A stretch of 64,000 nucleotides of DNA from Candidatus Hermodarchaeota archaeon (GTDB lineage Archaea; Asgardarchaeota; Lokiarchaeia; Sigyniarchaeales; SOKP01). The DNA is taken from the NCBI GenBank assembly GCA_048885525.1, contig JBHLLP010000011.1:29103-93102 (forward strand), in the 5' to 3' direction. Positions within the stretch are counted from its first letter, which is position 1. Each line of letters begins with the position of its first letter. The notes under the pieces are model-generated. The model was not told where the DNA came from and ran no database searches. It worked only from the letters and a program-made list of their open reading frames with translations. Below are positions 1-64,000 of the stretch, piece after piece. The translations under genes were made by a program, and so were the position numbers.

Positions 1-1
1 A

Positions 2-457
2 CATGGGCATATATATCATGCGGTAATGCCAATAGTTTTTGTCTTAATGTGGATTTTAGATTCAATTATATTTAAAATATCGACAATTTTAAACAATTAT
101 GTCCCATTTATAATTCGATTAATATTATTTATATTGGTTTTTGGCATTGCTCTTATTTTTATTGAACTATCGCATCGAGCTTTATTTAAATCACATAAAC
201 CTTCTGATTCATTGATTACCAACGGAATCCTTGGTCATGTGAGAAATCCAATGTATTCTGGAATATTATTAATTTATGTAGCATTCATACTGTTGTCTAT
301 TTCCATAATTAGCATCTTTCTTTTCATTCCAGTTTTCTTAGTCTACAATTGGATGGCAAATTTTGAAGAAAACATACTTGAAGATATGTTTGGTGATGAG
401 TATATCCAATATAAAAAGAGAGTACCAAAATGGATTCCTAATCCATTTAAAAAATAA
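2..457 (+). CDS. Isoprenylcysteine carboxyl methyltransferase / PEMT-family membrane methyltransferase (5' partial)
   Basis: LITNGILGHVRNPMYSG and EENILEDMFGDEYIQYKKRVPKWIP motifs; the frame stays open upstream of the ATG at 26 to the window edge (HGHIYHAV). Confidence 0.85.
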   Translation, partial: HGHIYHAVMPIVFVLMWILDSIIFKISTILNNYVPFIIRLILFILVFGIALIFIELSHRALFKSHKPSDSLITNGILGHVRNPMYSGILLIYVAFILLSISIISIFLFIPVFLVYNWMANFEENILEDMFGDEYIQYKKRVPKWIPNPFKK

Positions 458-460
458 AAT

Positions 461-1096
461 CTAAGATTTTTCTATCGCTTTTTTTAATAATTTTTGATTA
501 GAATCTGGATAATATTGGGCATATTGTAGTATTTTTTCTTCAGATATTCCTTCCAATAATTTAGACACCTCAATCAATATTCTATTTTCATTAAGGTGAT
601 TAAATTCCCACAAATAAATTAAATCTAAAATTGTTTTTTCATGATCTGAATATCTGATTTTATTTTGTATTATACCAAAATTAAAAAGAGCATTTTTGAA
701 TCTCAAAAATCTAAACATTTTACCTAAAATCTTTATAGGCTGATTTTTAAAAATGTAATCATTAATTAAGTACAGACATTTATCTTTGTGATTGTGTTTA
801 ATGTTGTTTATATTTAATGCTGTGTATAGCCCAAAATACCAATTATCAATTTTTTTTAATTTTAATCCTTTTGCTACAAATTCTAAAATAGAATATTTTA
901 AATGGTTTTTTCTAATTTCGGAAATTGTTTTCATATAGTAAATATCTTCAATAATATTGACTAAATGTCCACGAGAAGTAAGATAATCCATCGTCCGCCT
1001 ATAATCGATATACAAATCCTCACAATGCTTTTTCAATTCCTCAGAAGTAAAAAATTCTTTATTTTCTTTACCTAATTGATCCAAAACGCGACTCAT
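461..1096 (-). CDS. AbiEi-like (type IV TA antitoxin-like) predicted transcriptional regulator
   Basis: N-terminal wHTH-like region, WYFGLYTAL and YSDHEKTILDLIYL motifs; no AbiEii partner adjacent. Confidence 0.65.
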   Translation of the reverse strand: MSRVLDQLGKENKEFFTSEELKKHCEDLYIDYRRTMDYLTSRGHLVNIIEDIYYMKTISEIRKNHLKYSILEFVAKGLKLKKIDNWYFGLYTALNINNIKHNHKDKCLYLINDYIFKNQPIKILGKMFRFLRFKNALFNFGIIQNKIRYSDHEKTILDLIYLWEFNHLNENRILIEVSKLLEGISEEKILQYAQYYPDSNQKLLKKAIEKS

Positions 1097-1351
1097 AAAA
1101 AAATCTCAAAAATGTATTTGAATTTAAATAAGTAATAAATTCTGAGTAATAATTTTCACTACATTACTAATTAAGATAACATAACTTTTTATCTTTTTGA
1201 TAAAAAATTTATACAAAATTGGTTTCTTAATTTTAATTTTCCGATTTCACCTAATAATATCATCTAAATTTTATTTTAAATATATTAAATGTAATTTAAA
1301 AGAAAACTATGATTAAATAAATTTAATATTTAACAAAGAGAAGAAATTAAT

Positions 1352-2245
1352 ATGAAATTGCTACGTACCGCAGAAAAGAGATTTAAGAACCTTCCAGATT
1401 TTCCATTTAAACCTAATTATTTAGATGTTGATGGAATTAGAATTCATTATATAGATGAGGGATCGAAAAATACCGAAGTCATCCTTCTCATGCACGGAGA
1501 ACCCTCATGGTCTTTTTTATATAGACATATGATCCCTATTTTAGTCCAAGCGGGTTATAGGACTGTTGCCCCTGATTTAGTTGGATTTGGACGATCCGAT
1601 AAACCAACTGAACAAAGTGATCATTCTTACCGTAGACATGTTGAGTGGATAACAAAAGTAGTCATTATGCTCGATCTCAAAAATATTACATTATTTTGCC
1701 AAGATTGGGGTTCTTTAATAGGGTTAAGAGTTGCTATTGAAAATCAAGAACGTTTTAGTAGGATTGTACTATCAAATGGAGGATTACCCACAGGAGAACA
1801 GAAATTAAGTAAGGCTTTTTTAGAATGGCAACATTTTTCTAAGAATACTACTAAATTTTACGTCGGTAGGATTATACAGGGAGCTACAATTACTAAATTG
1901 CCTAGAAATGTGATCAAAGCATATGATGCACCGTTTCCAGGTAAAAAATACAAAGCGGGGGCTAGAATTATGCCTTCATTAGTTCCGACTACAAAAGATG
2001 ATCCAGAGCATATTAAGAATAAAAATGCGTGGGAACAGTTTTTTCAATGGAAGAAACCATTTTTAACTGCTTTCTCTGATAGTGATCCAATTACTAGAGG
2101 AGGAGATAAATTTTGGCAGGAAAAAGTTCCAGGCGCTCAAGGGCAAAATCATACTACTATAAAAAATGCTGGACATTTTGTTCAAGAAGATAAAGGTCCT
2201 GAACTAGCTAATCTAATAATACAATTTATTAAAAAGAACACTTAA
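1352..2245 (+). CDS. Haloalkane dehalogenase (alpha/beta hydrolase, HLD-I type)
   Basis: HGEPSWSFLYR, PDLVGFGRSDKP, nucleophile motif QDWG, DSDPIT, GHFVQED. Confidence 0.92.
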   Translation: MKLLRTAEKRFKNLPDFPFKPNYLDVDGIRIHYIDEGSKNTEVILLMHGEPSWSFLYRHMIPILVQAGYRTVAPDLVGFGRSDKPTEQSDHSYRRHVEWITKVVIMLDLKNITLFCQDWGSLIGLRVAIENQERFSRIVLSNGGLPTGEQKLSKAFLEWQHFSKNTTKFYVGRIIQGATITKLPRNVIKAYDAPFPGKKYKAGARIMPSLVPTTKDDPEHIKNKNAWEQFFQWKKPFLTAFSDSDPITRGGDKFWQEKVPGAQGQNHTTIKNAGHFVQEDKGPELANLIIQFIKKNT

Positions 2246-2264
2246 TCGTCCTTATATTATTTTT

Positions 2265-3593
2265 TTATTTCAATTTTCTTTTTCTTATAGCCTCTCTTTT
2301 CCTTCTAATTCTTTCATGGGCATAAAGTTTTGGATGATATTTAATGTCTAAATAACCTATAATCAAAAGTATTAATGCTAAAAACACATTAGTAAATCCA
2401 ATCAAATGGTAAGAATCTAAAAATATGAAAGCAATTGTAATTCCACCCATTTGTAAAAAACTATAAGCAATTAAAGGCGCTATTATTTGTGAAACTGCTT
2501 GAAAATTAGTTGACCATCCACTTAAAACACCTTGTTGATCAAGTCTTACTGCTTTGGTCATATTAGTAGTAATAAGAGGTCTCATAAAAGCAACTACAAA
2601 TGAATAAGGAAGAATAAATACAAAAACCATCCATAATTCGTATAAATAGGGATAGAACAAGAAGACAATTATAAAAAGAATGAATGTCGTAATTAAAAGT
2701 CGCTTTTCTCCTAACTTTTTAATCAATGGTTTTATAAGAATACCACCATAGATCATTACAGCAAATCCCGCTACGGCCATAACTAATCCAGTTGTGGAAG
2801 GTCCCGCATTGTATCTTTTTAATATTACTAATGCTGCACTTGAAGTAAATATAAAACTTATAAGAGAAAATATGAATGTTTGGATCATCCGAATAATTAC
2901 TTCCTTATTCCAAATACTTTTCTTTTCTCCTGGATTGGTTTGAGTTAAAAGAAGCTGAGCTTTAATTTCAATTCTCCTTTCATTGGGCATACTCTCAACT
3001 ATAATTGTTAGTGTCATAATCATCAAAACAATAGTTAAACCACTAGCTAAATATGGTGGAAACCGCCAATGGATTGAACCTAAAAAGCCTCCAACTAACG
3101 GACCTAAAGTCATGCCTAACGTATATCCAACCATTATCTTTCCCATATGGGTTGCTCTTGTCTGCGGAGTTGTTATGTCAGTAATATAAGCACGAATAAC
3201 AGGAATTTGACCTCCAAAGAAACCATCTATAATCCGAGCTATAAGAATTACTTCGATTGAATTTGATATGGCTAATATTAAGAAAGATATACCTGTACCA
3301 GCTTGAGAAATTAATAAAATTGGTTTACGTCCATATTTATCACTTAATTTACCCCAAATTGGAATAAAAAGCAAGGCAGCAAGTGCATTTGAAGATATTA
3401 AAACTCCAATCATAAAATCTGCTGCTCCAAGATCTGTTGCAATACTTGGTAATAACGGAAGTACCATAGTATAACCAAAAATATCAAGCAAAATGCTAAG
3501 GATAATAGTAAACATAGCGCGCTTCTGATTTATCTTAAATTTCTTTAAATATTCTATATGCTCTTCTTTATCATGGAAATTTTGGATGGACAT
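2265..3593 (-). CDS. MFS transporter (TetA/DHA1-like)
   Basis: WGKLSDKYGRKP motif A, ARIIDG, about 12 TM segments. Confidence 0.9.
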   Translation of the reverse strand: MSIQNFHDKEEHIEYLKKFKINQKRAMFTIILSILLDIFGYTMVLPLLPSIATDLGAADFMIGVLISSNALAALLFIPIWGKLSDKYGRKPILLISQAGTGISFLILAISNSIEVILIARIIDGFFGGQIPVIRAYITDITTPQTRATHMGKIMVGYTLGMTLGPLVGGFLGSIHWRFPPYLASGLTIVLMIMTLTIIVESMPNERRIEIKAQLLLTQTNPGEKKSIWNKEVIIRMIQTFIFSLISFIFTSSAALVILKRYNAGPSTTGLVMAVAGFAVMIYGGILIKPLIKKLGEKRLLITTFILFIIVFLFYPYLYELWMVFVFILPYSFVVAFMRPLITTNMTKAVRLDQQGVLSGWSTNFQAVSQIIAPLIAYSFLQMGGITIAFIFLDSYHLIGFTNVFLALILLIIGYLDIKYHPKLYAHERIRRKREAIRKRKLK

Positions 3594-3782
3594 GACTTTT
3601 GCGTACTAGAAGAATAGTTAAATTTGGATTGGAAAATTAAGCAATATATTTAAAATTTAATTTCTGTAGAATGACTCTAAAAAGAATATATAGTAAAGCA
3701 CTTTTTTAAATCGAGAAATCTTATTTTAAGGTTCCTTTTTTAAATCTAACTTTCAAAACTATTAATAAAAATACTTGTGAAA

Positions 3783-4604
3783 TTATAGAAAGAAATCAAG
3801 ATATAATTTGGAATTAGGATCAACAGAATATTTCTTTAAATCAGTTATCCCATGTTCCAATAAGATTTCTTCATCTATGAAAAAGTTGCCTGTACACGTT
3901 TTACTTGGCCTAGTTAAAATTAAATAAGCTGCATCTGCAACAATTTCTGGTTTTCTTGAATGTTTTACTGCAGATTCTCCACCTAATAAATTTTTCACAG
4001 CTGCTGTAGCTATAGATGTTTTAGGCCATAAGGCATTAACTGCAATTCTATCTTTCCTAAATTCTTCTGCCATCCCCAGAACGCACATACTCATTCCATA
4101 TTTTGCCATAGTATAGGGTAAATTATTTTTAAACCATTTTGAATCCATATTTAGAGGAGGTGATAAATTCAATATATGAGGATTTTCTGCTTTTTTCAGA
4201 AAGGGAATACACAATTTTGAACATAAAAAGGTTCCACGTACATTAACAGAAAACATGAGATCATATCTCTTCATTTTGATTTCTAAAGTTGGAGATAAAT
4301 TTATCGCACTGGCATTATTAATAAGTACATCTATACCCCCAAATCTATCCACTGTTGCTTCAATAGCAGATTGAATTTGATCTTCAAATCTTATATCAGC
4401 AATGCATGGAATTGCATTACCTCCAGTAGATTCAATATCTTCTACAGCAGTATATACTGTTCCAGGTAATTTTGGATGAGGTTCTTTAGTCTTAGCAACT
4501 ACAGCAATATTAGCTCCATCCATAGCTGCTCGCAAAGCTATAGCTTTTCCTATCCCTCTACTAGCACCTGTAATGAAAATTGTTTTTCCTTTTAGAGTGG
4601 TCAT
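3783..4604 (-). CDS. Short-chain dehydrogenase/reductase, HSDL2-like
   Basis: TGASRGIG, PHPKLPGT, NNASAI, YTMAK catalytic motif, NALWP. Confidence 0.92.
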   Translation of the reverse strand: MTTLKGKTIFITGASRGIGKAIALRAAMDGANIAVVAKTKEPHPKLPGTVYTAVEDIESTGGNAIPCIADIRFEDQIQSAIEATVDRFGGIDVLINNASAINLSPTLEIKMKRYDLMFSVNVRGTFLCSKLCIPFLKKAENPHILNLSPPLNMDSKWFKNNLPYTMAKYGMSMCVLGMAEEFRKDRIAVNALWPKTSIATAAVKNLLGGESAVKHSRKPEIVADAAYLILTRPSKTCTGNFFIDEEILLEHGITDLKKYSVDPNSKLYLDFFL

Positions 4605-4734
4605 TTCTAAAAACTTATTTAATGAATTAAAATTTTAAAATATATTATAATTTTTAATTTAAAACAATTTTAAATAATTTATATTAATATTTCATAAAAA
4701 AAAAGTTTAAACGTCATTCTTAAATATTTTAGAA

Positions 4735-5205
4735 TTGATAATGTCAAATCTAAATCCTGATAAATTGAATGTAATTAGTAATCACTCTGTGGAATCTAAT
4801 AATTTAAAATTACCACGTAAATATACTTTAACTCATTCTGATTCAACGGGTGATCTATTTTTGACTATAAGCAGTGAGTATGACTTAAAGCAAATATCAA
4901 ACATTTATACTCGCTTTATGAGAGATGAAGTATTAGCTGAATGGAAAAAAAAAAATGAGCAGTTTGAATTGCATCTCTACGTTCATGTGAGCGGAGGGTT
5001 TGTATTTGGATGGGCAAGTATGAGAAACAGAATATTTCGTAGACATTTGCCACTCGTTTTTCAAACAATTCGATATGGAGATAAGAAATTATTTGAGAAA
5101 TTTCCGAAACTTAAAGAAGCACAAATTTTTGTCCATTTTCAATCAAAAAATAAGAAATACAATAAGATTGAAAATTTTGGGCAAATAAAAGAGATTCAAT
5201 ATTAA
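4735..5205 (+). CDS. Staygreen (SGR) family protein, Mg-dechelatase homolog
   Basis: LPRKYTLTHSDSTGDLFLTI, RDEVLAEW, RNRIFRRHLPL, IRYGD and VHFQS are SGR-family signatures. Confidence 0.88.
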   Translation: MIMSNLNPDKLNVISNHSVESNNLKLPRKYTLTHSDSTGDLFLTISSEYDLKQISNIYTRFMRDEVLAEWKKKNEQFELHLYVHVSGGFVFGWASMRNRIFRRHLPLVFQTIRYGDKKLFEKFPKLKEAQIFVHFQSKNKKYNKIENFGQIKEIQY

Positions 5206-5317
5206 TTAATATAAATTTATTATCTCTTTTAATTAATTTCTATAATACTAATGCTTTATCTTAGTAATAAAATATTATCCATACTTAGAAAAGTGAAAGT
5301 TATCATAATTTATTATA

Positions 5318-5920
5318 ATGAAAGAAATAAGTAAACTAGTCGAACAAGGCTATAATAAAATAGCAATCGATTATTATAGATATCGCGATATAAATAAGTT
5401 TAATCATGAATTGGAAAAATTCTTATCTCTTCTTCCTAAAGAAGCTCATATATTAGATGTTGGCTGTGGGGCTGGTATACCAACTGCTAGGTTCTTAGTT
5501 AAGAAAGGAATTAAGGTGACCGGTATTGATTTATCTGATACTATGCTTGAATTGGCTCGAGAGAATGTACCTAACGCTGAGTTCATTAAAATGGATATAA
5601 ATGACATTACATTTGATGAAAATACCTTTGATGGTGCAATCAGTGTCTATACTATCTTTCATTTACCAAAAAAAAATCATTTTTTGATATTTAAAAAGCT
5701 CTTTGAAATACTTAAACCTGGAGGAGTCTTGTTAATAAATACAGGGATATCAGAATCAGAAGGAACCAGTAATTTTTTTGGCGTTCCAATGTTTTGGAGT
5801 AATTATGAGCCAGAAACTACTTTAGATCTCGTAAAAAAAGCAGGATTTTCAATTATCTCTGAAGGAGTATTAGAAAGGGGTGGTGAATATCAATATTGGG
5901 TTTTTGGAAAAAAAATTTAA
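5318..5920 (+). CDS. Class I SAM-dependent methyltransferase
   Basis: ILDVGCGAG, GIDLS, LKPGG. Confidence 0.9.
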   Translation: MKEISKLVEQGYNKIAIDYYRYRDINKFNHELEKFLSLLPKEAHILDVGCGAGIPTARFLVKKGIKVTGIDLSDTMLELARENVPNAEFIKMDINDITFDENTFDGAISVYTIFHLPKKNHFLIFKKLFEILKPGGVLLINTGISESEGTSNFFGVPMFWSNYEPETTLDLVKKAGFSIISEGVLERGGEYQYWVFGKKI

Positions 5921-5955
5921 ATTGAATTTAATAAAAAACTAAAATAATACGAAAA

Positions 5956-6201
5956 ATGAAATATAATTCTGCTGAAAAAGTAATACTATTCACTGGAATT
6001 TTATTAATAATATTATCGTTTATTAGTGAACTTAATTTTCATTATATTCAAGGATTTATGCCAGAATTAGTAGAATCTGATACATTTTGGAGAGCTGAAG
6101 CCGCCGAAGTTTTTAACTCTATGAGTTTTTTGATTTTGGGTGTCGCATTAATTATAATAGCTTTAAGGCTTTCAAGAAAGAGGGTATCTAGCGAAAAATA
6201 G
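5956..6201 (+). CDS. Small 2-TM membrane protein
   Basis: Two hydrophobic segments with a basic C-terminus. Confidence 0.65.
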   Translation: MKYNSAEKVILFTGILLIILSFISELNFHYIQGFMPELVESDTFWRAEAAEVFNSMSFLILGVALIIIALRLSRKRVSSEK

Positions 6202-6340
6202 AAAAAACTATTGATTATTGGATTTAAAATCTACGATTAAATGAATTAACAAATTATTAACTTTATATTTATATAATTCATATCATTTCATTCATTAGAA
6301 AATTTTAGAAAAAGTCCATGCAACAAGGAGAAAACTAAGA

Positions 6341-7585
6341 ATGTTAAAATTTAGCATTAAGAATGCTTTTAGAAAGAAATCTACAGCTATCTTATCTAGT
6401 ATAGGTGTTGGTATTGGTTTAATGTTAGTATTTGTTATTGGTGCCTTTACAGCGGGAGTGACCTCTCAATTTCAGGAAAATTTATCTGAGACAATTGGTA
6501 TCGTTGAAATCCTTGAAAAAGACGTATTAGGCAGAGAAAATAGTCATTTACCAAAAGATTTCACTAAAGATCTTTATAATACTCCTAATATAGGAGAAGA
6601 TATATCAAAACTTACTTATGAAACGCAGGCACCGTTTTTCTTTACATCTAATTATTCTGGTGAAGATAAACTAGTAAATGCTCAAGATACTTTAACTTTA
6701 ATAGGGATAAATTTAACTTTAGATCAAGAATGGGGTGGTCCCACTACTAAGATTCTGGAAGGAAACATTTTCAATTTGGATAGAAATGAGATTATTATTG
6801 ATTCAAGATTACTGTCTGTAGCAAAATTTCCTATTTCTATTGCTGAGACCATTAAAATAAAGTTAGATCTTGGTGGGACAATTTTAGAGAACTTAACTAT
6901 AGTAGGTGTTTATCAAGAAGATGATATTGGCGCACCTTCATTTGTTCCAAGACAATACTATATTTATACAGATATACAGAGTTTATGGAATTTATTGAAT
7001 ATATCTGGTTTAGAAACAAATACCTACTCTTCGATAAAACTTAGATTCAATGTTAAAACTACTGAGGAGACTGAAAATTATGCTGAAGAAATAAACATTT
7101 ATTCTGAAAGTGGAGGATATGCTCCCGTTTATGTGACAGCTACAGCTTTATCTGCTTTCTTTGAGTCTATTGAGGAGACTTTTGCTATATTTGATGCTTT
7201 TGCGGGAATAATTGGGTTTATTGCAGTTTTAGCAGGCGGGACAGCTATAATTGTTACACAATTAATGTCAGTTACTACTCGATTGAAAGAATTTGCAATA
7301 TTAAAATCTACAGGTTGGAAAAATCGTCATATTTTCGCAAATGTTATCTTTGAATCATTAACTCTTGGAATATTAGGAGCTATAATTGGGTTAACTTTAG
7401 GAATTATTTTGGTAATGTTTTTTAGCAGTGGTGGGAGTCCATTTGGAGGAGCATCAGCTATTATTACTTTAGAAGGAATAATTGAAGTTGTTGCCTATGC
7501 TTTAGGATTAGGGATTCTTGGGGGTTTATATCCCGGCATTAAGGCAGCTAGAGTAAGACCTGTAGTAGTTTTAAAAGGAGAATAA
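6341..7585 (+). CDS. ABC transporter permease, MacB/FtsX family
   Basis: N-terminal TM, large extracytoplasmic domain, RLKEFAILKSTGW, YPGIKAARVRPVVVLKGE. Confidence 0.9.
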   Translation: MLKFSIKNAFRKKSTAILSSIGVGIGLMLVFVIGAFTAGVTSQFQENLSETIGIVEILEKDVLGRENSHLPKDFTKDLYNTPNIGEDISKLTYETQAPFFFTSNYSGEDKLVNAQDTLTLIGINLTLDQEWGGPTTKILEGNIFNLDRNEIIIDSRLLSVAKFPISIAETIKIKLDLGGTILENLTIVGVYQEDDIGAPSFVPRQYYIYTDIQSLWNLLNISGLETNTYSSIKLRFNVKTTEETENYAEEINIYSESGGYAPVYVTATALSAFFESIEETFAIFDAFAGIIGFIAVLAGGTAIIVTQLMSVTTRLKEFAILKSTGWKNRHIFANVIFESLTLGILGAIIGLTLGIILVMFFSSGGSPFGGASAIITLEGIIEVVAYALGLGILGGLYPGIKAARVRPVVVLKGE

Positions 7586-7598
7586 GGAGGTGAAATAA

Positions 7599-8318
7599 TT
7601 GTCATTGATAATTTTAAAAGATGTAAGTAAACTTTATGGGGAAGAAAGAACTCTAATTAAGGCTTTAGATCATATCGATTTAGAAATTGAAGAAGGCAAA
7701 ATTATAACAGTTATGGGTCCTTCTGGTAGTGGAAAAAGTACTCTTTTAAATATTTTAGGGGCTATGGATACACCCTCATCAGGACAAGTATTAGTTAACG
7801 AAATTGATATCGGAAAACTTCCTGAACGTAAATTAGCTAATTATAGAAAATATCAAATTGGATTCGTGTTTCAATCCTTTTATTTAATTCCAAATCTAGA
7901 TGTGCTTGGTAATGTTTTATTACCCAAAGTACCATATGGAATTAAAGATCAAGATCGTAAACGAGCTCAAGAATTATTAGAAATTGTAGGCTTAGGAGAT
8001 AGAGGGCATAGTAAGGTAGGTAAATTATCTGGGGGTGAATCTCAAAGAGTAGCTATAGCAAGAGCCTTAATAAATGACCCAAAGATTATTTTAGCTGATG
8101 AACCAACAGGGAATTTAGATTCAGAGACCGGCAAGTCAATTATAGAATTATTGATTAAGTTAGCAGAAGAAGGAAAAACTATTGTTATAGTTACGCATGA
8201 TCCAAGAATTGCTCAAGTAGTTGCAGAACATCCACTCGGAAAAAATATTTGGATTAAAGATGGGCAACTTAGTGATGAACCAACCTATGATATGTACTGT
8301 TGGGATTCAGATTCATAA
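7599..8318 (+). CDS. ABC transporter ATP-binding protein (LolD/MacB type)
   Basis: GPSGSGKST, LSGGESQRVAIARAL, DEPTGNLD; GGAGGTGA RBS upstream. Confidence 0.95.
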   Translation: MSLIILKDVSKLYGEERTLIKALDHIDLEIEEGKIITVMGPSGSGKSTLLNILGAMDTPSSGQVLVNEIDIGKLPERKLANYRKYQIGFVFQSFYLIPNLDVLGNVLLPKVPYGIKDQDRKRAQELLEIVGLGDRGHSKVGKLSGGESQRVAIARALINDPKIILADEPTGNLDSETGKSIIELLIKLAEEGKTIVIVTHDPRIAQVVAEHPLGKNIWIKDGQLSDEPTYDMYCWDSDS

Positions 8319-8519
8319 AAAACCTTATATTTAAAGAGGCCACATGTGAATATCATACATTATCACTATTAAACTCTAAACTCTAAAGTTATATAATCCT
8401 TCTCATTTACTAATTTTCAAAAATACCACTCCAAAAATTCCAAAAATATTTATATATTAAATCAACCTAACTACAATAGAAGGAAACGACAATATTGTTA
8501 AAAAAGAGGAGTTAAAATT

Positions 8520-8990
8520 GTGATATATAACAACCCAGAGGAACACATGTCTGAATATGAAGAAACAATTAATAAATTATCAGATCAGATAAAAGACTTA
8601 TTTTCTAAAATTCATTTTTATCAAGCTCTTGTTGCGGAAAAAGAACATCAAATATCCCAGTTAGCTAAAGAAAATCAAAAATTGCTCGCTAAAATTCAAG
8701 AATTAACATATCTTTCAACTCCAGCTCCTCCTCCAAGTCAGCAATCTTATACACCTCCTCCACCCCCAAATAAACACTCTTATACTCCACCAGTTTTTCC
8801 ATCAAGACAACCCTCCATATCTGAATCCATTGAAGATTCTCGGATTAATAAAAGAGTATGTCCCAACTGTGGTGCTATGGGTTTTGCGATAAGAGAAGTA
8901 GATGATAAATCAAAGGTAATTAGTTATACTCCAAGACGTATGTATGCTAAAAAGAAAGCATGTACTAAGTGTAGATATGAATGGAGCTAG
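8520..8990 (+). CDS. Coiled-coil / proline-rich linker / C4 zinc-ribbon protein
   Basis: Heptad-like N-terminus, PAPPP..SYTPPPPP..SYTPP, CPNC...CTKC. Confidence 0.75.
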   Translation: MIYNNPEEHMSEYEETINKLSDQIKDLFSKIHFYQALVAEKEHQISQLAKENQKLLAKIQELTYLSTPAPPPSQQSYTPPPPPNKHSYTPPVFPSRQPSISESIEDSRINKRVCPNCGAMGFAIREVDDKSKVISYTPRRMYAKKKACTKCRYEWS

Positions 8991-8992
8991 TT

Positions 8993-9946
8993 TCATAAAA
9001 AAACTTTTAAATTTCTGGGGATAATCTCCAAATAACTAACCAGATCAAATTTTTCTATTTTCTCTTTAGTCTTTATGGGAAGATCATCGATATTAGTTCC
9101 ATTTAATATCAATTTTGTTTCTTCTTCACTGAAATCAGGTCCCGGTTCTGTCCAATTTATAATTTTCTTATTAACAGGGCATATTTTCTGACAATGAAGA
9201 CAGCCAACTAAACAATTATGCCATGTAGGATCAATCCATTCTGGAAATGGAGTCTCTGGAGGATGTTCATTATGAAATGTAATACAGCGTTCGGCGCGCA
9301 AAAGAAAACGATCAGTTGGAATTGCTCCTGTAGGGCATTTTTGTGTACATGCTGAGCATTCCTTACATAATTCCATCATTTGTAATTCGTGCCAATTATC
9401 CTCCTCAGTAGGATAATCTGAATATAGAGTGGTTAAACGATGGAAACTACCCATTCCCTCAACGTAAGTAATATTATTTCTACCATACTTAGCTAATCCA
9501 CTACGCACGGCTAATGTTTTCTGAGGTAAAGTTGCATAAGCAACATGGTAACCCTCTGGCTGTAATATCCCATTTAGAAGCTCTATCATTTGGTTACTTA
9601 CTTTTCGTCCATATAAGTATGTAGGAGGTATCAATAAGGAGATCTTATTGTTATTCCAGTGAAATATAGCTTCAAATTGAGGCTGTGGAAGTGATATAAT
9701 AAAAAGAGATTTTATCTTAGGAAAATCCACATCCGGTTCAAATTCAAAAAATTGTTTATATTCCCTATAAAATTCTGGATCTAAAAGCTTTTGTTCATTG
9801 TATTTTATAAGATCCTTACGTAAATCCGGAATATGTTTTGCTGACACGATTTTTCCCTTATATCCTTTTGCTTCCAAGCTATTATAAAAATTTTGTACAA
9901 CTTTTTCTTTATTAATCATAATTATCTTTCTCTTAAAATAGTCCAA
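8993..9946 (-). CDS. Epoxyqueuosine reductase (QueG)-like 2x[4Fe-4S] protein
   Basis: LAVRSGLAKYGRNN, CKECSACTQKCPTGAI, RCI, GCLHCQKICPVN. Confidence 0.8.
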   Translation of the reverse strand: MDYFKRKIIMINKEKVVQNFYNSLEAKGYKGKIVSAKHIPDLRKDLIKYNEQKLLDPEFYREYKQFFEFEPDVDFPKIKSLFIISLPQPQFEAIFHWNNNKISLLIPPTYLYGRKVSNQMIELLNGILQPEGYHVAYATLPQKTLAVRSGLAKYGRNNITYVEGMGSFHRLTTLYSDYPTEEDNWHELQMMELCKECSACTQKCPTGAIPTDRFLLRAERCITFHNEHPPETPFPEWIDPTWHNCLVGCLHCQKICPVNKKIINWTEPGPDFSEEETKLILNGTNIDDLPIKTKEKIEKFDLVSYLEIIPRNLKVFL

Positions 9947-10012
9947 TATTTTTTTTTAATTTATATGATGAATATGTAGTCAAACCGAATATCTTGAATC
10001 ATTTACTAGGGA

Positions 10013-10459
10013 TTATAAAACAATTCTAGGATCCTCTTTTATTGTCTTAAAAGCAATAAGAGATTCCATATTTCTAATACCAGGTATTTTACTAATTTCT
10101 TTTGTAAGGTCATGCAATTCTAGGTTATCCTCCACCTTAACTTTTATTAATATATCCCATTCACCAGATATTTCATAAACTTCCATTGTATTCTTATTTC
10201 TGGCTACTTCCTCTGCGAAATCACAACAATCTGTATCTATATCAAGATCTATTTTAATCCAAGCAGTGGTAGCTTTTCCTACAGCCCTAGGAGAAACTAA
10301 AGGGATTATACTTGTTATAACTCCAGAATCTTTCATTTGTTTAATTCTTGAAAATACTGTTGATGCAGGTTCACCAAGTTTCTCTGCTAATTTTCTATAG
10401 GTTTGAGTAGCATCTTTCTGATACTCTTTTAAGATGCTTTTGTCTAAATCATCAATCAT
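10013..10459 (-). CDS. Lrp/AsnC transcriptional regulator
   Basis: IDDLDKSIL HTH start; VYEISGEWDILIKV RAM domain. Confidence 0.92.
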   Translation of the reverse strand: MIDDLDKSILKEYQKDATQTYRKLAEKLGEPASTVFSRIKQMKDSGVITSIIPLVSPRAVGKATTAWIKIDLDIDTDCCDFAEEVARNKNTMEVYEISGEWDILIKVKVEDNLELHDLTKEISKIPGIRNMESLIAFKTIKEDPRIVL

Positions 10460-10597
10460 TTTTAATTGAATATTTTGTTGTCTAGGTTTTCTTATAAATA
10501 TTAAATATGATGCAAAATATTTAAATATTTCTGAACCTTATGCAATAATATTACAAAAAAAAAAAACAATTCAAAAAATTTACTGAAATTCTAATAA

Positions 10598-11110
10598 ATG
10601 TTAGAAAATTATTTTACATCATATTATTGGAGGGTTTTTAAAATGACTGACATTAAAAGGGAACTTTTATCTCCATGTGGCTTGTATTGTGGCGTATGTA
10701 GAATATATAAGGCTCATAAGGACAATGATTTAGAATTCAAAAAAGAAATCTTGCATACACATGAGGAGTTTGGTGCAAAAAATGTGGATGATATTGCTTG
10801 TACAGGGTGTTTATCTGATGGTGTTATATTTTATTTCTGTCAAACATGTCCTATTAAAGAATGTATAATGAATAAAAAAATTGAAGGATGTTATCTATGT
10901 AATGATTTTCCATGTAAAATGATTATAAATTGGCCAGATCCTTTAGATAAAAAAGTCATGCTTCGTACAGTTCCTACTTGGCGTGAATTTGGAACTGAAA
11001 AATGGATTCAAATGGAAGAGAAAAGGTATCGATGCCCAAATTGTGGGGAACTCTTGTTTCATGGGGCTAAAAAATGCAAAAAATGTAATTTTAAGGTAGA
11101 TTTAGATTGA
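10598..11110 (+). CDS. DUF3795 Cys-rich protein with C-terminal zinc ribbon (likely starts at the second Met, MTDIK)
   Basis: PCGLYCGVC, CTGC, CPIKEC, CYLCNDFPC, CPNCG. Confidence 0.85.
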   Translation: MLENYFTSYYWRVFKMTDIKRELLSPCGLYCGVCRIYKAHKDNDLEFKKEILHTHEEFGAKNVDDIACTGCLSDGVIFYFCQTCPIKECIMNKKIEGCYLCNDFPCKMIINWPDPLDKKVMLRTVPTWREFGTEKWIQMEEKRYRCPNCGELLFHGAKKCKKCNFKVDLD

Positions 11111-11122
11111 ATCTACACAATT

Positions 11123-11647
11123 CTATTTTCTTTTTAAATCATAATTGGGTTGTATTTTGTATCCCTCAGGTATTCTATCTTCTTTATATGGAATCTCTCC
11201 TAATTCAAACCTAAAGCCGACAATATCATTAGCTTCCAACATATAAACAGGGGGAATATCTGGGCGTAGATCTTCTGGATCAATAAATTGGGTCCTATCT
11301 ACACGTAATTTAAATAGCGTTTTGAGTCCTTCTTCTTTAAAGACTTTTGCCACTTCTTTTACATCTTTAACATGAAAATTAAGATTGTGAACTCCTGGAC
11401 CTTTTTCTTTCAAATGGTCTGACCATAGAGTCCCCTCCTTCAGTGGTTCAATAAACTGTAAAATAACATTTCCAAGTTGTACATGCACAACTTTCACAGC
11501 AGGACTGCGAGATAGATAATTAGCTAAATCTTCTTCGACCTTTTTTGCTCCAAATACTCTATTTAAAAATTCAAAGGCTTTTTCAGCGTCTGGAACAACA
11601 ATTTCAATATGGACTAATGGAGATACTTCTATTACCATCATAATCAC
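11123..11647 (-). CDS. VOC/glyoxalase family protein (methylmalonyl-CoA epimerase-like)
   Basis: HIEIVVPD, LQFIEP, KGPGVHNL, FEL. Confidence 0.85.
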   Translation of the reverse strand: MIMMVIEVSPLVHIEIVVPDAEKAFEFLNRVFGAKKVEEDLANYLSRSPAVKVVHVQLGNVILQFIEPLKEGTLWSDHLKEKGPGVHNLNFHVKDVKEVAKVFKEEGLKTLFKLRVDRTQFIDPEDLRPDIPPVYMLEANDIVGFRFELGEIPYKEDRIPEGYKIQPNYDLKRK

Positions 11648-11833
11648 TTAAATTTATCTTTTTGTATTATATTTAGATTGAAAAAGCATCCTTATAATAA
11701 TCTTTTCTAAATCTTTAAAATCTAATCCTGAGGTGAGAATATAATTGGACAAATATAATACCTTTAAATATTACTTCACTTTACTTTTCGTACCTTAATT
11801 CTAAAGTAATTAAAAAAAATTGAGACGAAAATT

Positions 11834-12163
11834 ATGGTTTTAATTGTTGCTAAAGTCGTGTTTCCCCATGCGAAATCAAATAAAGTGGCGAAAAAGAACA
11901 TAGAAATGATTCAAAAATATCCTGCTGATCCATCTATTGGTAAAACACTGGTGATTGGAGTTAAAGCAACGGTGGAGGCCATGGAAGTTTTAGCTGTAGG
12001 AGAGGTTAAAAAGGGTAAAGTTGAAGAGTTTATGTCGAGGCTTGCGACCCAATATCAAGAATATGCTCTACAAATTGATGGATTTAAATATCAGATGGAG
12101 ACATATTTCTCAATAGCAGAAGCATACAAAATTCTGGGAATGGAACCGCCTCCAGAAGAATAA
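11834..12163 (+). CDS. Small hypothetical protein, paralog of 19493-19792
   Basis: Shares FPxxK/RSxxVxKK and A.KI.G motifs with the 19493 ORF; T-tract follows. Confidence 0.75.
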   Translation: MVLIVAKVVFPHAKSNKVAKKNIEMIQKYPADPSIGKTLVIGVKATVEAMEVLAVGEVKKGKVEEFMSRLATQYQEYALQIDGFKYQMETYFSIAEAYKILGMEPPPEE

Positions 12164-12282
12164 ATTAAGACTTAATTCTTTTTTTTTTAATTTACAAAAT
12201 TTTTGAAATGTTTAAATCGAATCTTTTGTATATAAATATTTTTTTTGTTTTAATATATTATCGAGATTTACTTTCATTTTAT

Positions 12283-13437
12283 TTAATTTCTAGGATAAAT
12301 AGCTGAATCTGGGGAAACTTCTTTTTGAAGCATTTTGAATGCTCTTTTAGAAGATGAGAAGGTCTTAGCGTTATATTTTTTAACTAATTCAACAAGTTCT
12401 TCATCAAAAACTCGTACAAACACTCGAATGAATGGATAGCGTAAATGAATTTTTGCTGTTAGATAGAGCAATTCATCAAATTCTGAATCTTTTTTCCAAC
12501 AAATGAATATCTGAGAAACATTTTCGAGATTTACGTGAGCACGTAAATCACTTAAAAAGCGAGCGAATTCATTGATAATATGTAATCTCTCATTTACGAT
12601 AAACTCGATTCCATCATTTTCGTCATCAAAAAGAAAAACCTCACGGTCTGGTTGTGTAGAGATATGATAGGCAATTCGATGAGTTAGGCTGTCACGACCA
12701 ATCACAATCGCATTCCCGGTTTTATCTTTTGTCCATTTATGAATACCGTCCATTGTCCATTTCGATGTGGAAAATGGAAATGCATTTAATGGAGACGCTC
12801 TGAGATACTCTTGAACATGGTCTTCAAACGCACGTACATAAATAGGAACTTTTGGATTCATTTTACGTATTTTTTCAGTACAAATTAACGCAACTCTAAC
12901 GTCTCCAACATTAATAAAGACTTCTTTTGCTCGCTTTAAATTGGCATGATTGAGATTAGTTATTTCAGTAGCATCGCCAACTACTATTGGTTGCCCCGCA
13001 TTAATTAAATCTTCGACTGCTTCTTCATTATCTTCTATAAGACAGAAAGGTTTTTTATTTTCGATACATAATTCAATTATTCTTTTAGAAAGATGATGAT
13101 ATCCAATAATTACTGTGTGATTTTTCTTATGACTAGCCAAAATTCTACTTGTTATAAGGGGATTATACTTTTCCAATAATTCTCCAATTATGAAACCAAA
13201 TACTATAACTTCCAATAAAATTGGCCATAGTAATGCATATAAATTCGCAAAATCACTTGCATCAGGGGGAAATCGCACAGTTAAAGAGTATAAGAAAATA
13301 ATTCCAATATTTTGGCCGGACTCAGTAATAAGAAAGAAAAGAAAACCACCAAACCAAAATAAAAATAGAAAAATAAAAGCTATCTTGTATTGCTTTAGCT
13401 TAAGCCTGAATTCAATGAAAAAGTTTACTAATTTCAT
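12283..13437 (-). CDS. 2-TM protein with tandem TrkA-N/RCK NAD-binding domains (K+ channel-like, no canonical filter)
   Basis: HTVIIGY, VVGDAT, second NAIVIGRD domain; no GYG. Confidence 0.75.
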   Translation of the reverse strand: MKLVNFFIEFRLKLKQYKIAFIFLFLFWFGGFLFFLITESGQNIGIIFLYSLTVRFPPDASDFANLYALLWPILLEVIVFGFIIGELLEKYNPLITSRILASHKKNHTVIIGYHHLSKRIIELCIENKKPFCLIEDNEEAVEDLINAGQPIVVGDATEITNLNHANLKRAKEVFINVGDVRVALICTEKIRKMNPKVPIYVRAFEDHVQEYLRASPLNAFPFSTSKWTMDGIHKWTKDKTGNAIVIGRDSLTHRIAYHISTQPDREVFLFDDENDGIEFIVNERLHIINEFARFLSDLRAHVNLENVSQIFICWKKDSEFDELLYLTAKIHLRYPFIRVFVRVFDEELVELVKKYNAKTFSSSKRAFKMLQKEVSPDSAIYPRN

Positions 13438-13643
13438 AAATTAAGATAAAACACTCCAATATAAAAAAGATTTGATCTAATTTATGTGAGAATTCCAATT
13501 AATTTTTTGTCAAATGGGGAAGTTTATACCCGATTGCTTTTTATACAAAAAAATTATTAAAAAATGTCTCTAATCTAGTCTTTTATTCTTAAAATATTGA
13601 AATTCAACTAAATATTGGGAATTTACTATTTATTCAATTAAGT

Positions 13644-15494
13644 TTATTGAGAATATTGAGAGTTATCAGTTTCTACAGTAATTTCTCCATTAATTTCAAG
13701 TAATTTTGAACCACAATCCTCACAATAAACGGGTATCCCGCCCAATATTTTTCTAACGAGCTCTACTGGCAAGTTTTCTCGACATTCAGGACAATTTTGT
13801 GGACTAATCGAATTTTCAAATTCAGACATAATAGAAGGAGTCATATCCTCGTCCTCAGCAAATATATCCACTTTCAAAACTGAAAATTGCTCATCTTTGT
13901 TTCCATTTAGAGTTAATAGTAATCCAACAGAATGTTTGCTAAAAGTACCTTCAGCATAACCTTTGATAAATCCATGGAATTTTCCTTCTAATTCTTCTTT
14001 TTCAGAATCAATGATTGCAAAATTTTTCCTTTTTAAAAGATTAGATAATTTTTGGTACAATTGAATGGCATTATATGGAATTGTAAATTCTTGTCCAACT
14101 TTTTTGAATGTAAGAAGATCTTTAGTGAGATTTTCAAAATCTTCATTTGATACTATCTTTGGTCTTAATAGTCCACATATCATTCGGATCTCATGTGGTT
14201 CTACATTGATGGTATCGATCTGATCTTTTTCATTAATAAAATTAACTACAGCATGAACAGTTCCTTTGATACAATCTTTTTTTGGCTTAAAAACGAAAGT
14301 GGGGCTTACAAATCCTCCACCTTTTGAAATTTTGTGAAATTTTGCACTGTCTGGAGAAAATTGTGGATGTCCATCTACACGTGATAAGATTAAACTTTCC
14401 TCTGGATATGAAAGTATATTTATATTGATATTAGTAATGTTAAAGTTTCTGTTATTAATAACTTTGATCTTGAAGAGATATTCACCTCCCTCAATCTGTC
14501 CTCCCCTAAGCACTCGTATATCTGGAGATTTCACATCCGGTTCAGCTGGAATTGGGGTTGAACTAGAAACACTTTCGCCTTGGGTTGTGTTTGAAGGTTC
14601 AATAATTTGTTTAGTTTTGAGAGTTTGCGATTCTAAAGCAAATTTTTTACTTGGCATTTCGATAAGATCGCTCTTATCACCTTTAACTAATTTGAAAAGA
14701 GAAATTTTATTTTTTGAAGCTGCTACCAAAAGTACGTTTTCTTTTTGTTCTGAAGAGATTGTATAAGTATCAAGACACTGAATTTTTACCCCTAATTTAT
14801 GATTGCCAATAATCTCTTCATTTAAATTAATAGCATTTAAAAATCCGTTTTTATCACCTACAATTAAGATGGGTTGGTTATATATATTACAAAATGTTAG
14901 GCATATCGGTTGATACTGTAAGTCAAAAACCAATTCTGAATCTATATCATTAATAACATTAAGAATTTTCCCTGATTTAAGTAAAACAAAGATTTTTTTT
15001 GTGATATCATTAGATAAATTACCGATAGTGCAATCCATGACTGGTTCAGGGGCTTTAAATTCTAAAAATTTATTTCCTTTATTATCTAGTCCAAATATTC
15101 GTTGATTTTCTAAACCAACTATAATTTCATCTCTACTATCGTCTCTTAAATCGCCAGTTTCCATACAAATTACTGGGGAATTTAGATTTGTTGACCAGAT
15201 TGGATTTCCTTTTTTATCCATTACATAGATATTTCCATCCAACGCTCCTGATATTAATTCAATATTATCTTTTTTACTTACAGATGCTATTTCGAAGCAG
15301 GTTATATTCGAAGCGAATTCAGTGTTAAAAACTTCATTACCTTTTAGATCAAAAGCTTTCATTTCTGCATTGAATGAACATCCAATTATTTCAGGTTCTG
15401 AGTCCCCTAATAGATTTGCGATTATACAAGAATAGACAGATTTTTGAAATTGACGTACCCAAAGTAATTGTAGTTTAATGTATTGCAATGTCAT
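13644..15494 (-). CDS. Beta-propeller + Ig-like appendage (GAE-like) + platform-like + Zn-ribbon protein (BBS2/7/9- or coat-like architecture)
   Basis: About 40-aa repeats with FG-GAP-like motifs (DLRDDSRDEIIVG), low-complexity linker, beta-rich FKIKVINN...FVFKP region, LRPKIVSNEDFENL, CPEC..CEDC. Confidence 0.65.
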   Translation of the reverse strand: MTLQYIKLQLLWVRQFQKSVYSCIIANLLGDSEPEIIGCSFNAEMKAFDLKGNEVFNTEFASNITCFEIASVSKKDNIELISGALDGNIYVMDKKGNPIWSTNLNSPVICMETGDLRDDSRDEIIVGLENQRIFGLDNKGNKFLEFKAPEPVMDCTIGNLSNDITKKIFVLLKSGKILNVINDIDSELVFDLQYQPICLTFCNIYNQPILIVGDKNGFLNAINLNEEIIGNHKLGVKIQCLDTYTISSEQKENVLLVAASKNKISLFKLVKGDKSDLIEMPSKKFALESQTLKTKQIIEPSNTTQGESVSSSTPIPAEPDVKSPDIRVLRGGQIEGGEYLFKIKVINNRNFNITNININILSYPEESLILSRVDGHPQFSPDSAKFHKISKGGGFVSPTFVFKPKKDCIKGTVHAVVNFINEKDQIDTINVEPHEIRMICGLLRPKIVSNEDFENLTKDLLTFKKVGQEFTIPYNAIQLYQKLSNLLKRKNFAIIDSEKEELEGKFHGFIKGYAEGTFSKHSVGLLLTLNGNKDEQFSVLKVDIFAEDEDMTPSIMSEFENSISPQNCPECRENLPVELVRKILGGIPVYCEDCGSKLLEINGEITVETDNSQYSQ

Positions 15495-15650
15495 TTTAAA
15501 TCCTTATCTGAAAAATTCTATTTATGTTCAATATAATATAAATTGACTTAATCATAAAAATAAATCTAAAAGAATTATTCGATAAAAATAATATCCTATC
15601 ACAAAAAGTAATAAAAAAAAAGAACTTAGAGGAATCTCTGTATTTTCTTA

Positions 15651-16115
15651 TCATTCTGGCTTTTCTTCTACATCTTCTTTGACTTTCTTTACTAATTTTT
15701 TAAAAGCTTGTGTTAAACTACCTATTTCAGGATCTTGTTCTTCTAATTCTTTATCGAAATCTGTATCAATCTCTTGAAAAGATAGAGTTTTGAGATCGTG
15801 GGTGCATAGCTTTAAAGCAATATTTGTTAATTTATGAATTGGATTTACTATTGAATCGGAGAGTTTCAAACCAATAAAAAGACTTATTACGATAATTTGC
15901 CATAGTGATATAAAGATTATTGCTAATTCTATCTCAAGAGTTTCAGTAATTTTAGCTTGATCCTCAGGTGTAGCACCAACAATACTGTTACCAATAACCT
16001 CATTAAATATTGCGGCAATAATAGCAATACTCCCCAACGCTATTACACAAACTATAACGAAACTCAAAAGAATTTCTTGTCTAACCCCAAATTTTCTTTT
16101 TTTTTGTTGAACCAT
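15651..16115 (-). CDS. 2-TM + HAMP protein with no output domain
   Basis: Two TM helices, IVNPIHKLTNIA...EIGSLTQAFKKL. Confidence 0.8.
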   Translation of the reverse strand: MVQQKKRKFGVRQEILLSFVIVCVIALGSIAIIAAIFNEVIGNSIVGATPEDQAKITETLEIELAIIFISLWQIIVISLFIGLKLSDSIVNPIHKLTNIALKLCTHDLKTLSFQEIDTDFDKELEEQDPEIGSLTQAFKKLVKKVKEDVEEKPE

Positions 16116-16117
16116 CT

Positions 16118-17842
16118 TTATCCCTCCTCTGGTACAAAACCTTCTATTTCTGATGACACCATTATTTCCTTAACCTTTGTAAAAGCATCAGCGATTCTCT
16201 TTGAAACGTTTTTAGCAGAATAAATTGTGATATATTTACCAAGTGGAGTTGCATTAACAATTTCTGTCATTTTTCGATGAACGCGTTTTAGTTCGGGTCC
16301 AACTCCAATTAAAATAATATTGAGGGGAGGCTCAACTTTTTTTATATAATTTGCAACTTTGCGAGAATTATACTTTTTACTTTGATTATCTTCTCCATCT
16401 GTTAGAGTTACAATCCATTTCTGTCGTTCTTGAGTTTTTTGTTCTGAAATTGGTGGTGCTCCCAATAATATATCTATTGCATTAGCTATTGCATCATATA
16501 AACTAGTTTGATAAGGTAAAAAGTCCATTTTTTTAAATATATTAGTAATTTGCGATACATTACCTTTTTTCTCTGTTAATTTGAGATGGTTATGTACAAT
16601 AGAATCAAAACCAATAATTGCAACTCTATCTCCAATGTTTATTGTTTCATTGAAGACTCCCAAAGCTCCTGTTCGAGCTGCCCCCATTTTTCCCCACATG
16701 CCCATGCTCCCAGATTGATCAATTACAAAAACCACATCTTTTTTACGAACCAGTACATCATCTACTTTTGAAAGTTCAAGCTCTGCTTTATGATGAAGAG
16801 TTGTATTATCCTGACTTTCATATAATTGAACCATAACTTCAAGGACATTTTTCATTAAAGGATAATTCCCAAGATTTTCTGCTAATTTCAAAGCATTTTT
16901 AAAATGATCCTCTGCAATCCCTGGATTGTTTTTTAATATATTTAGCCTCCCTAGTTGAAATTCATCTTCTGATAATCCTACATTATTTTCCCATTTACTA
17001 TCAAGTCTAAATGCCTCATCAAGTTGTTCTTGAGCGAGATTCAATTCATTTTTTAACATGTGAAGTACTCCTATATTTCTTTTTCTTGAAGCAATTCCTA
17101 ACTTATCTCCCAACTCATTGTCAAGTTTAAGAGCTTTGTTAAAATCGTCCATTGCTTCTTGCCATCGTTCTTCTGAAAGAAAAAGAAGAGCACGATTGTT
17201 ATATCTGGCACTTAATGCTCCAATATCCTCCTGTTCTTCACCAATTTTAATCGCCTTATTATAACTTTTCCTTGCTTTATCAATATCACCCCAATTCCTG
17301 TAAATATTTCCAAGATTATTTAAACACATGCTCTCTCCATGAAGATTTTTTGTTGTTTGAAATAATTCTAAAGCAGCATTATAGTTTCTGAAAGCAAGCA
17401 TCAAATTACCTTGATAATAACTTTTATTCCCTAAACGCATTGTAACCAATAAACTCTGAAAAGATTGGGCAAGTACACCAATTTCATTTCTTCTCATTCT
17501 TCCACTCATAGGAATTTCTTGGGTTAAATCACCTTCAGATATTTGTTCTATTGAATGTGTTAGCTCTATAATTGGTTTGGTTATTCTTCTGGAGATACCA
17601 TTTACAGCAAAAAATATGATAATACCGGTTATAGCTGATCCAATAATGATGGTTATGATTAAAGGGCTTTTTAAAGCTTCAAGTGAACTGTACCCTAATC
17701 CTATAAAATAGTCAATATTTGTTAAGAGTTGATACGCTAAGAAAATTGTTAAAAGTATGAAGGGGATTGAAATACAGGTAATCATAACAATGAAGAGCCG
17801 TTGTCGTAATGTTCTTCTTTTTCTTATTTTTTTAACTTCCAT
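16118..17842 (-). CDS. 2-TM + HAMP + TPR + vWA protein
   Basis: ITKPIIELT...NEIGVLAQSF HAMP; repeated LNNLGNIY-type TPRs; vWA MIDAS DQSGS...T...LTDG. Confidence 0.88.
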   Translation of the reverse strand: MEVKKIRKRRTLRQRLFIVMITCISIPFILLTIFLAYQLLTNIDYFIGLGYSSLEALKSPLIITIIIGSAITGIIIFFAVNGISRRITKPIIELTHSIEQISEGDLTQEIPMSGRMRRNEIGVLAQSFQSLLVTMRLGNKSYYQGNLMLAFRNYNAALELFQTTKNLHGESMCLNNLGNIYRNWGDIDKARKSYNKAIKIGEEQEDIGALSARYNNRALLFLSEERWQEAMDDFNKALKLDNELGDKLGIASRKRNIGVLHMLKNELNLAQEQLDEAFRLDSKWENNVGLSEDEFQLGRLNILKNNPGIAEDHFKNALKLAENLGNYPLMKNVLEVMVQLYESQDNTTLHHKAELELSKVDDVLVRKKDVVFVIDQSGSMGMWGKMGAARTGALGVFNETINIGDRVAIIGFDSIVHNHLKLTEKKGNVSQITNIFKKMDFLPYQTSLYDAIANAIDILLGAPPISEQKTQERQKWIVTLTDGEDNQSKKYNSRKVANYIKKVEPPLNIILIGVGPELKRVHRKMTEIVNATPLGKYITIYSAKNVSKRIADAFTKVKEIMVSSEIEGFVPEEG

Positions 17843-17875
17843 TTTATTTTTTCACTCTCTTATTTCTTATAAAAA

Positions 17876-18631
17876 TTAAACTCCCTTGTCTATTCCTTCA
17901 TATATTAGAAAGATCGATGTAAAAATAGAAGCTTTAACAATAGCTAAACCAATCAATGGCATATCAGAAACACCTGCATCAATGATTCCAAAAAGAGAAA
18001 CAAACATTATACCTAATCCCATTGAATATCTCCTCCATTTAGCGGTTTTATCCTCGAGTTTTGACCCAGATTGAAGAATAGCCGGTCCTAAGATTACCAT
18101 CATAATAACCAGCACCACCCCCAATAATGCCAATGCCAAACCTTTAATCCCTGTAGATGGTAAACCTCCACCTATTTCCTCGGATGGTTTCCAGGAAGTA
18201 TATGTTGAAGGATTGGAATAAATTAAAATAGCGAAAATTATACTCACTATTCCTACTATGCCTGTAATTGGGATTTTATAACGACCTTCTTTAAACAAAT
18301 CTGAAGCTATATATGCCCAAATGGTTGCACCTAAAGCAGGACCCCAAGCATATCCAAGAACGCCGATATTTGGATCACCATCCGGATACCCTAATGGAGG
18401 AAAACCGAAAATCATTAATAAAAAACTTGCAGAGACTCCAAACCAAGCGTGAAAAACGGAGATTAAACCAATTCCACTTAATATTAATCTTTTTTTAACT
18501 TTTATATCAGTTGCTTTTCTAGCATGCTTAAAAATGAGGATAAAAGCTAATATATAACCAGCGGCAATAATTTCAAGACCTGTGAGTCCATTTATTATAT
18601 CAATATTTGGAAGAACCATATATGTTAACAC
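17876..18631 (-). CDS. 7-TM membrane protein (putative sensor; same family as the N-terminus of 48071-49120)
   Basis: About 7 hydrophobic segments, N-terminal INGL motif; likely start is the ATG at 18619 after an AAGGGGTG RBS. Confidence 0.75.
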   Translation of the reverse strand: MLTYMVLPNIDIINGLTGLEIIAAGYILAFILIFKHARKATDIKVKKRLILSGIGLISVFHAWFGVSASFLLMIFGFPPLGYPDGDPNIGVLGYAWGPALGATIWAYIASDLFKEGRYKIPITGIVGIVSIIFAILIYSNPSTYTSWKPSEEIGGGLPSTGIKGLALALLGVVLVIMMVILGPAILQSGSKLEDKTAKWRRYSMGLGIMFVSLFGIIDAGVSDMPLIGLAIVKASIFTSIFLIYEGIDKGV

Positions 18632-18686
18632 CCCTTATTTACATGAACATCCATAATTAAAATTTTTTTATTAATAATTTTTATAA

Positions 18687-18789
18687 ACTCCAACTAATAT
18701 TTTGATGGAGTAATATATAAATTTAGTATGTAGCTATTAATGGTAAATCAATATATTTTGGTGGTAAAGTTTTATAGATTACTGGTAAA
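18687..18789 (-). promoter_or_regulatory. Putative promoter of the 7TM/HAMP cluster: TATA box, inverted repeat and three phased direct repeats
   Basis: ACTCCA-N13-TGGAGT (18687-18711); TTTATATA on the minus strand (18714-18721); TGGTAAA at 18741, 18762 and 18783. Confidence 0.55.
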
Positions 18790-18954
18790 ATTATAACAAT
18801 TTTTAATAGTGAAAACTATTTTCCATAAAAACACTAATTTGTAAAAATCAGATAATTGATATTATATAAATATCGTACTTTGCCCTGTAAAAGACTTCTT
18901 AATTGACATTCAAATAAGTTAATATTGAAATTCAAATAGACAATGAGTAGTAGT

Positions 18955-19401
18955 TTAACTCTTTTTTTTTAACCATTTTGGAATTCTATAATTATCTACT
19001 GTAATACAAACCCCATGTTCCCAATCTGGAAAAGGTTTAATATCTAACACAGGTGTACCATCAAGAGCATCAAGACCCTTTACCCAAAGCACACTTTTTT
19101 CATGCTTTATTAGCTCAACTAGAGTTAAACCAAAAGGATTTGGATGAATTGGGGCCCTTGTTGCAAAAATACCTAATGGCTTCGAATCTACTGTTTTCCC
19201 TGGATGATGTAAATAGGTGGTATCCTTAACTTTATCCATCCAAAAGATAACATAAATATGAGAGAACCCTTCAATGCCATCTAAAGCCTTAGTTAAACGC
19301 TTATCAATTATTATCTTTGAAATAAGGCTCCGATCTTTATCATCCTCGTTAGATGATTGCCTTTTTACAAAACCTATTGGATTAATTTGAATTGGGGTCA
19401 T
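18955..19401 (-). CDS. tsaA: tRNA (N6-threonylcarbamoyladenosine(37)-N6)-methyltransferase TrmO/TsaA family
   Basis: PIGFV, LDGIEGFSHI, GIFATRAP..PNP, GLDALDGTPVLDIKP. Confidence 0.88.
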   Translation of the reverse strand: MTPIQINPIGFVKRQSSNEDDKDRSLISKIIIDKRLTKALDGIEGFSHIYVIFWMDKVKDTTYLHHPGKTVDSKPLGIFATRAPIHPNPFGLTLVELIKHEKSVLWVKGLDALDGTPVLDIKPFPDWEHGVCITVDNYRIPKWLKKKS

Positions 19402-19492
19402 AAGCTAAAATAAACTAGGTTAAAATAAAAATAGTCTGGTTTCATCAAGATGATAAAAAAAAAAAAGGAGTTTATATATAGGAATATTGGGT

Positions 19493-19792
19493 TTAACTTA
19501 ATCCTATAATTTTAAGGGCATCTTTTGCTTCTAACACAGGAAACAATGTATATTCATATCCTTCGATATCCATATATCCCGCAAATCTAGTAACTATTGC
19601 TTTTATTGCTTCAAAATATTTATCTTCTTCCGTGATTTCGTAAATTGTAAAGAATCTATAACCTTTATCCGCTGTATTGAAAACGTGCTCAGTTTTAATA
19701 TAATCAGGTAATTTGGGGAGTTCTAGAAACTTTTTTCCTACTTCAGAGGCTCGATGCCCTGGAAATGTACCAGTAACAACTACATATGCCAT
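19493..19792 (-). CDS. Small hypothetical protein, paralog of 11834-12163
   Basis: MAYVVVTGTFPGHRASEVGKK ... DALKIIGL; GAGG RBS. Confidence 0.75.
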   Translation of the reverse strand: MAYVVVTGTFPGHRASEVGKKFLELPKLPDYIKTEHVFNTADKGYRFFTIYEITEEDKYFEAIKAIVTRFAGYMDIEGYEYTLFPVLEAKDALKIIGLS

Positions 19793-19939
19793 AATATGAT
19801 TTAACCTCTATTTTTACTTCTAGAGTATAGTTAAATTGCCAAATTATTCTTTTTAAAACAATTTATTATTAGATTTCGTTTGAATTAAGTATAGTTTTAT
19901 AATGTATATATTCTTTTTTTTTCAAGGGATTTAAAAAAG

Positions 19940-21058
19940 TTGAAAAATCAAGACCGTATTTTAAATACATTTTCTCATAAACCATTGGATAGGATAGTTT
20001 TTTCACCTCGGCTTTATTATTGGTATCGGGGAAATAAATTATGGAAGAGACCGCGAACAGATAAAAATTGCGCTGGAAAGATACCTGCTTATATTTCAAG
20101 ACAAACCATGCTAAAAATTTATGATCATCTCGAAGCCAGTCCTAGATATGTAATAGAAGATTTTTACATTCCAATAATTTGGCCAAGAAAAAAAGTAAAA
20201 TATATCCAAATTGGATGGAGCTTTGATAAACAGGATAGAACGCTAATTACTGTTTATAAAACCCGACTGGGGAAATTATATAAAAAAAGTAGAGCGGGAC
20301 ACCTTGTAGAATACCCCATAAAAACAATTCATGATATTAAAATTATGAAATATATTCTAGAGCACTCAAAATTCCATTTTTTTTTACCGATGTTTAAACT
20401 AGCACAGAGAATAATCGGAGATAGAGGCGTAGTAGGTACTTATTTTGCTAGAAGTGCATATATGAGGCTGATAATAGAGTATATGGGATTTGAACGTACC
20501 ATATTATTTTTAAAGAAATTTCCAAGTGAAATTCATAATTTTATGCATTTTATAGACGAATGTGATAATGAGATGTTTAAAATCCTATGTAACTCCTCCA
20601 TTCAAATTTTAAATTTTGGTGAAAATATCGATGCTAATTTAGCACCACCAAAATATTTTGAAAAATATCTAATTCCTCATTATGAAAAAAGAGTAAAACA
20701 ATTACATAAGTTTGGGAAGTTTTGTCATATTCATATGGATGGATCTTTAAGAGATCTACTGCCTTATTTAGAAGATTTACCATTTGATGGATTAGAAGCC
20801 CTTACTGCCAAACCTCAAGGAGACGTAACTCTGAAAGAATTACAAGAATCTATTGGAAGTAAAGTTTTATTGGATGGAATTCCGGCTATCCTTTTTCTAC
20901 CTCAATATTCATTTAAATATGTTAGACAATATACGTATGATGTCTTAGAAATGTTCTCTCCAAATTTAATATTAGGAGTTTCAGATGAATTACCTCCAAA
21001 CTCCGATTTTAGAAAAGTAGAAATGGTAGCCGGTATTGTAAAGAATTTTAATCCATAA
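19940..21058 (+). CDS. Uroporphyrinogen decarboxylase / MtaA-CmuA superfamily protein
   Basis: EYPIKT..D, YMGFE, LAPPKYFEKYLIP, HIHMDG, ILGVSDELPP. Confidence 0.8.
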   Translation: MKNQDRILNTFSHKPLDRIVFSPRLYYWYRGNKLWKRPRTDKNCAGKIPAYISRQTMLKIYDHLEASPRYVIEDFYIPIIWPRKKVKYIQIGWSFDKQDRTLITVYKTRLGKLYKKSRAGHLVEYPIKTIHDIKIMKYILEHSKFHFFLPMFKLAQRIIGDRGVVGTYFARSAYMRLIIEYMGFERTILFLKKFPSEIHNFMHFIDECDNEMFKILCNSSIQILNFGENIDANLAPPKYFEKYLIPHYEKRVKQLHKFGKFCHIHMDGSLRDLLPYLEDLPFDGLEALTAKPQGDVTLKELQESIGSKVLLDGIPAILFLPQYSFKYVRQYTYDVLEMFSPNLILGVSDELPPNSDFRKVEMVAGIVKNFNP

Positions 21059-21167
21059 AAATCTAATGTATTTTTAAAAAATATTATAAAGAATATCTGG
21101 AATATAATATCATAATAATTTATTGTATACCAATAAACTAGTGAAAAATAGAAATTAATAAGATAAA

Positions 21168-22673
21168 GTGAGAAATATAATGTCTGATAATATTACAATT
21201 CAAGTATTTTTCATTGGAAAACCACAATGGGAAGGTGGGTGGCCTTATGTAGGCTTTGATAATGAATCATTGATAAAATCCATTCTCGATCACTTAAATG
21301 AGAAATTTCCGAAAATTGAGTTTAAGGCTAATGAGATGATTGGAACTTATGATAAAAATTTAGTGGAGAAAATTAAAAAAGAAATATTGGAAGCAGATGG
21401 TTTGATAATTTATACAATTGGGCACTACGGTGACCCTGGTTTAATTCAATCTGGTATTGAAATAATAGAATGTAGAAGACTTCCTATAATCCTTGCTAAT
21501 CTTATTTATGCAGGTGATCATACATTTACAAAAATTTTTGTAGGTATTAAGGACAAAAATTTGCCTGTCTATGCAATATCTTCCAAAAATTTGGAAGATT
21601 TTGACAAACCAATTGAAATAATGCATAATATCTTGAGAATAAAAGAAAAAAGAATCTCAGTTTATGCTAGTGATTCAAGTGAGATGAATTGGAAGGTCAT
21701 CTTAGGATTAATAAATCCAGAACGTAAAAATGTCGTGAAAGAATTTCCTGATTTTATTGAACAGGTTGGAAAACTAAGTGATGAGAAATTTGAATTTTAC
21801 ACAGACTTCGCTGGAATTGACCAAGCCCATCAATGGAGAATAGATGAAAAAAAATATCAAGAAAATTTAAAAAATATTTTTGGCGTTGAGATGATAAGAG
21901 AAAATCCAGATGATATCCTTAAGTATTACAATGAAGCAGACAAAGAAGGAGCTAGGAAAATAGCAGAAAAGTGGACAGAAAATGCAAAAATTGTTGAACC
22001 AACTGAAAAAACAATATTAAATTCCGCTAAATTATATCTTGGATTTAAAAACATGATAAGGGATAAAAAATCTGAGATCTTTACACCAGATTGTGGAACA
22101 TTTCTATTAACAGGTAAAATGCCGGCGTTTCCTTGTATGGCTTTTTTTGAATTAACAAATGAGGGACATTATGGAATTTGTGAATCCGATATGGACTCAG
22201 CAATAAGTTATTTATTCGGTTTATATTTAACTAATAGACCTGGATTTGTATCAAACCATACTCTTGATACAGTTAATAATCAAATCACTTATATGCATTG
22301 TGTTGGGGCAAATAGGTTATTGGGTATTGATGGTCCACCTGCAGAATATGACATCATACATCATGGAGAATCTGGCTTTATAGGTGCTTGTCCTAGGATT
22401 AAATTTCCAATAGGTGAGATAGTAACAACTATTAAAATCAGCGTATTCGAAGGAAAAATTGAAATTAGGCAAGGTAAAATTATCGGTAATCCTGAGGATA
22501 AAGGAGGATGTGTATCTAAAATGCTTGTAGAAAGTAATGTCAATAAGATTTTAGAAACATATGATTGGGAAACTTTTGGGTGGCATCGCATTAGTTTTAT
22601 TGGAGATTGGAAAGAAGAATTCATGATTGGCGCCAAATTACTAGGATTAAAAATTATTGACCAAACTAACTAA
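21168..22673 (+). CDS. L-fucose/L-arabinose isomerase-like protein
   Basis: FPCMAF, CESDMDSAIS, MHC, GWHRISFIGD C-terminal motif. Confidence 0.7.
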   Translation: MRNIMSDNITIQVFFIGKPQWEGGWPYVGFDNESLIKSILDHLNEKFPKIEFKANEMIGTYDKNLVEKIKKEILEADGLIIYTIGHYGDPGLIQSGIEIIECRRLPIILANLIYAGDHTFTKIFVGIKDKNLPVYAISSKNLEDFDKPIEIMHNILRIKEKRISVYASDSSEMNWKVILGLINPERKNVVKEFPDFIEQVGKLSDEKFEFYTDFAGIDQAHQWRIDEKKYQENLKNIFGVEMIRENPDDILKYYNEADKEGARKIAEKWTENAKIVEPTEKTILNSAKLYLGFKNMIRDKKSEIFTPDCGTFLLTGKMPAFPCMAFFELTNEGHYGICESDMDSAISYLFGLYLTNRPGFVSNHTLDTVNNQITYMHCVGANRLLGIDGPPAEYDIIHHGESGFIGACPRIKFPIGEIVTTIKISVFEGKIEIRQGKIIGNPEDKGGCVSKMLVESNVNKILETYDWETFGWHRISFIGDWKEEFMIGAKLLGLKIIDQTN

Positions 22674-22816
22674 TCTGTTTTGTCATTACTTACAAAATAT
22701 TTGTTTTAATTTTTGCAATTTTAGAGGAATAAGATTTAAAATAAATAAATGAATTCATTTTAATTATACTTTTAAAAATTCTTTATAAGAAATCTAAGAA
22801 AAAAGTAGAAATAATT

Positions 22817-24169
22817 ATGACTGAAACAGAAATTATAACAAGAGGTAAAAGTCCAAGAAGTAAATTTTTCTTATTTGGATTACCCAAGTTTGGAACAAAT
22901 ATTCTCATGGGCTTCGCAGATTTTGCTTTAGCTACTCTCTACATTCTAGCTTTTCAAGTTACACCATTTCTAGTTGGGTTTGCCTTAGCTATGGGGAAGC
23001 TCACTATTGCTCTCTCTCAGTTCGGTTTCGGTTGGATAAGCGATGCTAAATATACCCGTTGGGGGAGAAGAAAACCCTATTTAATTTTTTTAAGTCCTAT
23101 TCTTGGATTATCATTCTTTTTTTTATTATTGCCGAATTTAATAATTGATCTTGCTGATAAAACTGCACTATTTCTTTGGTTATTAATCTTGTATCAAATT
23201 TTTAACATTAGTTATGGTATTACATCTCCATATGGTTCATGGATGGCAGAACAGTTTTCTACTGATGAACGCCCCAGAGCATCTTATTACGAACAAATAA
23301 TTGGTTTTATAGGATCAGGTGCGATGTCGATATTTTCAATGATAATTCTAACAGGAGTTATCGAGGAAATTCAGAGTAATCCCAATGTTATGCCTATAGA
23401 ATATTTTCTTTCTGTTACAATCTTTGGAATTATCCCTATAGTACTCTTTTATTTAGTGAGTTTCTTAATGCCCACAGAGCCACATTTTAAGATAGATTCA
23501 AACATATTTCAAAATTTAAAAATAATTATAAAAAACAGAAATTATTTACTCGTAAATTTAATGATTGGTATTGCTAGTATCGCATGGATAATGGTAGGAT
23601 CTTTACTTCTCTCATACATAGAAGTTGTATTAGCTTTTGAGCAAATGTATTATTATATGGCGGCTGGTTTCTTCTTGATAGGGATAGTTGGGTTCCTCTA
23701 TTTGTGGCGAAAATTGACATCTAAATTAGGGAAGAAACAGAGTGTATTATATATTTTCTTGGTAGCAATAATTTTTCTTCCCTTCTCCTTACTTGGCTTA
23801 ATCCCAATGGATCCATCTTTTATTTTTGGATTGATTTTTATCATTGGATTAACAGGATGTTTAGCTGGTTGGTTTTTACTCCCTTCCATTATCATAGCAG
23901 ATATAACTGAGGATGATCAAAAAACAACTGGAGAGTTAAGAGCAGGGATATATAAAGGCTTTCCTAGTATAATTCTAAACCTCTTCCAAACTTTTGGGTT
24001 ATTACTTATGGGAGTAATTTTAGAATTGCCAGATATTACCGTTGGAACTTCAACCTTTTCTTGGGGTTATGTTATATGGGGTCCCATCTGTTCGGTAATT
24101 CTAATTGGAGCATATTTATACTCACGAAAATTTGTACAACTTGATTTTGAATGGGAAAAAACTGAATAA
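22817..24169 (+). CDS. GPH/MelB-like MFS sugar transporter
   Basis: GWISD..TRWGRRKPYL, IIADITEDD...RAGIY. Confidence 0.88.
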   Translation: MTETEIITRGKSPRSKFFLFGLPKFGTNILMGFADFALATLYILAFQVTPFLVGFALAMGKLTIALSQFGFGWISDAKYTRWGRRKPYLIFLSPILGLSFFFLLLPNLIIDLADKTALFLWLLILYQIFNISYGITSPYGSWMAEQFSTDERPRASYYEQIIGFIGSGAMSIFSMIILTGVIEEIQSNPNVMPIEYFLSVTIFGIIPIVLFYLVSFLMPTEPHFKIDSNIFQNLKIIIKNRNYLLVNLMIGIASIAWIMVGSLLLSYIEVVLAFEQMYYYMAAGFFLIGIVGFLYLWRKLTSKLGKKQSVLYIFLVAIIFLPFSLLGLIPMDPSFIFGLIFIIGLTGCLAGWFLLPSIIIADITEDDQKTTGELRAGIYKGFPSIILNLFQTFGLLLMGVILELPDITVGTSTFSWGYVIWGPICSVILIGAYLYSRKFVQLDFEWEKTE

Positions 24170-24378
24170 TGAACTTTCATTTATTTCAGTTTCTTTTTTT
24201 TTATTTTAATTCAATGAAAGGAATTCTATATAACTATTATATAACATCACCTTTTGAGGTGTATTAATTTAAAAGAAATTCTCTCATCATATTATACAAG
24301 CGTTTATATTTTCTAAAATTTAGATAAAATATCATAAAAATGAAATACCAATTGTTAGAATAAAAAGGTTGAAAAAAT

Positions 24379-24555
24379 ATGAAAGATAATGATCTAAATG
24401 CTAGGAAACTTTTAGGAATCCTCCTGATTTATCTCGCAATCCAAACGCCTATATCGGCTCTTATAAACAATTTTGAGAGTTTTACTTTTGCATTATTGAT
24501 ATCAGTTTTTATTGCTCTTTTCGGAATCTTATTAGTCTTCTCTCCTAAGCCATAA
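24379..24555 (+). CDS. Small 2-TM protein, 58 aa (not in ORF track)
   Basis: MKDNDLNARKLLGILLIYLAIQ...LFGILLVFSPKP; AGGTTGA RBS-like site upstream, T-tract downstream. Confidence 0.6.
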   Translation: MKDNDLNARKLLGILLIYLAIQTPISALINNFESFTFALLISVFIALFGILLVFSPKP

Positions 24556-24676
24556 TTAAACAATAAAAGAAAAAATCTTTTTTTTTAATTTTATTTAGAT
24601 TGTGGTTTTCAAACAATCGTTTTATTGTCTTCCTAAAAGTCATTTTTAAATAGGATTGGAAGGTTAATTAAATTAT

Positions 24677-25543
24677 ATGAAGGGTCTAGAAAAATTAAAA
24701 GAAAAGTTACCAGATTATCAAGGAAAAAGAATCTTAAAAATTTTGATAATAACTGCTGCTATTGTTATAAGCTCCTTGTTTTTTCAATTTATAATGGATT
24801 CAATACCTCGGATTCTTGGTAATATCGTCTTCTTGCAGATTTTAGCTCCATTAACTCCTATATTGGGTTCATTAATTATAATAGTAATTGGTTTTATGCT
24901 AGTTTATTCTTTCTGGCGATCTCGAGATAAATATTTGAGTAAATATGGTGAATTAGCTTACCAAAGAGCATTTAAATTTGTAGTAACTGGTGTACCGATG
25001 GTAATTACGGTTGTAATCCACAGCTTTTTCCCGACTGATTTAATTGTACCTTATCAGAATACCCACAACCTTACTTGGTATTTGGGAACCCCAATTCTGG
25101 ATATATTATTCGGCTTTTCTATATTAGTTTTGTGTGTTAGATTAATACTAGGGATAATTTTTGTAGGTTTAGGGATGGCTGTTGTCCGGAAAGCTATAAA
25201 GATTTTCGGTATCGACTATATGGGATTAGTTTATATATATTATCCTGAGCAGTCTACACTCCAAGATCATGAAATCTACTCTATATTACGTCATCCAACT
25301 TATCATACTTTAATGCTATTTAGTTTTGGAAGCATTTTTTTTCGATTCTCAATCTATTCTATTATCTATTTTATCATATTTATAATTGGAATTAATTTAC
25401 ACTTGAAATTTGTAGAAGAAAAAGAATTAATTCAAAGATTCGGAGAACAATATAAAAAATATAAAGAAAACGTCCCTGCTTTATTTGTAAGATATAAAGA
25501 TCTTAAACGATACTTTTCAATAATCTTCAAAAAAAGTATTTAG
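24677..25543 (+). CDS. PEMT/ICMT-family membrane methyltransferase
   Basis: IYSILRHPTY, EEKELIQRFGEQYKKYKENVP. Confidence 0.8.
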   Translation: MKGLEKLKEKLPDYQGKRILKILIITAAIVISSLFFQFIMDSIPRILGNIVFLQILAPLTPILGSLIIIVIGFMLVYSFWRSRDKYLSKYGELAYQRAFKFVVTGVPMVITVVIHSFFPTDLIVPYQNTHNLTWYLGTPILDILFGFSILVLCVRLILGIIFVGLGMAVVRKAIKIFGIDYMGLVYIYYPEQSTLQDHEIYSILRHPTYHTLMLFSFGSIFFRFSIYSIIYFIIFIIGINLHLKFVEEKELIQRFGEQYKKYKENVPALFVRYKDLKRYFSIIFKKSI

Positions 25544-26463
25544 GGGTTATAATCAGGATGAATTACTCCTAGATCTTCTAATAACGGAACCAGGAACAGA
25601 TTATAAAAATCTTTGATATGTAATAATTTCCCTAAATATACATTTAAAAAATCCTGTATTTCATAGTTGATTTTATTGATATCAATAAAGCTGTATTCTG
25701 GTTCAATTTGAATCCTATTTAGATTTAGAGGAGTTAATTGTTTAATTATTAAATATAGCATAAATTGAGTAAAGGTGCTCTCAACTAACTGTTCCTCCTC
25801 TTCAGCTAGTTCATATGCTTCATGTGTTATTTTATTTCTTAGTTCTCTTACTTTTTTTGTTAATATTTCAAGGTTTTGTGGTAAGTGTAATTCCTCAATT
25901 TTTTGGATCACTGATTTATTATTATGATCCTCAACTTGTGAATTTAAGTATTCTACTAAAGTTGTGTAAAAGTGAATCAAGAATTTAAAAGAATCAATAG
26001 ATTTATCTTCTTTCCACTTATTATAGGAAGTTCCCCAATCGTTGAAATTAACTTCATCTAAAGCATTTTTAATATTTTTCTTAATTTTATCAACCTTCTC
26101 TATAAAATAATCTGAATAATCCATATAGGGTTTCTCATTCGAGATAAACTGGTATTTATATGTCTTCCCAAATTCCTTAATTGCACCCAATTTTTTAATA
26201 AGAGATGGATCTTCTATTTTTTCTTTTTTCCCGATTTCTGAAACAAATTTTATTAGATATCCACATTCTGGACAATATGTTACATATGAACCTCGAAATG
26301 AAGTGAATGGTTTAAGCTCAAGCTGATGCTTCCCATTTGGGAACTCTATAAGATCACCCTGGGATTCTAAGGGATCAAAATGTGTTTTTTCATAATGAAA
26401 AGATACTGGAATAAATTTATAATTACAAACTGGACAATTCACTTTTTCTTTCCTTTGTTTCAT
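25540..26463 (-). CDS. Zinc-ribbon + HEPN-like domain protein
   Basis: CPVC...CPEC; helical C-terminus with RNKITH (Rx4H). Confidence 0.6.
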   Translation of the reverse strand: MKQRKEKVNCPVCNYKFIPVSFHYEKTHFDPLESQGDLIEFPNGKHQLELKPFTSFRGSYVTYCPECGYLIKFVSEIGKKEKIEDPSLIKKLGAIKEFGKTYKYQFISNEKPYMDYSDYFIEKVDKIKKNIKNALDEVNFNDWGTSYNKWKEDKSIDSFKFLIHFYTTLVEYLNSQVEDHNNKSVIQKIEELHLPQNLEILTKKVRELRNKITHEAYELAEEEEQLVESTFTQFMLYLIIKQLTPLNLNRIQIEPEYSFIDINKINYEIQDFLNVYLGKLLHIKDFYNLFLVPLLEDLGVIHPDYNP

Positions 26464-26892
26464 AGTATATCGTAAGTTTTATTTTTGTATTGATAAAAAC
26501 CAAGTTACTAAATAATAAAACCTTCTATATTAGGTTTATTAAAAGAGAATCCTAGTAAAGTCTGAAATTGGTTTGAATCTTCTTAATTATTTACGTTTAA
26601 ATATAATTTTTTTTAAATTTTTCACACTTGAATTAAAATTTGTATCTAATTTTAATCTTAATATATTTTTTGTTAAATAAGTTGGATTTTCCAGGAGATA
26701 TTAAAGATTAAGTAATATATATTAAAAAATACGTCAAAAGTCTAAAAAATCTCAAGACAATCTCGAAATATCTGAAAATTTTAAAAAAAATAAATTTAAT
26801 TCACGAAGACAAAATAGATAATCAATTATTATACTTCTTAAAAGAAGAATACTTAATACAGAATAATTGATTTATCAAAGGTTTGAAGTGAA

Positions 26893-27561
26893 TTGAGTTT
26901 GGATAAAAGAGGAAAGAGAATAATTTACTTAAGTCATTGTCTAGTTAACCAAAACTTAAGATTTCCTGGTATTGCTGTAGAAAGTGGAGCAATACAAGAG
27001 CTTATAATTCCTATTATAAAAAATGGAATAGGAATAGAAACTCTACCTTGTCTTGAGAGATTAGGATGGGGTGGTATTAAAAGGAAAGCTTTTTTCAAAT
27101 ATTATCCAATGATTTCTAGAAATATAGGTTTATTAAAATTTTCAATAATCAAGCTTTTTCTAAGAATGTGGTTAAGAAAATTTAAGAATCTCTGTAAGAA
27201 AGAAGCAAAAAAAGTCGTTCTGCAAATGCAAGATTATTTAAATTCAGGATATTCAATTTTGGGGATTATCACTTCAAATGACAGTCCTACGTGTGGTTAT
27301 ACTAAAACAATTAATTTCCTAAGACTAGTATCAAAATTTAAGGATTTAGATATAAAAGAAGAATTTCAAAATCCTACACTCGAAAGAATGAAAAATGTTA
27401 TTCCTAATCTTTGTGAAAATGGTACTGGCTATTTTATATCGGAAATTGCAAAGCTAATGAAAAAAAGAAAGCTTGAAATAAATGTCATTGGATTCAACAT
27501 TTGGAATAATCTACTTAAAGAAACTCAAAAAATATTAAGCAAATTGAATCTAAACAATTAA
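26893..27561 (+). CDS. DUF523 / 2-thiouracil desulfurase (TudS)-related protein
   Basis: SHCLVNQN, LPCLE, DSPTCG, GTGYF. Confidence 0.75.
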   Translation: MSLDKRGKRIIYLSHCLVNQNLRFPGIAVESGAIQELIIPIIKNGIGIETLPCLERLGWGGIKRKAFFKYYPMISRNIGLLKFSIIKLFLRMWLRKFKNLCKKEAKKVVLQMQDYLNSGYSILGIITSNDSPTCGYTKTINFLRLVSKFKDLDIKEEFQNPTLERMKNVIPNLCENGTGYFISEIAKLMKKRKLEINVIGFNIWNNLLKETQKILSKLNLNN

Positions 27562-27595
27562 TACTCCAAATAGTTTTTATTTATCATAACTATTT

Positions 27596-28336
27596 TTAAT
27601 TAGGAAATTTATTTTCTTCAAGATCTTCAGGAGGCCAACCTCTTGGTGTTTTGTAATCCTTAATAAATCGAAAGTCGCAAATATCTGCTCCTGCTGCTAA
27701 AGTTTTGGTTCTTTTAAACCCTATACCAAGAGCTCTCATTCTAGCATAATCACATAAACATACATAAGGGGCAAATTCTCCAACATTTTCTTTATCTATA
27801 AGTTTAAGCCAACCACACTCAGTAAAATTAAAACCATAATTGAATGATTTATCATCACTTTCTACAAATTCACCAACCCAATTTTCTGTATATAAGTTCT
27901 TTTGAGTCTTCTTTAACCAATTTTTCCAATAATTTTTCATCTTTTTAGAGAAAATAGCTTTTCGATATAGCCATTTTTTAAGCGGAGAGATAGATTGAAC
28001 ATATTTTTCAGCAATATCATATATTAATTTTCCCAATTCTCGCTCAGATAAGTTGATAGATTTACAAGCTTTATAAAATGCTAGAGTCTCTGCTGATTGG
28101 ATCATTAATGAAGTGAAAGGTGATTTATCACCTCCCACATACGGAAGTCTTGAAAGAAGGTGCTCAAGCTCATGAAAAGCATTTTTTATAATATCTTCAA
28201 TCAAATCTTCATCATAATTTAGTAATACATTTTGTTTTGCAATTTTAACCAACGAATCAAATTGTTTTAAAATTTTCTTTTTATGTTTTATGTAATATCC
28301 TTTAGTTTCTTCAATTTTCTTATCATCTTTAGTCAT
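27596..28336 (-). CDS. L-2-amino-thiazoline-4-carboxylic acid hydrolase family protein
   Basis: FTECG, PYVCLCDY, RTKTLAAGADICDFRF. Confidence 0.85.
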   Translation of the reverse strand: MTKDDKKIEETKGYYIKHKKKILKQFDSLVKIAKQNVLLNYDEDLIEDIIKNAFHELEHLLSRLPYVGGDKSPFTSLMIQSAETLAFYKACKSINLSERELGKLIYDIAEKYVQSISPLKKWLYRKAIFSKKMKNYWKNWLKKTQKNLYTENWVGEFVESDDKSFNYGFNFTECGWLKLIDKENVGEFAPYVCLCDYARMRALGIGFKRTKTLAAGADICDFRFIKDYKTPRGWPPEDLEENKFPN

Positions 28337-28412
28337 AATTACTATTCATGAATTACATTTAAGATGTATTTTCTATATATTATTTAAAATCTCGTTTATA
28401 TTAACTAATTTT

Positions 28413-28856
28413 TCATAAATTCTCTAAAATTATTTTCAAATTTTGACCTTCTTCAATCATATGCTGAACAATTTTTCCTACTGTTTTTTTCGCAACTTTT
28501 GAAAGAAATTTTCCCATCCGGAAATCTAAAGTTGCAGTAAAAATACTACAATTTTTAGAGGTTTCAATTTCAAAACTACCCCCAATAAGAATGAGTTTTA
28601 AAGAACCTACAGTTTTGAATTTATATAATTTATTTAGAATAAGATCTGTCACTCTTGATCTCATTTTTAATAATTCTCCCTTAATATTTTCTTCAGAATA
28701 CAAGATTGATCCAATTTTATTTGGCTCACCTTCTTCCCAATAAGATTTTATATGAGAAGGATGCCATTCACAGTAATTATCTGTGAAATTTAAGAGCCAT
28801 TCCCATATATTTTCAGGAGGGACATTTATTTCGATAGATTCTTTTAGAGTTTTCAT
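28413..28856 (-). CDS. SRPBCC/START-like protein
   Basis: ESIEINVPPENIWEWL...WHP; C-terminal helix HMIEEGQNLK. Confidence 0.8.
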   Translation of the reverse strand: MKTLKESIEINVPPENIWEWLLNFTDNYCEWHPSHIKSYWEEGEPNKIGSILYSEENIKGELLKMRSRVTDLILNKLYKFKTVGSLKLILIGGSFEIETSKNCSIFTATLDFRMGKFLSKVAKKTVGKIVQHMIEEGQNLKIILENL

Positions 28857-29017
28857 GATTTAGATGATAATTTAATCATTATTAAAATTAATTGATTTTA
28901 AATTTAGAATTCTAATTATTTTCAATAAAAGAGAAAAATTACATTAATATAAAGTATCCAGTAATTTATCTTAAAGGTACTTTACTTTTTTACACTAGTT
29001 TTAATTTTATAAAAGAT

Positions 29018-29458
29018 TTATTTTGCAGGAATATCTGCTAAATAATATATCAAAATTAAAGAGAGCTCAACAAAACCTTTCCCTTTATGACTAAGATTAT
29101 AAAGAACTGATGGAGGATGTGTATCTTGGACAGTTCGAGTAATTAATTCAAGTTCAAGAAGCTGTTTAAGGCAATCAGATAATGTTCTTGATGAGATCTT
29201 TTCTAAGTGGCGCGTGATATCATTAAAAGTTAGTCCATTATGAATTTCCAGTTCATATAGAATTTCTACATTCCATTTTTTAGTTACAAACTTAAATATA
29301 TTCAAAAAAAATCTAATTTCATCAATTTTCCTTTTTTCATCATGTATAGTTTCTGTAAAATGCTTATCTAATGCCTTTCTGATAAGTGGTCTTGAAGTTT
29401 TAATAATTTCCTTAAAAGATTCAAATTCATTATATTTAAATATCTCCATAGTTATCAA
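29018..29458 (-). CDS. HxlR-family winged-helix regulator
   Basis: KKWNVEIL, FNDI, ISSRTLSDCLKQL, PPSVLYNLS. Confidence 0.88.
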   Translation of the reverse strand: MITMEIFKYNEFESFKEIIKTSRPLIRKALDKHFTETIHDEKRKIDEIRFFLNIFKFVTKKWNVEILYELEIHNGLTFNDITRHLEKISSRTLSDCLKQLLELELITRTVQDTHPPSVLYNLSHKGKGFVELSLILIYYLADIPAK

Positions 29459-29531
29459 GAAAAGTTTTTTTAATCAGATAAAACGACAAGTAGCTTATAA
29501 TAAACATATATATTTTAGGTTTTTTAAAATG

Positions 29532-29548
29532 ATGGTAACAATTACCAT
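29532..29548. promoter_or_regulatory. Palindromic operator ATGGTAA-CAA-TTACCAT between the divergent HxlR and radical SAM genes
   Basis: Perfect 7-3-7 inverted repeat; an extra TTACCAT half-site at 29610-29616. Confidence 0.55.
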
Positions 29549-29671
29549 AAAACTTCTCATCGTTAAATTTTTTGAAAATTCCCTTTTCTATCATGGAGAT
29601 ATTGAATTTTTACCATAAATGTTAAAAAAACAACAAATAATAATAGGAATAAATCCATAAATATCATTATC

Positions 29672-31102
29672 ATGGTTAATCCACTTAATTTACCTTTACT
29701 TAAACAATCAATTCAAGGATTCGGAAGAAATCTCACTAAAGATTGTAATAAATGTGGATCTAACCGATTTGATTCAATTATATATTATATTTTTAAAAAG
29801 AAAAACAATATTTGCTTCAATTGTCGAACGCAGGCAAAATTTTTTAAGTTTGTAATGTTTAGATGGTTATCTTTTAATAAAGCTGAATCTCAAACCCTTT
29901 ACAACATATCTGCAAATACAGAAATTCGAAAGGTTCTAAAAAATATATTTAAGGGATTTGCTTTATTTGGTTTGAGAGCCCCATTTGTAACTGGAGCACC
30001 CTTAAGTGTTGTTTGGAACTATACTAAGAAATGCAATTTAAAGTGTTCTCATTGTTTTTCAGATTCAAAGTTTAATCAGAAATCAAAAAAAGAGTTATCT
30101 ACTGATGAGGCTAAACAAGTAATTGATATTTTTGCAGTTAATGATGTTGTTACAGTGAATTTTTGTGGTGGAGAGCCATTAACTCGAGATGATTTACTAG
30201 AGGTTATGAGTTATACCCAAAAAAATGATATTTGTCCCTCTTTATCTACTAATGCTACTTTGTTAACTAAAGATATGTGTAAAAAGATATATGATGTAGG
30301 AGTTAGAAGTATTTCAATAAGTTTAGATAGTATTTCTGCATTTAAACATGATTCATTACGAAATGTTTCCGGGGCATATGATATGGCTATTAATGGAATA
30401 AATAACGCTGTTGAGTTTGGAAAATTTGATGAATTAATAATTAATACTACATTGACTGATTTCAATTATGAAGAAATCCCACAGATATATGAGTATGTAA
30501 AAGACTTAGGAATTAAACGGTATTATGTGTCCCGTATCTTACCTGTTGGTAGAGGACAGTATTATATGGAGCACGATGTCAGTAATGAAAATAAGAGAAA
30601 AATTATGAGGTTTATGGCGGAAAAATTTATAGAAAATGTTGAAAATAATTTTCCTTTAGAAGTTTTAGGAAGGGGAATGCCATACTTTAGTAGACCATGT
30701 TACGAATTAAGTGATGGAAATGTCTATCCTTTATGTGAGATATTAACTGGACATGAAACTAAGTATCAGGATTTATTTAATGGCAATACAGTAAGTTTTT
30801 TACACCGTCTTAATAAATACTTTAGTGGCTGCGCTACTGGTTTATTTTATTGCGGATTAGACTGTGATGGAAATGTAATTCCATGTGCTCCCGCGGGTAA
30901 CATAAAATTAGGAAATATTTTAGAAAAAGGTTTGGAGCATATATGGATTTATAGTCCTATTTTAAATAAAATAAGAAAACGTAATAAGGTTAAAGGTAAA
31001 TGTTCAAGTTGTTATATGGGAAAAATCTGTGGTGGATGTCGCTTAACTGCATATGGATTAACTGGGGATTGGTTAGAGAGTGATTTGAGTTGTCCTTATT
31101 GA
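29672..31102 (+). CDS. Radical SAM/SPASM protein with N-terminal Cys-bearing extension
   Basis: CNLKCSHC, GGEP, SPASM cysteines (GCATG..C, PC, CSSC...CGGC, SCP). Confidence 0.9.
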   Translation: MVNPLNLPLLKQSIQGFGRNLTKDCNKCGSNRFDSIIYYIFKKKNNICFNCRTQAKFFKFVMFRWLSFNKAESQTLYNISANTEIRKVLKNIFKGFALFGLRAPFVTGAPLSVVWNYTKKCNLKCSHCFSDSKFNQKSKKELSTDEAKQVIDIFAVNDVVTVNFCGGEPLTRDDLLEVMSYTQKNDICPSLSTNATLLTKDMCKKIYDVGVRSISISLDSISAFKHDSLRNVSGAYDMAINGINNAVEFGKFDELIINTTLTDFNYEEIPQIYEYVKDLGIKRYYVSRILPVGRGQYYMEHDVSNENKRKIMRFMAEKFIENVENNFPLEVLGRGMPYFSRPCYELSDGNVYPLCEILTGHETKYQDLFNGNTVSFLHRLNKYFSGCATGLFYCGLDCDGNVIPCAPAGNIKLGNILEKGLEHIWIYSPILNKIRKRNKVKGKCSSCYMGKICGGCRLTAYGLTGDWLESDLSCPY

Positions 31103-31171
31103 AATTGTTGAAGAATAATCTTCACTTAATAACCAATCGAAAAAGTATTTGAAACAACTAATATATATTTC

Positions 31172-31771
31172 TTAAATGAAGATTGCTCCTATTATCATAA
31201 AAAAAATTAAGAATATAATTACAATCTTCATTTTTGTTGTAAAGAACCGATTTTTGACTTGTTCCATGTACTTTCTGTATTTTTCTCCAAATACTGGAAA
31301 TAATATCTTCTTTTCTTCATACAAAGTTAGTAATGCGAAAACCAGAGCAAATAATATAATTAAAGTAATTCCTATTAGTGAACTTATCATAAAAAAAAAT
31401 GAAAGTATGATTAAGAAAAATCTAGCCGTCATTGGATGCCTCACCTTCGCGTAATAACCAGAATCAAGAAGTTTTTTCGGTTAATTTTTCGCCTCATGAG
31501 CTTGATTATTTATTTTAATTATTTCGATACATTGGTAAAAATATAAACAAAAGATGATAGCTCCTACAATTAAATGAATAAGAAAAAAGAGGGTTATACT
31601 GATAAACCCATAAAAAAGAACAAGATCGATAGATTTCCATAAAAATAATTGTTGATATTCCAATCTGCTGAGTAAGCTACTTATAATTGAGATAATCGTA
31701 GCTCCAATTGATATTATTACTAAAAAAATTTTAAATTTATCCAATAATAACTGAAAAAATTCAAATTTCAA
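31172..31771 (-). pseudogene. PEMT/ICMT-family methyltransferase interrupted by an in-frame TAA
   Basis: The two track ORFs are in one frame: ...HEAKN*PKKLLDSGYYAKVRHPM...EEKK..FGEKYRKY; stop at 31481-31483. Confidence 0.8.
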
Positions 31772-31867
31772 AAATTTTATGATATTAAGAGAAATTCGAC
31801 CTTAACCAGTTAAGTTCCTATAAAAAATAAGGAAAAATAATTAAAACTATTCTTTATGGTCTAAATT

Positions 31868-32038
31868 ATGGACAACGAGAAGAAGACTTTTACTTTAGAA
31901 AATAAAAAACTAGCTTCAATGGGACCAGATTATGTGATCATTATACCTAGAAAACTAATTCAGTATAAGGTAATTGATCCAAACAAAATGTATAACATCC
32001 ATTTTGAAGAAATTCAAGAAGATCAAATAGAAAAATAA
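31868..32038 (+). CDS. 56-aa AbrB/MazE-like swapped-hairpin protein (not in ORF track)
   Basis: MDNEKKTFTLENKKLASMGPDYVIIIPRKLIQYKVIDPNKMYNIHFEEI...; the K...MG..Y.I.IP pattern. Confidence 0.55.
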   Translation: MDNEKKTFTLENKKLASMGPDYVIIIPRKLIQYKVIDPNKMYNIHFEEIQEDQIEK

Positions 32039-32303
32039 GATTAAATTACTTCTATTTTGGAAATTTTATTTCGCTTATTTATTCTTTTTGCATTTACTAA
32101 GATTTTAGCTTAATTTATAATCGACCTCATTAGTTTCATGTTGGCCAGAAATGGAATACAATGGTTTATTACAAAAAGCTTTTATAGAATAGCTTATAGA
32201 GGAATCTATAGTGAGCGCTTAATTATTTTTAGACAAAAACTCCTAGTATAGGCAGGAGTTATTTAAAAAAAATATTTTTAGATTTAAATAAATGTTAAAT
32301 GTC

Positions 32304-32533
32304 TTATTTCAAAAATAGTTGTAATGTTTCAAGATATTCTCTAATTTTTACATCTGCACCTTCTACGGCTAGTCCTTCAGCTGTTTGCATTTTTACTTCA
32401 AGATATTCGGGGCAGATCTCCTCAACACATCCAACTTTTTCAAGAGTCTTCCCTTTAAACCCTCAGCAAGCTGTTTTGAAATTTTTTCAGAGTTTCCATG
32501 TTCAGAGTTATGGATTATCCAAATCTTTTTCAT
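32304..32533 (-). pseudogene. Internally deleted flavodoxin-like gene
   Basis: Flavodoxin N-terminus MKKIWIIHNSEHGNSEKISKQLAEGLKG joined out of frame near 32450 to a C-terminus GKTLEKVG...LEVKMQTAEGLAVEGADVKIREYL*. Confidence 0.7.
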
Positions 32534-32642
32534 AATTATAAGCTCATATTGTAATTAAAATTAATATTCATTTTATTTGTGTAATTGGGAAAGAGGAATA
32601 CAATTGGAAATTTTAATAGTCCAATATTTGCGAGTTAATAAA

Positions 32643-33785
32643 TCATCTTTTAGTTTTAGGGCCCCCCTTCGAACCCTTTAATTTTTTTGCATCGATTTTT
32701 TTTACTTCTTCAAGAAATTTTGGATCATAATCTACTGCATTTTTATAAATTCGAGAAAGGAATAATGTCATCCAAGGAGAAGGCTCCTTTTTTTGCCCAA
32801 AAGAATAATTCTTAAAATATAGATAAACGGTTTTAGGAATAAAAGTACCATTTATATTGAATTCCAATAGACTAATAGCAGCTAATTCTCGAAATGACTG
32901 AGTTTTTACCAAAGTTGGATAGTGTCTAACAGAATCTAAAATAGTTCCAATATTATACCAAAAAAATGGCGCTCTAGGTAACCGAAATTTCTTACCGTGC
33001 CCAAACATATAGGATTTTTCCTCTGCTCTGTTGCTCCAGCAATTTAATAATGTTTTTCCTGCTTGAATTAAATCATTAGGCCATTTATTTTGATTTATTA
33101 CCCAATAACCTCTTAATGCATCAGCTATAATCATGGGGCATACATCGTTTACTCTTCCGGGACCTCGACGCTTGTAATAGAGCCATGGTTCGCACTTCCA
33201 ACCTTTGCCTTGAGTAGTGTCTTTTAATAACTCATTCATTCTTTTGAGACCAAATTGAACGCGTTTATCCTTCTCTAATCCTGCTATCAAAAGAACAGAA
33301 ACTATAATATTATGATCGCATAAGGCACTGGACCACATTGGATTTTTTTTCTTTGTTTTTCGATCGTATGCTTCGATATATGCCAGAAATTGTCCATTTT
33401 CTTCATCTTGATGTGAAAGGATTTTATCGATTGCTTTTTGCATCCGTTTATCATCTTCTGGTTTTACACCCCAATCTAATAACAACCATAATTGGTTTGG
33501 GAGATAATCTGCTTTATTGTGTGCTTTTGTGAGATCTTTTTCCCAATCTGAAAGATTATCTAACAAAAAATTTACAAGTGGATCTTTTAGAACAAGATTA
33601 TGAGCTTTTACTACATCAGGATGTTCTAAGGGTAAATCAAATAGATCAGTTAACGTTCGATATACTGAGAATGATTCTCCTGATTCGATAAGGTATTTTC
33701 TTGGATCATTAGGAAGCAATTTAAGCCATTCTGCTTCTCCATGAACTTTTTCTTGAATATCACTTGAAGTAAAATCAATTTCCAT
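32643..33785 (-). CDS. Hypothetical alpha/alpha-barrel (prenyltransferase/squalene oxidase repeat-like) protein
   Basis: SVYRTLTDLFD, ILSHQDE.G.F, GWKC, FGHG..F, PFFWY, GQKKEPSPWMT. Confidence 0.6.
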   Translation of the reverse strand: MEIDFTSSDIQEKVHGEAEWLKLLPNDPRKYLIESGESFSVYRTLTDLFDLPLEHPDVVKAHNLVLKDPLVNFLLDNLSDWEKDLTKAHNKADYLPNQLWLLLDWGVKPEDDKRMQKAIDKILSHQDEENGQFLAYIEAYDRKTKKKNPMWSSALCDHNIIVSVLLIAGLEKDKRVQFGLKRMNELLKDTTQGKGWKCEPWLYYKRRGPGRVNDVCPMIIADALRGYWVINQNKWPNDLIQAGKTLLNCWSNRAEEKSYMFGHGKKFRLPRAPFFWYNIGTILDSVRHYPTLVKTQSFRELAAISLLEFNINGTFIPKTVYLYFKNYSFGQKKEPSPWMTLFLSRIYKNAVDYDPKFLEEVKKIDAKKLKGSKGGPKTKR

Positions 33786-33814
33786 AATTATATTTTTTAC
33801 GTCTTTTTGTTAAT

Positions 33815-34363
33815 TTATTTCTTTGATTCAAATAAGTTTACAGAAATATCAAGAATATCTCTACTAGATTTCCCATCTTTAATCATTTTTTCTATTTTTG
33901 ATATTACTTGATCTTTCTGTCCTTTATTAAGTGCAATCAAATTTTGAACGTTCCAATTCTGATATCTTTTAGAAAGACCTTGGAAAAATATTGGAGCAGG
34001 GGGCATTATGGGTGATTTCGGTTGTTCTGGAATTGCTTTACATATACCAGCTTCTAAATCTAAAAATTCACATTCACTACATGAGGTAATGTCTTTTTGT
34101 TTAGCACATTGATTAATCACACAATCCTTTCTTTCTTGACAACCAGGGCATGAAGGATAATCTTTTAAAAGTTCTAAAGTCTCTTTAAATCCCAGAAAAT
34201 TCTCTTTTTTAAATTCTGGGTTAAACATCAAAATTACTCCTTGGAACATCGGGTCTTCAAACATTTCAGATAAATATTTTGCTGAATCTTGCATCTTAGT
34301 GGTATTACTATCACATAAATCACAACTTACACCGCATGTAGTTAATTCATAATCCTTAGTCAT
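33815..34363 (-). CDS. DUF3795 Cys-rich protein
   Basis: CGVSCDLC, CPGC, CVINQC, CSEC. Confidence 0.75.
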   Translation of the reverse strand: MTKDYELTTCGVSCDLCDSNTTKMQDSAKYLSEMFEDPMFQGVILMFNPEFKKENFLGFKETLELLKDYPSCPGCQERKDCVINQCAKQKDITSCSECEFLDLEAGICKAIPEQPKSPIMPPAPIFFQGLSKRYQNWNVQNLIALNKGQKDQVISKIEKMIKDGKSSRDILDISVNLFESKK

Positions 34364-34523
34364 GTTGACTCACAATTTTTATACTATTTTTTAATAACTA
34401 TTAAAATTGTTAATTATTTTATTATAAATACTTCTACAATTTAAAGAATTTTGTAAGATAAGAGTAAAGAAAGCGAAATTTTAAATTAGATAATGTCCAT
34501 TTTTTTTTAATATAACCTCATAG

Positions 34524-35423
34524 ATGGGACATATAGTGGATGAGAAAGATTTTGAAATATTGAAAATTTTAGATAAGAACTGCCGTATCTCATACTCTAA
34601 AATTGCAGAAAGGTTAAAATCACCAGTAAGGAATATATCAAACAGAATTGATAACTTAATCAATGAGAATGTAATTGAGCGTTTTACAGTACAATTTAAT
34701 TATAATTCCTTAGGATTTAGACACTACATTGGTTCAGCAAGTCCACCAAAAGGGAAAACATCTTTAAATCTCTTTCAAGAACTTCAACTTATTTCTGAAA
34801 TTTATCGAATATGGGAATTAATTGATGGATCAATAACGATATCCTTTTTCTGTAGAGATGCTAAACACCTAGAGGAGGTTATCAACAACATCTTAAATAC
34901 AGGGGCTGAATTACATAGCTATACAGAAACAAGGGTTCATTTTACATTAGACATTCCTTACTCAATTAATGATTGGCAAATTATTTTCTATTTATTGAAT
35001 AATAGTAGAGCCTCTAAAAAAGAAATTGCTCAAGTATTAAATATCAGTGAAAAAACTGTTAATCGTCGAATAAATAGGATGGTAAATATGAAACTAGTCT
35101 CATTTATACCAGAAATTAATTTTGAAGCTATTTCGGGTGTTATTCCAGCAGTTATTTTTTTAGAAACCGTAGGACCTTCAAAGCAAGTCTATTTGAGGAT
35201 AAAAGAAGACCAATCAATTAAATATTGGAGAAATGCAGGAGCCGTTTCACCATCAATTGTATTGTTTGTATATGGGAAAAACTTAACAGAAATTTATAAC
35301 ATATACCAAAAACTTAAAAAAAAGAAAGATATAAAAGAAGCTAGCTTAACCTTTATTGTTAGGAATGCTGAAAATTCCACGTTAATTGAGGATGCTGTCT
35401 TAGAGAAAATCCAGAATGGATAA
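34524..35423 (+). CDS. Tandem Lrp/AsnC-type regulator (two HTH+RAM units)
   Basis: DEKDFEILKIL..NCR and NDWQII..L..NSR...ISEKTV.RR. Confidence 0.85.
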   Translation: MGHIVDEKDFEILKILDKNCRISYSKIAERLKSPVRNISNRIDNLINENVIERFTVQFNYNSLGFRHYIGSASPPKGKTSLNLFQELQLISEIYRIWELIDGSITISFFCRDAKHLEEVINNILNTGAELHSYTETRVHFTLDIPYSINDWQIIFYLLNNSRASKKEIAQVLNISEKTVNRRINRMVNMKLVSFIPEINFEAISGVIPAVIFLETVGPSKQVYLRIKEDQSIKYWRNAGAVSPSIVLFVYGKNLTEIYNIYQKLKKKKDIKEASLTFIVRNAENSTLIEDAVLEKIQNG

Positions 35424-35481
35424 TCAATTCCTATTCTAGATATGAAATGTCCTTGTCTTGTATTATATCAATTTTTAATTT

Positions 35482-36096
35482 CTATTCACTTGTACGATAT
35501 GTCTTGAAAGCAAGAACAAACGTATACTGACCATTAATTATAATAACAAATCGTTCAGCCAAGCCCATAACTGGCGAACCAGCTGCAAATACCAACCACA
35601 TTGTAAAGATTAATGCAAGAATGAAAGTTATCAATGAATAAAGGCTATAACCCTTCCAATCATCTACTCTTTTTAATCCCCGCCACATTACAATCATCCC
35701 TCCAAGAGCAATAAAACCTGTTATCATTACAATTATTAGATGCATTATCCCTGTAAATCCTGTAGGTTCACCACCATAATTTAATGGGAAAAAGATTGGT
35801 ACTATAATCCCTAAAATTTTACCACTAAGGAGTATAGCAGGTCCAGCAATAGATCCATTTAACTCTTTTATTACTATTATTAATCCAATAAAAAAGATGA
35901 TCTCAAGAATAAAACTTACTATATTCATCAAATCGAATAATAATTTATTGGGTGCTCCAAGAGCCATGAGAGAACTCACGTCATTTCGGATGTGATCATA
36001 ACCAGGTTGTATAAACCCTGCAATAATCCAAATTAGATTGAATACTATGGGGCTCAACATTCCGCAAATAGCATATATTTTTTGATTTTTTACCAT
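35482..36096 (-). CDS. DUF998 membrane protein
   Basis: PGYDHIRNDVSSLMALGAPN, FFPL, MH, GLAER. Confidence 0.85.
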   Translation of the reverse strand: MVKNQKIYAICGMLSPIVFNLIWIIAGFIQPGYDHIRNDVSSLMALGAPNKLLFDLMNIVSFILEIIFFIGLIIVIKELNGSIAGPAILLSGKILGIIVPIFFPLNYGGEPTGFTGIMHLIIVMITGFIALGGMIVMWRGLKRVDDWKGYSLYSLITFILALIFTMWLVFAAGSPVMGLAERFVIIINGQYTFVLAFKTYRTSE

Positions 36097-36098
36097 AT

Positions 36099-36584
36099 TT
36101 ATCTTCCTCCAATTTTATTATTAATAAAATATTCAATAAAGTCGTTGGAGTAATCTTTAACTAATTTAAGAGCGTTCTTTTCTAGGGTCAATCCTCCTTT
36201 TTCAAGTTTTAATTGAAGAAAAGGTGGAAAGATTGATAAAGAAAAGTTATTCTCTCGAAAAAAGTTCATCCAGAGATATTTGATATCAACGTCGGTAGAA
36301 GTTATACAATAAAATGAGATAGATTTAATAATTAACTGGTTTCTTTTACAATGTTCTGAAAATTTTACTAAAAAAGCATGTATTTCCGGACTTGGTATTT
36401 TTTCTTCTTCTATAACATCTCCAATTATAAGGTAATCTAACTTTTCTTCAACCAAAAAGTCGGGATCTAATTTATTTACATTTCCTACAGAGACATTAAC
36501 GTAGTTATTTAAGAGATCTTGGATAGTTTCAGCTATTATCCTTGAGAATCCAATTCCTTCCTTATGTATTATCCAAAGTTTAAT
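36099..36584 (-). CDS. Flavodoxin-like fold protein, probable ATT start at 36584 (track start 36455)
   Basis: The frame is open for 43 codons upstream of the track start (IKLWIIHKEGIGFSRIIAETIQDLL...VSVG), resembling the 32533 flavodoxin start; GAGTGA RBS-like site. Confidence 0.6.
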   Translation of the reverse strand: MKLWIIHKEGIGFSRIIAETIQDLLNNYVNVSVGNVNKLDPDFLVEEKLDYLIIGDVIEEEKIPSPEIHAFLVKFSEHCKRNQLIIKSISFYCITSTDVDIKYLWMNFFRENNFSLSIFPPFLQLKLEKGGLTLEKNALKLVKDYSNDFIEYFINNKIGGR

Positions 36585-36857
36585 TTTTACTCACTCGAAT
36601 TTATCAAAAATTTTTATATTAAGAATAATACAGTTTGGGGCTCTAATAAGAGCATGTTCTATAGTTGTGAAAAAAGATGCCAATAGACTTTCCAAATCAT
36701 CTAGAGTAGTTTTTCAAAATACAGAGATATTCTTTATATGTAAAAAATCGTCTAATAATGCACTTTAAATCCTTATTTTCGACACTAGAATAAAAAAAGA
36801 GAATAACAAAGTTACGATTTTTTTCGAATGTCACTGAAATTCGGCATATTTTTGTCT

Positions 36858-37790
36858 TTATTTGGATCTAAGTAATTGGTCAACCCAGCAATCGTAATAA
36901 TTTCCATATAGAATGATTCTTGGAATAACATCCTTGAATCCTTCAGTTTGTAGTTCTTCTTGAACTTTTTGGGCATCTATGGAAGTTTTTGCCCATGTGT
37001 GCATCGTTATATAGTTAGGGATATTACTAAAAGTTAAACAATACACAACATTCTGAGCATATTTCTGGTAAATATGTTGAATCGTGGAATTTACGTTTGT
37101 GCCATCATTCAAATAGAGATGAAATATCGTTATAAAATTATTTTCTGATTTTGGAGTCCATTCAATTGTAAAAAAAGCTAAGTTATATTCAATCATCCGA
37201 TCAAGACGCCTTCTAACAGTTTTTGCAGAAATTCCTATATCTTCTCCTATATCCGTTAATGCTTTCCTTGCATCTCTATTTAGTGTCTTTAGAATTTTAT
37301 AATCAATACTGGAAAGTGTTTCTGGTGTAGTTATGTATGGTATATTTATAATTCCTATTGAGGGATTGCTAATTTGAGTTGCTTTTGTTAGAAAAGAAGT
37401 AAATTCTTGAAGTTCTGATATGTTCCTAAGATAAGCACCTATATATAAGAATTTACCACTAGCAATTGTAACAAGATAAATACTTTCGTGATTTCCTAAC
37501 TCTCGGCTAACTAAATCCATCGATTTTGCACTTGATGTACCGGAAGCTAGAAGCCATAACCCTTTTAATGAAATCATTGTCGGTCTCACGATAAAAGCAT
37601 TAATAGTACCATCATCTATTAAACTTTGAATACGTTTATGAATTGTGCTTACAGACATACTCGTAATTTCCGCCAACTCTCTAAAAGTTAAACGAGAGTT
37701 TTCTAATAATTTTCTAACAATTATTAAGTCAATTTCATCCATACTTCTTACAAGAAATCTAATTGTCTTTCTTAAATATAATTTTCTCAC
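36858..37790 (-). CDS. Tandem Lrp/AsnC-type regulator (likely starts at MDEID)
   Basis: MDEIDLIIVRKLLENSR; second unit IDYKILKTLNRDARK...ISAKTVRRR. Confidence 0.88.
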   Translation of the reverse strand: MRKLYLRKTIRFLVRSMDEIDLIIVRKLLENSRLTFRELAEITSMSVSTIHKRIQSLIDDGTINAFIVRPTMISLKGLWLLASGTSSAKSMDLVSRELGNHESIYLVTIASGKFLYIGAYLRNISELQEFTSFLTKATQISNPSIGIINIPYITTPETLSSIDYKILKTLNRDARKALTDIGEDIGISAKTVRRRLDRMIEYNLAFFTIEWTPKSENNFITIFHLYLNDGTNVNSTIQHIYQKYAQNVVYCLTFSNIPNYITMHTWAKTSIDAQKVQEELQTEGFKDVIPRIILYGNYYDCWVDQLLRSK

Positions 37791-37840
37791 TATTTATTAA
37801 TATAGCAAAGTTTTAATTTTAAGCATAAAACCAGACAATT

Positions 37841-38449
37841 ATGAATTTATTTCAGATTTTAGCAATTTGCGGAATGCTTAGTCCGATCATTTATACAGCT
37901 ATGTGGATTATATGTGGACATTTAGATTCGAATTATAGTCATATTCGAGATGACATTAGTTCACTGTTTGCAGTTGGGGCGCCTAACAGACGGCTAGCCC
38001 AGTCACTTGTGGTTACAGAAAGTGTGTTATTGTTTACATTTTTCATTGGATTACATCCGGGGATAAATGATGGGGGCGGTTCAATACTTGGACCTACATT
38101 TCTTATAATAAGTTCAATCTTTGGAATACTTATCGCTCTATTTTTCCCTCTTGATGAAGGAGGTGAATTCACAACTTACAAAGGAAAAGGACATATAGCA
38201 TTTGTAGTTCTAATGGGGATATTTGCAATTGCTGGTATGTTTGCATTGTGGATTCGTTTACAGCTAGTACCTGGATGGAGCGGTTTTGCCCTCTATTCAC
38301 TAATTTCAGCTATAATCTCATTAATTGGTATAATTATCTCGAGTATATTTGCCGCAGGTAAATATAGGGGTATAATCGAGAGAATTATGGTTACTCCCTA
38401 TCAACTCTATTACTTTATTCTTGGTCTGATTGTATTTCTGAATAATTAA
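37841..38449 (+). CDS. DUF998 membrane protein
   Basis: YSHIRDDISSLFAVGAPN, FFPLD, GIIER; paralog of 35482-36096. Confidence 0.85.
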   Translation: MNLFQILAICGMLSPIIYTAMWIICGHLDSNYSHIRDDISSLFAVGAPNRRLAQSLVVTESVLLFTFFIGLHPGINDGGGSILGPTFLIISSIFGILIALFFPLDEGGEFTTYKGKGHIAFVVLMGIFAIAGMFALWIRLQLVPGWSGFALYSLISAIISLIGIIISSIFAAGKYRGIIERIMVTPYQLYYFILGLIVFLNN

Positions 38450-38523
38450 ACACTTTTACAGTCAAGTCGAGAACCAAAAATTCTTTCCTCTTTTTTTATT
38501 AAATAAGAAGTATTTTACTTTAC

Positions 38524-39717
38524 ATGATTAATCAAAATTTTGATGAATCAATACAAACTTTGTATTTTCCTCATATTAATATCTTTATTCTAGTAATCTT
38601 ATCATTTGTAATTCTAATTTCTGTTGGTCTTTTTGCAGCAATTTTATTACGAAGCCAAAAATTAACAAACAAAATTAAAATACTCCTATTATCAATTTCA
38701 TTCATTTTTGGAGGTATAATATTAGGTGGTGTTCCTAATGTTGTATTAGTAATTCAACATATTTTTACCGATATTATCTTTCCAAATCGCTTGGTTTCTT
38801 TGCTATTAAGAATTTCGATATTTTTAGTATTAACTTTAATTTTTGGCAGAATTTTTTGCGGTTATGTGTGCCCTTTAGGAGCAGTGCAAGAACTGGCATC
38901 TATGATACGTTTTAAACCAAAATTAGATTATCACAGAAAATTTTGGAAAAAGAAAAATTATTTACGCTGGGGGTTTTTTGCGGTTTATGCGATAGCTTCA
39001 ATAATTTGGGGATTAGAAATGACATTATTTATGAATCCTATTAATGGATTTCTTATTTTTTGGAGTCCATTAAATGTGGGGATATTTATGGCTTTTATTA
39101 TATTTTTATTAACCATTTTTATTAGTATCTTCATATATCGTCCCTATTGTAGATTTTTCTGCCCTTTCGGTGCCTTAGCATTTTTATTCGGTAAAGTGAG
39201 TCCCTTGAAAATCAGAAGAACCCCTTATTGTACTGAGTGTGGAATATGTGAAAAAATATGTCCTACTTTAGAAGGCTTCGATATCAGTGAGAAAGGTGAA
39301 TGTTATTATTGTTATCGTTGTATAGACTTTTGTACCAATGAGATGTTTATCGATACTGGAAAAATCGCACAAATAAATAGACTACTTACAACATATTCTT
39401 TAGATTTAGATTCGATATCAAAAGAAAAATATTTTGATAAAATTATCAAGAGCATTATTAGATTACTTATACCATATAAGCGTACTCTTGCTTTAGAACA
39501 GCTTGATGATGCTCTTAGAAGTAAAAAAGACATATCTTTAGAAGCTATTCAAAATATTGTTATAAGATTGAAAAATATTTTTCCAGAGGAGATACAGCAA
39601 TTCGACATATCAGAATATAAAAAATGGATCGAGCAAAATGAGTCTAAATGGAAAGAAAAAATTGAACCAATTCATCTTGATAAATTGTTTTATGGTTTAA
39701 AAAAAGAAACGCAATGA
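38524..39717 (+). CDS. NapH/NosR-like polyferredoxin membrane protein (4Fe-4S binding)
   Basis: GRIFCGYVCPLG, RPYCRFFCPFG, CTECGICEKICP, CYYCYRCIDFC. Confidence 0.88.
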   Translation: MINQNFDESIQTLYFPHINIFILVILSFVILISVGLFAAILLRSQKLTNKIKILLLSISFIFGGIILGGVPNVVLVIQHIFTDIIFPNRLVSLLLRISIFLVLTLIFGRIFCGYVCPLGAVQELASMIRFKPKLDYHRKFWKKKNYLRWGFFAVYAIASIIWGLEMTLFMNPINGFLIFWSPLNVGIFMAFIIFLLTIFISIFIYRPYCRFFCPFGALAFLFGKVSPLKIRRTPYCTECGICEKICPTLEGFDISEKGECYYCYRCIDFCTNEMFIDTGKIAQINRLLTTYSLDLDSISKEKYFDKIIKSIIRLLIPYKRTLALEQLDDALRSKKDISLEAIQNIVIRLKNIFPEEIQQFDISEYKKWIEQNESKWKEKIEPIHLDKLFYGLKKETQ

Positions 39718-39849
39718 TTGCTTACCTTTCTAATCTATTAGAATACTTATTTTTAAATAAGTGTTACACTATTATATGACTTAGTATGTTTTTCAATTCT
39801 ATTAAATTAGTATTGATAATTGATAAAATTATGGAAAAGGGGTTAGGGA

Positions 39850-42800
39850 GTGAAGAAAACAAACACAAAATTAAACCGATTCATATTTTTATGTACAATA
39901 TCTATATTCATTCTTATCGTAAATAGTATTTTTGTGAGTCAGTCCAACTTTGGTTTAGTAGAGCAAAGTAATAAGGCAAATAATGATGACTCGACTCAAC
40001 AATCATTAGATCAGTTGAAGAATCAATACTCTGAGGATGTGGGAGGATATTCTGTTTCAAACACAGCTAATTTTAGAACTATAGAAAATGCGTCTAGTAC
40101 AATATATAAAAGAGATTATTTAGCTAATGAAAGTCGTTATTTCAATATTACTACTCCCCATACCTGGAACACTTCTTCCGTGAAATTTACGATTGATCCT
40201 TATTCTAAAAAGCAAATCATTCAAGATCCCTATTTTGATTCAGAATATGATAATGGACCACAATATTGGCAGAGAGAAGAAGTAGAAAGTGGAATGGGAA
40301 CTTTTTATCAATATGATTTAGAGAATTACCCTTATGGAAGAACGAATATATATAATTATAAATGGAGGCTATATCCAGCATTTTACGAAGGCGATTATGC
40401 CTTCTGGAAGAATCAATTTGATATTCCACCTCTTGAAGATAAAAATATTAAAAAAGGGAAAATAATCCAAGAAGAAAATGAAATATTTCGAGATTTCAAC
40501 AATTTTGAAACAGATCCAGGCTTTTTTAAAGATTTCGATTTACCTTATGGGGGAACTTACGACCCTGTGTGGGATATTGTCGATCTCTTTTATTACGAAT
40601 CAAAATTAAGCCTTAGTGTATGGATTGATCCATATCCATCTATCGTTGGAGGGAATCCTTCAGCAGCTTGGTGGTACTATATTTATATACCCTATGAAGC
40701 TGATTATGCCCAGTTGAAAATTACGTGGAATATTGATGAAGAATTTTCCACGTTTGAGGCAGAAGATGAATACGAAGTAATAGCGCGAATAAATAATAAA
40801 TATGTTGATGGAAGATATCCAATTTCAGAGAGTGGAGAAGAAGTTCCATTTAACGGATCGAGCAGAGCACTTATGGTATATGATAATCCAAAAGTACCAG
40901 GTCATATTAACCATAACACAATTTCAAGAACATATAATATCACAGATTTAATTGACGGGTTGGTTGGTATAAACAAATTTGATTTCGGTGCATGGGCAAA
41001 GAATCCCAGTTCTCAGGGAGATCATGATTTAATCCTAGCTAATTTCGAATCTATCGAGATTATGTTTAATACAACCACTAAATATGAGGTTGCTTCTCTA
41101 AGTTATAGGTACAAATTAATTGATAATGATGCACATGGATTTAATCCTTTTTTATTAAATAATAAAGCATCTCTTTTCTTAAATCTGAGAGACATGGATA
41201 CTAATGCTGAAGAATTAATTAGGGTACTTCCATTTTCAATGACGATAACAAGTTCAAAGAGTTTTAGTGATACACCCTGGATTTACATGAATTTCAGTAT
41301 TTCTGATAAATATCAAGAAATATTAAGAGCTAATAAATTAGAGTTAAAAATTGGGATATATTTTGAAGGTAATTGGTATGATGAAATTGATTATGATCAT
41401 TATCTCGATAATGTATTCTTCAGGATTAATTATAATCAATCTGTAACAAATCCCCAATTGAGAATACGAATAGACAACTCATCCACTTGGGACAAAGTAA
41501 ATCAGACAGTTCATAGAATTGATACTTCTAATTGGGGGGGTGGAGAATTTCACAGTTTTCAATTTACTACATTTGATGCAGCTTATCAAGATAGATTATA
41601 TCTTAATCTAAAATCTGATCAACATCTTTATCATTTCAATAACCTTGCTAATGGTGCCAAAGCAAGTTATTCTATACGAGGAGCAAATTCTTCTAATGGA
41701 ATTTGGAATATTACCTATGATAATACAATTCCTTATTTCAACCTTTTAACGGAGAATTATACTTCATATTTTAATATCTCATCATATTCAATATCATATA
41801 TAGATATGCCAGCATTCGATAATAAAGGTTCAAACAGTGCTAATTGGGAAATTTTCAGTGCGAGATCCCCTGATTATACAGATTTCACAGCAAACCTCTT
41901 TAGATTTAACTATTCGGTATATATTAATGAACAGAGCGCATTAATATCAAAAGCTTATGGAATCGGAAATTGGACATTGCTAGGTTTTCAACCTAACTAT
42001 ATAACCAATTGTCTGCTCAATGCATCCAACGAATATTTAGGATTACCACAATATTACTCTGATGACATAGTACAATATAACATTAGTATAATAGAGTCAG
42101 TAGAAGGAAATTACTCTATTGCATTATACAATGATACAGGTTATCTTATGAGTGAATTCCCTAGACACTATTCGTCTACTGGGGCGAATATTCTTGGAAC
42201 AATAGATTTAGCAGAAAAATATACCGTTGGTCTGTACTATTTATTCATAAAATGGAATGATACCGCTTCTTTTCCAGGGAGTACATTAAGGTTTGGCTCC
42301 AAAATTGAACCTTTCGTAATATTTAATAATACAAATGCTCAATTTACTAAACTCACTGCTAATGTTTCATCTGGAGTTATCGCGGAATTCGCCTTAAATT
42401 ATACAACTTATAAAGATTGGGGTATTCCTAATGCTACAATATCAGTCTTTGAAAATTCAACCGGCGTTGTTAATTATTGGGGAGTTGCATGGTCAGGATC
42501 CTATCAAGTTGGTAAAATCACCTATTTAGGTAATGGAAACTACTCTATTCCTCTTATTACAGATTTCGCACCAAATGGAACCTACCCTCTATTTTTTTAT
42601 TGTTATAAGTTTCCTAATAAACCACAAATTTTAACTACAACATTAAAAATACTTGCTGAAAATATAATTGAATTTAATATAACATCAGGTGCCTTTTTAG
42701 ACAATTCACAGTGGATTATTAACCCTAATAATATACCCTATGTAAATGATACAATAAATAGTGTTATTAGAGTTAACCTTACAAGTTCGGGGTTACCAAT

Positions 42801-45636
42801 AGAAGCAGGCTCAGTATTAAGTCATATAGGAGAATCAGAGAACTTTTTTAAAGCAAAAGAGATTGGTGGAGGATTATATGATATTACTTTAGATACAACC
42901 GGTTTTAATGCTACAAAAAAGATTGGTAATAATTATATCGAAAATCAGACTTTAGAAATTAGATGTAGTGCTTCTGGGTATAACCTCATAAAGAAATATG
43001 TGACTATTTTTATAGATAAAATTCCAACGGAAACCACAATTCAAGACATTGACAACATATATGCTGGAGGAAGTATTACAGTAATCTCTACAATGATGAA
43101 TCTGATTGATTCTGACAATCCTAAACCAAATAATAACGGTAATTTGCAATATTATATTTATAAAGGAACTACTGAGAAGCTAAACGGCTCTTTAGAGTTT
43201 TTAATCAATGGAGTGTATCAAAAGAGTATTTCATTATCTGGTCTTTTAGTAGGGGAATATACCATATATGTTAATGGAACCGCTTTTAATTGTGAAAGAA
43301 GTCAAAGTAATATGATTAATTTTACTATATTGCCCCAGGAAACCACAAAAATAACTATAACTGTTCCAGAAACATTAAGGATTTCAAAAGAGTTCCAAAT
43401 TAGGACGGAATTAAAATATGCTATAAATGGTACTCCAATTCAAGACCAAATAGTCAAACTTAATATCTCAATCGGTCAAACTGAGAATTTTATAATATCT
43501 ACTATAACTGATTCCAATGGAATAAGTACTTATGATTACATAATCTCTTCACAATATAAAGACCAGAACATTACAATTGAAGCAATTTATGACGGTCAAG
43601 AGAAAATAAGTCCTTCGCAAACCAGTGTTACTAAGACAATCTACGGCAAACTACCTCTTCGCATGGAAATTTATATTTTTCCTAGTGTTGTAAGAGTAGG
43701 TTACTCCGCAAGCTATGGTTTAAGGATAAATATAAGTGATAGTGGAGAAACCCTCCAAAACAAAGTAATTCTTTTTTCAGCTTATTATAATGAAGATTTA
43801 ACAAGCTCTATTACTACGGCCCTACTCTATACAGATATAAACGGTCAATGTGAATATAGAATTACAGAAATTGAGGATCATAACGATAATATTACTGTAT
43901 ATTTTGAATACCTTGGCTCATCCACTCTATCATACAATATAACTTCGAGATTAGATATAATTGAACCAAAATGGAGTTCTAATTTTACCGTTCAACCTCT
44001 ACCAAGTATTATACGTTATGGCCAGACTATCGATTTTTATATGCTGTTTTCCTGTGAAAACACATCTATATCCTTACAGAATCTACCTGTTCTTTTTATA
44101 TTTAAATATGGAGGGACAATAGAGAGCTATACGGAATTTATAACAGTAAATAATACTTTGATTTATTCATTTCAAGTTGCTGATACTTTCAGTGGTAATT
44201 TAAACTGCTCAATTATTTTCGAAGGGACTAACAGAATATCAGGAGATTCACTAAATTATAGTCTAGTCATTAATCCAAAATCAATAGTCCAGCTTAGGTT
44301 CATAGAGACTATACAAACTCAGTATATGTACGGATCCTACTCTTTTCGTGTATCTGTTGAAAATGAATTAGGAGAACCTTTAGATGGCTTATTAATATTG
44401 TTTCAAATTTTGAATAATAATGGAGATGAAATCTCTAATTATACTGCCATTTGTGAAGATGGACTTGCTGTAGGAACCTTAAATCTACCATTAGGTAATA
44501 ACTATAGGATTCAAGTTCAATTTTTTGCTGAAAGTTTTTATGAAGGTGCGGTTTTAACTTCAGAAAGAATACGAGTAGTAAATCAGTTTATTATCTTTTT
44601 AGACTATTTACCATATATACTGTTAGCTATAGGTATTGCTGTTGCTACTATATTTACAATCTATCGAGCTGTCATCGTTCCTAGAAGACGAAGGAGAATA
44701 GAATCATTAAAAATACTTTATCAAAAACTAGCTGATGTAGAAAACGTTCAGTATATACTCGTTTTGACTGCAGATGGAGGAGTACCTTGTTTTAGCAAAA
44801 GTCTAGCTGATGTACCTATTGATGAATCTCTTGTATCTGGATTTTTGAGCGCAATTTCAACTTTTGGAACCGAAATTGGAAGTAAAATTCAGGAAGGAGA
44901 GGGAGGCTTGGAAGAATTATCATATCGACAATTTAAAATAATTATAAATGAAGGACAATATATAAAAGTCGCTTTACTACTTTTAAAACGCCCTAGTGAA
45001 TCCTTAAAAATAAAACTCAGAAATTTTAAAACTTTGTTTGAAGAAGTCTACGAGAAAGAGTTGAAACATTTTACAGGAGAAGTTTTTGATGATATTGCAG
45101 TTACCAAACTCATTGAAGAGGTATTTGAAGCTGATCTCTTATACCCCCATCAAGTCATAGAAACAAAAGTAGATGACTATATGAAATCTTCAACATCAAA
45201 CAATATTGATAAGAAAATTATTATTATAGCACGTGGAGAAGAGTTTGAATCCAATTTCTACTTGAGAGACTTAATTAATCACCTTAAAACAAAAGGGATT
45301 GAAGAAATTAAATCATTTGACAGTATACAGAAAATGAAACATGACAAAATTGTGTTCGCGATAAACCCACGGACTAATTACCTCATTGAAGAGTTTAAAG
45401 GTTATATAAAACATATGACTCATAATGATAGAAATGTACTGTTTGCAATTTTCGATGGAAATAATGATATTATGAGTATAAGGAAATACATGAAAAAAGC
45501 TGGTATGTATGTGCCAACTGATGTTCACCAAATTATTGAGAAATTAAGAAGATTACATTTGATAGATGAGGTAAATCGGATTACCGATAATGGTAGTGCG
45601 ACTGCCACTCTTTTGAAGTTAATTCCAGATATATAA
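39850..45636 (+). CDS. Large single-pass surface protein with beta-rich ectodomain and cytoplasmic longin/roadblock-like domain
   Basis: N-terminal hydrophobic signal, many NxS/T sequons, TM at about aa 1588-1609 then PRRRRR, then YILV...GVPCFSK...DESLVSGFLSAISTFGTEI. Confidence 0.8.
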   Translation: MKKTNTKLNRFIFLCTISIFILIVNSIFVSQSNFGLVEQSNKANNDDSTQQSLDQLKNQYSEDVGGYSVSNTANFRTIENASSTIYKRDYLANESRYFNITTPHTWNTSSVKFTIDPYSKKQIIQDPYFDSEYDNGPQYWQREEVESGMGTFYQYDLENYPYGRTNIYNYKWRLYPAFYEGDYAFWKNQFDIPPLEDKNIKKGKIIQEENEIFRDFNNFETDPGFFKDFDLPYGGTYDPVWDIVDLFYYESKLSLSVWIDPYPSIVGGNPSAAWWYYIYIPYEADYAQLKITWNIDEEFSTFEAEDEYEVIARINNKYVDGRYPISESGEEVPFNGSSRALMVYDNPKVPGHINHNTISRTYNITDLIDGLVGINKFDFGAWAKNPSSQGDHDLILANFESIEIMFNTTTKYEVASLSYRYKLIDNDAHGFNPFLLNNKASLFLNLRDMDTNAEELIRVLPFSMTITSSKSFSDTPWIYMNFSISDKYQEILRANKLELKIGIYFEGNWYDEIDYDHYLDNVFFRINYNQSVTNPQLRIRIDNSSTWDKVNQTVHRIDTSNWGGGEFHSFQFTTFDAAYQDRLYLNLKSDQHLYHFNNLANGAKASYSIRGANSSNGIWNITYDNTIPYFNLLTENYTSYFNISSYSISYIDMPAFDNKGSNSANWEIFSARSPDYTDFTANLFRFNYSVYINEQSALISKAYGIGNWTLLGFQPNYITNCLLNASNEYLGLPQYYSDDIVQYNISIIESVEGNYSIALYNDTGYLMSEFPRHYSSTGANILGTIDLAEKYTVGLYYLFIKWNDTASFPGSTLRFGSKIEPFVIFNNTNAQFTKLTANVSSGVIAEFALNYTTYKDWGIPNATISVFENSTGVVNYWGVAWSGSYQVGKITYLGNGNYSIPLITDFAPNGTYPLFFYCYKFPNKPQILTTTLKILAENIIEFNITSGAFLDNSQWIINPNNIPYVNDTINSVIRVNLTSSGLPIEAGSVLSHIGESENFFKAKEIGGGLYDITLDTTGFNATKKIGNNYIENQTLEIRCSASGYNLIKKYVTIFIDKIPTETTIQDIDNIYAGGSITVISTMMNLIDSDNPKPNNNGNLQYYIYKGTTEKLNGSLEFLINGVYQKSISLSGLLVGEYTIYVNGTAFNCERSQSNMINFTILPQETTKITITVPETLRISKEFQIRTELKYAINGTPIQDQIVKLNISIGQTENFIISTITDSNGISTYDYIISSQYKDQNITIEAIYDGQEKISPSQTSVTKTIYGKLPLRMEIYIFPSVVRVGYSASYGLRINISDSGETLQNKVILFSAYYNEDLTSSITTALLYTDINGQCEYRITEIEDHNDNITVYFEYLGSSTLSYNITSRLDIIEPKWSSNFTVQPLPSIIRYGQTIDFYMLFSCENTSISLQNLPVLFIFKYGGTIESYTEFITVNNTLIYSFQVADTFSGNLNCSIIFEGTNRISGDSLNYSLVINPKSIVQLRFIETIQTQYMYGSYSFRVSVENELGEPLDGLLILFQILNNNGDEISNYTAICEDGLAVGTLNLPLGNNYRIQVQFFAESFYEGAVLTSERIRVVNQFIIFLDYLPYILLAIGIAVATIFTIYRAVIVPRRRRRIESLKILYQKLADVENVQYILVLTADGGVPCFSKSLADVPIDESLVSGFLSAISTFGTEIGSKIQEGEGGLEELSYRQFKIIINEGQYIKVALLLLKRPSESLKIKLRNFKTLFEEVYEKELKHFTGEVFDDIAVTKLIEEVFEADLLYPHQVIETKVDDYMKSSTSNNIDKKIIIIARGEEFESNFYLRDLINHLKTKGIEEIKSFDSIQKMKHDKIVFAINPRTNYLIEEFKGYIKHMTHNDRNVLFAIFDGNNDIMSIRKYMKKAGMYVPTDVHQIIEKLRRLHLIDEVNRITDNGSATATLLKLIPDI

Positions 45637-45651
45637 TTATTTTTTTCTTAT

Positions 45652-45840
45652 TCAATATTTTGATAATGAAATAAATTTAACTGGTGAAGACTCACTATCT
45701 TTCATTTCAGCCAGTATTTCTTTTTTCAACAATCTGAGTTTTTGTAACCTTTCTATAAAAATCTCAAAATGCGTTTGCTTATATAATTCCATGGTAGAAG
45801 CAATTTGCTTATCAATTTCATGAATGAAAGATTTAATCAT
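45652..45840 (-). CDS. Small helical hypothetical protein
   Basis: 62-aa ORF with amphipathic helical pattern. Confidence 0.5.
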   Translation of the reverse strand: MIKSFIHEIDKQIASTMELYKQTHFEIFIERLQKLRLLKKEILAEMKDSESSPVKFISLSKY

Positions 45841-45965
45841 ACTAGTGATTTTGTTTTAATGTATTTAAAGAAAAAGGTATAATACCCCCCAATAGATCTT
45901 TTTGTACAATGGTTTTTATAAGAGCCTAAAAAATCTGAAAATAATAGAAGGAAAAAAATGATTAT

Positions 45966-46199
45966 TTAAGAATTTTTCATTTTTTTATAATGTTTATTAA
46001 CCTGAGTACATCCCGTATTGCTTCCGTCTTCGGCATTTACGAAGCATCTTTTCTCGGGACTTTTAGTAAATTTTGCACAGCCCCAACACCACAATTTATT
46101 AAAAGAAATCGATTTTTTCTTATTTATAGCACGCACTTGCTCACATAATTCTAATGCTTCATCAAATTTTAATTTCAATTTATTCATTATTAATATCAC
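45966..46199 (-). CDS. Small Cys-rich hypothetical protein
   Basis: C..., CWGC, C, GC; follows 46220-46891 after a 20-nt gap, GGTGA RBS-like site. Confidence 0.7.
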   Translation of the reverse strand: MILIMNKLKLKFDEALELCEQVRAINKKKSISFNKLWCWGCAKFTKSPEKRCFVNAEDGSNTGCTQVNKHYKKMKNS

Positions 46200-46219
46200 C
46201 CATATTAACGTAACTTAAT

Positions 46220-46891
46220 TCATAAATCTTCCATTGGAACTCTTTTTTCAAGGACATTATTAGCAATGTACCAGCCTAAAAAACCTCCCATAACTCCTTG
46301 TATTATTGAATACGGTATCATAAAGTATCCATGTGTGAGAAAGTCATCAACACCTGGTACGGATAACCCTGTTTTATAGAAAGTCGCTCCAGCTAAGATA
46401 CTTAATAAGATGATACTAATTGAAGAGATTAATGAGGAATTTAAAACTGCTTTTCTCTCATTTCTAGCAGGTTTTAGTAACCATAGTGAAAGATCAATGG
46501 ACAATCCATAGCCAACATATATTAAAGCCCAATATAAAGCACCCCAAGGAGACTTCAAAGTATTCGCAATCTGCCATTCAATAATTAATTCAATTGGAAT
46601 ACCCATAAGTCCACATAACCCAAAAAAGAATGTTGCTGTACCTTTTGTTTTCACATTAACTATGAAAAAATAAGTTACCATCATCAGAAAAATAAGTACA
46701 AAATATATGTAGATATAACCGATTTCCATCAATACAATATCAAAAAACACAGTAAATATAGCGGTAATGATGGCTATAAGCATGAAACCAATTATATTTA
46801 GACCCAAGGATCGCTTATCCCAAGGTTTATACCAATTTAAGTTCTTACTTTGATATAACATTACTATTTCTTTCATTTTATTTACCTCCAT
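46220..46891 (-). CDS. 6-TM membrane protein (ECF S-component-like)
   Basis: Six hydrophobic segments, KTKGTA loop, GGFLGWYIA. Confidence 0.6.
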   Translation of the reverse strand: MEVNKMKEIVMLYQSKNLNWYKPWDKRSLGLNIIGFMLIAIITAIFTVFFDIVLMEIGYIYIYFVLIFLMMVTYFFIVNVKTKGTATFFFGLCGLMGIPIELIIEWQIANTLKSPWGALYWALIYVGYGLSIDLSLWLLKPARNERKAVLNSSLISSISIILLSILAGATFYKTGLSVPGVDDFLTHGYFMIPYSIIQGVMGGFLGWYIANNVLEKRVPMEDL

Positions 46892-47056
46892 TTATTTTTT
46901 TGTAATTTTATTAAGAAAAAACAAGGTAATACTACTCAGTTTTTCTCATGCATCAACAAATAATTGAAATATTTAAAGTGTGTGGCGATTTCAACCTCTA
47001 AAATTGGACATGAATTTTGGAAAAATTGTACAGTTTCATAAAAATAAATAAGGAAA

Positions 47057-47992
47057 ATGGACATTATTTGGTATAAAAGAAAGAGTGGTTATCTATATAT
47101 GGATGAAAATGATATTGAAATTCTGAAGCTGTTACTTTTCAATGGACGTATGTCTTATGAATCAATAGCAAAGAAAGTCAAATTAACTCCCTATATAATC
47201 AAAAAAAAAATTAATAACCTCGTAGATCAGAGAGTTATAATGAAATTTGTTACCAATCTTAACTTTATGTTATTTCAAAAATCTGTGTGTTATACTCTTG
47301 CTGAAATAAAGCCGGATATAAACCAAGAAGAACTAATTACACGTATAGGTAAGCTAGATGAGGTTACGGGAGGGGCTATATCCATCCAAAATAAGATGCA
47401 GATTATTCATACTTATTCTGATGACCATGAGTTTAAAGATAATCTTGAAAAATTAATGCAATTTGATGAAATAGAAAGTATTGAGAACTTTATTTTGCTT
47501 GTTCCCCAAAAATTTGACTTCAAAAATACAAGATTAACAAAAACAGATTGGAAAATTATTAATTCAATTAAAGATAATTGTAGGAAAACTGATGTTGAAA
47601 TTGCTAATGAGTTGGAAATCTCATCTAAAACTGTTAAAAGAAGATTAAAATATCTTAGAGAAAACAATATAATTCTTTTTATGATAGATCTTGATACGAG
47701 CGCAGCAGATTTTCTTTCTTATTTATTAATTATTAAATTTCAAAAAATTGCTTCTGAATCATTAAGTAAGGTCATGAAAATTATAAAAAAGTATTTCTAT
47801 GTGTGGAGAATCGCTAATCAAGAGGCGTTTATATACACGGTCTTTATAGATAAATTAAGGGAAATTGATGAACATGTTAAAGAAATCGAAAAAATACCAT
47901 TTGTTAAGGAAGTAGTCAGTTATGTACCAACTAAAATGTTTTATTTCAGGAGTTGGATTGATAAGTTAATTGAGAAGAATGCTTCCGACTAA
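47057..47992 (+). CDS. Tandem Lrp/AsnC-type regulator (likely starts at MDEND)
   Basis: MDENDIEILKLLLFNGR; TDWKIINSIKDNCRK...ISSKTVKRR. Confidence 0.88.
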   Translation: MDIIWYKRKSGYLYMDENDIEILKLLLFNGRMSYESIAKKVKLTPYIIKKKINNLVDQRVIMKFVTNLNFMLFQKSVCYTLAEIKPDINQEELITRIGKLDEVTGGAISIQNKMQIIHTYSDDHEFKDNLEKLMQFDEIESIENFILLVPQKFDFKNTRLTKTDWKIINSIKDNCRKTDVEIANELEISSKTVKRRLKYLRENNIILFMIDLDTSAADFLSYLLIIKFQKIASESLSKVMKIIKKYFYVWRIANQEAFIYTVFIDKLREIDEHVKEIEKIPFVKEVVSYVPTKMFYFRSWIDKLIEKNASD

Positions 47993-48070
47993 TTCGATGT
48001 CATGAAAATTATTTATTGGCATATTTCTTATTTTACTTTATTAAAAGTATTTGACCTAAGTTGATGTAAT

Positions 48071-49120
48071 ATTTTATCGGATATCGGTTGGATAAATGGG
48101 ATAACGGTATCAATGATTTTTTTTTATTACTTAATATTTGGAATTTATTGCTTGTATCAATCAAGGAAAAAAAACGTTAATCTCCTATTATTTTTAGGTT
48201 TGGCAAGTATTTTTGGAGGATTATTATGGCTTGGAAATATTATTGATTTTTTTTCGATTCTCATTACAGGTTTTAATATTGATAACACGTATGGATTTGT
48301 AGGTATTTCATGTTTAGTTTAGGTTCCCCCTACTTCCACTCTATTTACTTATATAGCTTTACGGATTTTGTTTTTAACAAAATGGAAACATATTATTATA
48401 GGTTTAATTATGCTAGGAATAGCTTATGAAATCTTATTATTTTTAGATCCGTCTGGCTCAATATCATATCATGATCCAATAGAAACAGGAGCGGACTTGA
48501 TTGAAGATAATCTTGTTATTGAATCTGCTTTAGGTATAATATATTTAACTTCTCAAGTAACTGTAATTATTTTAGTAATTGGATTGTTTATTAAAGGTTT
48601 ACAATCTAAAGGAATAATAAGAAAAAAAATGTCATATGTCTCCCTTGGGGCTTTTATTTTAATAATCTGCGCCTTTATTGATTCAATTATTCTTCCTAGT
48701 ATCTTTTTAATTTTAAATAGAACTATTTGGTTATTTGGGATAACCATCATTTATAAAGGAATTAAAGAAGAATTTGAAAAACCAAAGGAGCTCAAATCTA
48801 AAGCAGAGCTCAAAGTGGAGGGAGATCTGTTTCGATTAATTAAAAATCGACCATCTGAAATAACTGAAGAAGAAATCACTTATTTGAAAGAATTAAAAAA
48901 GTGTTTAGTATGTAAGGGTGATGCTACTGGATTTAATATATATGTGTGTCCGAATTGCGATGTATTATATTGTCAACGGTGTGCTCGAATTATAGTTGAA
49001 AAGGATAACGCCTGTTGGTCATGCAATGGTCCTATTGATAAATCTAAGCCTACTCGCTTGGAAAAAGAAGAGTTTAGGAAAGTAGAATCAAAGTTTATAA
49101 AAGACACAGATCCAAAATAA
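48071..49120 (+). pseudogene. 7-TM protein with C-terminal C4C4 RING-like zinc finger, interrupted by an in-frame TAG
   Basis: 48113-48322 and 48368-49120 share a frame: GISCLV*VPPTSTLFTYIALRI; C-terminus CLVC..CPNC..YCQRC..CWSC; frame open back to ATT 48071 (ILSDIGWINGI). Confidence 0.8.
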
Positions 49121-49173
49121 AACTAGAAGCTATAAACAATTAAGGAGAATACTTCTGTTTAAAAGGAATTAGG

Positions 49174-49395
49174 TTAGACATTACTCAATTGATAATAAAA
49201 TCCTTCATTTTTCAGGATTTTTAAGATTCCCTTCCTTCTAAAGGTATTGAAAAGTTTCTTCACTTCTGGAGGAGGTATTCCATAATTTTCAGCAACGATT
49301 TCAATCATAAACTTAGGAAATTTCTTATAACTATTTTGCAAAGAGTGAAGTGCTTCCAAAAACTTTTCAGAATAATTAATTTCTGATAAAACCAT
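49174..49395 (-). CDS. Small winged-helix-like protein
   Basis: Helix-turn-helix-like segment followed by GILKILKNEGFYYQL wing. Confidence 0.55.
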   Translation of the reverse strand: MVLSEINYSEKFLEALHSLQNSYKKFPKFMIEIVAENYGIPPPEVKKLFNTFRRKGILKILKNEGFYYQLSNV

Positions 49396-49651
49396 TCTTC
49401 TAAACCTTATTTGTTAGAAAAATATTTGATTTTAATACTTGTAATATTCTTAATTCTATTAATAATGTGATGTATCGGATATATAAAGGTTAGTAACAAA
49501 AGCAATTAATGTAGTGATAAGCTATAATGATATTCAAAAAATGATATGTCATTTTATCAATTTATATTGGAAGTGATGAAAAATAAATAAAAGAAATAGA
49601 ATTACTTAATAATAAAATCAAATAAATTAAAGATAAGATGGTGATTTTGTA

Positions 49652-49762
49652 ATGGAAATTTCATTCCTTGTGATACTCCTTATTCTTTTAGCAGGACCAT
49701 TTGGATTATTTTTAATGTTTTTTATGATATTCCCAGCCCCTGTTCCAGTCTTTTTTCCATAA
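49652..49762 (+). CDS. 36-aa hydrophobic micro-protein (not in ORF track)
   Basis: MEISFLVILLILLAGPFGLFLMFFMIFPAPVPVFFP; GGTGA RBS 7 nt upstream. Confidence 0.5.
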   Translation: MEISFLVILLILLAGPFGLFLMFFMIFPAPVPVFFP

Positions 49763-49859
49763 TCTAAATCTTAAAATTAATGTTTTAGAAGTAGTTTGGG
49801 GCGGTTTTTATTCTAGTTGGTTTTGTGATTTACTCATATGCTTGGTTAAGAAGAATAAA

Positions 49860-51125
49860 TTAGACCTCAAAAACCCATTCACCATTTCGCATTATTGCTT
49901 CTACGGTTTCATCCTCCAATATTCCATCTACATTCATTTCCCCTGAACCAATCATAAAATCAACATGGATAAGACTATCATTACCTCCAGCAGCATTGAA
50001 CTCTTCTTCAGTCAATATATTACCATTTTTCAGTGAGTTCCTATAAGCCTGACCTAGTGCGATATGATTTGATGCATTTTCATCGATTAATATATTATAA
50101 AAAAGCAAGCCTGTTTGTGATATTGGAGAACTATTTGGTACTAAAGCAATCTCTCCAAGTCTTCGAGCTCCTTCATCAATATTAATTGTTTTATTCAAAA
50201 ACTCATTACCGACTTTAGCTTGTGCCTCAATTATACGTCCATTTGAAAATTTTAAGATACAATCTTCCACAATTTTTCCTTGAAAGAAAACTGGTCTAGT
50301 AGTTTTAACAACCCCATCAACCTTGTCTTTATGTGGAATCGTATAAATTTCTTCAGTAGGGATATTTGATGTAAAATCAAGCCCATTCTGTGTTTTTACA
50401 CTTCCACCATGCCAGATATGACCGTTAGGTAATCCAATAGTTAGATTTGTCTCTGGAGAAGTCAACTTTAGTGTTGTGTACTGTTTCTGATTTAAATATT
50501 CACATCGCTTATGCAGATTTTCATTATGTTTTTGCCACACAGCAGTAGGATTATCTTCATTTATTCGACATATTTTGAATATTATATCCCATAATTTCTG
50601 AATTTGTTCATTTGAAGGAATGTCTGGAAATAATTTATCTGCCCAAGCCTTGTTTGCTGTTGAAATGATTAACCAGTTTAGCGCATTTTGAGTTACAAGA
50701 TCTAATACAGGTTTAAATTGCTTATGAAAGTTGAGTTGGAATTTTGAAACCAAACTAGGATCTACATCTTCCAATAAATCGGGATTTGGGTTCATAATGT
50801 GAAGATTCGCATCTCCCGCTTGAGAGATGTCAAATCTGGCATCGATTCGCCATTTTGGATATTCTTTAAGCGCTTTTTTAGGACCATATAGAAATCGCAT
50901 CAAGCGTAATTGTTCATCATCCCACACTACATCAACTAACCGAGCTCCCATTTGATATGCTTTTTTCGCAATTATCCTTATGAGCGGAATATTTTCAAAA
51001 GATATCCCATCATAGAAGGAAGTCGGGCCTCCGATGAGTAAGCGTTGATTAGGTTGAAGATTTAAACCTATCTTTAATATGACATCGGCATATTTTTCTA
51101 ACTTCTGTTCAAATTCGGACAACAT
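49860..51125 (-). CDS. Aminopeptidase, M29 (AmpS/PepS/aminopeptidase T) family
   Basis: NIPTEE, LGEIALV, LIDENASNHIALG, SLIHVDFMIG. Confidence 0.95.
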   Translation of the reverse strand: MLSEFEQKLEKYADVILKIGLNLQPNQRLLIGGPTSFYDGISFENIPLIRIIAKKAYQMGARLVDVVWDDEQLRLMRFLYGPKKALKEYPKWRIDARFDISQAGDANLHIMNPNPDLLEDVDPSLVSKFQLNFHKQFKPVLDLVTQNALNWLIISTANKAWADKLFPDIPSNEQIQKLWDIIFKICRINEDNPTAVWQKHNENLHKRCEYLNQKQYTTLKLTSPETNLTIGLPNGHIWHGGSVKTQNGLDFTSNIPTEEIYTIPHKDKVDGVVKTTRPVFFQGKIVEDCILKFSNGRIIEAQAKVGNEFLNKTINIDEGARRLGEIALVPNSSPISQTGLLFYNILIDENASNHIALGQAYRNSLKNGNILTEEEFNAAGGNDSLIHVDFMIGSGEMNVDGILEDETVEAIMRNGEWVFEV

Positions 51126-51227
51126 TTGCTTTCAATTCATATTTTTACCTTTTATTAAGGTTACGTTGCTATAATTAAAAAGGATTTAGAAAAAAATGCT
51201 TTTTATTAATATATAAATTCTCTCTCT

Positions 51228-52220
51228 TTATGGAAACATTGCATAGAATGTGAAAATTACCACATCTGGAAAGAAATGAATTATCCATGCCCAGAAAAAA
51301 CCTTTAGTTTCTAAAAGGCTCTTTCCTAAAAACCACCCTAGATAAGCAGAAAGAGCTATTCCAATTAAACCACTAGGTACTCCATAATAATGTCCAAGTC
51401 CAAAATACAGAGTCGTAATTAATAAAGCTTGTTTTTTTCCTATTACCCCCCTCAATTCTGAAAGGGGGGCAGCTCTTAATGTAAATTCTTCGTTGAATGC
51501 ATTAATTGCAGCTATAAGAATTGAAACAGGTAATAAGGGTAACACTCTGATAAAGTCATTTACCGAAGGGAATTTAGAAAACAATAAAAACATTAGGGTA
51601 CCTAAAGTAAAAACGATCGCGAATATGCTACCAATTTTTGTCCAAGGTTCTGGCGATTTCATACCGATTAGCTTTGATGGTTCAACCTGTGCTCTAATTT
51701 CACCTTTTACTAAGAAGAAATCTTTTCGTTTTCTTCCGGTTATCAAAAGAAAACTGAGTACTGCTAAAGCGGGTGAAAGTCTTAAAAGATGAGTTAGGAT
51801 CGATGACAAGGCCCAGGGCATCTGATTCATCCATTCTATCCAAACTGAACTTCCTCTGATTGCTGGAATTATTCCCCATTGCCATCCACCACCATAACCA
51901 AAGAGGAAGATAATAAGTATTACCGCAATAAACCTTCTTAACGGTTTCAAGTCTTTTTTGACTAAAGAAGATATAAAGATTGCCAACATGATAATTAGAG
52001 TTAGAATGGGCCACCAAAAAGGCTCCCCAAGTCCAAACTCCCTCCAAAAAATAAGAGATATGGAACTTGCGAACAAAGTTATAATCCAACTCAATATGAT
52101 TAACCTTGACCACCAATTGTGATGTTTGAGCTTGCTATTTTCGATTTTATTTCTTATTATTGTTGTTTGCACTTCCTTGGAGTCTCCTATATTTTCTGAA
52201 GATAAACTTTTATTTGACAA
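51228..52220 (-). CDS. CPBP/Abi (CAAX protease) intramembrane metalloprotease
   Basis: NEEFTLR, FGLGH, WIIHF..D. Confidence 0.9.
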   Translation of the reverse strand: MSNKSLSSENIGDSKEVQTTIIRNKIENSKLKHHNWWSRLIILSWIITLFASSISLIFWREFGLGEPFWWPILTLIIMLAIFISSLVKKDLKPLRRFIAVILIIFLFGYGGGWQWGIIPAIRGSSVWIEWMNQMPWALSSILTHLLRLSPALAVLSFLLITGRKRKDFFLVKGEIRAQVEPSKLIGMKSPEPWTKIGSIFAIVFTLGTLMFLLFSKFPSVNDFIRVLPLLPVSILIAAINAFNEEFTLRAAPLSELRGVIGKKQALLITTLYFGLGHYYGVPSGLIGIALSAYLGWFLGKSLLETKGFFWAWIIHFFPDVVIFTFYAMFP

Positions 52221-52392
52221 TATTGAAATAAATCCCCTAGTTTTATATTATTAATAACTTAAAGGAAGCATTTAAAAAAAAGTTTCCTTTCTTCTTCAAA
52301 TTTAATTACTATATTTACGCAGACACATTTGTCATGGTTTACGTAAATTAGGATCGAATTAACAAGTTATATATGCCATTTGCTACCATTTC

Positions 52393-52428
52393 AAAAAAAT
52401 GTTCAAATATTTTAAAAAAATGTTCAAA
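52393..52428. repeat. Tandem duplication AAAAAAATGTTCAAA x2 (period 21); duplicated T-tract terminator of the HAD gene
   Basis: Identical 15-mers at 52393 and 52414, directly after the minus-strand stop at 52429. Confidence 0.6.
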
Positions 52429-53064
52429 CTATAAATTATTAAATCTTTTCAAATCAACTAAATTTTGGATATTAAAATCTGATAAAGGATGATTTAATCC
52501 CTCAGTATTAAAATAACATGATTTTATATTGATTGCTTTAGCTGCTTGAATGTCAATATCTCTATCACCAATTAAAAGCAGACTGGGTTTTGGGATTTGA
52601 TATCTTTCTATGAGATAAAGAATTGCTGATGGATCAGGTTTTTTTTGAAATTTATCCTCATTAGTTATTATGTGTTCAAAAAGATCGTTCACTTTATAAT
52701 ATTTTATCAACTTGTTTAAGCTAAGTTTCCCTCGATGAGTAAAGATGTAATTTTTTCCCCCTTTTTTTTTTATAAGTTCAAGTATTTCTAAAGTTCCATT
52801 AAATGGAGGTTGCTCACTCTCTTTTATTTTGGTATATTCTCTACTGAACAACTCTTGAAGAATTTCACTTTTTATATTTAATTCTTTTGAAACTTGATTT
52901 AAGCAATGTATAAGACTTTTTTGGCACAATTCTTTTACCTTTTCATAGTGTAGTTCTTTTTTAAAACTCTTTTTCGCTACAACTATTATTGTTTGAACAA
53001 TAGAAGGATATGTATTAAAGAGAGTTCCATCGAAATCCCAAATGAAGTGATTAAATTTCATCAT
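52429..53064 (-). CDS. HAD-superfamily hydrolase (phosphoglycolate phosphatase-like)
   Basis: WDFDGTL, THR, KPDP, IGDRDID. Confidence 0.92.
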   Translation of the reverse strand: MMKFNHFIWDFDGTLFNTYPSIVQTIIVVAKKSFKKELHYEKVKELCQKSLIHCLNQVSKELNIKSEILQELFSREYTKIKESEQPPFNGTLEILELIKKKGGKNYIFTHRGKLSLNKLIKYYKVNDLFEHIITNEDKFQKKPDPSAILYLIERYQIPKPSLLLIGDRDIDIQAAKAINIKSCYFNTEGLNHPLSDFNIQNLVDLKRFNNL

Positions 53065-53308
53065 ATATATAAATAGTTGCTTTTATTTATGGTTAATATT
53101 AAATAACCTTTTGTAATAACAGATATCTTATAACCTAATCTATAATCATCTTTAAGTATTGTTAGTCTTTTTAGATTTTTATTTCTAATAAACCCTCGAA
53201 AGTGGATAAAAATTTAATGTTATTAAGTTTATATCAATAATATTTAAATCCCTAATTATTATTTGTTAATATAGTGAAAGACGCAGAATTAAGCAGGTGG
53301 GTTGAATC

Positions 53309-53812
53309 ATTATAGAGAAAAATGTTCAAAAAAATGATGAAATCTTATATACAGAATGGATTCCAACTGGAAGATTTGTAAAAGGGATGATGTTATGTGT
53401 TTGTACATTAAGCGTATCTCTGGGTATTATTATATCTGTTTTCAAGCCAGAAGAATTGGTATTTATAAGTATCTTTTTTGGAGCTTTAAGCCTATTTATC
53501 TTTCTTGTATATTTGAACTACAGGGGAATAAAAATTACACTAACTAATTATGAACTTGAACTTAAATATGGTATTTTTAACCATAAAAGAATTCTAATAA
53601 AACAGATAACTAGTTGCGATATAACTAAAACACCTTTTAAAACTTATGGTGGAGTAGGAATTCGACTCGGACTAGATGGTTCATGGGCTTATAATGCGGA
53701 TTTCGGAGAATCTGTAAAATTAACATTTCACCGTGGTAGTCCATTTGTCTTTTCCACAAGAAATCCACAAAAAATTTGTAAATTAATACAAGAACTATCA
53801 GATAGGTTATAA
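53309..53812 (+). CDS. 2-TM + bacterial PH-like domain protein, probable ATT/ATA start (track start 53387)
   Basis: YGGVGIR, FVFSTRNPQKI; frame open for 26 extra codons (EILYTEWIPTGRF) after an AGGTGG RBS. Confidence 0.7.
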   Translation: MIEKNVQKNDEILYTEWIPTGRFVKGMMLCVCTLSVSLGIIISVFKPEELVFISIFFGALSLFIFLVYLNYRGIKITLTNYELELKYGIFNHKRILIKQITSCDITKTPFKTYGGVGIRLGLDGSWAYNADFGESVKLTFHRGSPFVFSTRNPQKICKLIQELSDRL

Positions 53813-54004
53813 AAAGTACTGGGAACTCCATATTTTCTCAATCTTCTTTTCTTTTTGAGAATCCTTTCTCTAAATAATGCAAATGACAAATAGCTCCCAT
53901 TTCTAAAAATTCACCCTTAATTATTTCCACTTTTTCTAAATTTCGTGTCCCATAGAACTACTGATTTATTTAATCATGGTTAAAAGGAATTATGATAGTA
54001 TAAA

Positions 54005-57000
54005 TTAAGCTTCGGGTAATAAAATTACAAAAGAATCTCCTTCAACCCATATTTTTCCATTGTAATTATTTAGGATTCGTTCAACTAAAAGAAATCCTAA
54101 GATTATTTCTTTAATCTTGCTATCTTTTTCTCTTTCTTTTTGGAATATCATTTCTTTTTCAATATTTAAAATCTCTTTTTGATGATCGATAACTTTTACT
54201 TTAATATAATTTATATCATCCATTTGACTTGTAAAAATAATAATTTTAATCTTGATTTTTGGATTTCTATTGTATCGAATTGAACTGATAAGGATATTCA
54301 CAAAAACATCAATTAGAAACTTATCAGCTTTCACATATAGATCCTCAGGTGGATGTTCAACATCAATTTTAATTTTTTTATTAGGATAACTATTTGTGAT
54401 AAATTCTTTAACGTCCTCAATAACATCATTTAAATTTACTGCTTTAATTAAAATATTTGCTTCATTAATCATAGTTAATTTTTGGATTATATATAGCAGA
54501 AGTTGACCATTTATGCATTGATCTTTAATATTATCTAGTAATTTTCTATTAGATTTTGATATAATTCGAGTGTTTTGCTTATTGTATTCATCTAATAATG
54601 ATTGAACGTTCTTTATTATAGAATTTATATCATTTACGAATAATTCTTTATAAAAATATTCTCGATCTAATTCTTGGTGCATAGTCTGTTCACTTTTGCG
54701 TACATTTTCTTCAGTAAACATACGCAACATGACATGTTTAAAAATCTCTGAAATAATGGTAAGTAATTCTAAATTTTCTTCTACCCAATAATCCTGGTCG
54801 GTTAGGTTATCAAAACAGACCATTCCTTCTAATATCCCATTAATTATTATTGAAAACGTTAAAAAATTGTTCACTCTTTGATTTTTAAGAAAATACGCTA
54901 AATTAACTGCCTCTCTAGGAAGGTTATCTACATCTTTAACATAATAATAATCAGAATCTTTTAATTTCTCACTTAACCATGGAAAATTATCAATATCTAT
55001 ACTTTCAGGTAAACTAATATGAGGTAGAATCAATTTGCGAGACCAAACATAATTTCTTTTTGTATCATCAGAATTATTATCAAAAATGTAAAGATACGCT
55101 CGTGTTGCGTTAACAAATTCACCAATATCTCTAAGTGATTCAATTATAGCTTGGTTAAATTCTTGTATGCCTACAAATCTGGATACAGTTCCTGCAATAA
55201 TAGTTTTTAATCTAGATATTTTCTTTAATTCCTGTTCTATTTTTTTCTGCTCTGTTATGTTCTCACAAATAATTTGATAAAATGTTTTTTCACCAATATC
55301 AACTAAAGAAGATTGCAAATTAACCCAAATTAGGTTACCATTTTTATGATATAGTTGAATTTCTAATGGAGAAAAAACTTTACCTCTTTCTTGTCTTTTT
55401 ACTCTGTCTAGAACACCTATTAGATAATCTTTATGAATCAATGAAAGATCTACAAATTTTCTTCCCATTAGTTCCTCTCTTGTATATCCTAATGTTTTCT
55501 CTAAATTAGGATTAAAGTCGACTAGAGCTCCATTAGGATCAATTAAAAGAATAGAAAAGGGTGAATCTTCGAAAAGATGACGATATTTTATTTCAGAATG
55601 CTTTAATTTAATTTCTGCTTCTACTCGCTTACTAATATCCCGAATAATGTATTGAACTAAAATTTGACCCCCCATCTGTACTTCATTGAAACTAATTTCA
55701 ACTGGAACTAGCCTACCAGAGCTATCAATTACCTCTAATCTTAAGGGAAATGGATAATTAAGTTGATCAAATACTTCTTCATTAAAATCGATATCAATTA
55801 TATCACTTATTATTTGACTTGAATGCAATCCAATAAAATCCTCAAATGGTCGTTGAAATAAAACCTCAGCTTCTTTGTTAACATCCATTATTATTCCAGA
55901 TTTTTTATCAATGATTAAAATGGCATCTCGAGCAGCTTTGAATAAAGCCTCGTAATGTAATTCAGCCATTTTAAGTGCTTCAATTGATGGTCGATACAGG
56001 TCAATTTGATGATTTATTGTATTATGAATAATTTTAAGAATATTTACGACTTGATCTTTATTCAAGTAATTCTTCTTTATCTCATCAAAATATTGAAGTA
56101 TGAAGGAACTAAATTGGTTAATAATATTTTTAGGAATCCTTTCATTATAATAAATTATTAAAGATAATGGTAATATACCTCCTCTAATGCTCTCATTTGG
56201 AACATAGTCAAAATAAATCGCTGCATTTGAATTTAAGTGAGGAAACGGAAGAATTACTGAGGTTGGTTTAAACATCTCTCCTCCAAAAACGAATTGTGAT
56301 ATCGAAAAACTTTTTACAGAAATCAATTCTGGGTCCTCAAAAGCATCTTTTGGATAAACTGCTTCTACTTTAAGACCTAGATTTTCATCCCAACGGCTAA
56401 AAATTATACTAACTTCACTTCTTGGAGTATAGTGTTCAACTCTCTCTGTAATTTTTAATGAGAGCCAATTAAATGCTTCATCAATATTTACGTTTTTATT
56501 TCCACTTGTTAGAAATGATTTCATTGGCCTTTTTCCGAGTTTCTTAACACCCATAGCTTCTTCTAATTCATTTATATCTGGCCGTTTTAAGTCAATCTTA
56601 TTATAAAGAATAAGAAGTGGTAATTCACTTAACTCTGGTTTCCCCGCAATTTCGTGCAGCAATTCACGGGCAAATGAGAATTTTATTTTATCGGTAACAT
56701 CTAAAACAAAAATTAATCCATCTTGGTTTTTAAGATAAGGTTTCCAGAGTTCTTTAACTTTGTACTTTCCAGGAATATCATAAGTTAATAATGATACGTT
56801 ATTAACTAAAATTCTAGATATGTCGACATTTATAGTTGGAAATATCGTTTTCGATACTGATTTCCTTCTGGTTTTGATTATAGTCGATTTCCCCGCCTGT
56901 GAAAGCCCAAAAATCAATATTTTTGCCTCTTTTTGTTCATATATAACGTCTTGCTCTGGAAAAGATGTATGAAATGTATTAAGTAATGTTCTTATCTCCT

Positions 57001-57397
57001 CTAGTTTAGTGGAATCTCCTTTATGGATTCTTGAATCCACATAAAAAGCTTTGAAAACATTTTCGATTTTTTTAAATTCTTCAACAAATCCCTCTAAAAA
57101 TTTTTCAGCAAGAGTAGAATTAATTTGAGATTTACCATCAATAACTAATGAAATTAGAAGACGCTCCTTTCTCGTGTTTGAATACTCACTTGGAATATCA
57201 AAGATTAGATTAGCTGTTTTAAAAGTTCCAAATGCATGTTTAAAAAATCCATTTTCGTAGAGATATATCAATAAAGGCACTTGTTTGATATCGTCTCTTT
57301 CAATCGCTTCAGGCATTTTTAAAAAAATATATGGAGGAAAATATGGATTCCGATGACTTAAAATTAAAATTCTCAAACTACAACAACCTCTTTTCAC
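54005..57397 (-). CDS. Longin-like / Arf-family small GTPase / uDENN-longin-like / PAS / PAS / GAF / degenerate histidine kinase fusion
   Basis: GLSQAGKS, PT, DIPG, NKID; two PAS domains (IRDISKR, CENITEQK); GAF; HisKA/HATPase remnants (NDINS, ADKFLIDVFVNIL, LGFLLVERI..YNGKIWVE). Confidence 0.85.
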   Translation of the reverse strand: MKRGCCSLRILILSHRNPYFPPYIFLKMPEAIERDDIKQVPLLIYLYENGFFKHAFGTFKTANLIFDIPSEYSNTRKERLLISLVIDGKSQINSTLAEKFLEGFVEEFKKIENVFKAFYVDSRIHKGDSTKLEEIRTLLNTFHTSFPEQDVIYEQKEAKILIFGLSQAGKSTIIKTRRKSVSKTIFPTINVDISRILVNNVSLLTYDIPGKYKVKELWKPYLKNQDGLIFVLDVTDKIKFSFARELLHEIAGKPELSELPLLILYNKIDLKRPDINELEEAMGVKKLGKRPMKSFLTSGNKNVNIDEAFNWLSLKITERVEHYTPRSEVSIIFSRWDENLGLKVEAVYPKDAFEDPELISVKSFSISQFVFGGEMFKPTSVILPFPHLNSNAAIYFDYVPNESIRGGILPLSLIIYYNERIPKNIINQFSSFILQYFDEIKKNYLNKDQVVNILKIIHNTINHQIDLYRPSIEALKMAELHYEALFKAARDAILIIDKKSGIIMDVNKEAEVLFQRPFEDFIGLHSSQIISDIIDIDFNEEVFDQLNYPFPLRLEVIDSSGRLVPVEISFNEVQMGGQILVQYIIRDISKRVEAEIKLKHSEIKYRHLFEDSPFSILLIDPNGALVDFNPNLEKTLGYTREELMGRKFVDLSLIHKDYLIGVLDRVKRQERGKVFSPLEIQLYHKNGNLIWVNLQSSLVDIGEKTFYQIICENITEQKKIEQELKKISRLKTIIAGTVSRFVGIQEFNQAIIESLRDIGEFVNATRAYLYIFDNNSDDTKRNYVWSRKLILPHISLPESIDIDNFPWLSEKLKDSDYYYVKDVDNLPREAVNLAYFLKNQRVNNFLTFSIIINGILEGMVCFDNLTDQDYWVEENLELLTIISEIFKHVMLRMFTEENVRKSEQTMHQELDREYFYKELFVNDINSIIKNVQSLLDEYNKQNTRIISKSNRKLLDNIKDQCINGQLLLYIIQKLTMINEANILIKAVNLNDVIEDVKEFITNSYPNKKIKIDVEHPPEDLYVKADKFLIDVFVNILISSIRYNRNPKIKIKIIIFTSQMDDINYIKVKVIDHQKEILNIEKEMIFQKEREKDSKIKEIILGFLLVERILNNYNGKIWVEGDSFVILLPEA

Positions 57398-58044
57398 TAT
57401 TTATAAATTAAGCTCTATTAATGTACAACTAAATTATTTTATAAAAAAATTAATTGTTATAAAATCTGGTCTAGCGTAAACATTAATGCTGCTAATTTTA
57501 ATGCATATAACTTAACTATAATTTATTAATAAAAATTCGAGTAAAAAAATATTTCAAATTTATTCTCCTCTATCAACAAGATTCATCTTGTTAAATTGCC
57601 ATTAATCGAGAATTATAAACATCAGGAGCCCTCAAATCATCAAAATTTACTTGAACTATTAAATATATAACAGTAAAATTTAAAATCATTTAATGTGAGA
57701 TTAATTGTTTTATTAATTTATTCACTATAGATTTCTATTGATTGGAAATCAAATATAGGAAGAGAATGAGAAGAAAGGAAATAATTAGTTATTTGAAAGC
57801 TACTAGATTTAAGCGTATTAATCTTAAAGGCATTAATTTTAAAATTAATTGTTAAATTTTTAATTCAAAAATAAAGAAGAATCTTTACTTTATTTATCTA
57901 AAGAAATTATATTCTCTAATATTTTATAATAAAAGGATAAATAAATTTAACAATATATTTAATGTTTAGGTCAATTTTATAAGAAATTTTAGATATATGA
58001 AAGTTTTTAATTGAAAATCTACATAAGAGTTGATTGATAAATAG

Positions 58045-59235
58045 ATGACCAATTATAATTATAAATATGTAATTATTGGAGGTGGAATGACTGCAGATGC
58101 CGCGGTTCATAGCATCCGGGATAACGATACTAAAGGAACTATTGGTTTAATTAGCAGTGAAGATGATCCTCCTTATGCACGTCCTCCACTTTCTAAAGCT
58201 CTTTGGACAGGTGATGAAGAACTCGAAGATATTGATTTGGGAACTAGTGAAATTGATCTCACAATGCATCTTAGCAGGATGGTGACTAAAATTGATCGCT
58301 CTAATAAAGAAGCGATAGATGAACAAGGAAATACATATAGTTATGAAAAGCTCCTTATTGCTACGGGAGGTATTCCTAGAACAATCCCTACAATCGAAGA
58401 GAAAGGAATAATATATTACCGTACACTTTCAGACTATAAGAATTTGAAAAAACTTGTTGAACAAAACAAAACATTCGGAGTCATTGGCGGTGGTTTCATT
58501 GGATCAGAAATAGCAGCAGCTATAAAAATTTATAAGTCAGATGCAGAGGTTACTATGATTTTTCCTGAGACTGGAATTTGCGCATTAATTTTTCCAAGAA
58601 CCTTAAGCAATCATATAAATGATTATTATCGGGAAAATGGTATTACAGTAATAACAGATGATTTAGTAACTAAAATTAAAAAACAGGATAAAGCTTATTT
58701 GGTTGAAACTAGAAGTGGAAAAAAGCTTAAGTTTGATACCGTTATTGCGGGATTAGGAATTAAACCAAATGTAAAACTCGCAGAAGAAGCAAACTTAGAG
58801 GTTAAAGATGGAATTGTGGTAAATGAATATCTTAGAACAAATGATCCTGATATTTATGCTGCTGGAGATGTAGCAATTTATCATAATCATGCACTAGATA
58901 AATATATCCGTGTGGAACATGAAGATAACGCCCTTATGATGGGAGAAATTGCAGGTCAAAATATGTCAGGAAAACTAAATCCTTTTGATCATTTATCCTT
59001 ATTCTACTCTGACTTATTTGAACTTAGTTATGAAGCAGTAGGAATTTTAGACTCAAAATTAGAAATGGTTGAAGATTGGAAAGAACCTTTAGAGGAAGGC
59101 TTAATATATTACTTAAAGGAGGGAAAGGTTCAAGGAGTCCTTTTATGGAATGTTTGGGAAAAAGTTGATGAAGCTCGAGAATTAATTGCGGAACCAGGAC
59201 CATTCTCAAAAGATGATTTGATGGGTCGAATCTAA
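58045..59235 (+). CDS. FAD/NAD(P)H oxidoreductase, AIF/ferredoxin reductase-like
   Basis: IIGGG, PYARPPLSK, IATGG, GGGFIGSE, IYAAGD, RVEHEDNA, GVLLWNVW. Confidence 0.92.
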   Translation: MTNYNYKYVIIGGGMTADAAVHSIRDNDTKGTIGLISSEDDPPYARPPLSKALWTGDEELEDIDLGTSEIDLTMHLSRMVTKIDRSNKEAIDEQGNTYSYEKLLIATGGIPRTIPTIEEKGIIYYRTLSDYKNLKKLVEQNKTFGVIGGGFIGSEIAAAIKIYKSDAEVTMIFPETGICALIFPRTLSNHINDYYRENGITVITDDLVTKIKKQDKAYLVETRSGKKLKFDTVIAGLGIKPNVKLAEEANLEVKDGIVVNEYLRTNDPDIYAAGDVAIYHNHALDKYIRVEHEDNALMMGEIAGQNMSGKLNPFDHLSLFYSDLFELSYEAVGILDSKLEMVEDWKEPLEEGLIYYLKEGKVQGVLLWNVWEKVDEARELIAEPGPFSKDDLMGRI

Positions 59236-59388
59236 CAATTTATTTTATTTTTTATTTTTTTCAATAAACCTTAGTTAATCTATTCCTTACTAATAATTTA
59301 AAATCCCATATTTTTATAATATTAAAAAAGTATTTTTAAATGAGAGATTGTATCTTCTTTATAAAAGAACCCGATGAGGTGAAAAATT

Positions 59389-59730
59389 ATTCCAAATTTA
59401 CTAAATACTAAATGTGTGCCGTGTGAAGGTGGAATACCTCCATTAGTTGAAGGAAAAGAAAATAAATATCTTAAAGAAGTAGAGGGATGGTCGTTAATTA
59501 GGGAAGATATTCATCGAATTAAAAAGGAATTCTATTTTGAAGATTTCAGGGAAGCTATGAAATTTGTAAATAAAGTAGCAGATCTTGCTGAGGAAGAGGG
59601 CCATCATCCGGATATCTATATATATTATGATGAAGTTATATTAGAACTCCATACACATGCAATAAAAGGACTCCATCTTAATGATTTTGTGATGGCAGCA
59701 AAAATTAATGTTATAGAGAAAGAATGGTAA
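59389..59730 (+). CDS. phhB: Pterin-4a-carbinolamine dehydratase, probable ATT start (track start 59416)
   Basis: KCVPCEGG, AEEEGHHPDI, THAIKGLHLNDFVMAAKI; GAGGTGA RBS then ATT ATT CCA. Confidence 0.9.
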   Translation: MPNLLNTKCVPCEGGIPPLVEGKENKYLKEVEGWSLIREDIHRIKKEFYFEDFREAMKFVNKVADLAEEEGHHPDIYIYYDEVILELHTHAIKGLHLNDFVMAAKINVIEKEW

Positions 59731-60011
59731 ATAAATATAAATCAAACAGAATATCAAGAGGGTGATAATAAAAAGGAAGATGCTGACCATTTATTTAAAT
59801 ATCTTTCAGGAACGTCATCCTTCCGCAAAACTTTATGTGGTTTATACTCAGGTTTTTCCCTAAGTTCTCTGATATTTATAATTTCAATTAATCAAGAGCT
59901 TTGTAATATTAATAGTAAATGAGTATTATATTCAATTTAAGATATTTTTAATAAATAAAATTTAATTTTACAATTTAATTTTAGATTTTTAGATTAAATT
60001 CTTTCTGCGTT

Positions 60012-60542
60012 TTACTTAAGAACGAAAGGTTCAAGACATTTGCTACATACTAATTTATGCCCTTTAGAGTTTAAATTATCAACTAGACTCTCCACTTGTT
60101 CTATTTCTTTTTTATTTGAGCCTTTTTTTATATAGAAAATTAAAGCTATTAGGGAAAGGACTCCAAGGAAAGAAATAAGTATTATAAGCGTTGTATAATA
60201 TGTCTCTAATGTGTTATATGTATCAACAGAATATGGAGATGCTCCAATTAGACCAATTATAAATACTATTACCCAAATCAGTGAACAGTAGAAAAGATAA
60301 CTAAATTTGCGGGTTTTAATTTTCATAATGATATCATTCCGCATCACATTTAATGGGACTCCATATTGATCTTTTTCACATTTTGGACAGTATCCTATTC
60401 TTATTTTTTCTCTTTTTTGTATTTCTTCTTGATCTATTGAATTCTCAATAAGAAAATGCTCACAATTTACACATACAGCTTTTCTTTTTTTCTTAGAAAG
60501 TTCTAAGTTTTGGTTACAGAATTCACAGTAATACCTAACCAT
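60012..60542 (-). CDS. 2-TM protein with four CxxC pairs
   Basis: CEFC, CVNC, CPKC, two TM helices, CSKC. Confidence 0.7.
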   Translation of the reverse strand: MVRYYCEFCNQNLELSKKKRKAVCVNCEHFLIENSIDQEEIQKREKIRIGYCPKCEKDQYGVPLNVMRNDIIMKIKTRKFSYLFYCSLIWVIVFIIGLIGASPYSVDTYNTLETYYTTLIILISFLGVLSLIALIFYIKKGSNKKEIEQVESLVDNLNSKGHKLVCSKCLEPFVLK

Positions 60543-60759
60543 TCTTATCCCCTAAAAATATTCATATGGTTTTCTGATAAGCAATCTTAAAGAAAATTTA
60601 AAATTTCTTATTTCAAATTAAAAGTAAATTTGGAGAGTGGTAAATTAAAAAATTTCAGAATAGAATATTATGCAATTAACTGTAAAAATCCAGAATAAAT
60701 TATATTGAAAAAATTTTGATTTATTTGATAAAAAAAATTTAAAATTTATAAAAAAAAGC

Positions 60760-61368
60760 CTATTGAATTTCTATTTTTTTCTTTTTTTTCTGTTCTACGT
60801 CTTTCTTAAGCAATTTTAGAGTCAAAACACCCTTATCTAATTTAGCATCAATATTATCTTCGTCAATATTTTCAGGAATAGTAAAGCTTCTATGATAACT
60901 TGAACTATGATATTCTTTTCTTACAAAGCCTTCCTTCTTTTCTTCGTGCTCTTTCTTTTGTTCGCCTTTAATTTCTAGAATCCCATCATGAACTGTGATC
61001 ACGATATCTGCCTTATCTAAACCCGGGAGTTCAGCGGTTATACTATATTTATCTCCTTCATCAGTAATATTTGTAAGTGGAGTTCGGAAAAATTTATCCT
61101 CATCGAATAGACTTAAATTAAATGGTTCAAAATCCCAAAGACGAGCTGGGCTCCAAAATCTATTGAAATAGCGGTCCATCTCATCAAAAAATCTATCGAA
61201 ATTACTGAATAGAGACATTGGTCGGTATTTTCTTAATTGAATTGCATTCTTTTCGTTTTGATTCTTAGGAGTATTTTTGATGCTTTCATTTGACTCTGTA
61301 GATTCGCCTTTTTTGATCTTAATTTCTTTCTTTTCTTTTATTTCGGTCATAATATCAGCCTCCATCAA
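60760..61368 (-). CDS. hsp20: Small heat-shock protein Hsp20 (likely starts at MTEIK after GGAGG)
   Basis: AELPGLDK, LEIKGE, HRSFTIPE, AKLDKGVLTL. Confidence 0.93.
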   Translation of the reverse strand: MMEADIMTEIKEKKEIKIKKGESTESNESIKNTPKNQNEKNAIQLRKYRPMSLFSNFDRFFDEMDRYFNRFWSPARLWDFEPFNLSLFDEDKFFRTPLTNITDEGDKYSITAELPGLDKADIVITVHDGILEIKGEQKKEHEEKKEGFVRKEYHSSSYHRSFTIPENIDEDNIDAKLDKGVLTLKLLKKDVEQKKKKKIEIQ

Positions 61369-61656
61369 TTTTTATTTTAATTTTTATGTCAATCATTCTT
61401 CGTCAAACATCAATTGACAATCAATAATTACATATTAATTTCAGTATTTAAATGTTTTCATGGTGAAAAATATGACTAAAAAGCTCTAAAGTACTGAAAA
61501 TGATGAGAAGATCATTTGAGAAATTTGAAGATAAAATCTCTTTTTCCGTGTAAATTTTATTCAATAATTAAAATCTCCTTTAATAAATAATGGAAAATCT
61601 TTTATTGAATTATTTTCTGGTATTCTTGACTAAAAATAGATAAAAAGGTATGAAAT

Positions 61657-62019
61657 GTGATTCTTTCAATAATTAGTGGAATATATGCAATAGTGATAGG
61701 AATAGGAATTATAGGACTTTGGACAATGCTGCTTCTAACAAAACAAGTACCAGAATTAAAAACAGAACCTGTAGCAATAAAATTTCATATAACTGCTGAA
61801 ATGACAATGGGGATCCTTTCTCTAATTAGTGGAATTCTTCTTCTTATTGGGCTCTCTTGGGCACCTTATTTCTTTATTCTCGCAACAGGATTAGTTATTT
61901 ATGCTGTTATCAATTCAGCAGGCTACTATGGACAAAGAAAACAGTGGTTATTTGTGATTATGTTCGGTATAATTCTTATTGCTTCAGTTAGCCTTGTAAT
62001 ATTGAACATATTCATGTGA
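61657..62019 (+). CDS. 4-TM hypothetical membrane protein
   Basis: Four hydrophobic segments, FHITAE, INSAGYY. Confidence 0.75.
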   Translation: MILSIISGIYAIVIGIGIIGLWTMLLLTKQVPELKTEPVAIKFHITAEMTMGILSLISGILLLIGLSWAPYFFILATGLVIYAVINSAGYYGQRKQWLFVIMFGIILIASVSLVILNIFM

Positions 62020-62087
62020 AAAAATCAAATACTAAATCATGAATTAGGTCTTTAACTTTACCTTCATTATAATATATAGATTAGTAC

Positions 62088-62831
62088 TTGAAAATTGTAA
62101 ATAATACTAATGTTAAAGCTTTAATTGGTACATCAGGGTGGATGTATAATCATTGGAAAGGTCCCTTTTATCCAGAAAGATTTCCTAATAATAAAATGCT
62201 TAAACAGTATGTAAAATATTTTGAAACTGTTGAAGTAAATAGTACTTTTTATAGATTGCCTTCCGCAAGTACAGTTCAAAAATGGATGGATGAAACTCCT
62301 GAACACTTTATTTTTGCTATAAAAGCTAACCAATTTATTACTCATAGAAAGTATCTTAAAGATGGGCAAGAAACTACTAAAAAATTCTTTGAGGTTATTG
62401 ACCTATTAAAACATAAATTAGGTCCTGTGCTATTCCAGCTTCCTCCAAATTGGCAATTAAATCTCGAAAGGTTAGAAGAATTTGTTAAAATTCTCCCTAA
62501 GCAATACATTTTTGCCTTCGAAATGCGAAATCCAAGTTGGTACGTTCCAGATCTTATTGATTTGTTAAAAAAATTTAATATTGCTCTATGTATTCATGAC
62601 TTTACCGGGGATTTATTATTAGAGCAGATTACTGCGAACTTTATTTATATACGATTTCATGGACCAGTAGGTCCTTATTATGGAAAATATTCAAGTGATC
62701 ATCTTAATCAATGGGTTGAAAAAATTAATACGTGGCTAAGGCAAAATATCAAGATTTTTGCGTACTTTAATAATGATGCTCACGGTTGGGCGGTAGAAAA
62801 TGCCTTAGAATTAAAGCATCATATAATATGA
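62088..62831 (+). CDS. DUF72 (YecE) family protein
   Basis: IGTSGW, VEVNSTFY, LFQLPP, YIRFHG, YFNND. Confidence 0.93.
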   Translation: MKIVNNTNVKALIGTSGWMYNHWKGPFYPERFPNNKMLKQYVKYFETVEVNSTFYRLPSASTVQKWMDETPEHFIFAIKANQFITHRKYLKDGQETTKKFFEVIDLLKHKLGPVLFQLPPNWQLNLERLEEFVKILPKQYIFAFEMRNPSWYVPDLIDLLKKFNIALCIHDFTGDLLLEQITANFIYIRFHGPVGPYYGKYSSDHLNQWVEKINTWLRQNIKIFAYFNNDAHGWAVENALELKHHII

Positions 62832-62871
62832 GGTTTAGATAATCAAAAATAATTAAGTCTATAACCTAAAT

Positions 62872-63504
62872 TCATATATATGCTTCTTTTGATTTCTCAT
62901 CTAATATTTCATTAATAACTTCTTTAAAAATTTCATAAGGTTGAGCTCCAATAATTAGTCTTTCTTCAATAATGAATGAAGGAACACCATTTATTCCATA
63001 CTTTCTTAATTCTCCTAAAGATTTTCGTACTTCTTTATAAGGTTCATCTGTATCTAAGTAAAATTCAATTTCATTCTTATCTAGTCCAACCGATTCAGCA
63101 AGATCTAATAACAAACTTTTATCTCCAATATCTTTTCCTTCTAACCAATAAGCTTCCAGTACTAATTTATGAAATTTTTCAAATTTCCCCTTTTTCCGAG
63201 CAAACTCAGAAATATAGAGAGCTAATCGTGAATTCGGTAATTTTTCTGCAAACTTAAGAGTTAACCCATCCTCCTCCGCAAGACGTTTAACGTTAGCGAA
63301 TGCCATCTCTAAATATCCTTTAGGAAAAGGCAAATCCTCAATTGAAGCGCCCCGCTTTGGTGTTTCAGGATGAATCTCAAATGGCCTCCATTCCACATCA
63401 AGATTATACTCTTCTTTGAGTTTTTCTATTCGATGATATCCAATATAGCAAAATGGACAAATATAATCAGAATACGCTATAACTTTTATTTTTGGTTCAC
63501 TCAT
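62872..63504 (-). CDS. DsbA/FrnE-family thiol oxidoreductase
   Basis: SDYICPFCYIG, PFEIHP, GVPSF, GAQP. Confidence 0.92.
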   Translation of the reverse strand: MSEPKIKVIAYSDYICPFCYIGYHRIEKLKEEYNLDVEWRPFEIHPETPKRGASIEDLPFPKGYLEMAFANVKRLAEEDGLTLKFAEKLPNSRLALYISEFARKKGKFEKFHKLVLEAYWLEGKDIGDKSLLLDLAESVGLDKNEIEFYLDTDEPYKEVRKSLGELRKYGINGVPSFIIEERLIIGAQPYEIFKEVINEILDEKSKEAYI

Positions 63505-63601
63505 GTGTAGGTTTAAGAAAAATGAAAAAACATATATACTTTTTTCATTTAAAAATTAAGATAAATTAGAATGAAATTTATTCTTTAGAAATTCTTATAT
63601 T

Positions 63602-63673
63602 ATGATGCTGTGTATAGGATTCCTGGTAATTTTGATAATTGCTGTTGTCGTTGTGATTGCAATAAGCATGTAA
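63602..63673 (+). CDS. 23-aa single-TM micro-peptide (not in ORF track)
   Basis: MMLCIGFLVILIIAVVVVIAISM followed by a T9 tract. Confidence 0.35.
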   Translation: MMLCIGFLVILIIAVVVVIAISM

Positions 63674-63788
63674 ATCCTTATTTTTTTTTATCAATTCAAT
63701 ATTTTCTACGAAATGAAGTTTACATCCATTTAAACAGAATTTTAATTTAGTATTTTAATAATATTAACTCGGTGTTATACATGAAATT

Positions 63789-64000
63789 TTATTGATTAAA
63801 ACCTTCCTTATCCAATTGGGAATTACAAAGCTCATCACATTTTTGAATATATGGATTTTTCCGGCTCACATGAAAGAATTCAACCTTCTTATATTTATTA
63901 CAGAGTCGATATACTTCATTACACATGTCAGTTAGATGAGGATAATTGATTTTCCATTTCCTGTTAATCTGTTGGATTACCAAATTGCTGTCAGAAAATA
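63789..64000 (-). CDS. rnhA: Ribonuclease HI (5' partial)
   Basis: SDSNLVIQQI...WKIN, HVSR.N...CDELCN; the frame runs to the window end. Confidence 0.85.
   Translation of the reverse strand, partial: FSDSNLVIQQINRKWKINYPHLTDMCNEVYRLCNKYKKVEFFHVSRKNPYIQKCDELCNSQLDKEGFNQ

Follow-up and report, generated by a model that had tools for sequence, protein, structure and literature searches.

A propeller, hinge and ear protein in a putative sensor gene cassette of Lokiarchaeia-type Asgard archaea: BBSome-like domain order, most likely by shuffling

When an archaeal protein has its domains in the order of BBSome core subunits, is it a forerunner of a eukaryotic coat or a local assembly of archaeal parts? 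The question is raised by P0001, encoded in a stretch of 64,000 nucleotides from a Candidatus Hermodarchaeota genome (hereafter the window). On the minus strand, positions 13644-15494 form one unbroken ORF of 616 aa with an ATG start, in a region of ~30% G+C. In a database search, Asgard metagenomes and MAGs yielded ~80 full-length homologues, which are 40-85% identical to P0001. All named homologues come from Asgard MAGs, labelled Lokiarchaeota/Promethearchaeota, Thor- or Hermodarchaeota, and the 16 loci in species-representative genomes are without exception labelled Promethearchaeota (Asgard phylum, 16/16). An alignment of 25 orthologue sequences (A1) has 126 invariant columns, among them all four cysteines of a C-terminal finger. 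Given these columns and the ~80 full-length homologues, P0001 is a real gene and not a chance reading frame. The window contains two further long ORFs, at 39850-45636 (plus strand, 1928 aa) and 54005-57397 (minus strand, 1130 aa). The gene and its parts are as follows.

13644 to 15494, minus strand: P0001, whole gene, 616 aa and stop codon; propeller, hinge, appendage and Zn ribbon
14661 to 15494, minus strand: propeller, aa 1-278; six predicted blades, FG-GAP/PQQ class
14526 to 14660, minus strand: hinge, aa 279-323; disordered and S/T/P/E-rich, from pLDDT <50 and composition
14172 to 14525, minus strand: Ig-like beta-sandwich, aa 324-441; appendage sandwich or GAE-like subdomain, from model m2a2783f952ad
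13806 to 14171, minus strand: alpha/beta platform, aa 442-563; TBP/helix-grip-like, aligned together with the sandwich to ears
13695 to 13805, minus strand: predicted C4 Zn ribbon (CPEC...CEDC), aa 564-600, from cysteine conservation

A first-pass annotation had described a repeat-built N-terminal region of ~270 aa with FG-GAP-like motifs, an S/T/P/E-rich linker, a beta-sandwich of ~110 aa followed by an alpha/beta domain, and a CPEC/CEDC finger. Each of these was recovered. The AF2 model of the full-length protein (mean pLDDT 72.8) has 24 strands within aa 6-271, forming six four-stranded blades of ~44 aa each, then an unstructured stretch (279-323), a beta-sandwich (326-439), an alpha/beta domain (446-561) and a small Cys-knuckle finger. 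The motifs lie at aa 26-40 (ANLLGDSEPEIIGCS), 114-127 (GDLRDDSRDEIIVG) and 443-456 (LRPKIVSNEDFENL), with CPEC at 568-571 and CEDC at 591-594. Serine, threonine, proline and glutamate account for 51% of hinge residues, and the length and sequence of the hinge vary between orthologues in A1. The finger cysteines (C568, C571, C591 and C594) are invariant in the 25 orthologues as well as in 92 module homologues (alignment A2, distant relatives at 25-73% identity), and the finger has a weak match to Pfam Zn_ribbon_LysW; judged by these residues it is a putative C4 Zn ribbon with two conserved CxxC knuckles. A model of aa 320-603 built from A2 (m2a2783f952ad) reached a pLDDT of 89.6 and a pTM of 0.75. 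No signal peptide, TM helix or hydrophobic segment was found in P0001, and since it has no hydrophobic segment we read it as cytoplasmic. An extracellular location was considered and rejected, signal peptide and TM helix both being absent.

Comparison of the whole model with the PDB by Foldseek placed BBSome subunits (BBS9, BBS2, BBS7 and BBS1) in all nine best positions, including BBS9 6vbu_9 (E 3.5e-17, 644 columns) and BBS9 6xt9_I, with IFT-A, SF3b130, ITFG2/KICSTOR and COPI ranking below. The BBSome-like architecture predicted by the first-pass annotation is thus borne out. That annotation had allowed for a C-terminal half of unrelated fold with no platform; instead, sandwich and platform matched the ears of beta-COP and adaptins. 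Structural matches of the sandwich (324-441) were adaptin and COPI appendages, GAE ears and TRAP-beta, and the sandwich and platform together aligned to the beta-COP, alpha-adaptin and beta2-adaptin appendages over 210-226 residues (VIA-align 2). The best Foldseek matches of the appendage were beta-COP 5NZR_B and beta2-adaptin. A shape search of the ESM-Atlas with the C-terminal module ranked Thorarchaeota clusters at the top, including one in which HEAT_2 is combined with the module, followed by eukaryotic beta-COP, and a language-model feature search gave eukaryotic alpha-adaptin ear clusters at 0.76-0.77, which we treat as a lead only. No Pfam model, including the eukaryotic ear and BBS C-terminal models, matched aa 320-565 at E<=1. 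Among PDB sequences, the A2 profile detected no adaptin or COP chain at E<=10 and the P0001 sequence gave chance-level matches only. A match of the A2 profile to the beta-arrestin C-domain in PDB sequences (E 0.3-0.5) was rejected as not significant.

Do these matches make P0001 a true archaeal homologue or forerunner of BBS2, BBS7 and BBS9, which with its TPR neighbour would form a primitive BBSome-like coat? We consider this very unlikely. The ~44-aa blades of the propeller with D-x-x-D/E-x-x-E-I-I-V-G loops, together with its matches to propeller models, are FG-GAP/PQQ-like. P0001 passes the Pfam cut-offs of BBS7 (30.9 bits, cut-off 27) and PHTB1_N (29.2 bits, cut-off 28.6), and also scores on lambda-carrageenase (29.0 bits, cut-off 26.8) and ACSF4/PQQ-like (37.1 bits, cut-off 133); BBS2_Mid (23.8 bits) and Itfg2 (21.4 bits) remain below their cut-offs of 27. 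However, distant matches of P0001 that are multi-propeller proteins of generic FG-GAP/VCBS type reach 42-133 bits on BBS7, BBS2_Mid, Itfg2 and PHTB1_N, on the BBS models exceeding P0001 itself by a factor of two to four, so the BBS matches of P0001 hold at class level only. Two proteins of the same genome also outscore P0001 on the BBS propeller model: PF23743 gives two other ORFs of that genome 71 and 44.5 bits, and had matches in 0 of 14 control genomes. In rigid-body alignment the P0001 propeller ties with WD40 and NHL propellers. We assign it, by its repeats and profile matches, to the FG-GAP class to which the BBS and ITFG2 propellers also belong, and do not place it beside BBS. The remainder of the protein likewise argues against BBSome ancestry. 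In structure the appendage resembles the ears of beta-COP and AP2 more than BBS9, and the Pfam C-terminal models for BBS and adaptin proteins all fail to match it. Six predicted blades come with neither a coiled coil nor a C-terminal helical domain.

Two other propeller genes of the window's genome deserve mention. The 556-aa protein G000:C58 (L019:4403-6073, plus strand) is the genome's strongest match to the BBS7 propeller model of Pfam (71 bits) and also matches FG-GAP_3, BBS2_Mid and Itfg2. Its C-terminus comprises ~220 unassigned aa with no appendage, and the gene adjoins one for a 729-aa DUF11 protein. It was considered as a second BBS-like architecture and rejected, the appendage being absent (hhalign probability 0.2%). 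It could correspond to the 'BBS7/ITFG2' Asgard ESP that has been catalogued; a cluster of that name appears, without detail, in a preprint of October 2026 (10.64898/2026.10.28.762692). G000:C8 (L018:3963-5087, minus strand, 374 aa) is a propeller only, matching CGLA, BBS7 (44.5 bits), FG-GAP_3 and BBS2_Mid.

The C-terminal module also occurs in many other proteins. An exhaustive phmmer search returned 1118 proteins at E<=1e-3. Most share only aa 310-598 of P0001, following N-terminal parts that are unrelated and 30 to 2600 residues long. Among 70 of these N-termini tallied with Pfam were SBBP propellers, beta-helix/NosD, TSP3, PKD, LVIVD, TPR, LRR and a solute-binding domain, and TPR, HEAT, beta-helix and PCI/Vps28-C domains are found as partners of the module in other proteins. 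Shuffling onto dozens of other N-termini is a further point against BBSome ancestry. The genome that the window comes from (3.58 Mb, 99% complete) has three genes that match the module profile: P0001, a 790-aa Vps28-C protein and a 329-aa stand-alone protein. The 790-aa protein (G000:C70, L020:1484-3856, minus strand) combines DDRGK / E3_UFM1_ligase / PCI winged-helix repeats with an appendage region and a VPS28 C-domain, and its residues 455-685 align with the module of A2 (hhalign 97.3%, E 2.3e-11, 229 columns). The 329-aa protein (G000:C6, L021:4126-5115, plus strand) consists of appendage and Zn ribbon (hhalign 93%, E 2.7e-7, 260 columns) and matches Promethearchaeota ESM-Atlas clusters of 329-330 aa. 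Makarova et al. 2024 (mBio, PMC10936438) described archaeal 'adaptin (TRAP-beta) appendage' regions made of IG and TBP parts, for example arCOG15284. These occur in Asgard multidomain proteins with Vps28-C, PCI and longin domains, some carry Zn ribbons, and their best matches were beta-COP and beta2-adaptin. G000:C70 is an ESCRT-I-like multidomain protein of this type, and the kind of module found in P0001 was therefore already known.

The same module that P0001 shares with ESCRT-I-like Vps28-C proteins forms the cytoplasmic tails of many Asgard membrane proteins. Among 92 module-bearing proteins, 48 have a TM helix at most 80 aa upstream of the module, which suggests that receptor-like or polytopic membrane proteins often carry it as their cytoplasmic tail; an N-terminal hydrophobic segment is present in 47. 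In Asgard surface receptors, the ear and Zn ribbon seem to be a tail in widespread use on the cytoplasmic side. Many members of this set show a signal-like N-terminus and a large beta-helix, PKD, SBBP or TSP3 ectodomain. The platform and Zn ribbon might instead form a KA1 / helix-grip-like unit that binds lipids or ligands beside the membrane, in place of a peptide-binding ear, and tether P0001 and its many TM-linked relatives to the inner membrane face. We find this improbable. Other arrangements were also seen. In P0082 (819 aa) the module accompanies TPR, and in an ESM-Atlas cluster (407 aa) HEAT_2, reproducing the solenoid-then-ear order of adaptins and beta/gamma-COP. P0086 (762 aa) has two appendage-Zn-ribbon modules in tandem and heads a module-gene cluster of another Asgard archaeon (GCA_964610875.1, L022:6001-13459), followed by a 1111-aa LVIVD/TSP3 protein and a 378-aa HEAT_2 protein. 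P0025 (783 aa), 62% identical to the C-terminal module of P0001, carries Pfam TIR_2 (PF13676) and a PQQ-like propeller and is a possible conflict-system variant.

P0001 is the last of four co-directional genes, downstream of P0005, P0004 and P0003. The TPR protein that had been noted two genes away is P0004, on the upstream side. The neighbours are as follows.

17876 to 18631, minus strand: P0005, 251 aa; opens the cassette, with about six TM helices and no assignment to a known family
16118 to 17842, minus strand: P0004, 574 aa; two TM helices, HAMP, TPR and VWA with a DxSxS MIDAS motif
15651 to 16115, minus strand: P0003, 154 aa; conserved neighbour on the upstream side, with two TM helices, a HAMP-like helix and an acidic tail
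12283 to 13437, minus strand: P0002, 384 aa; two TM helices and TrkA_N (RCK) domains

Of 17 loci compared, which span 40-85% identity, 14 preserve the order of the cassette either whole or as far as their contig reaches. P0002 lies near P0001 in 8 of the 17, in either orientation and at variable positions, and its membership of the cassette is uncertain. The clade at 40% identity has dCache sensor inserts in both HAMP proteins (P0003 and P0004). When 61 genomes of the window's own family were sampled, the five with full-length P0001 were also the only ones with a P0004 orthologue, which in each lay adjacent to P0001. The TPR partner is a membrane HAMP-VWA protein, which also counts against a primitive BBSome. 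Its acidic-aromatic C-terminal tail, SSEIEGFxPEEG (last 12 codons of 16118-17842), is invariant in 13 of 13 orthologues and is a candidate short linear docking motif. In another Lokiarchaeial lineage the position of P0001, in an operon with dCache-HAMP-TPR-VWA and dCache-HAMP genes, is held by P0081, a propeller-only protein of 48% identity with a helical tail in place of the appendage. This propeller-only orthologue in an equivalent operon also speaks against BBSome ancestry; it suggests that what stays with the sensor pair is the propeller, and that the appendage-Zn-ribbon is an add-on that can be exchanged. We saw no ARL6-like GTPase, BBS5-like or BBS4/8-like partner genes around P0001, and no ESCRT genes (Vps4, ESCRT-III, Vps28-C/steadiness box) within ~10 kb of it.

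Taken together, P0001 probably acts as the soluble adaptor for a sensor in the membrane, one with protein binding as its output. The two HAMP proteins, P0003 and P0004, would form the sensor, with protein binding through TPR and MIDAS-VWA as its sole output; the P0001 propeller would dock on this TPR-VWA output; and the appendage-Zn-ribbon, tethered by the hinge, would act as a second interaction hub linking the sensor to other proteins. The folds, the order of the domains, the homology of the module to archaeal appendages, the gene order and the strict co-occurrence are what the analysis establishes; the binding partners, and a role in signalling or sorting, we infer. A predicted complex of propeller, C-terminal module and the cytoplasmic part of P0004 scored 0.33, against 0.32 for a control with the C-terminal module replaced, which counts neither for nor against binding.

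The distribution of the P0001 family is narrow. Full-length P0001 orthologues turned up in 5 of the 61 genomes sampled from the window's own family, patchily even inside the genus (3/13), and none was detected in other families of a 201-genome phylum sample at the strict threshold of E<=1e-30. An ancestor of the BBSome would be expected to be broadly present in Asgard archaea, which is not what this sample shows. Module-only paralogues are expanded in one other Asgard family (37 of 43 genomes, up to 6 copies, often in tandem arrays of 350-430-aa module proteins such as G138:C2:25731-30701) and were not found in the remaining families of the sample at E<=1e-30. Several P0001 copies have decayed: one has an internal deletion of the appendage (L015:7001-8071), one is a C-terminal fragment only (L017:7001-7374), one contains in-frame stop codons (G163:C241:4286-6126) and one is a remnant (G190:C37:155418-155702). 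Such patchiness and decay would suit an accessory conflict (defence) or niche-sensing island, with P0001 as an effector-less scaffold whose coat-like fold is incidental; VWA, TPR and dCache/HAMP inputs are common in conflict and signalling systems, and the relative P0025 has a TIR_2 domain. We nevertheless hold such an island to be unlikely. PADLOC and NCBIfam gave the cassette no system-level assignment, the sole PADLOC match being a generic TPR model; no nuclease, protease, NADase or ATPase is encoded in it; and the genes outside it are unrelated, housekeeping ones.

We favour, with moderate confidence, the reading of P0001 as a soluble, non-enzymatic scaffold of some Lokiarchaeia-type Asgard archaea and the last gene of a four-gene accessory cassette, its propeller docking on the HAMP sensor output, its ear module serving as a second hub and its domain order coming from shuffling. 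P0001 is most likely a lineage-restricted fusion that uses a known archaeal ear module and not a BBSome ancestor, and its BBSome-like order most likely arose by shuffling inside its operon and was not inherited by eukaryotes. We regard the order as convergent because the ear is promiscuous and nearer to COPI/AP2 ears than to BBS9, because the six-bladed propeller is generic FG-GAP, because P0001 has neither the coiled coil nor the helical domain of BBS proteins, and because a sister operon (P0081) does without the ear while the P0001 family is narrow and patchy. Of the resemblance first noted, domain order and fold stand and specific kinship with the BBSome finds no support. A caution follows for fold searches, in which BBSome-like top matches can come from domain shuffling and not necessarily from descent.

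In the literature searched, neither the architecture nor the operon of P0001 was found, nor any substantive link between the BBSome and Asgard proteins; the terms BBS, adaptin, appendage and coat are all absent from the main text of Köstlbacher et al. 2026 (PMC12962969). Archaeal appendage-domain proteins are already known, and the propeller fusion and the sensor cassette are what we did not find described. As in P0001, the appendage-region proteins of PMC10936438 have an Ig-like sandwich directly before a TBP/helix-grip platform, some with a Zn ribbon, and homology at profile level connects the P0001 module with the Vps28-C protein of its own genome. P0001 differs from them by an N-terminal FG-GAP propeller and a long hinge, and by residing in a HAMP-TPR-VWA sensor cassette and not in an ESCRT (Vps4/ESCRT-III) neighbourhood. 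With the eukaryotic ears (beta-COP, gamma-COP, AP2 alpha and beta2) it has in common the bipartite fold of sandwich and platform, but it has no match to the Pfam models Alpha_adaptinC2, Alpha_adaptin_C, B2-adapt-app_C, Coatamer_beta_C, Coatomer_b_Cpla or COP-gamma_platf; its hinge joins the ear to an N-terminal propeller and not to an alpha-solenoid trunk, and the C-terminal Zn ribbon is extra. ITFG2 (KICSTOR; Foldseek 9v80_B was among the matches) and generic FG-GAP/VCBS/PQQ-like propellers are of the same propeller class, yet they lack the appendage module that P0001 has.

The archaeal ear module, found also behind TPR and HEAT solenoids in adaptin-like order and on the cytoplasmic side of receptor-like membrane proteins, is for that reason a concrete candidate, open to experiment, for a hub of protein sorting or clustering that predates eukaryotes. 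BBS2, BBS7 and BBS9 have a seven-bladed propeller, a coiled coil after the propeller and an alpha-helical C-terminal domain (6VBU/6XT9). P0001 has six predicted blades, a disordered hinge in place of the coiled coil and a predicted Zn ribbon in place of the helical domain, and its C-terminal half lacks BBS2_C, PHTB1_C and BBS7 GAE/platform Pfam matches at E<=1. The order of propeller, GAE-like sandwich and platform is nevertheless the same in P0001 and in these subunits (6VBU, 6XT9, 6VOA), and Asgard archaea would thus most likely have built the propeller-hinge-ear layout of BBSome core subunits from parts of their own.
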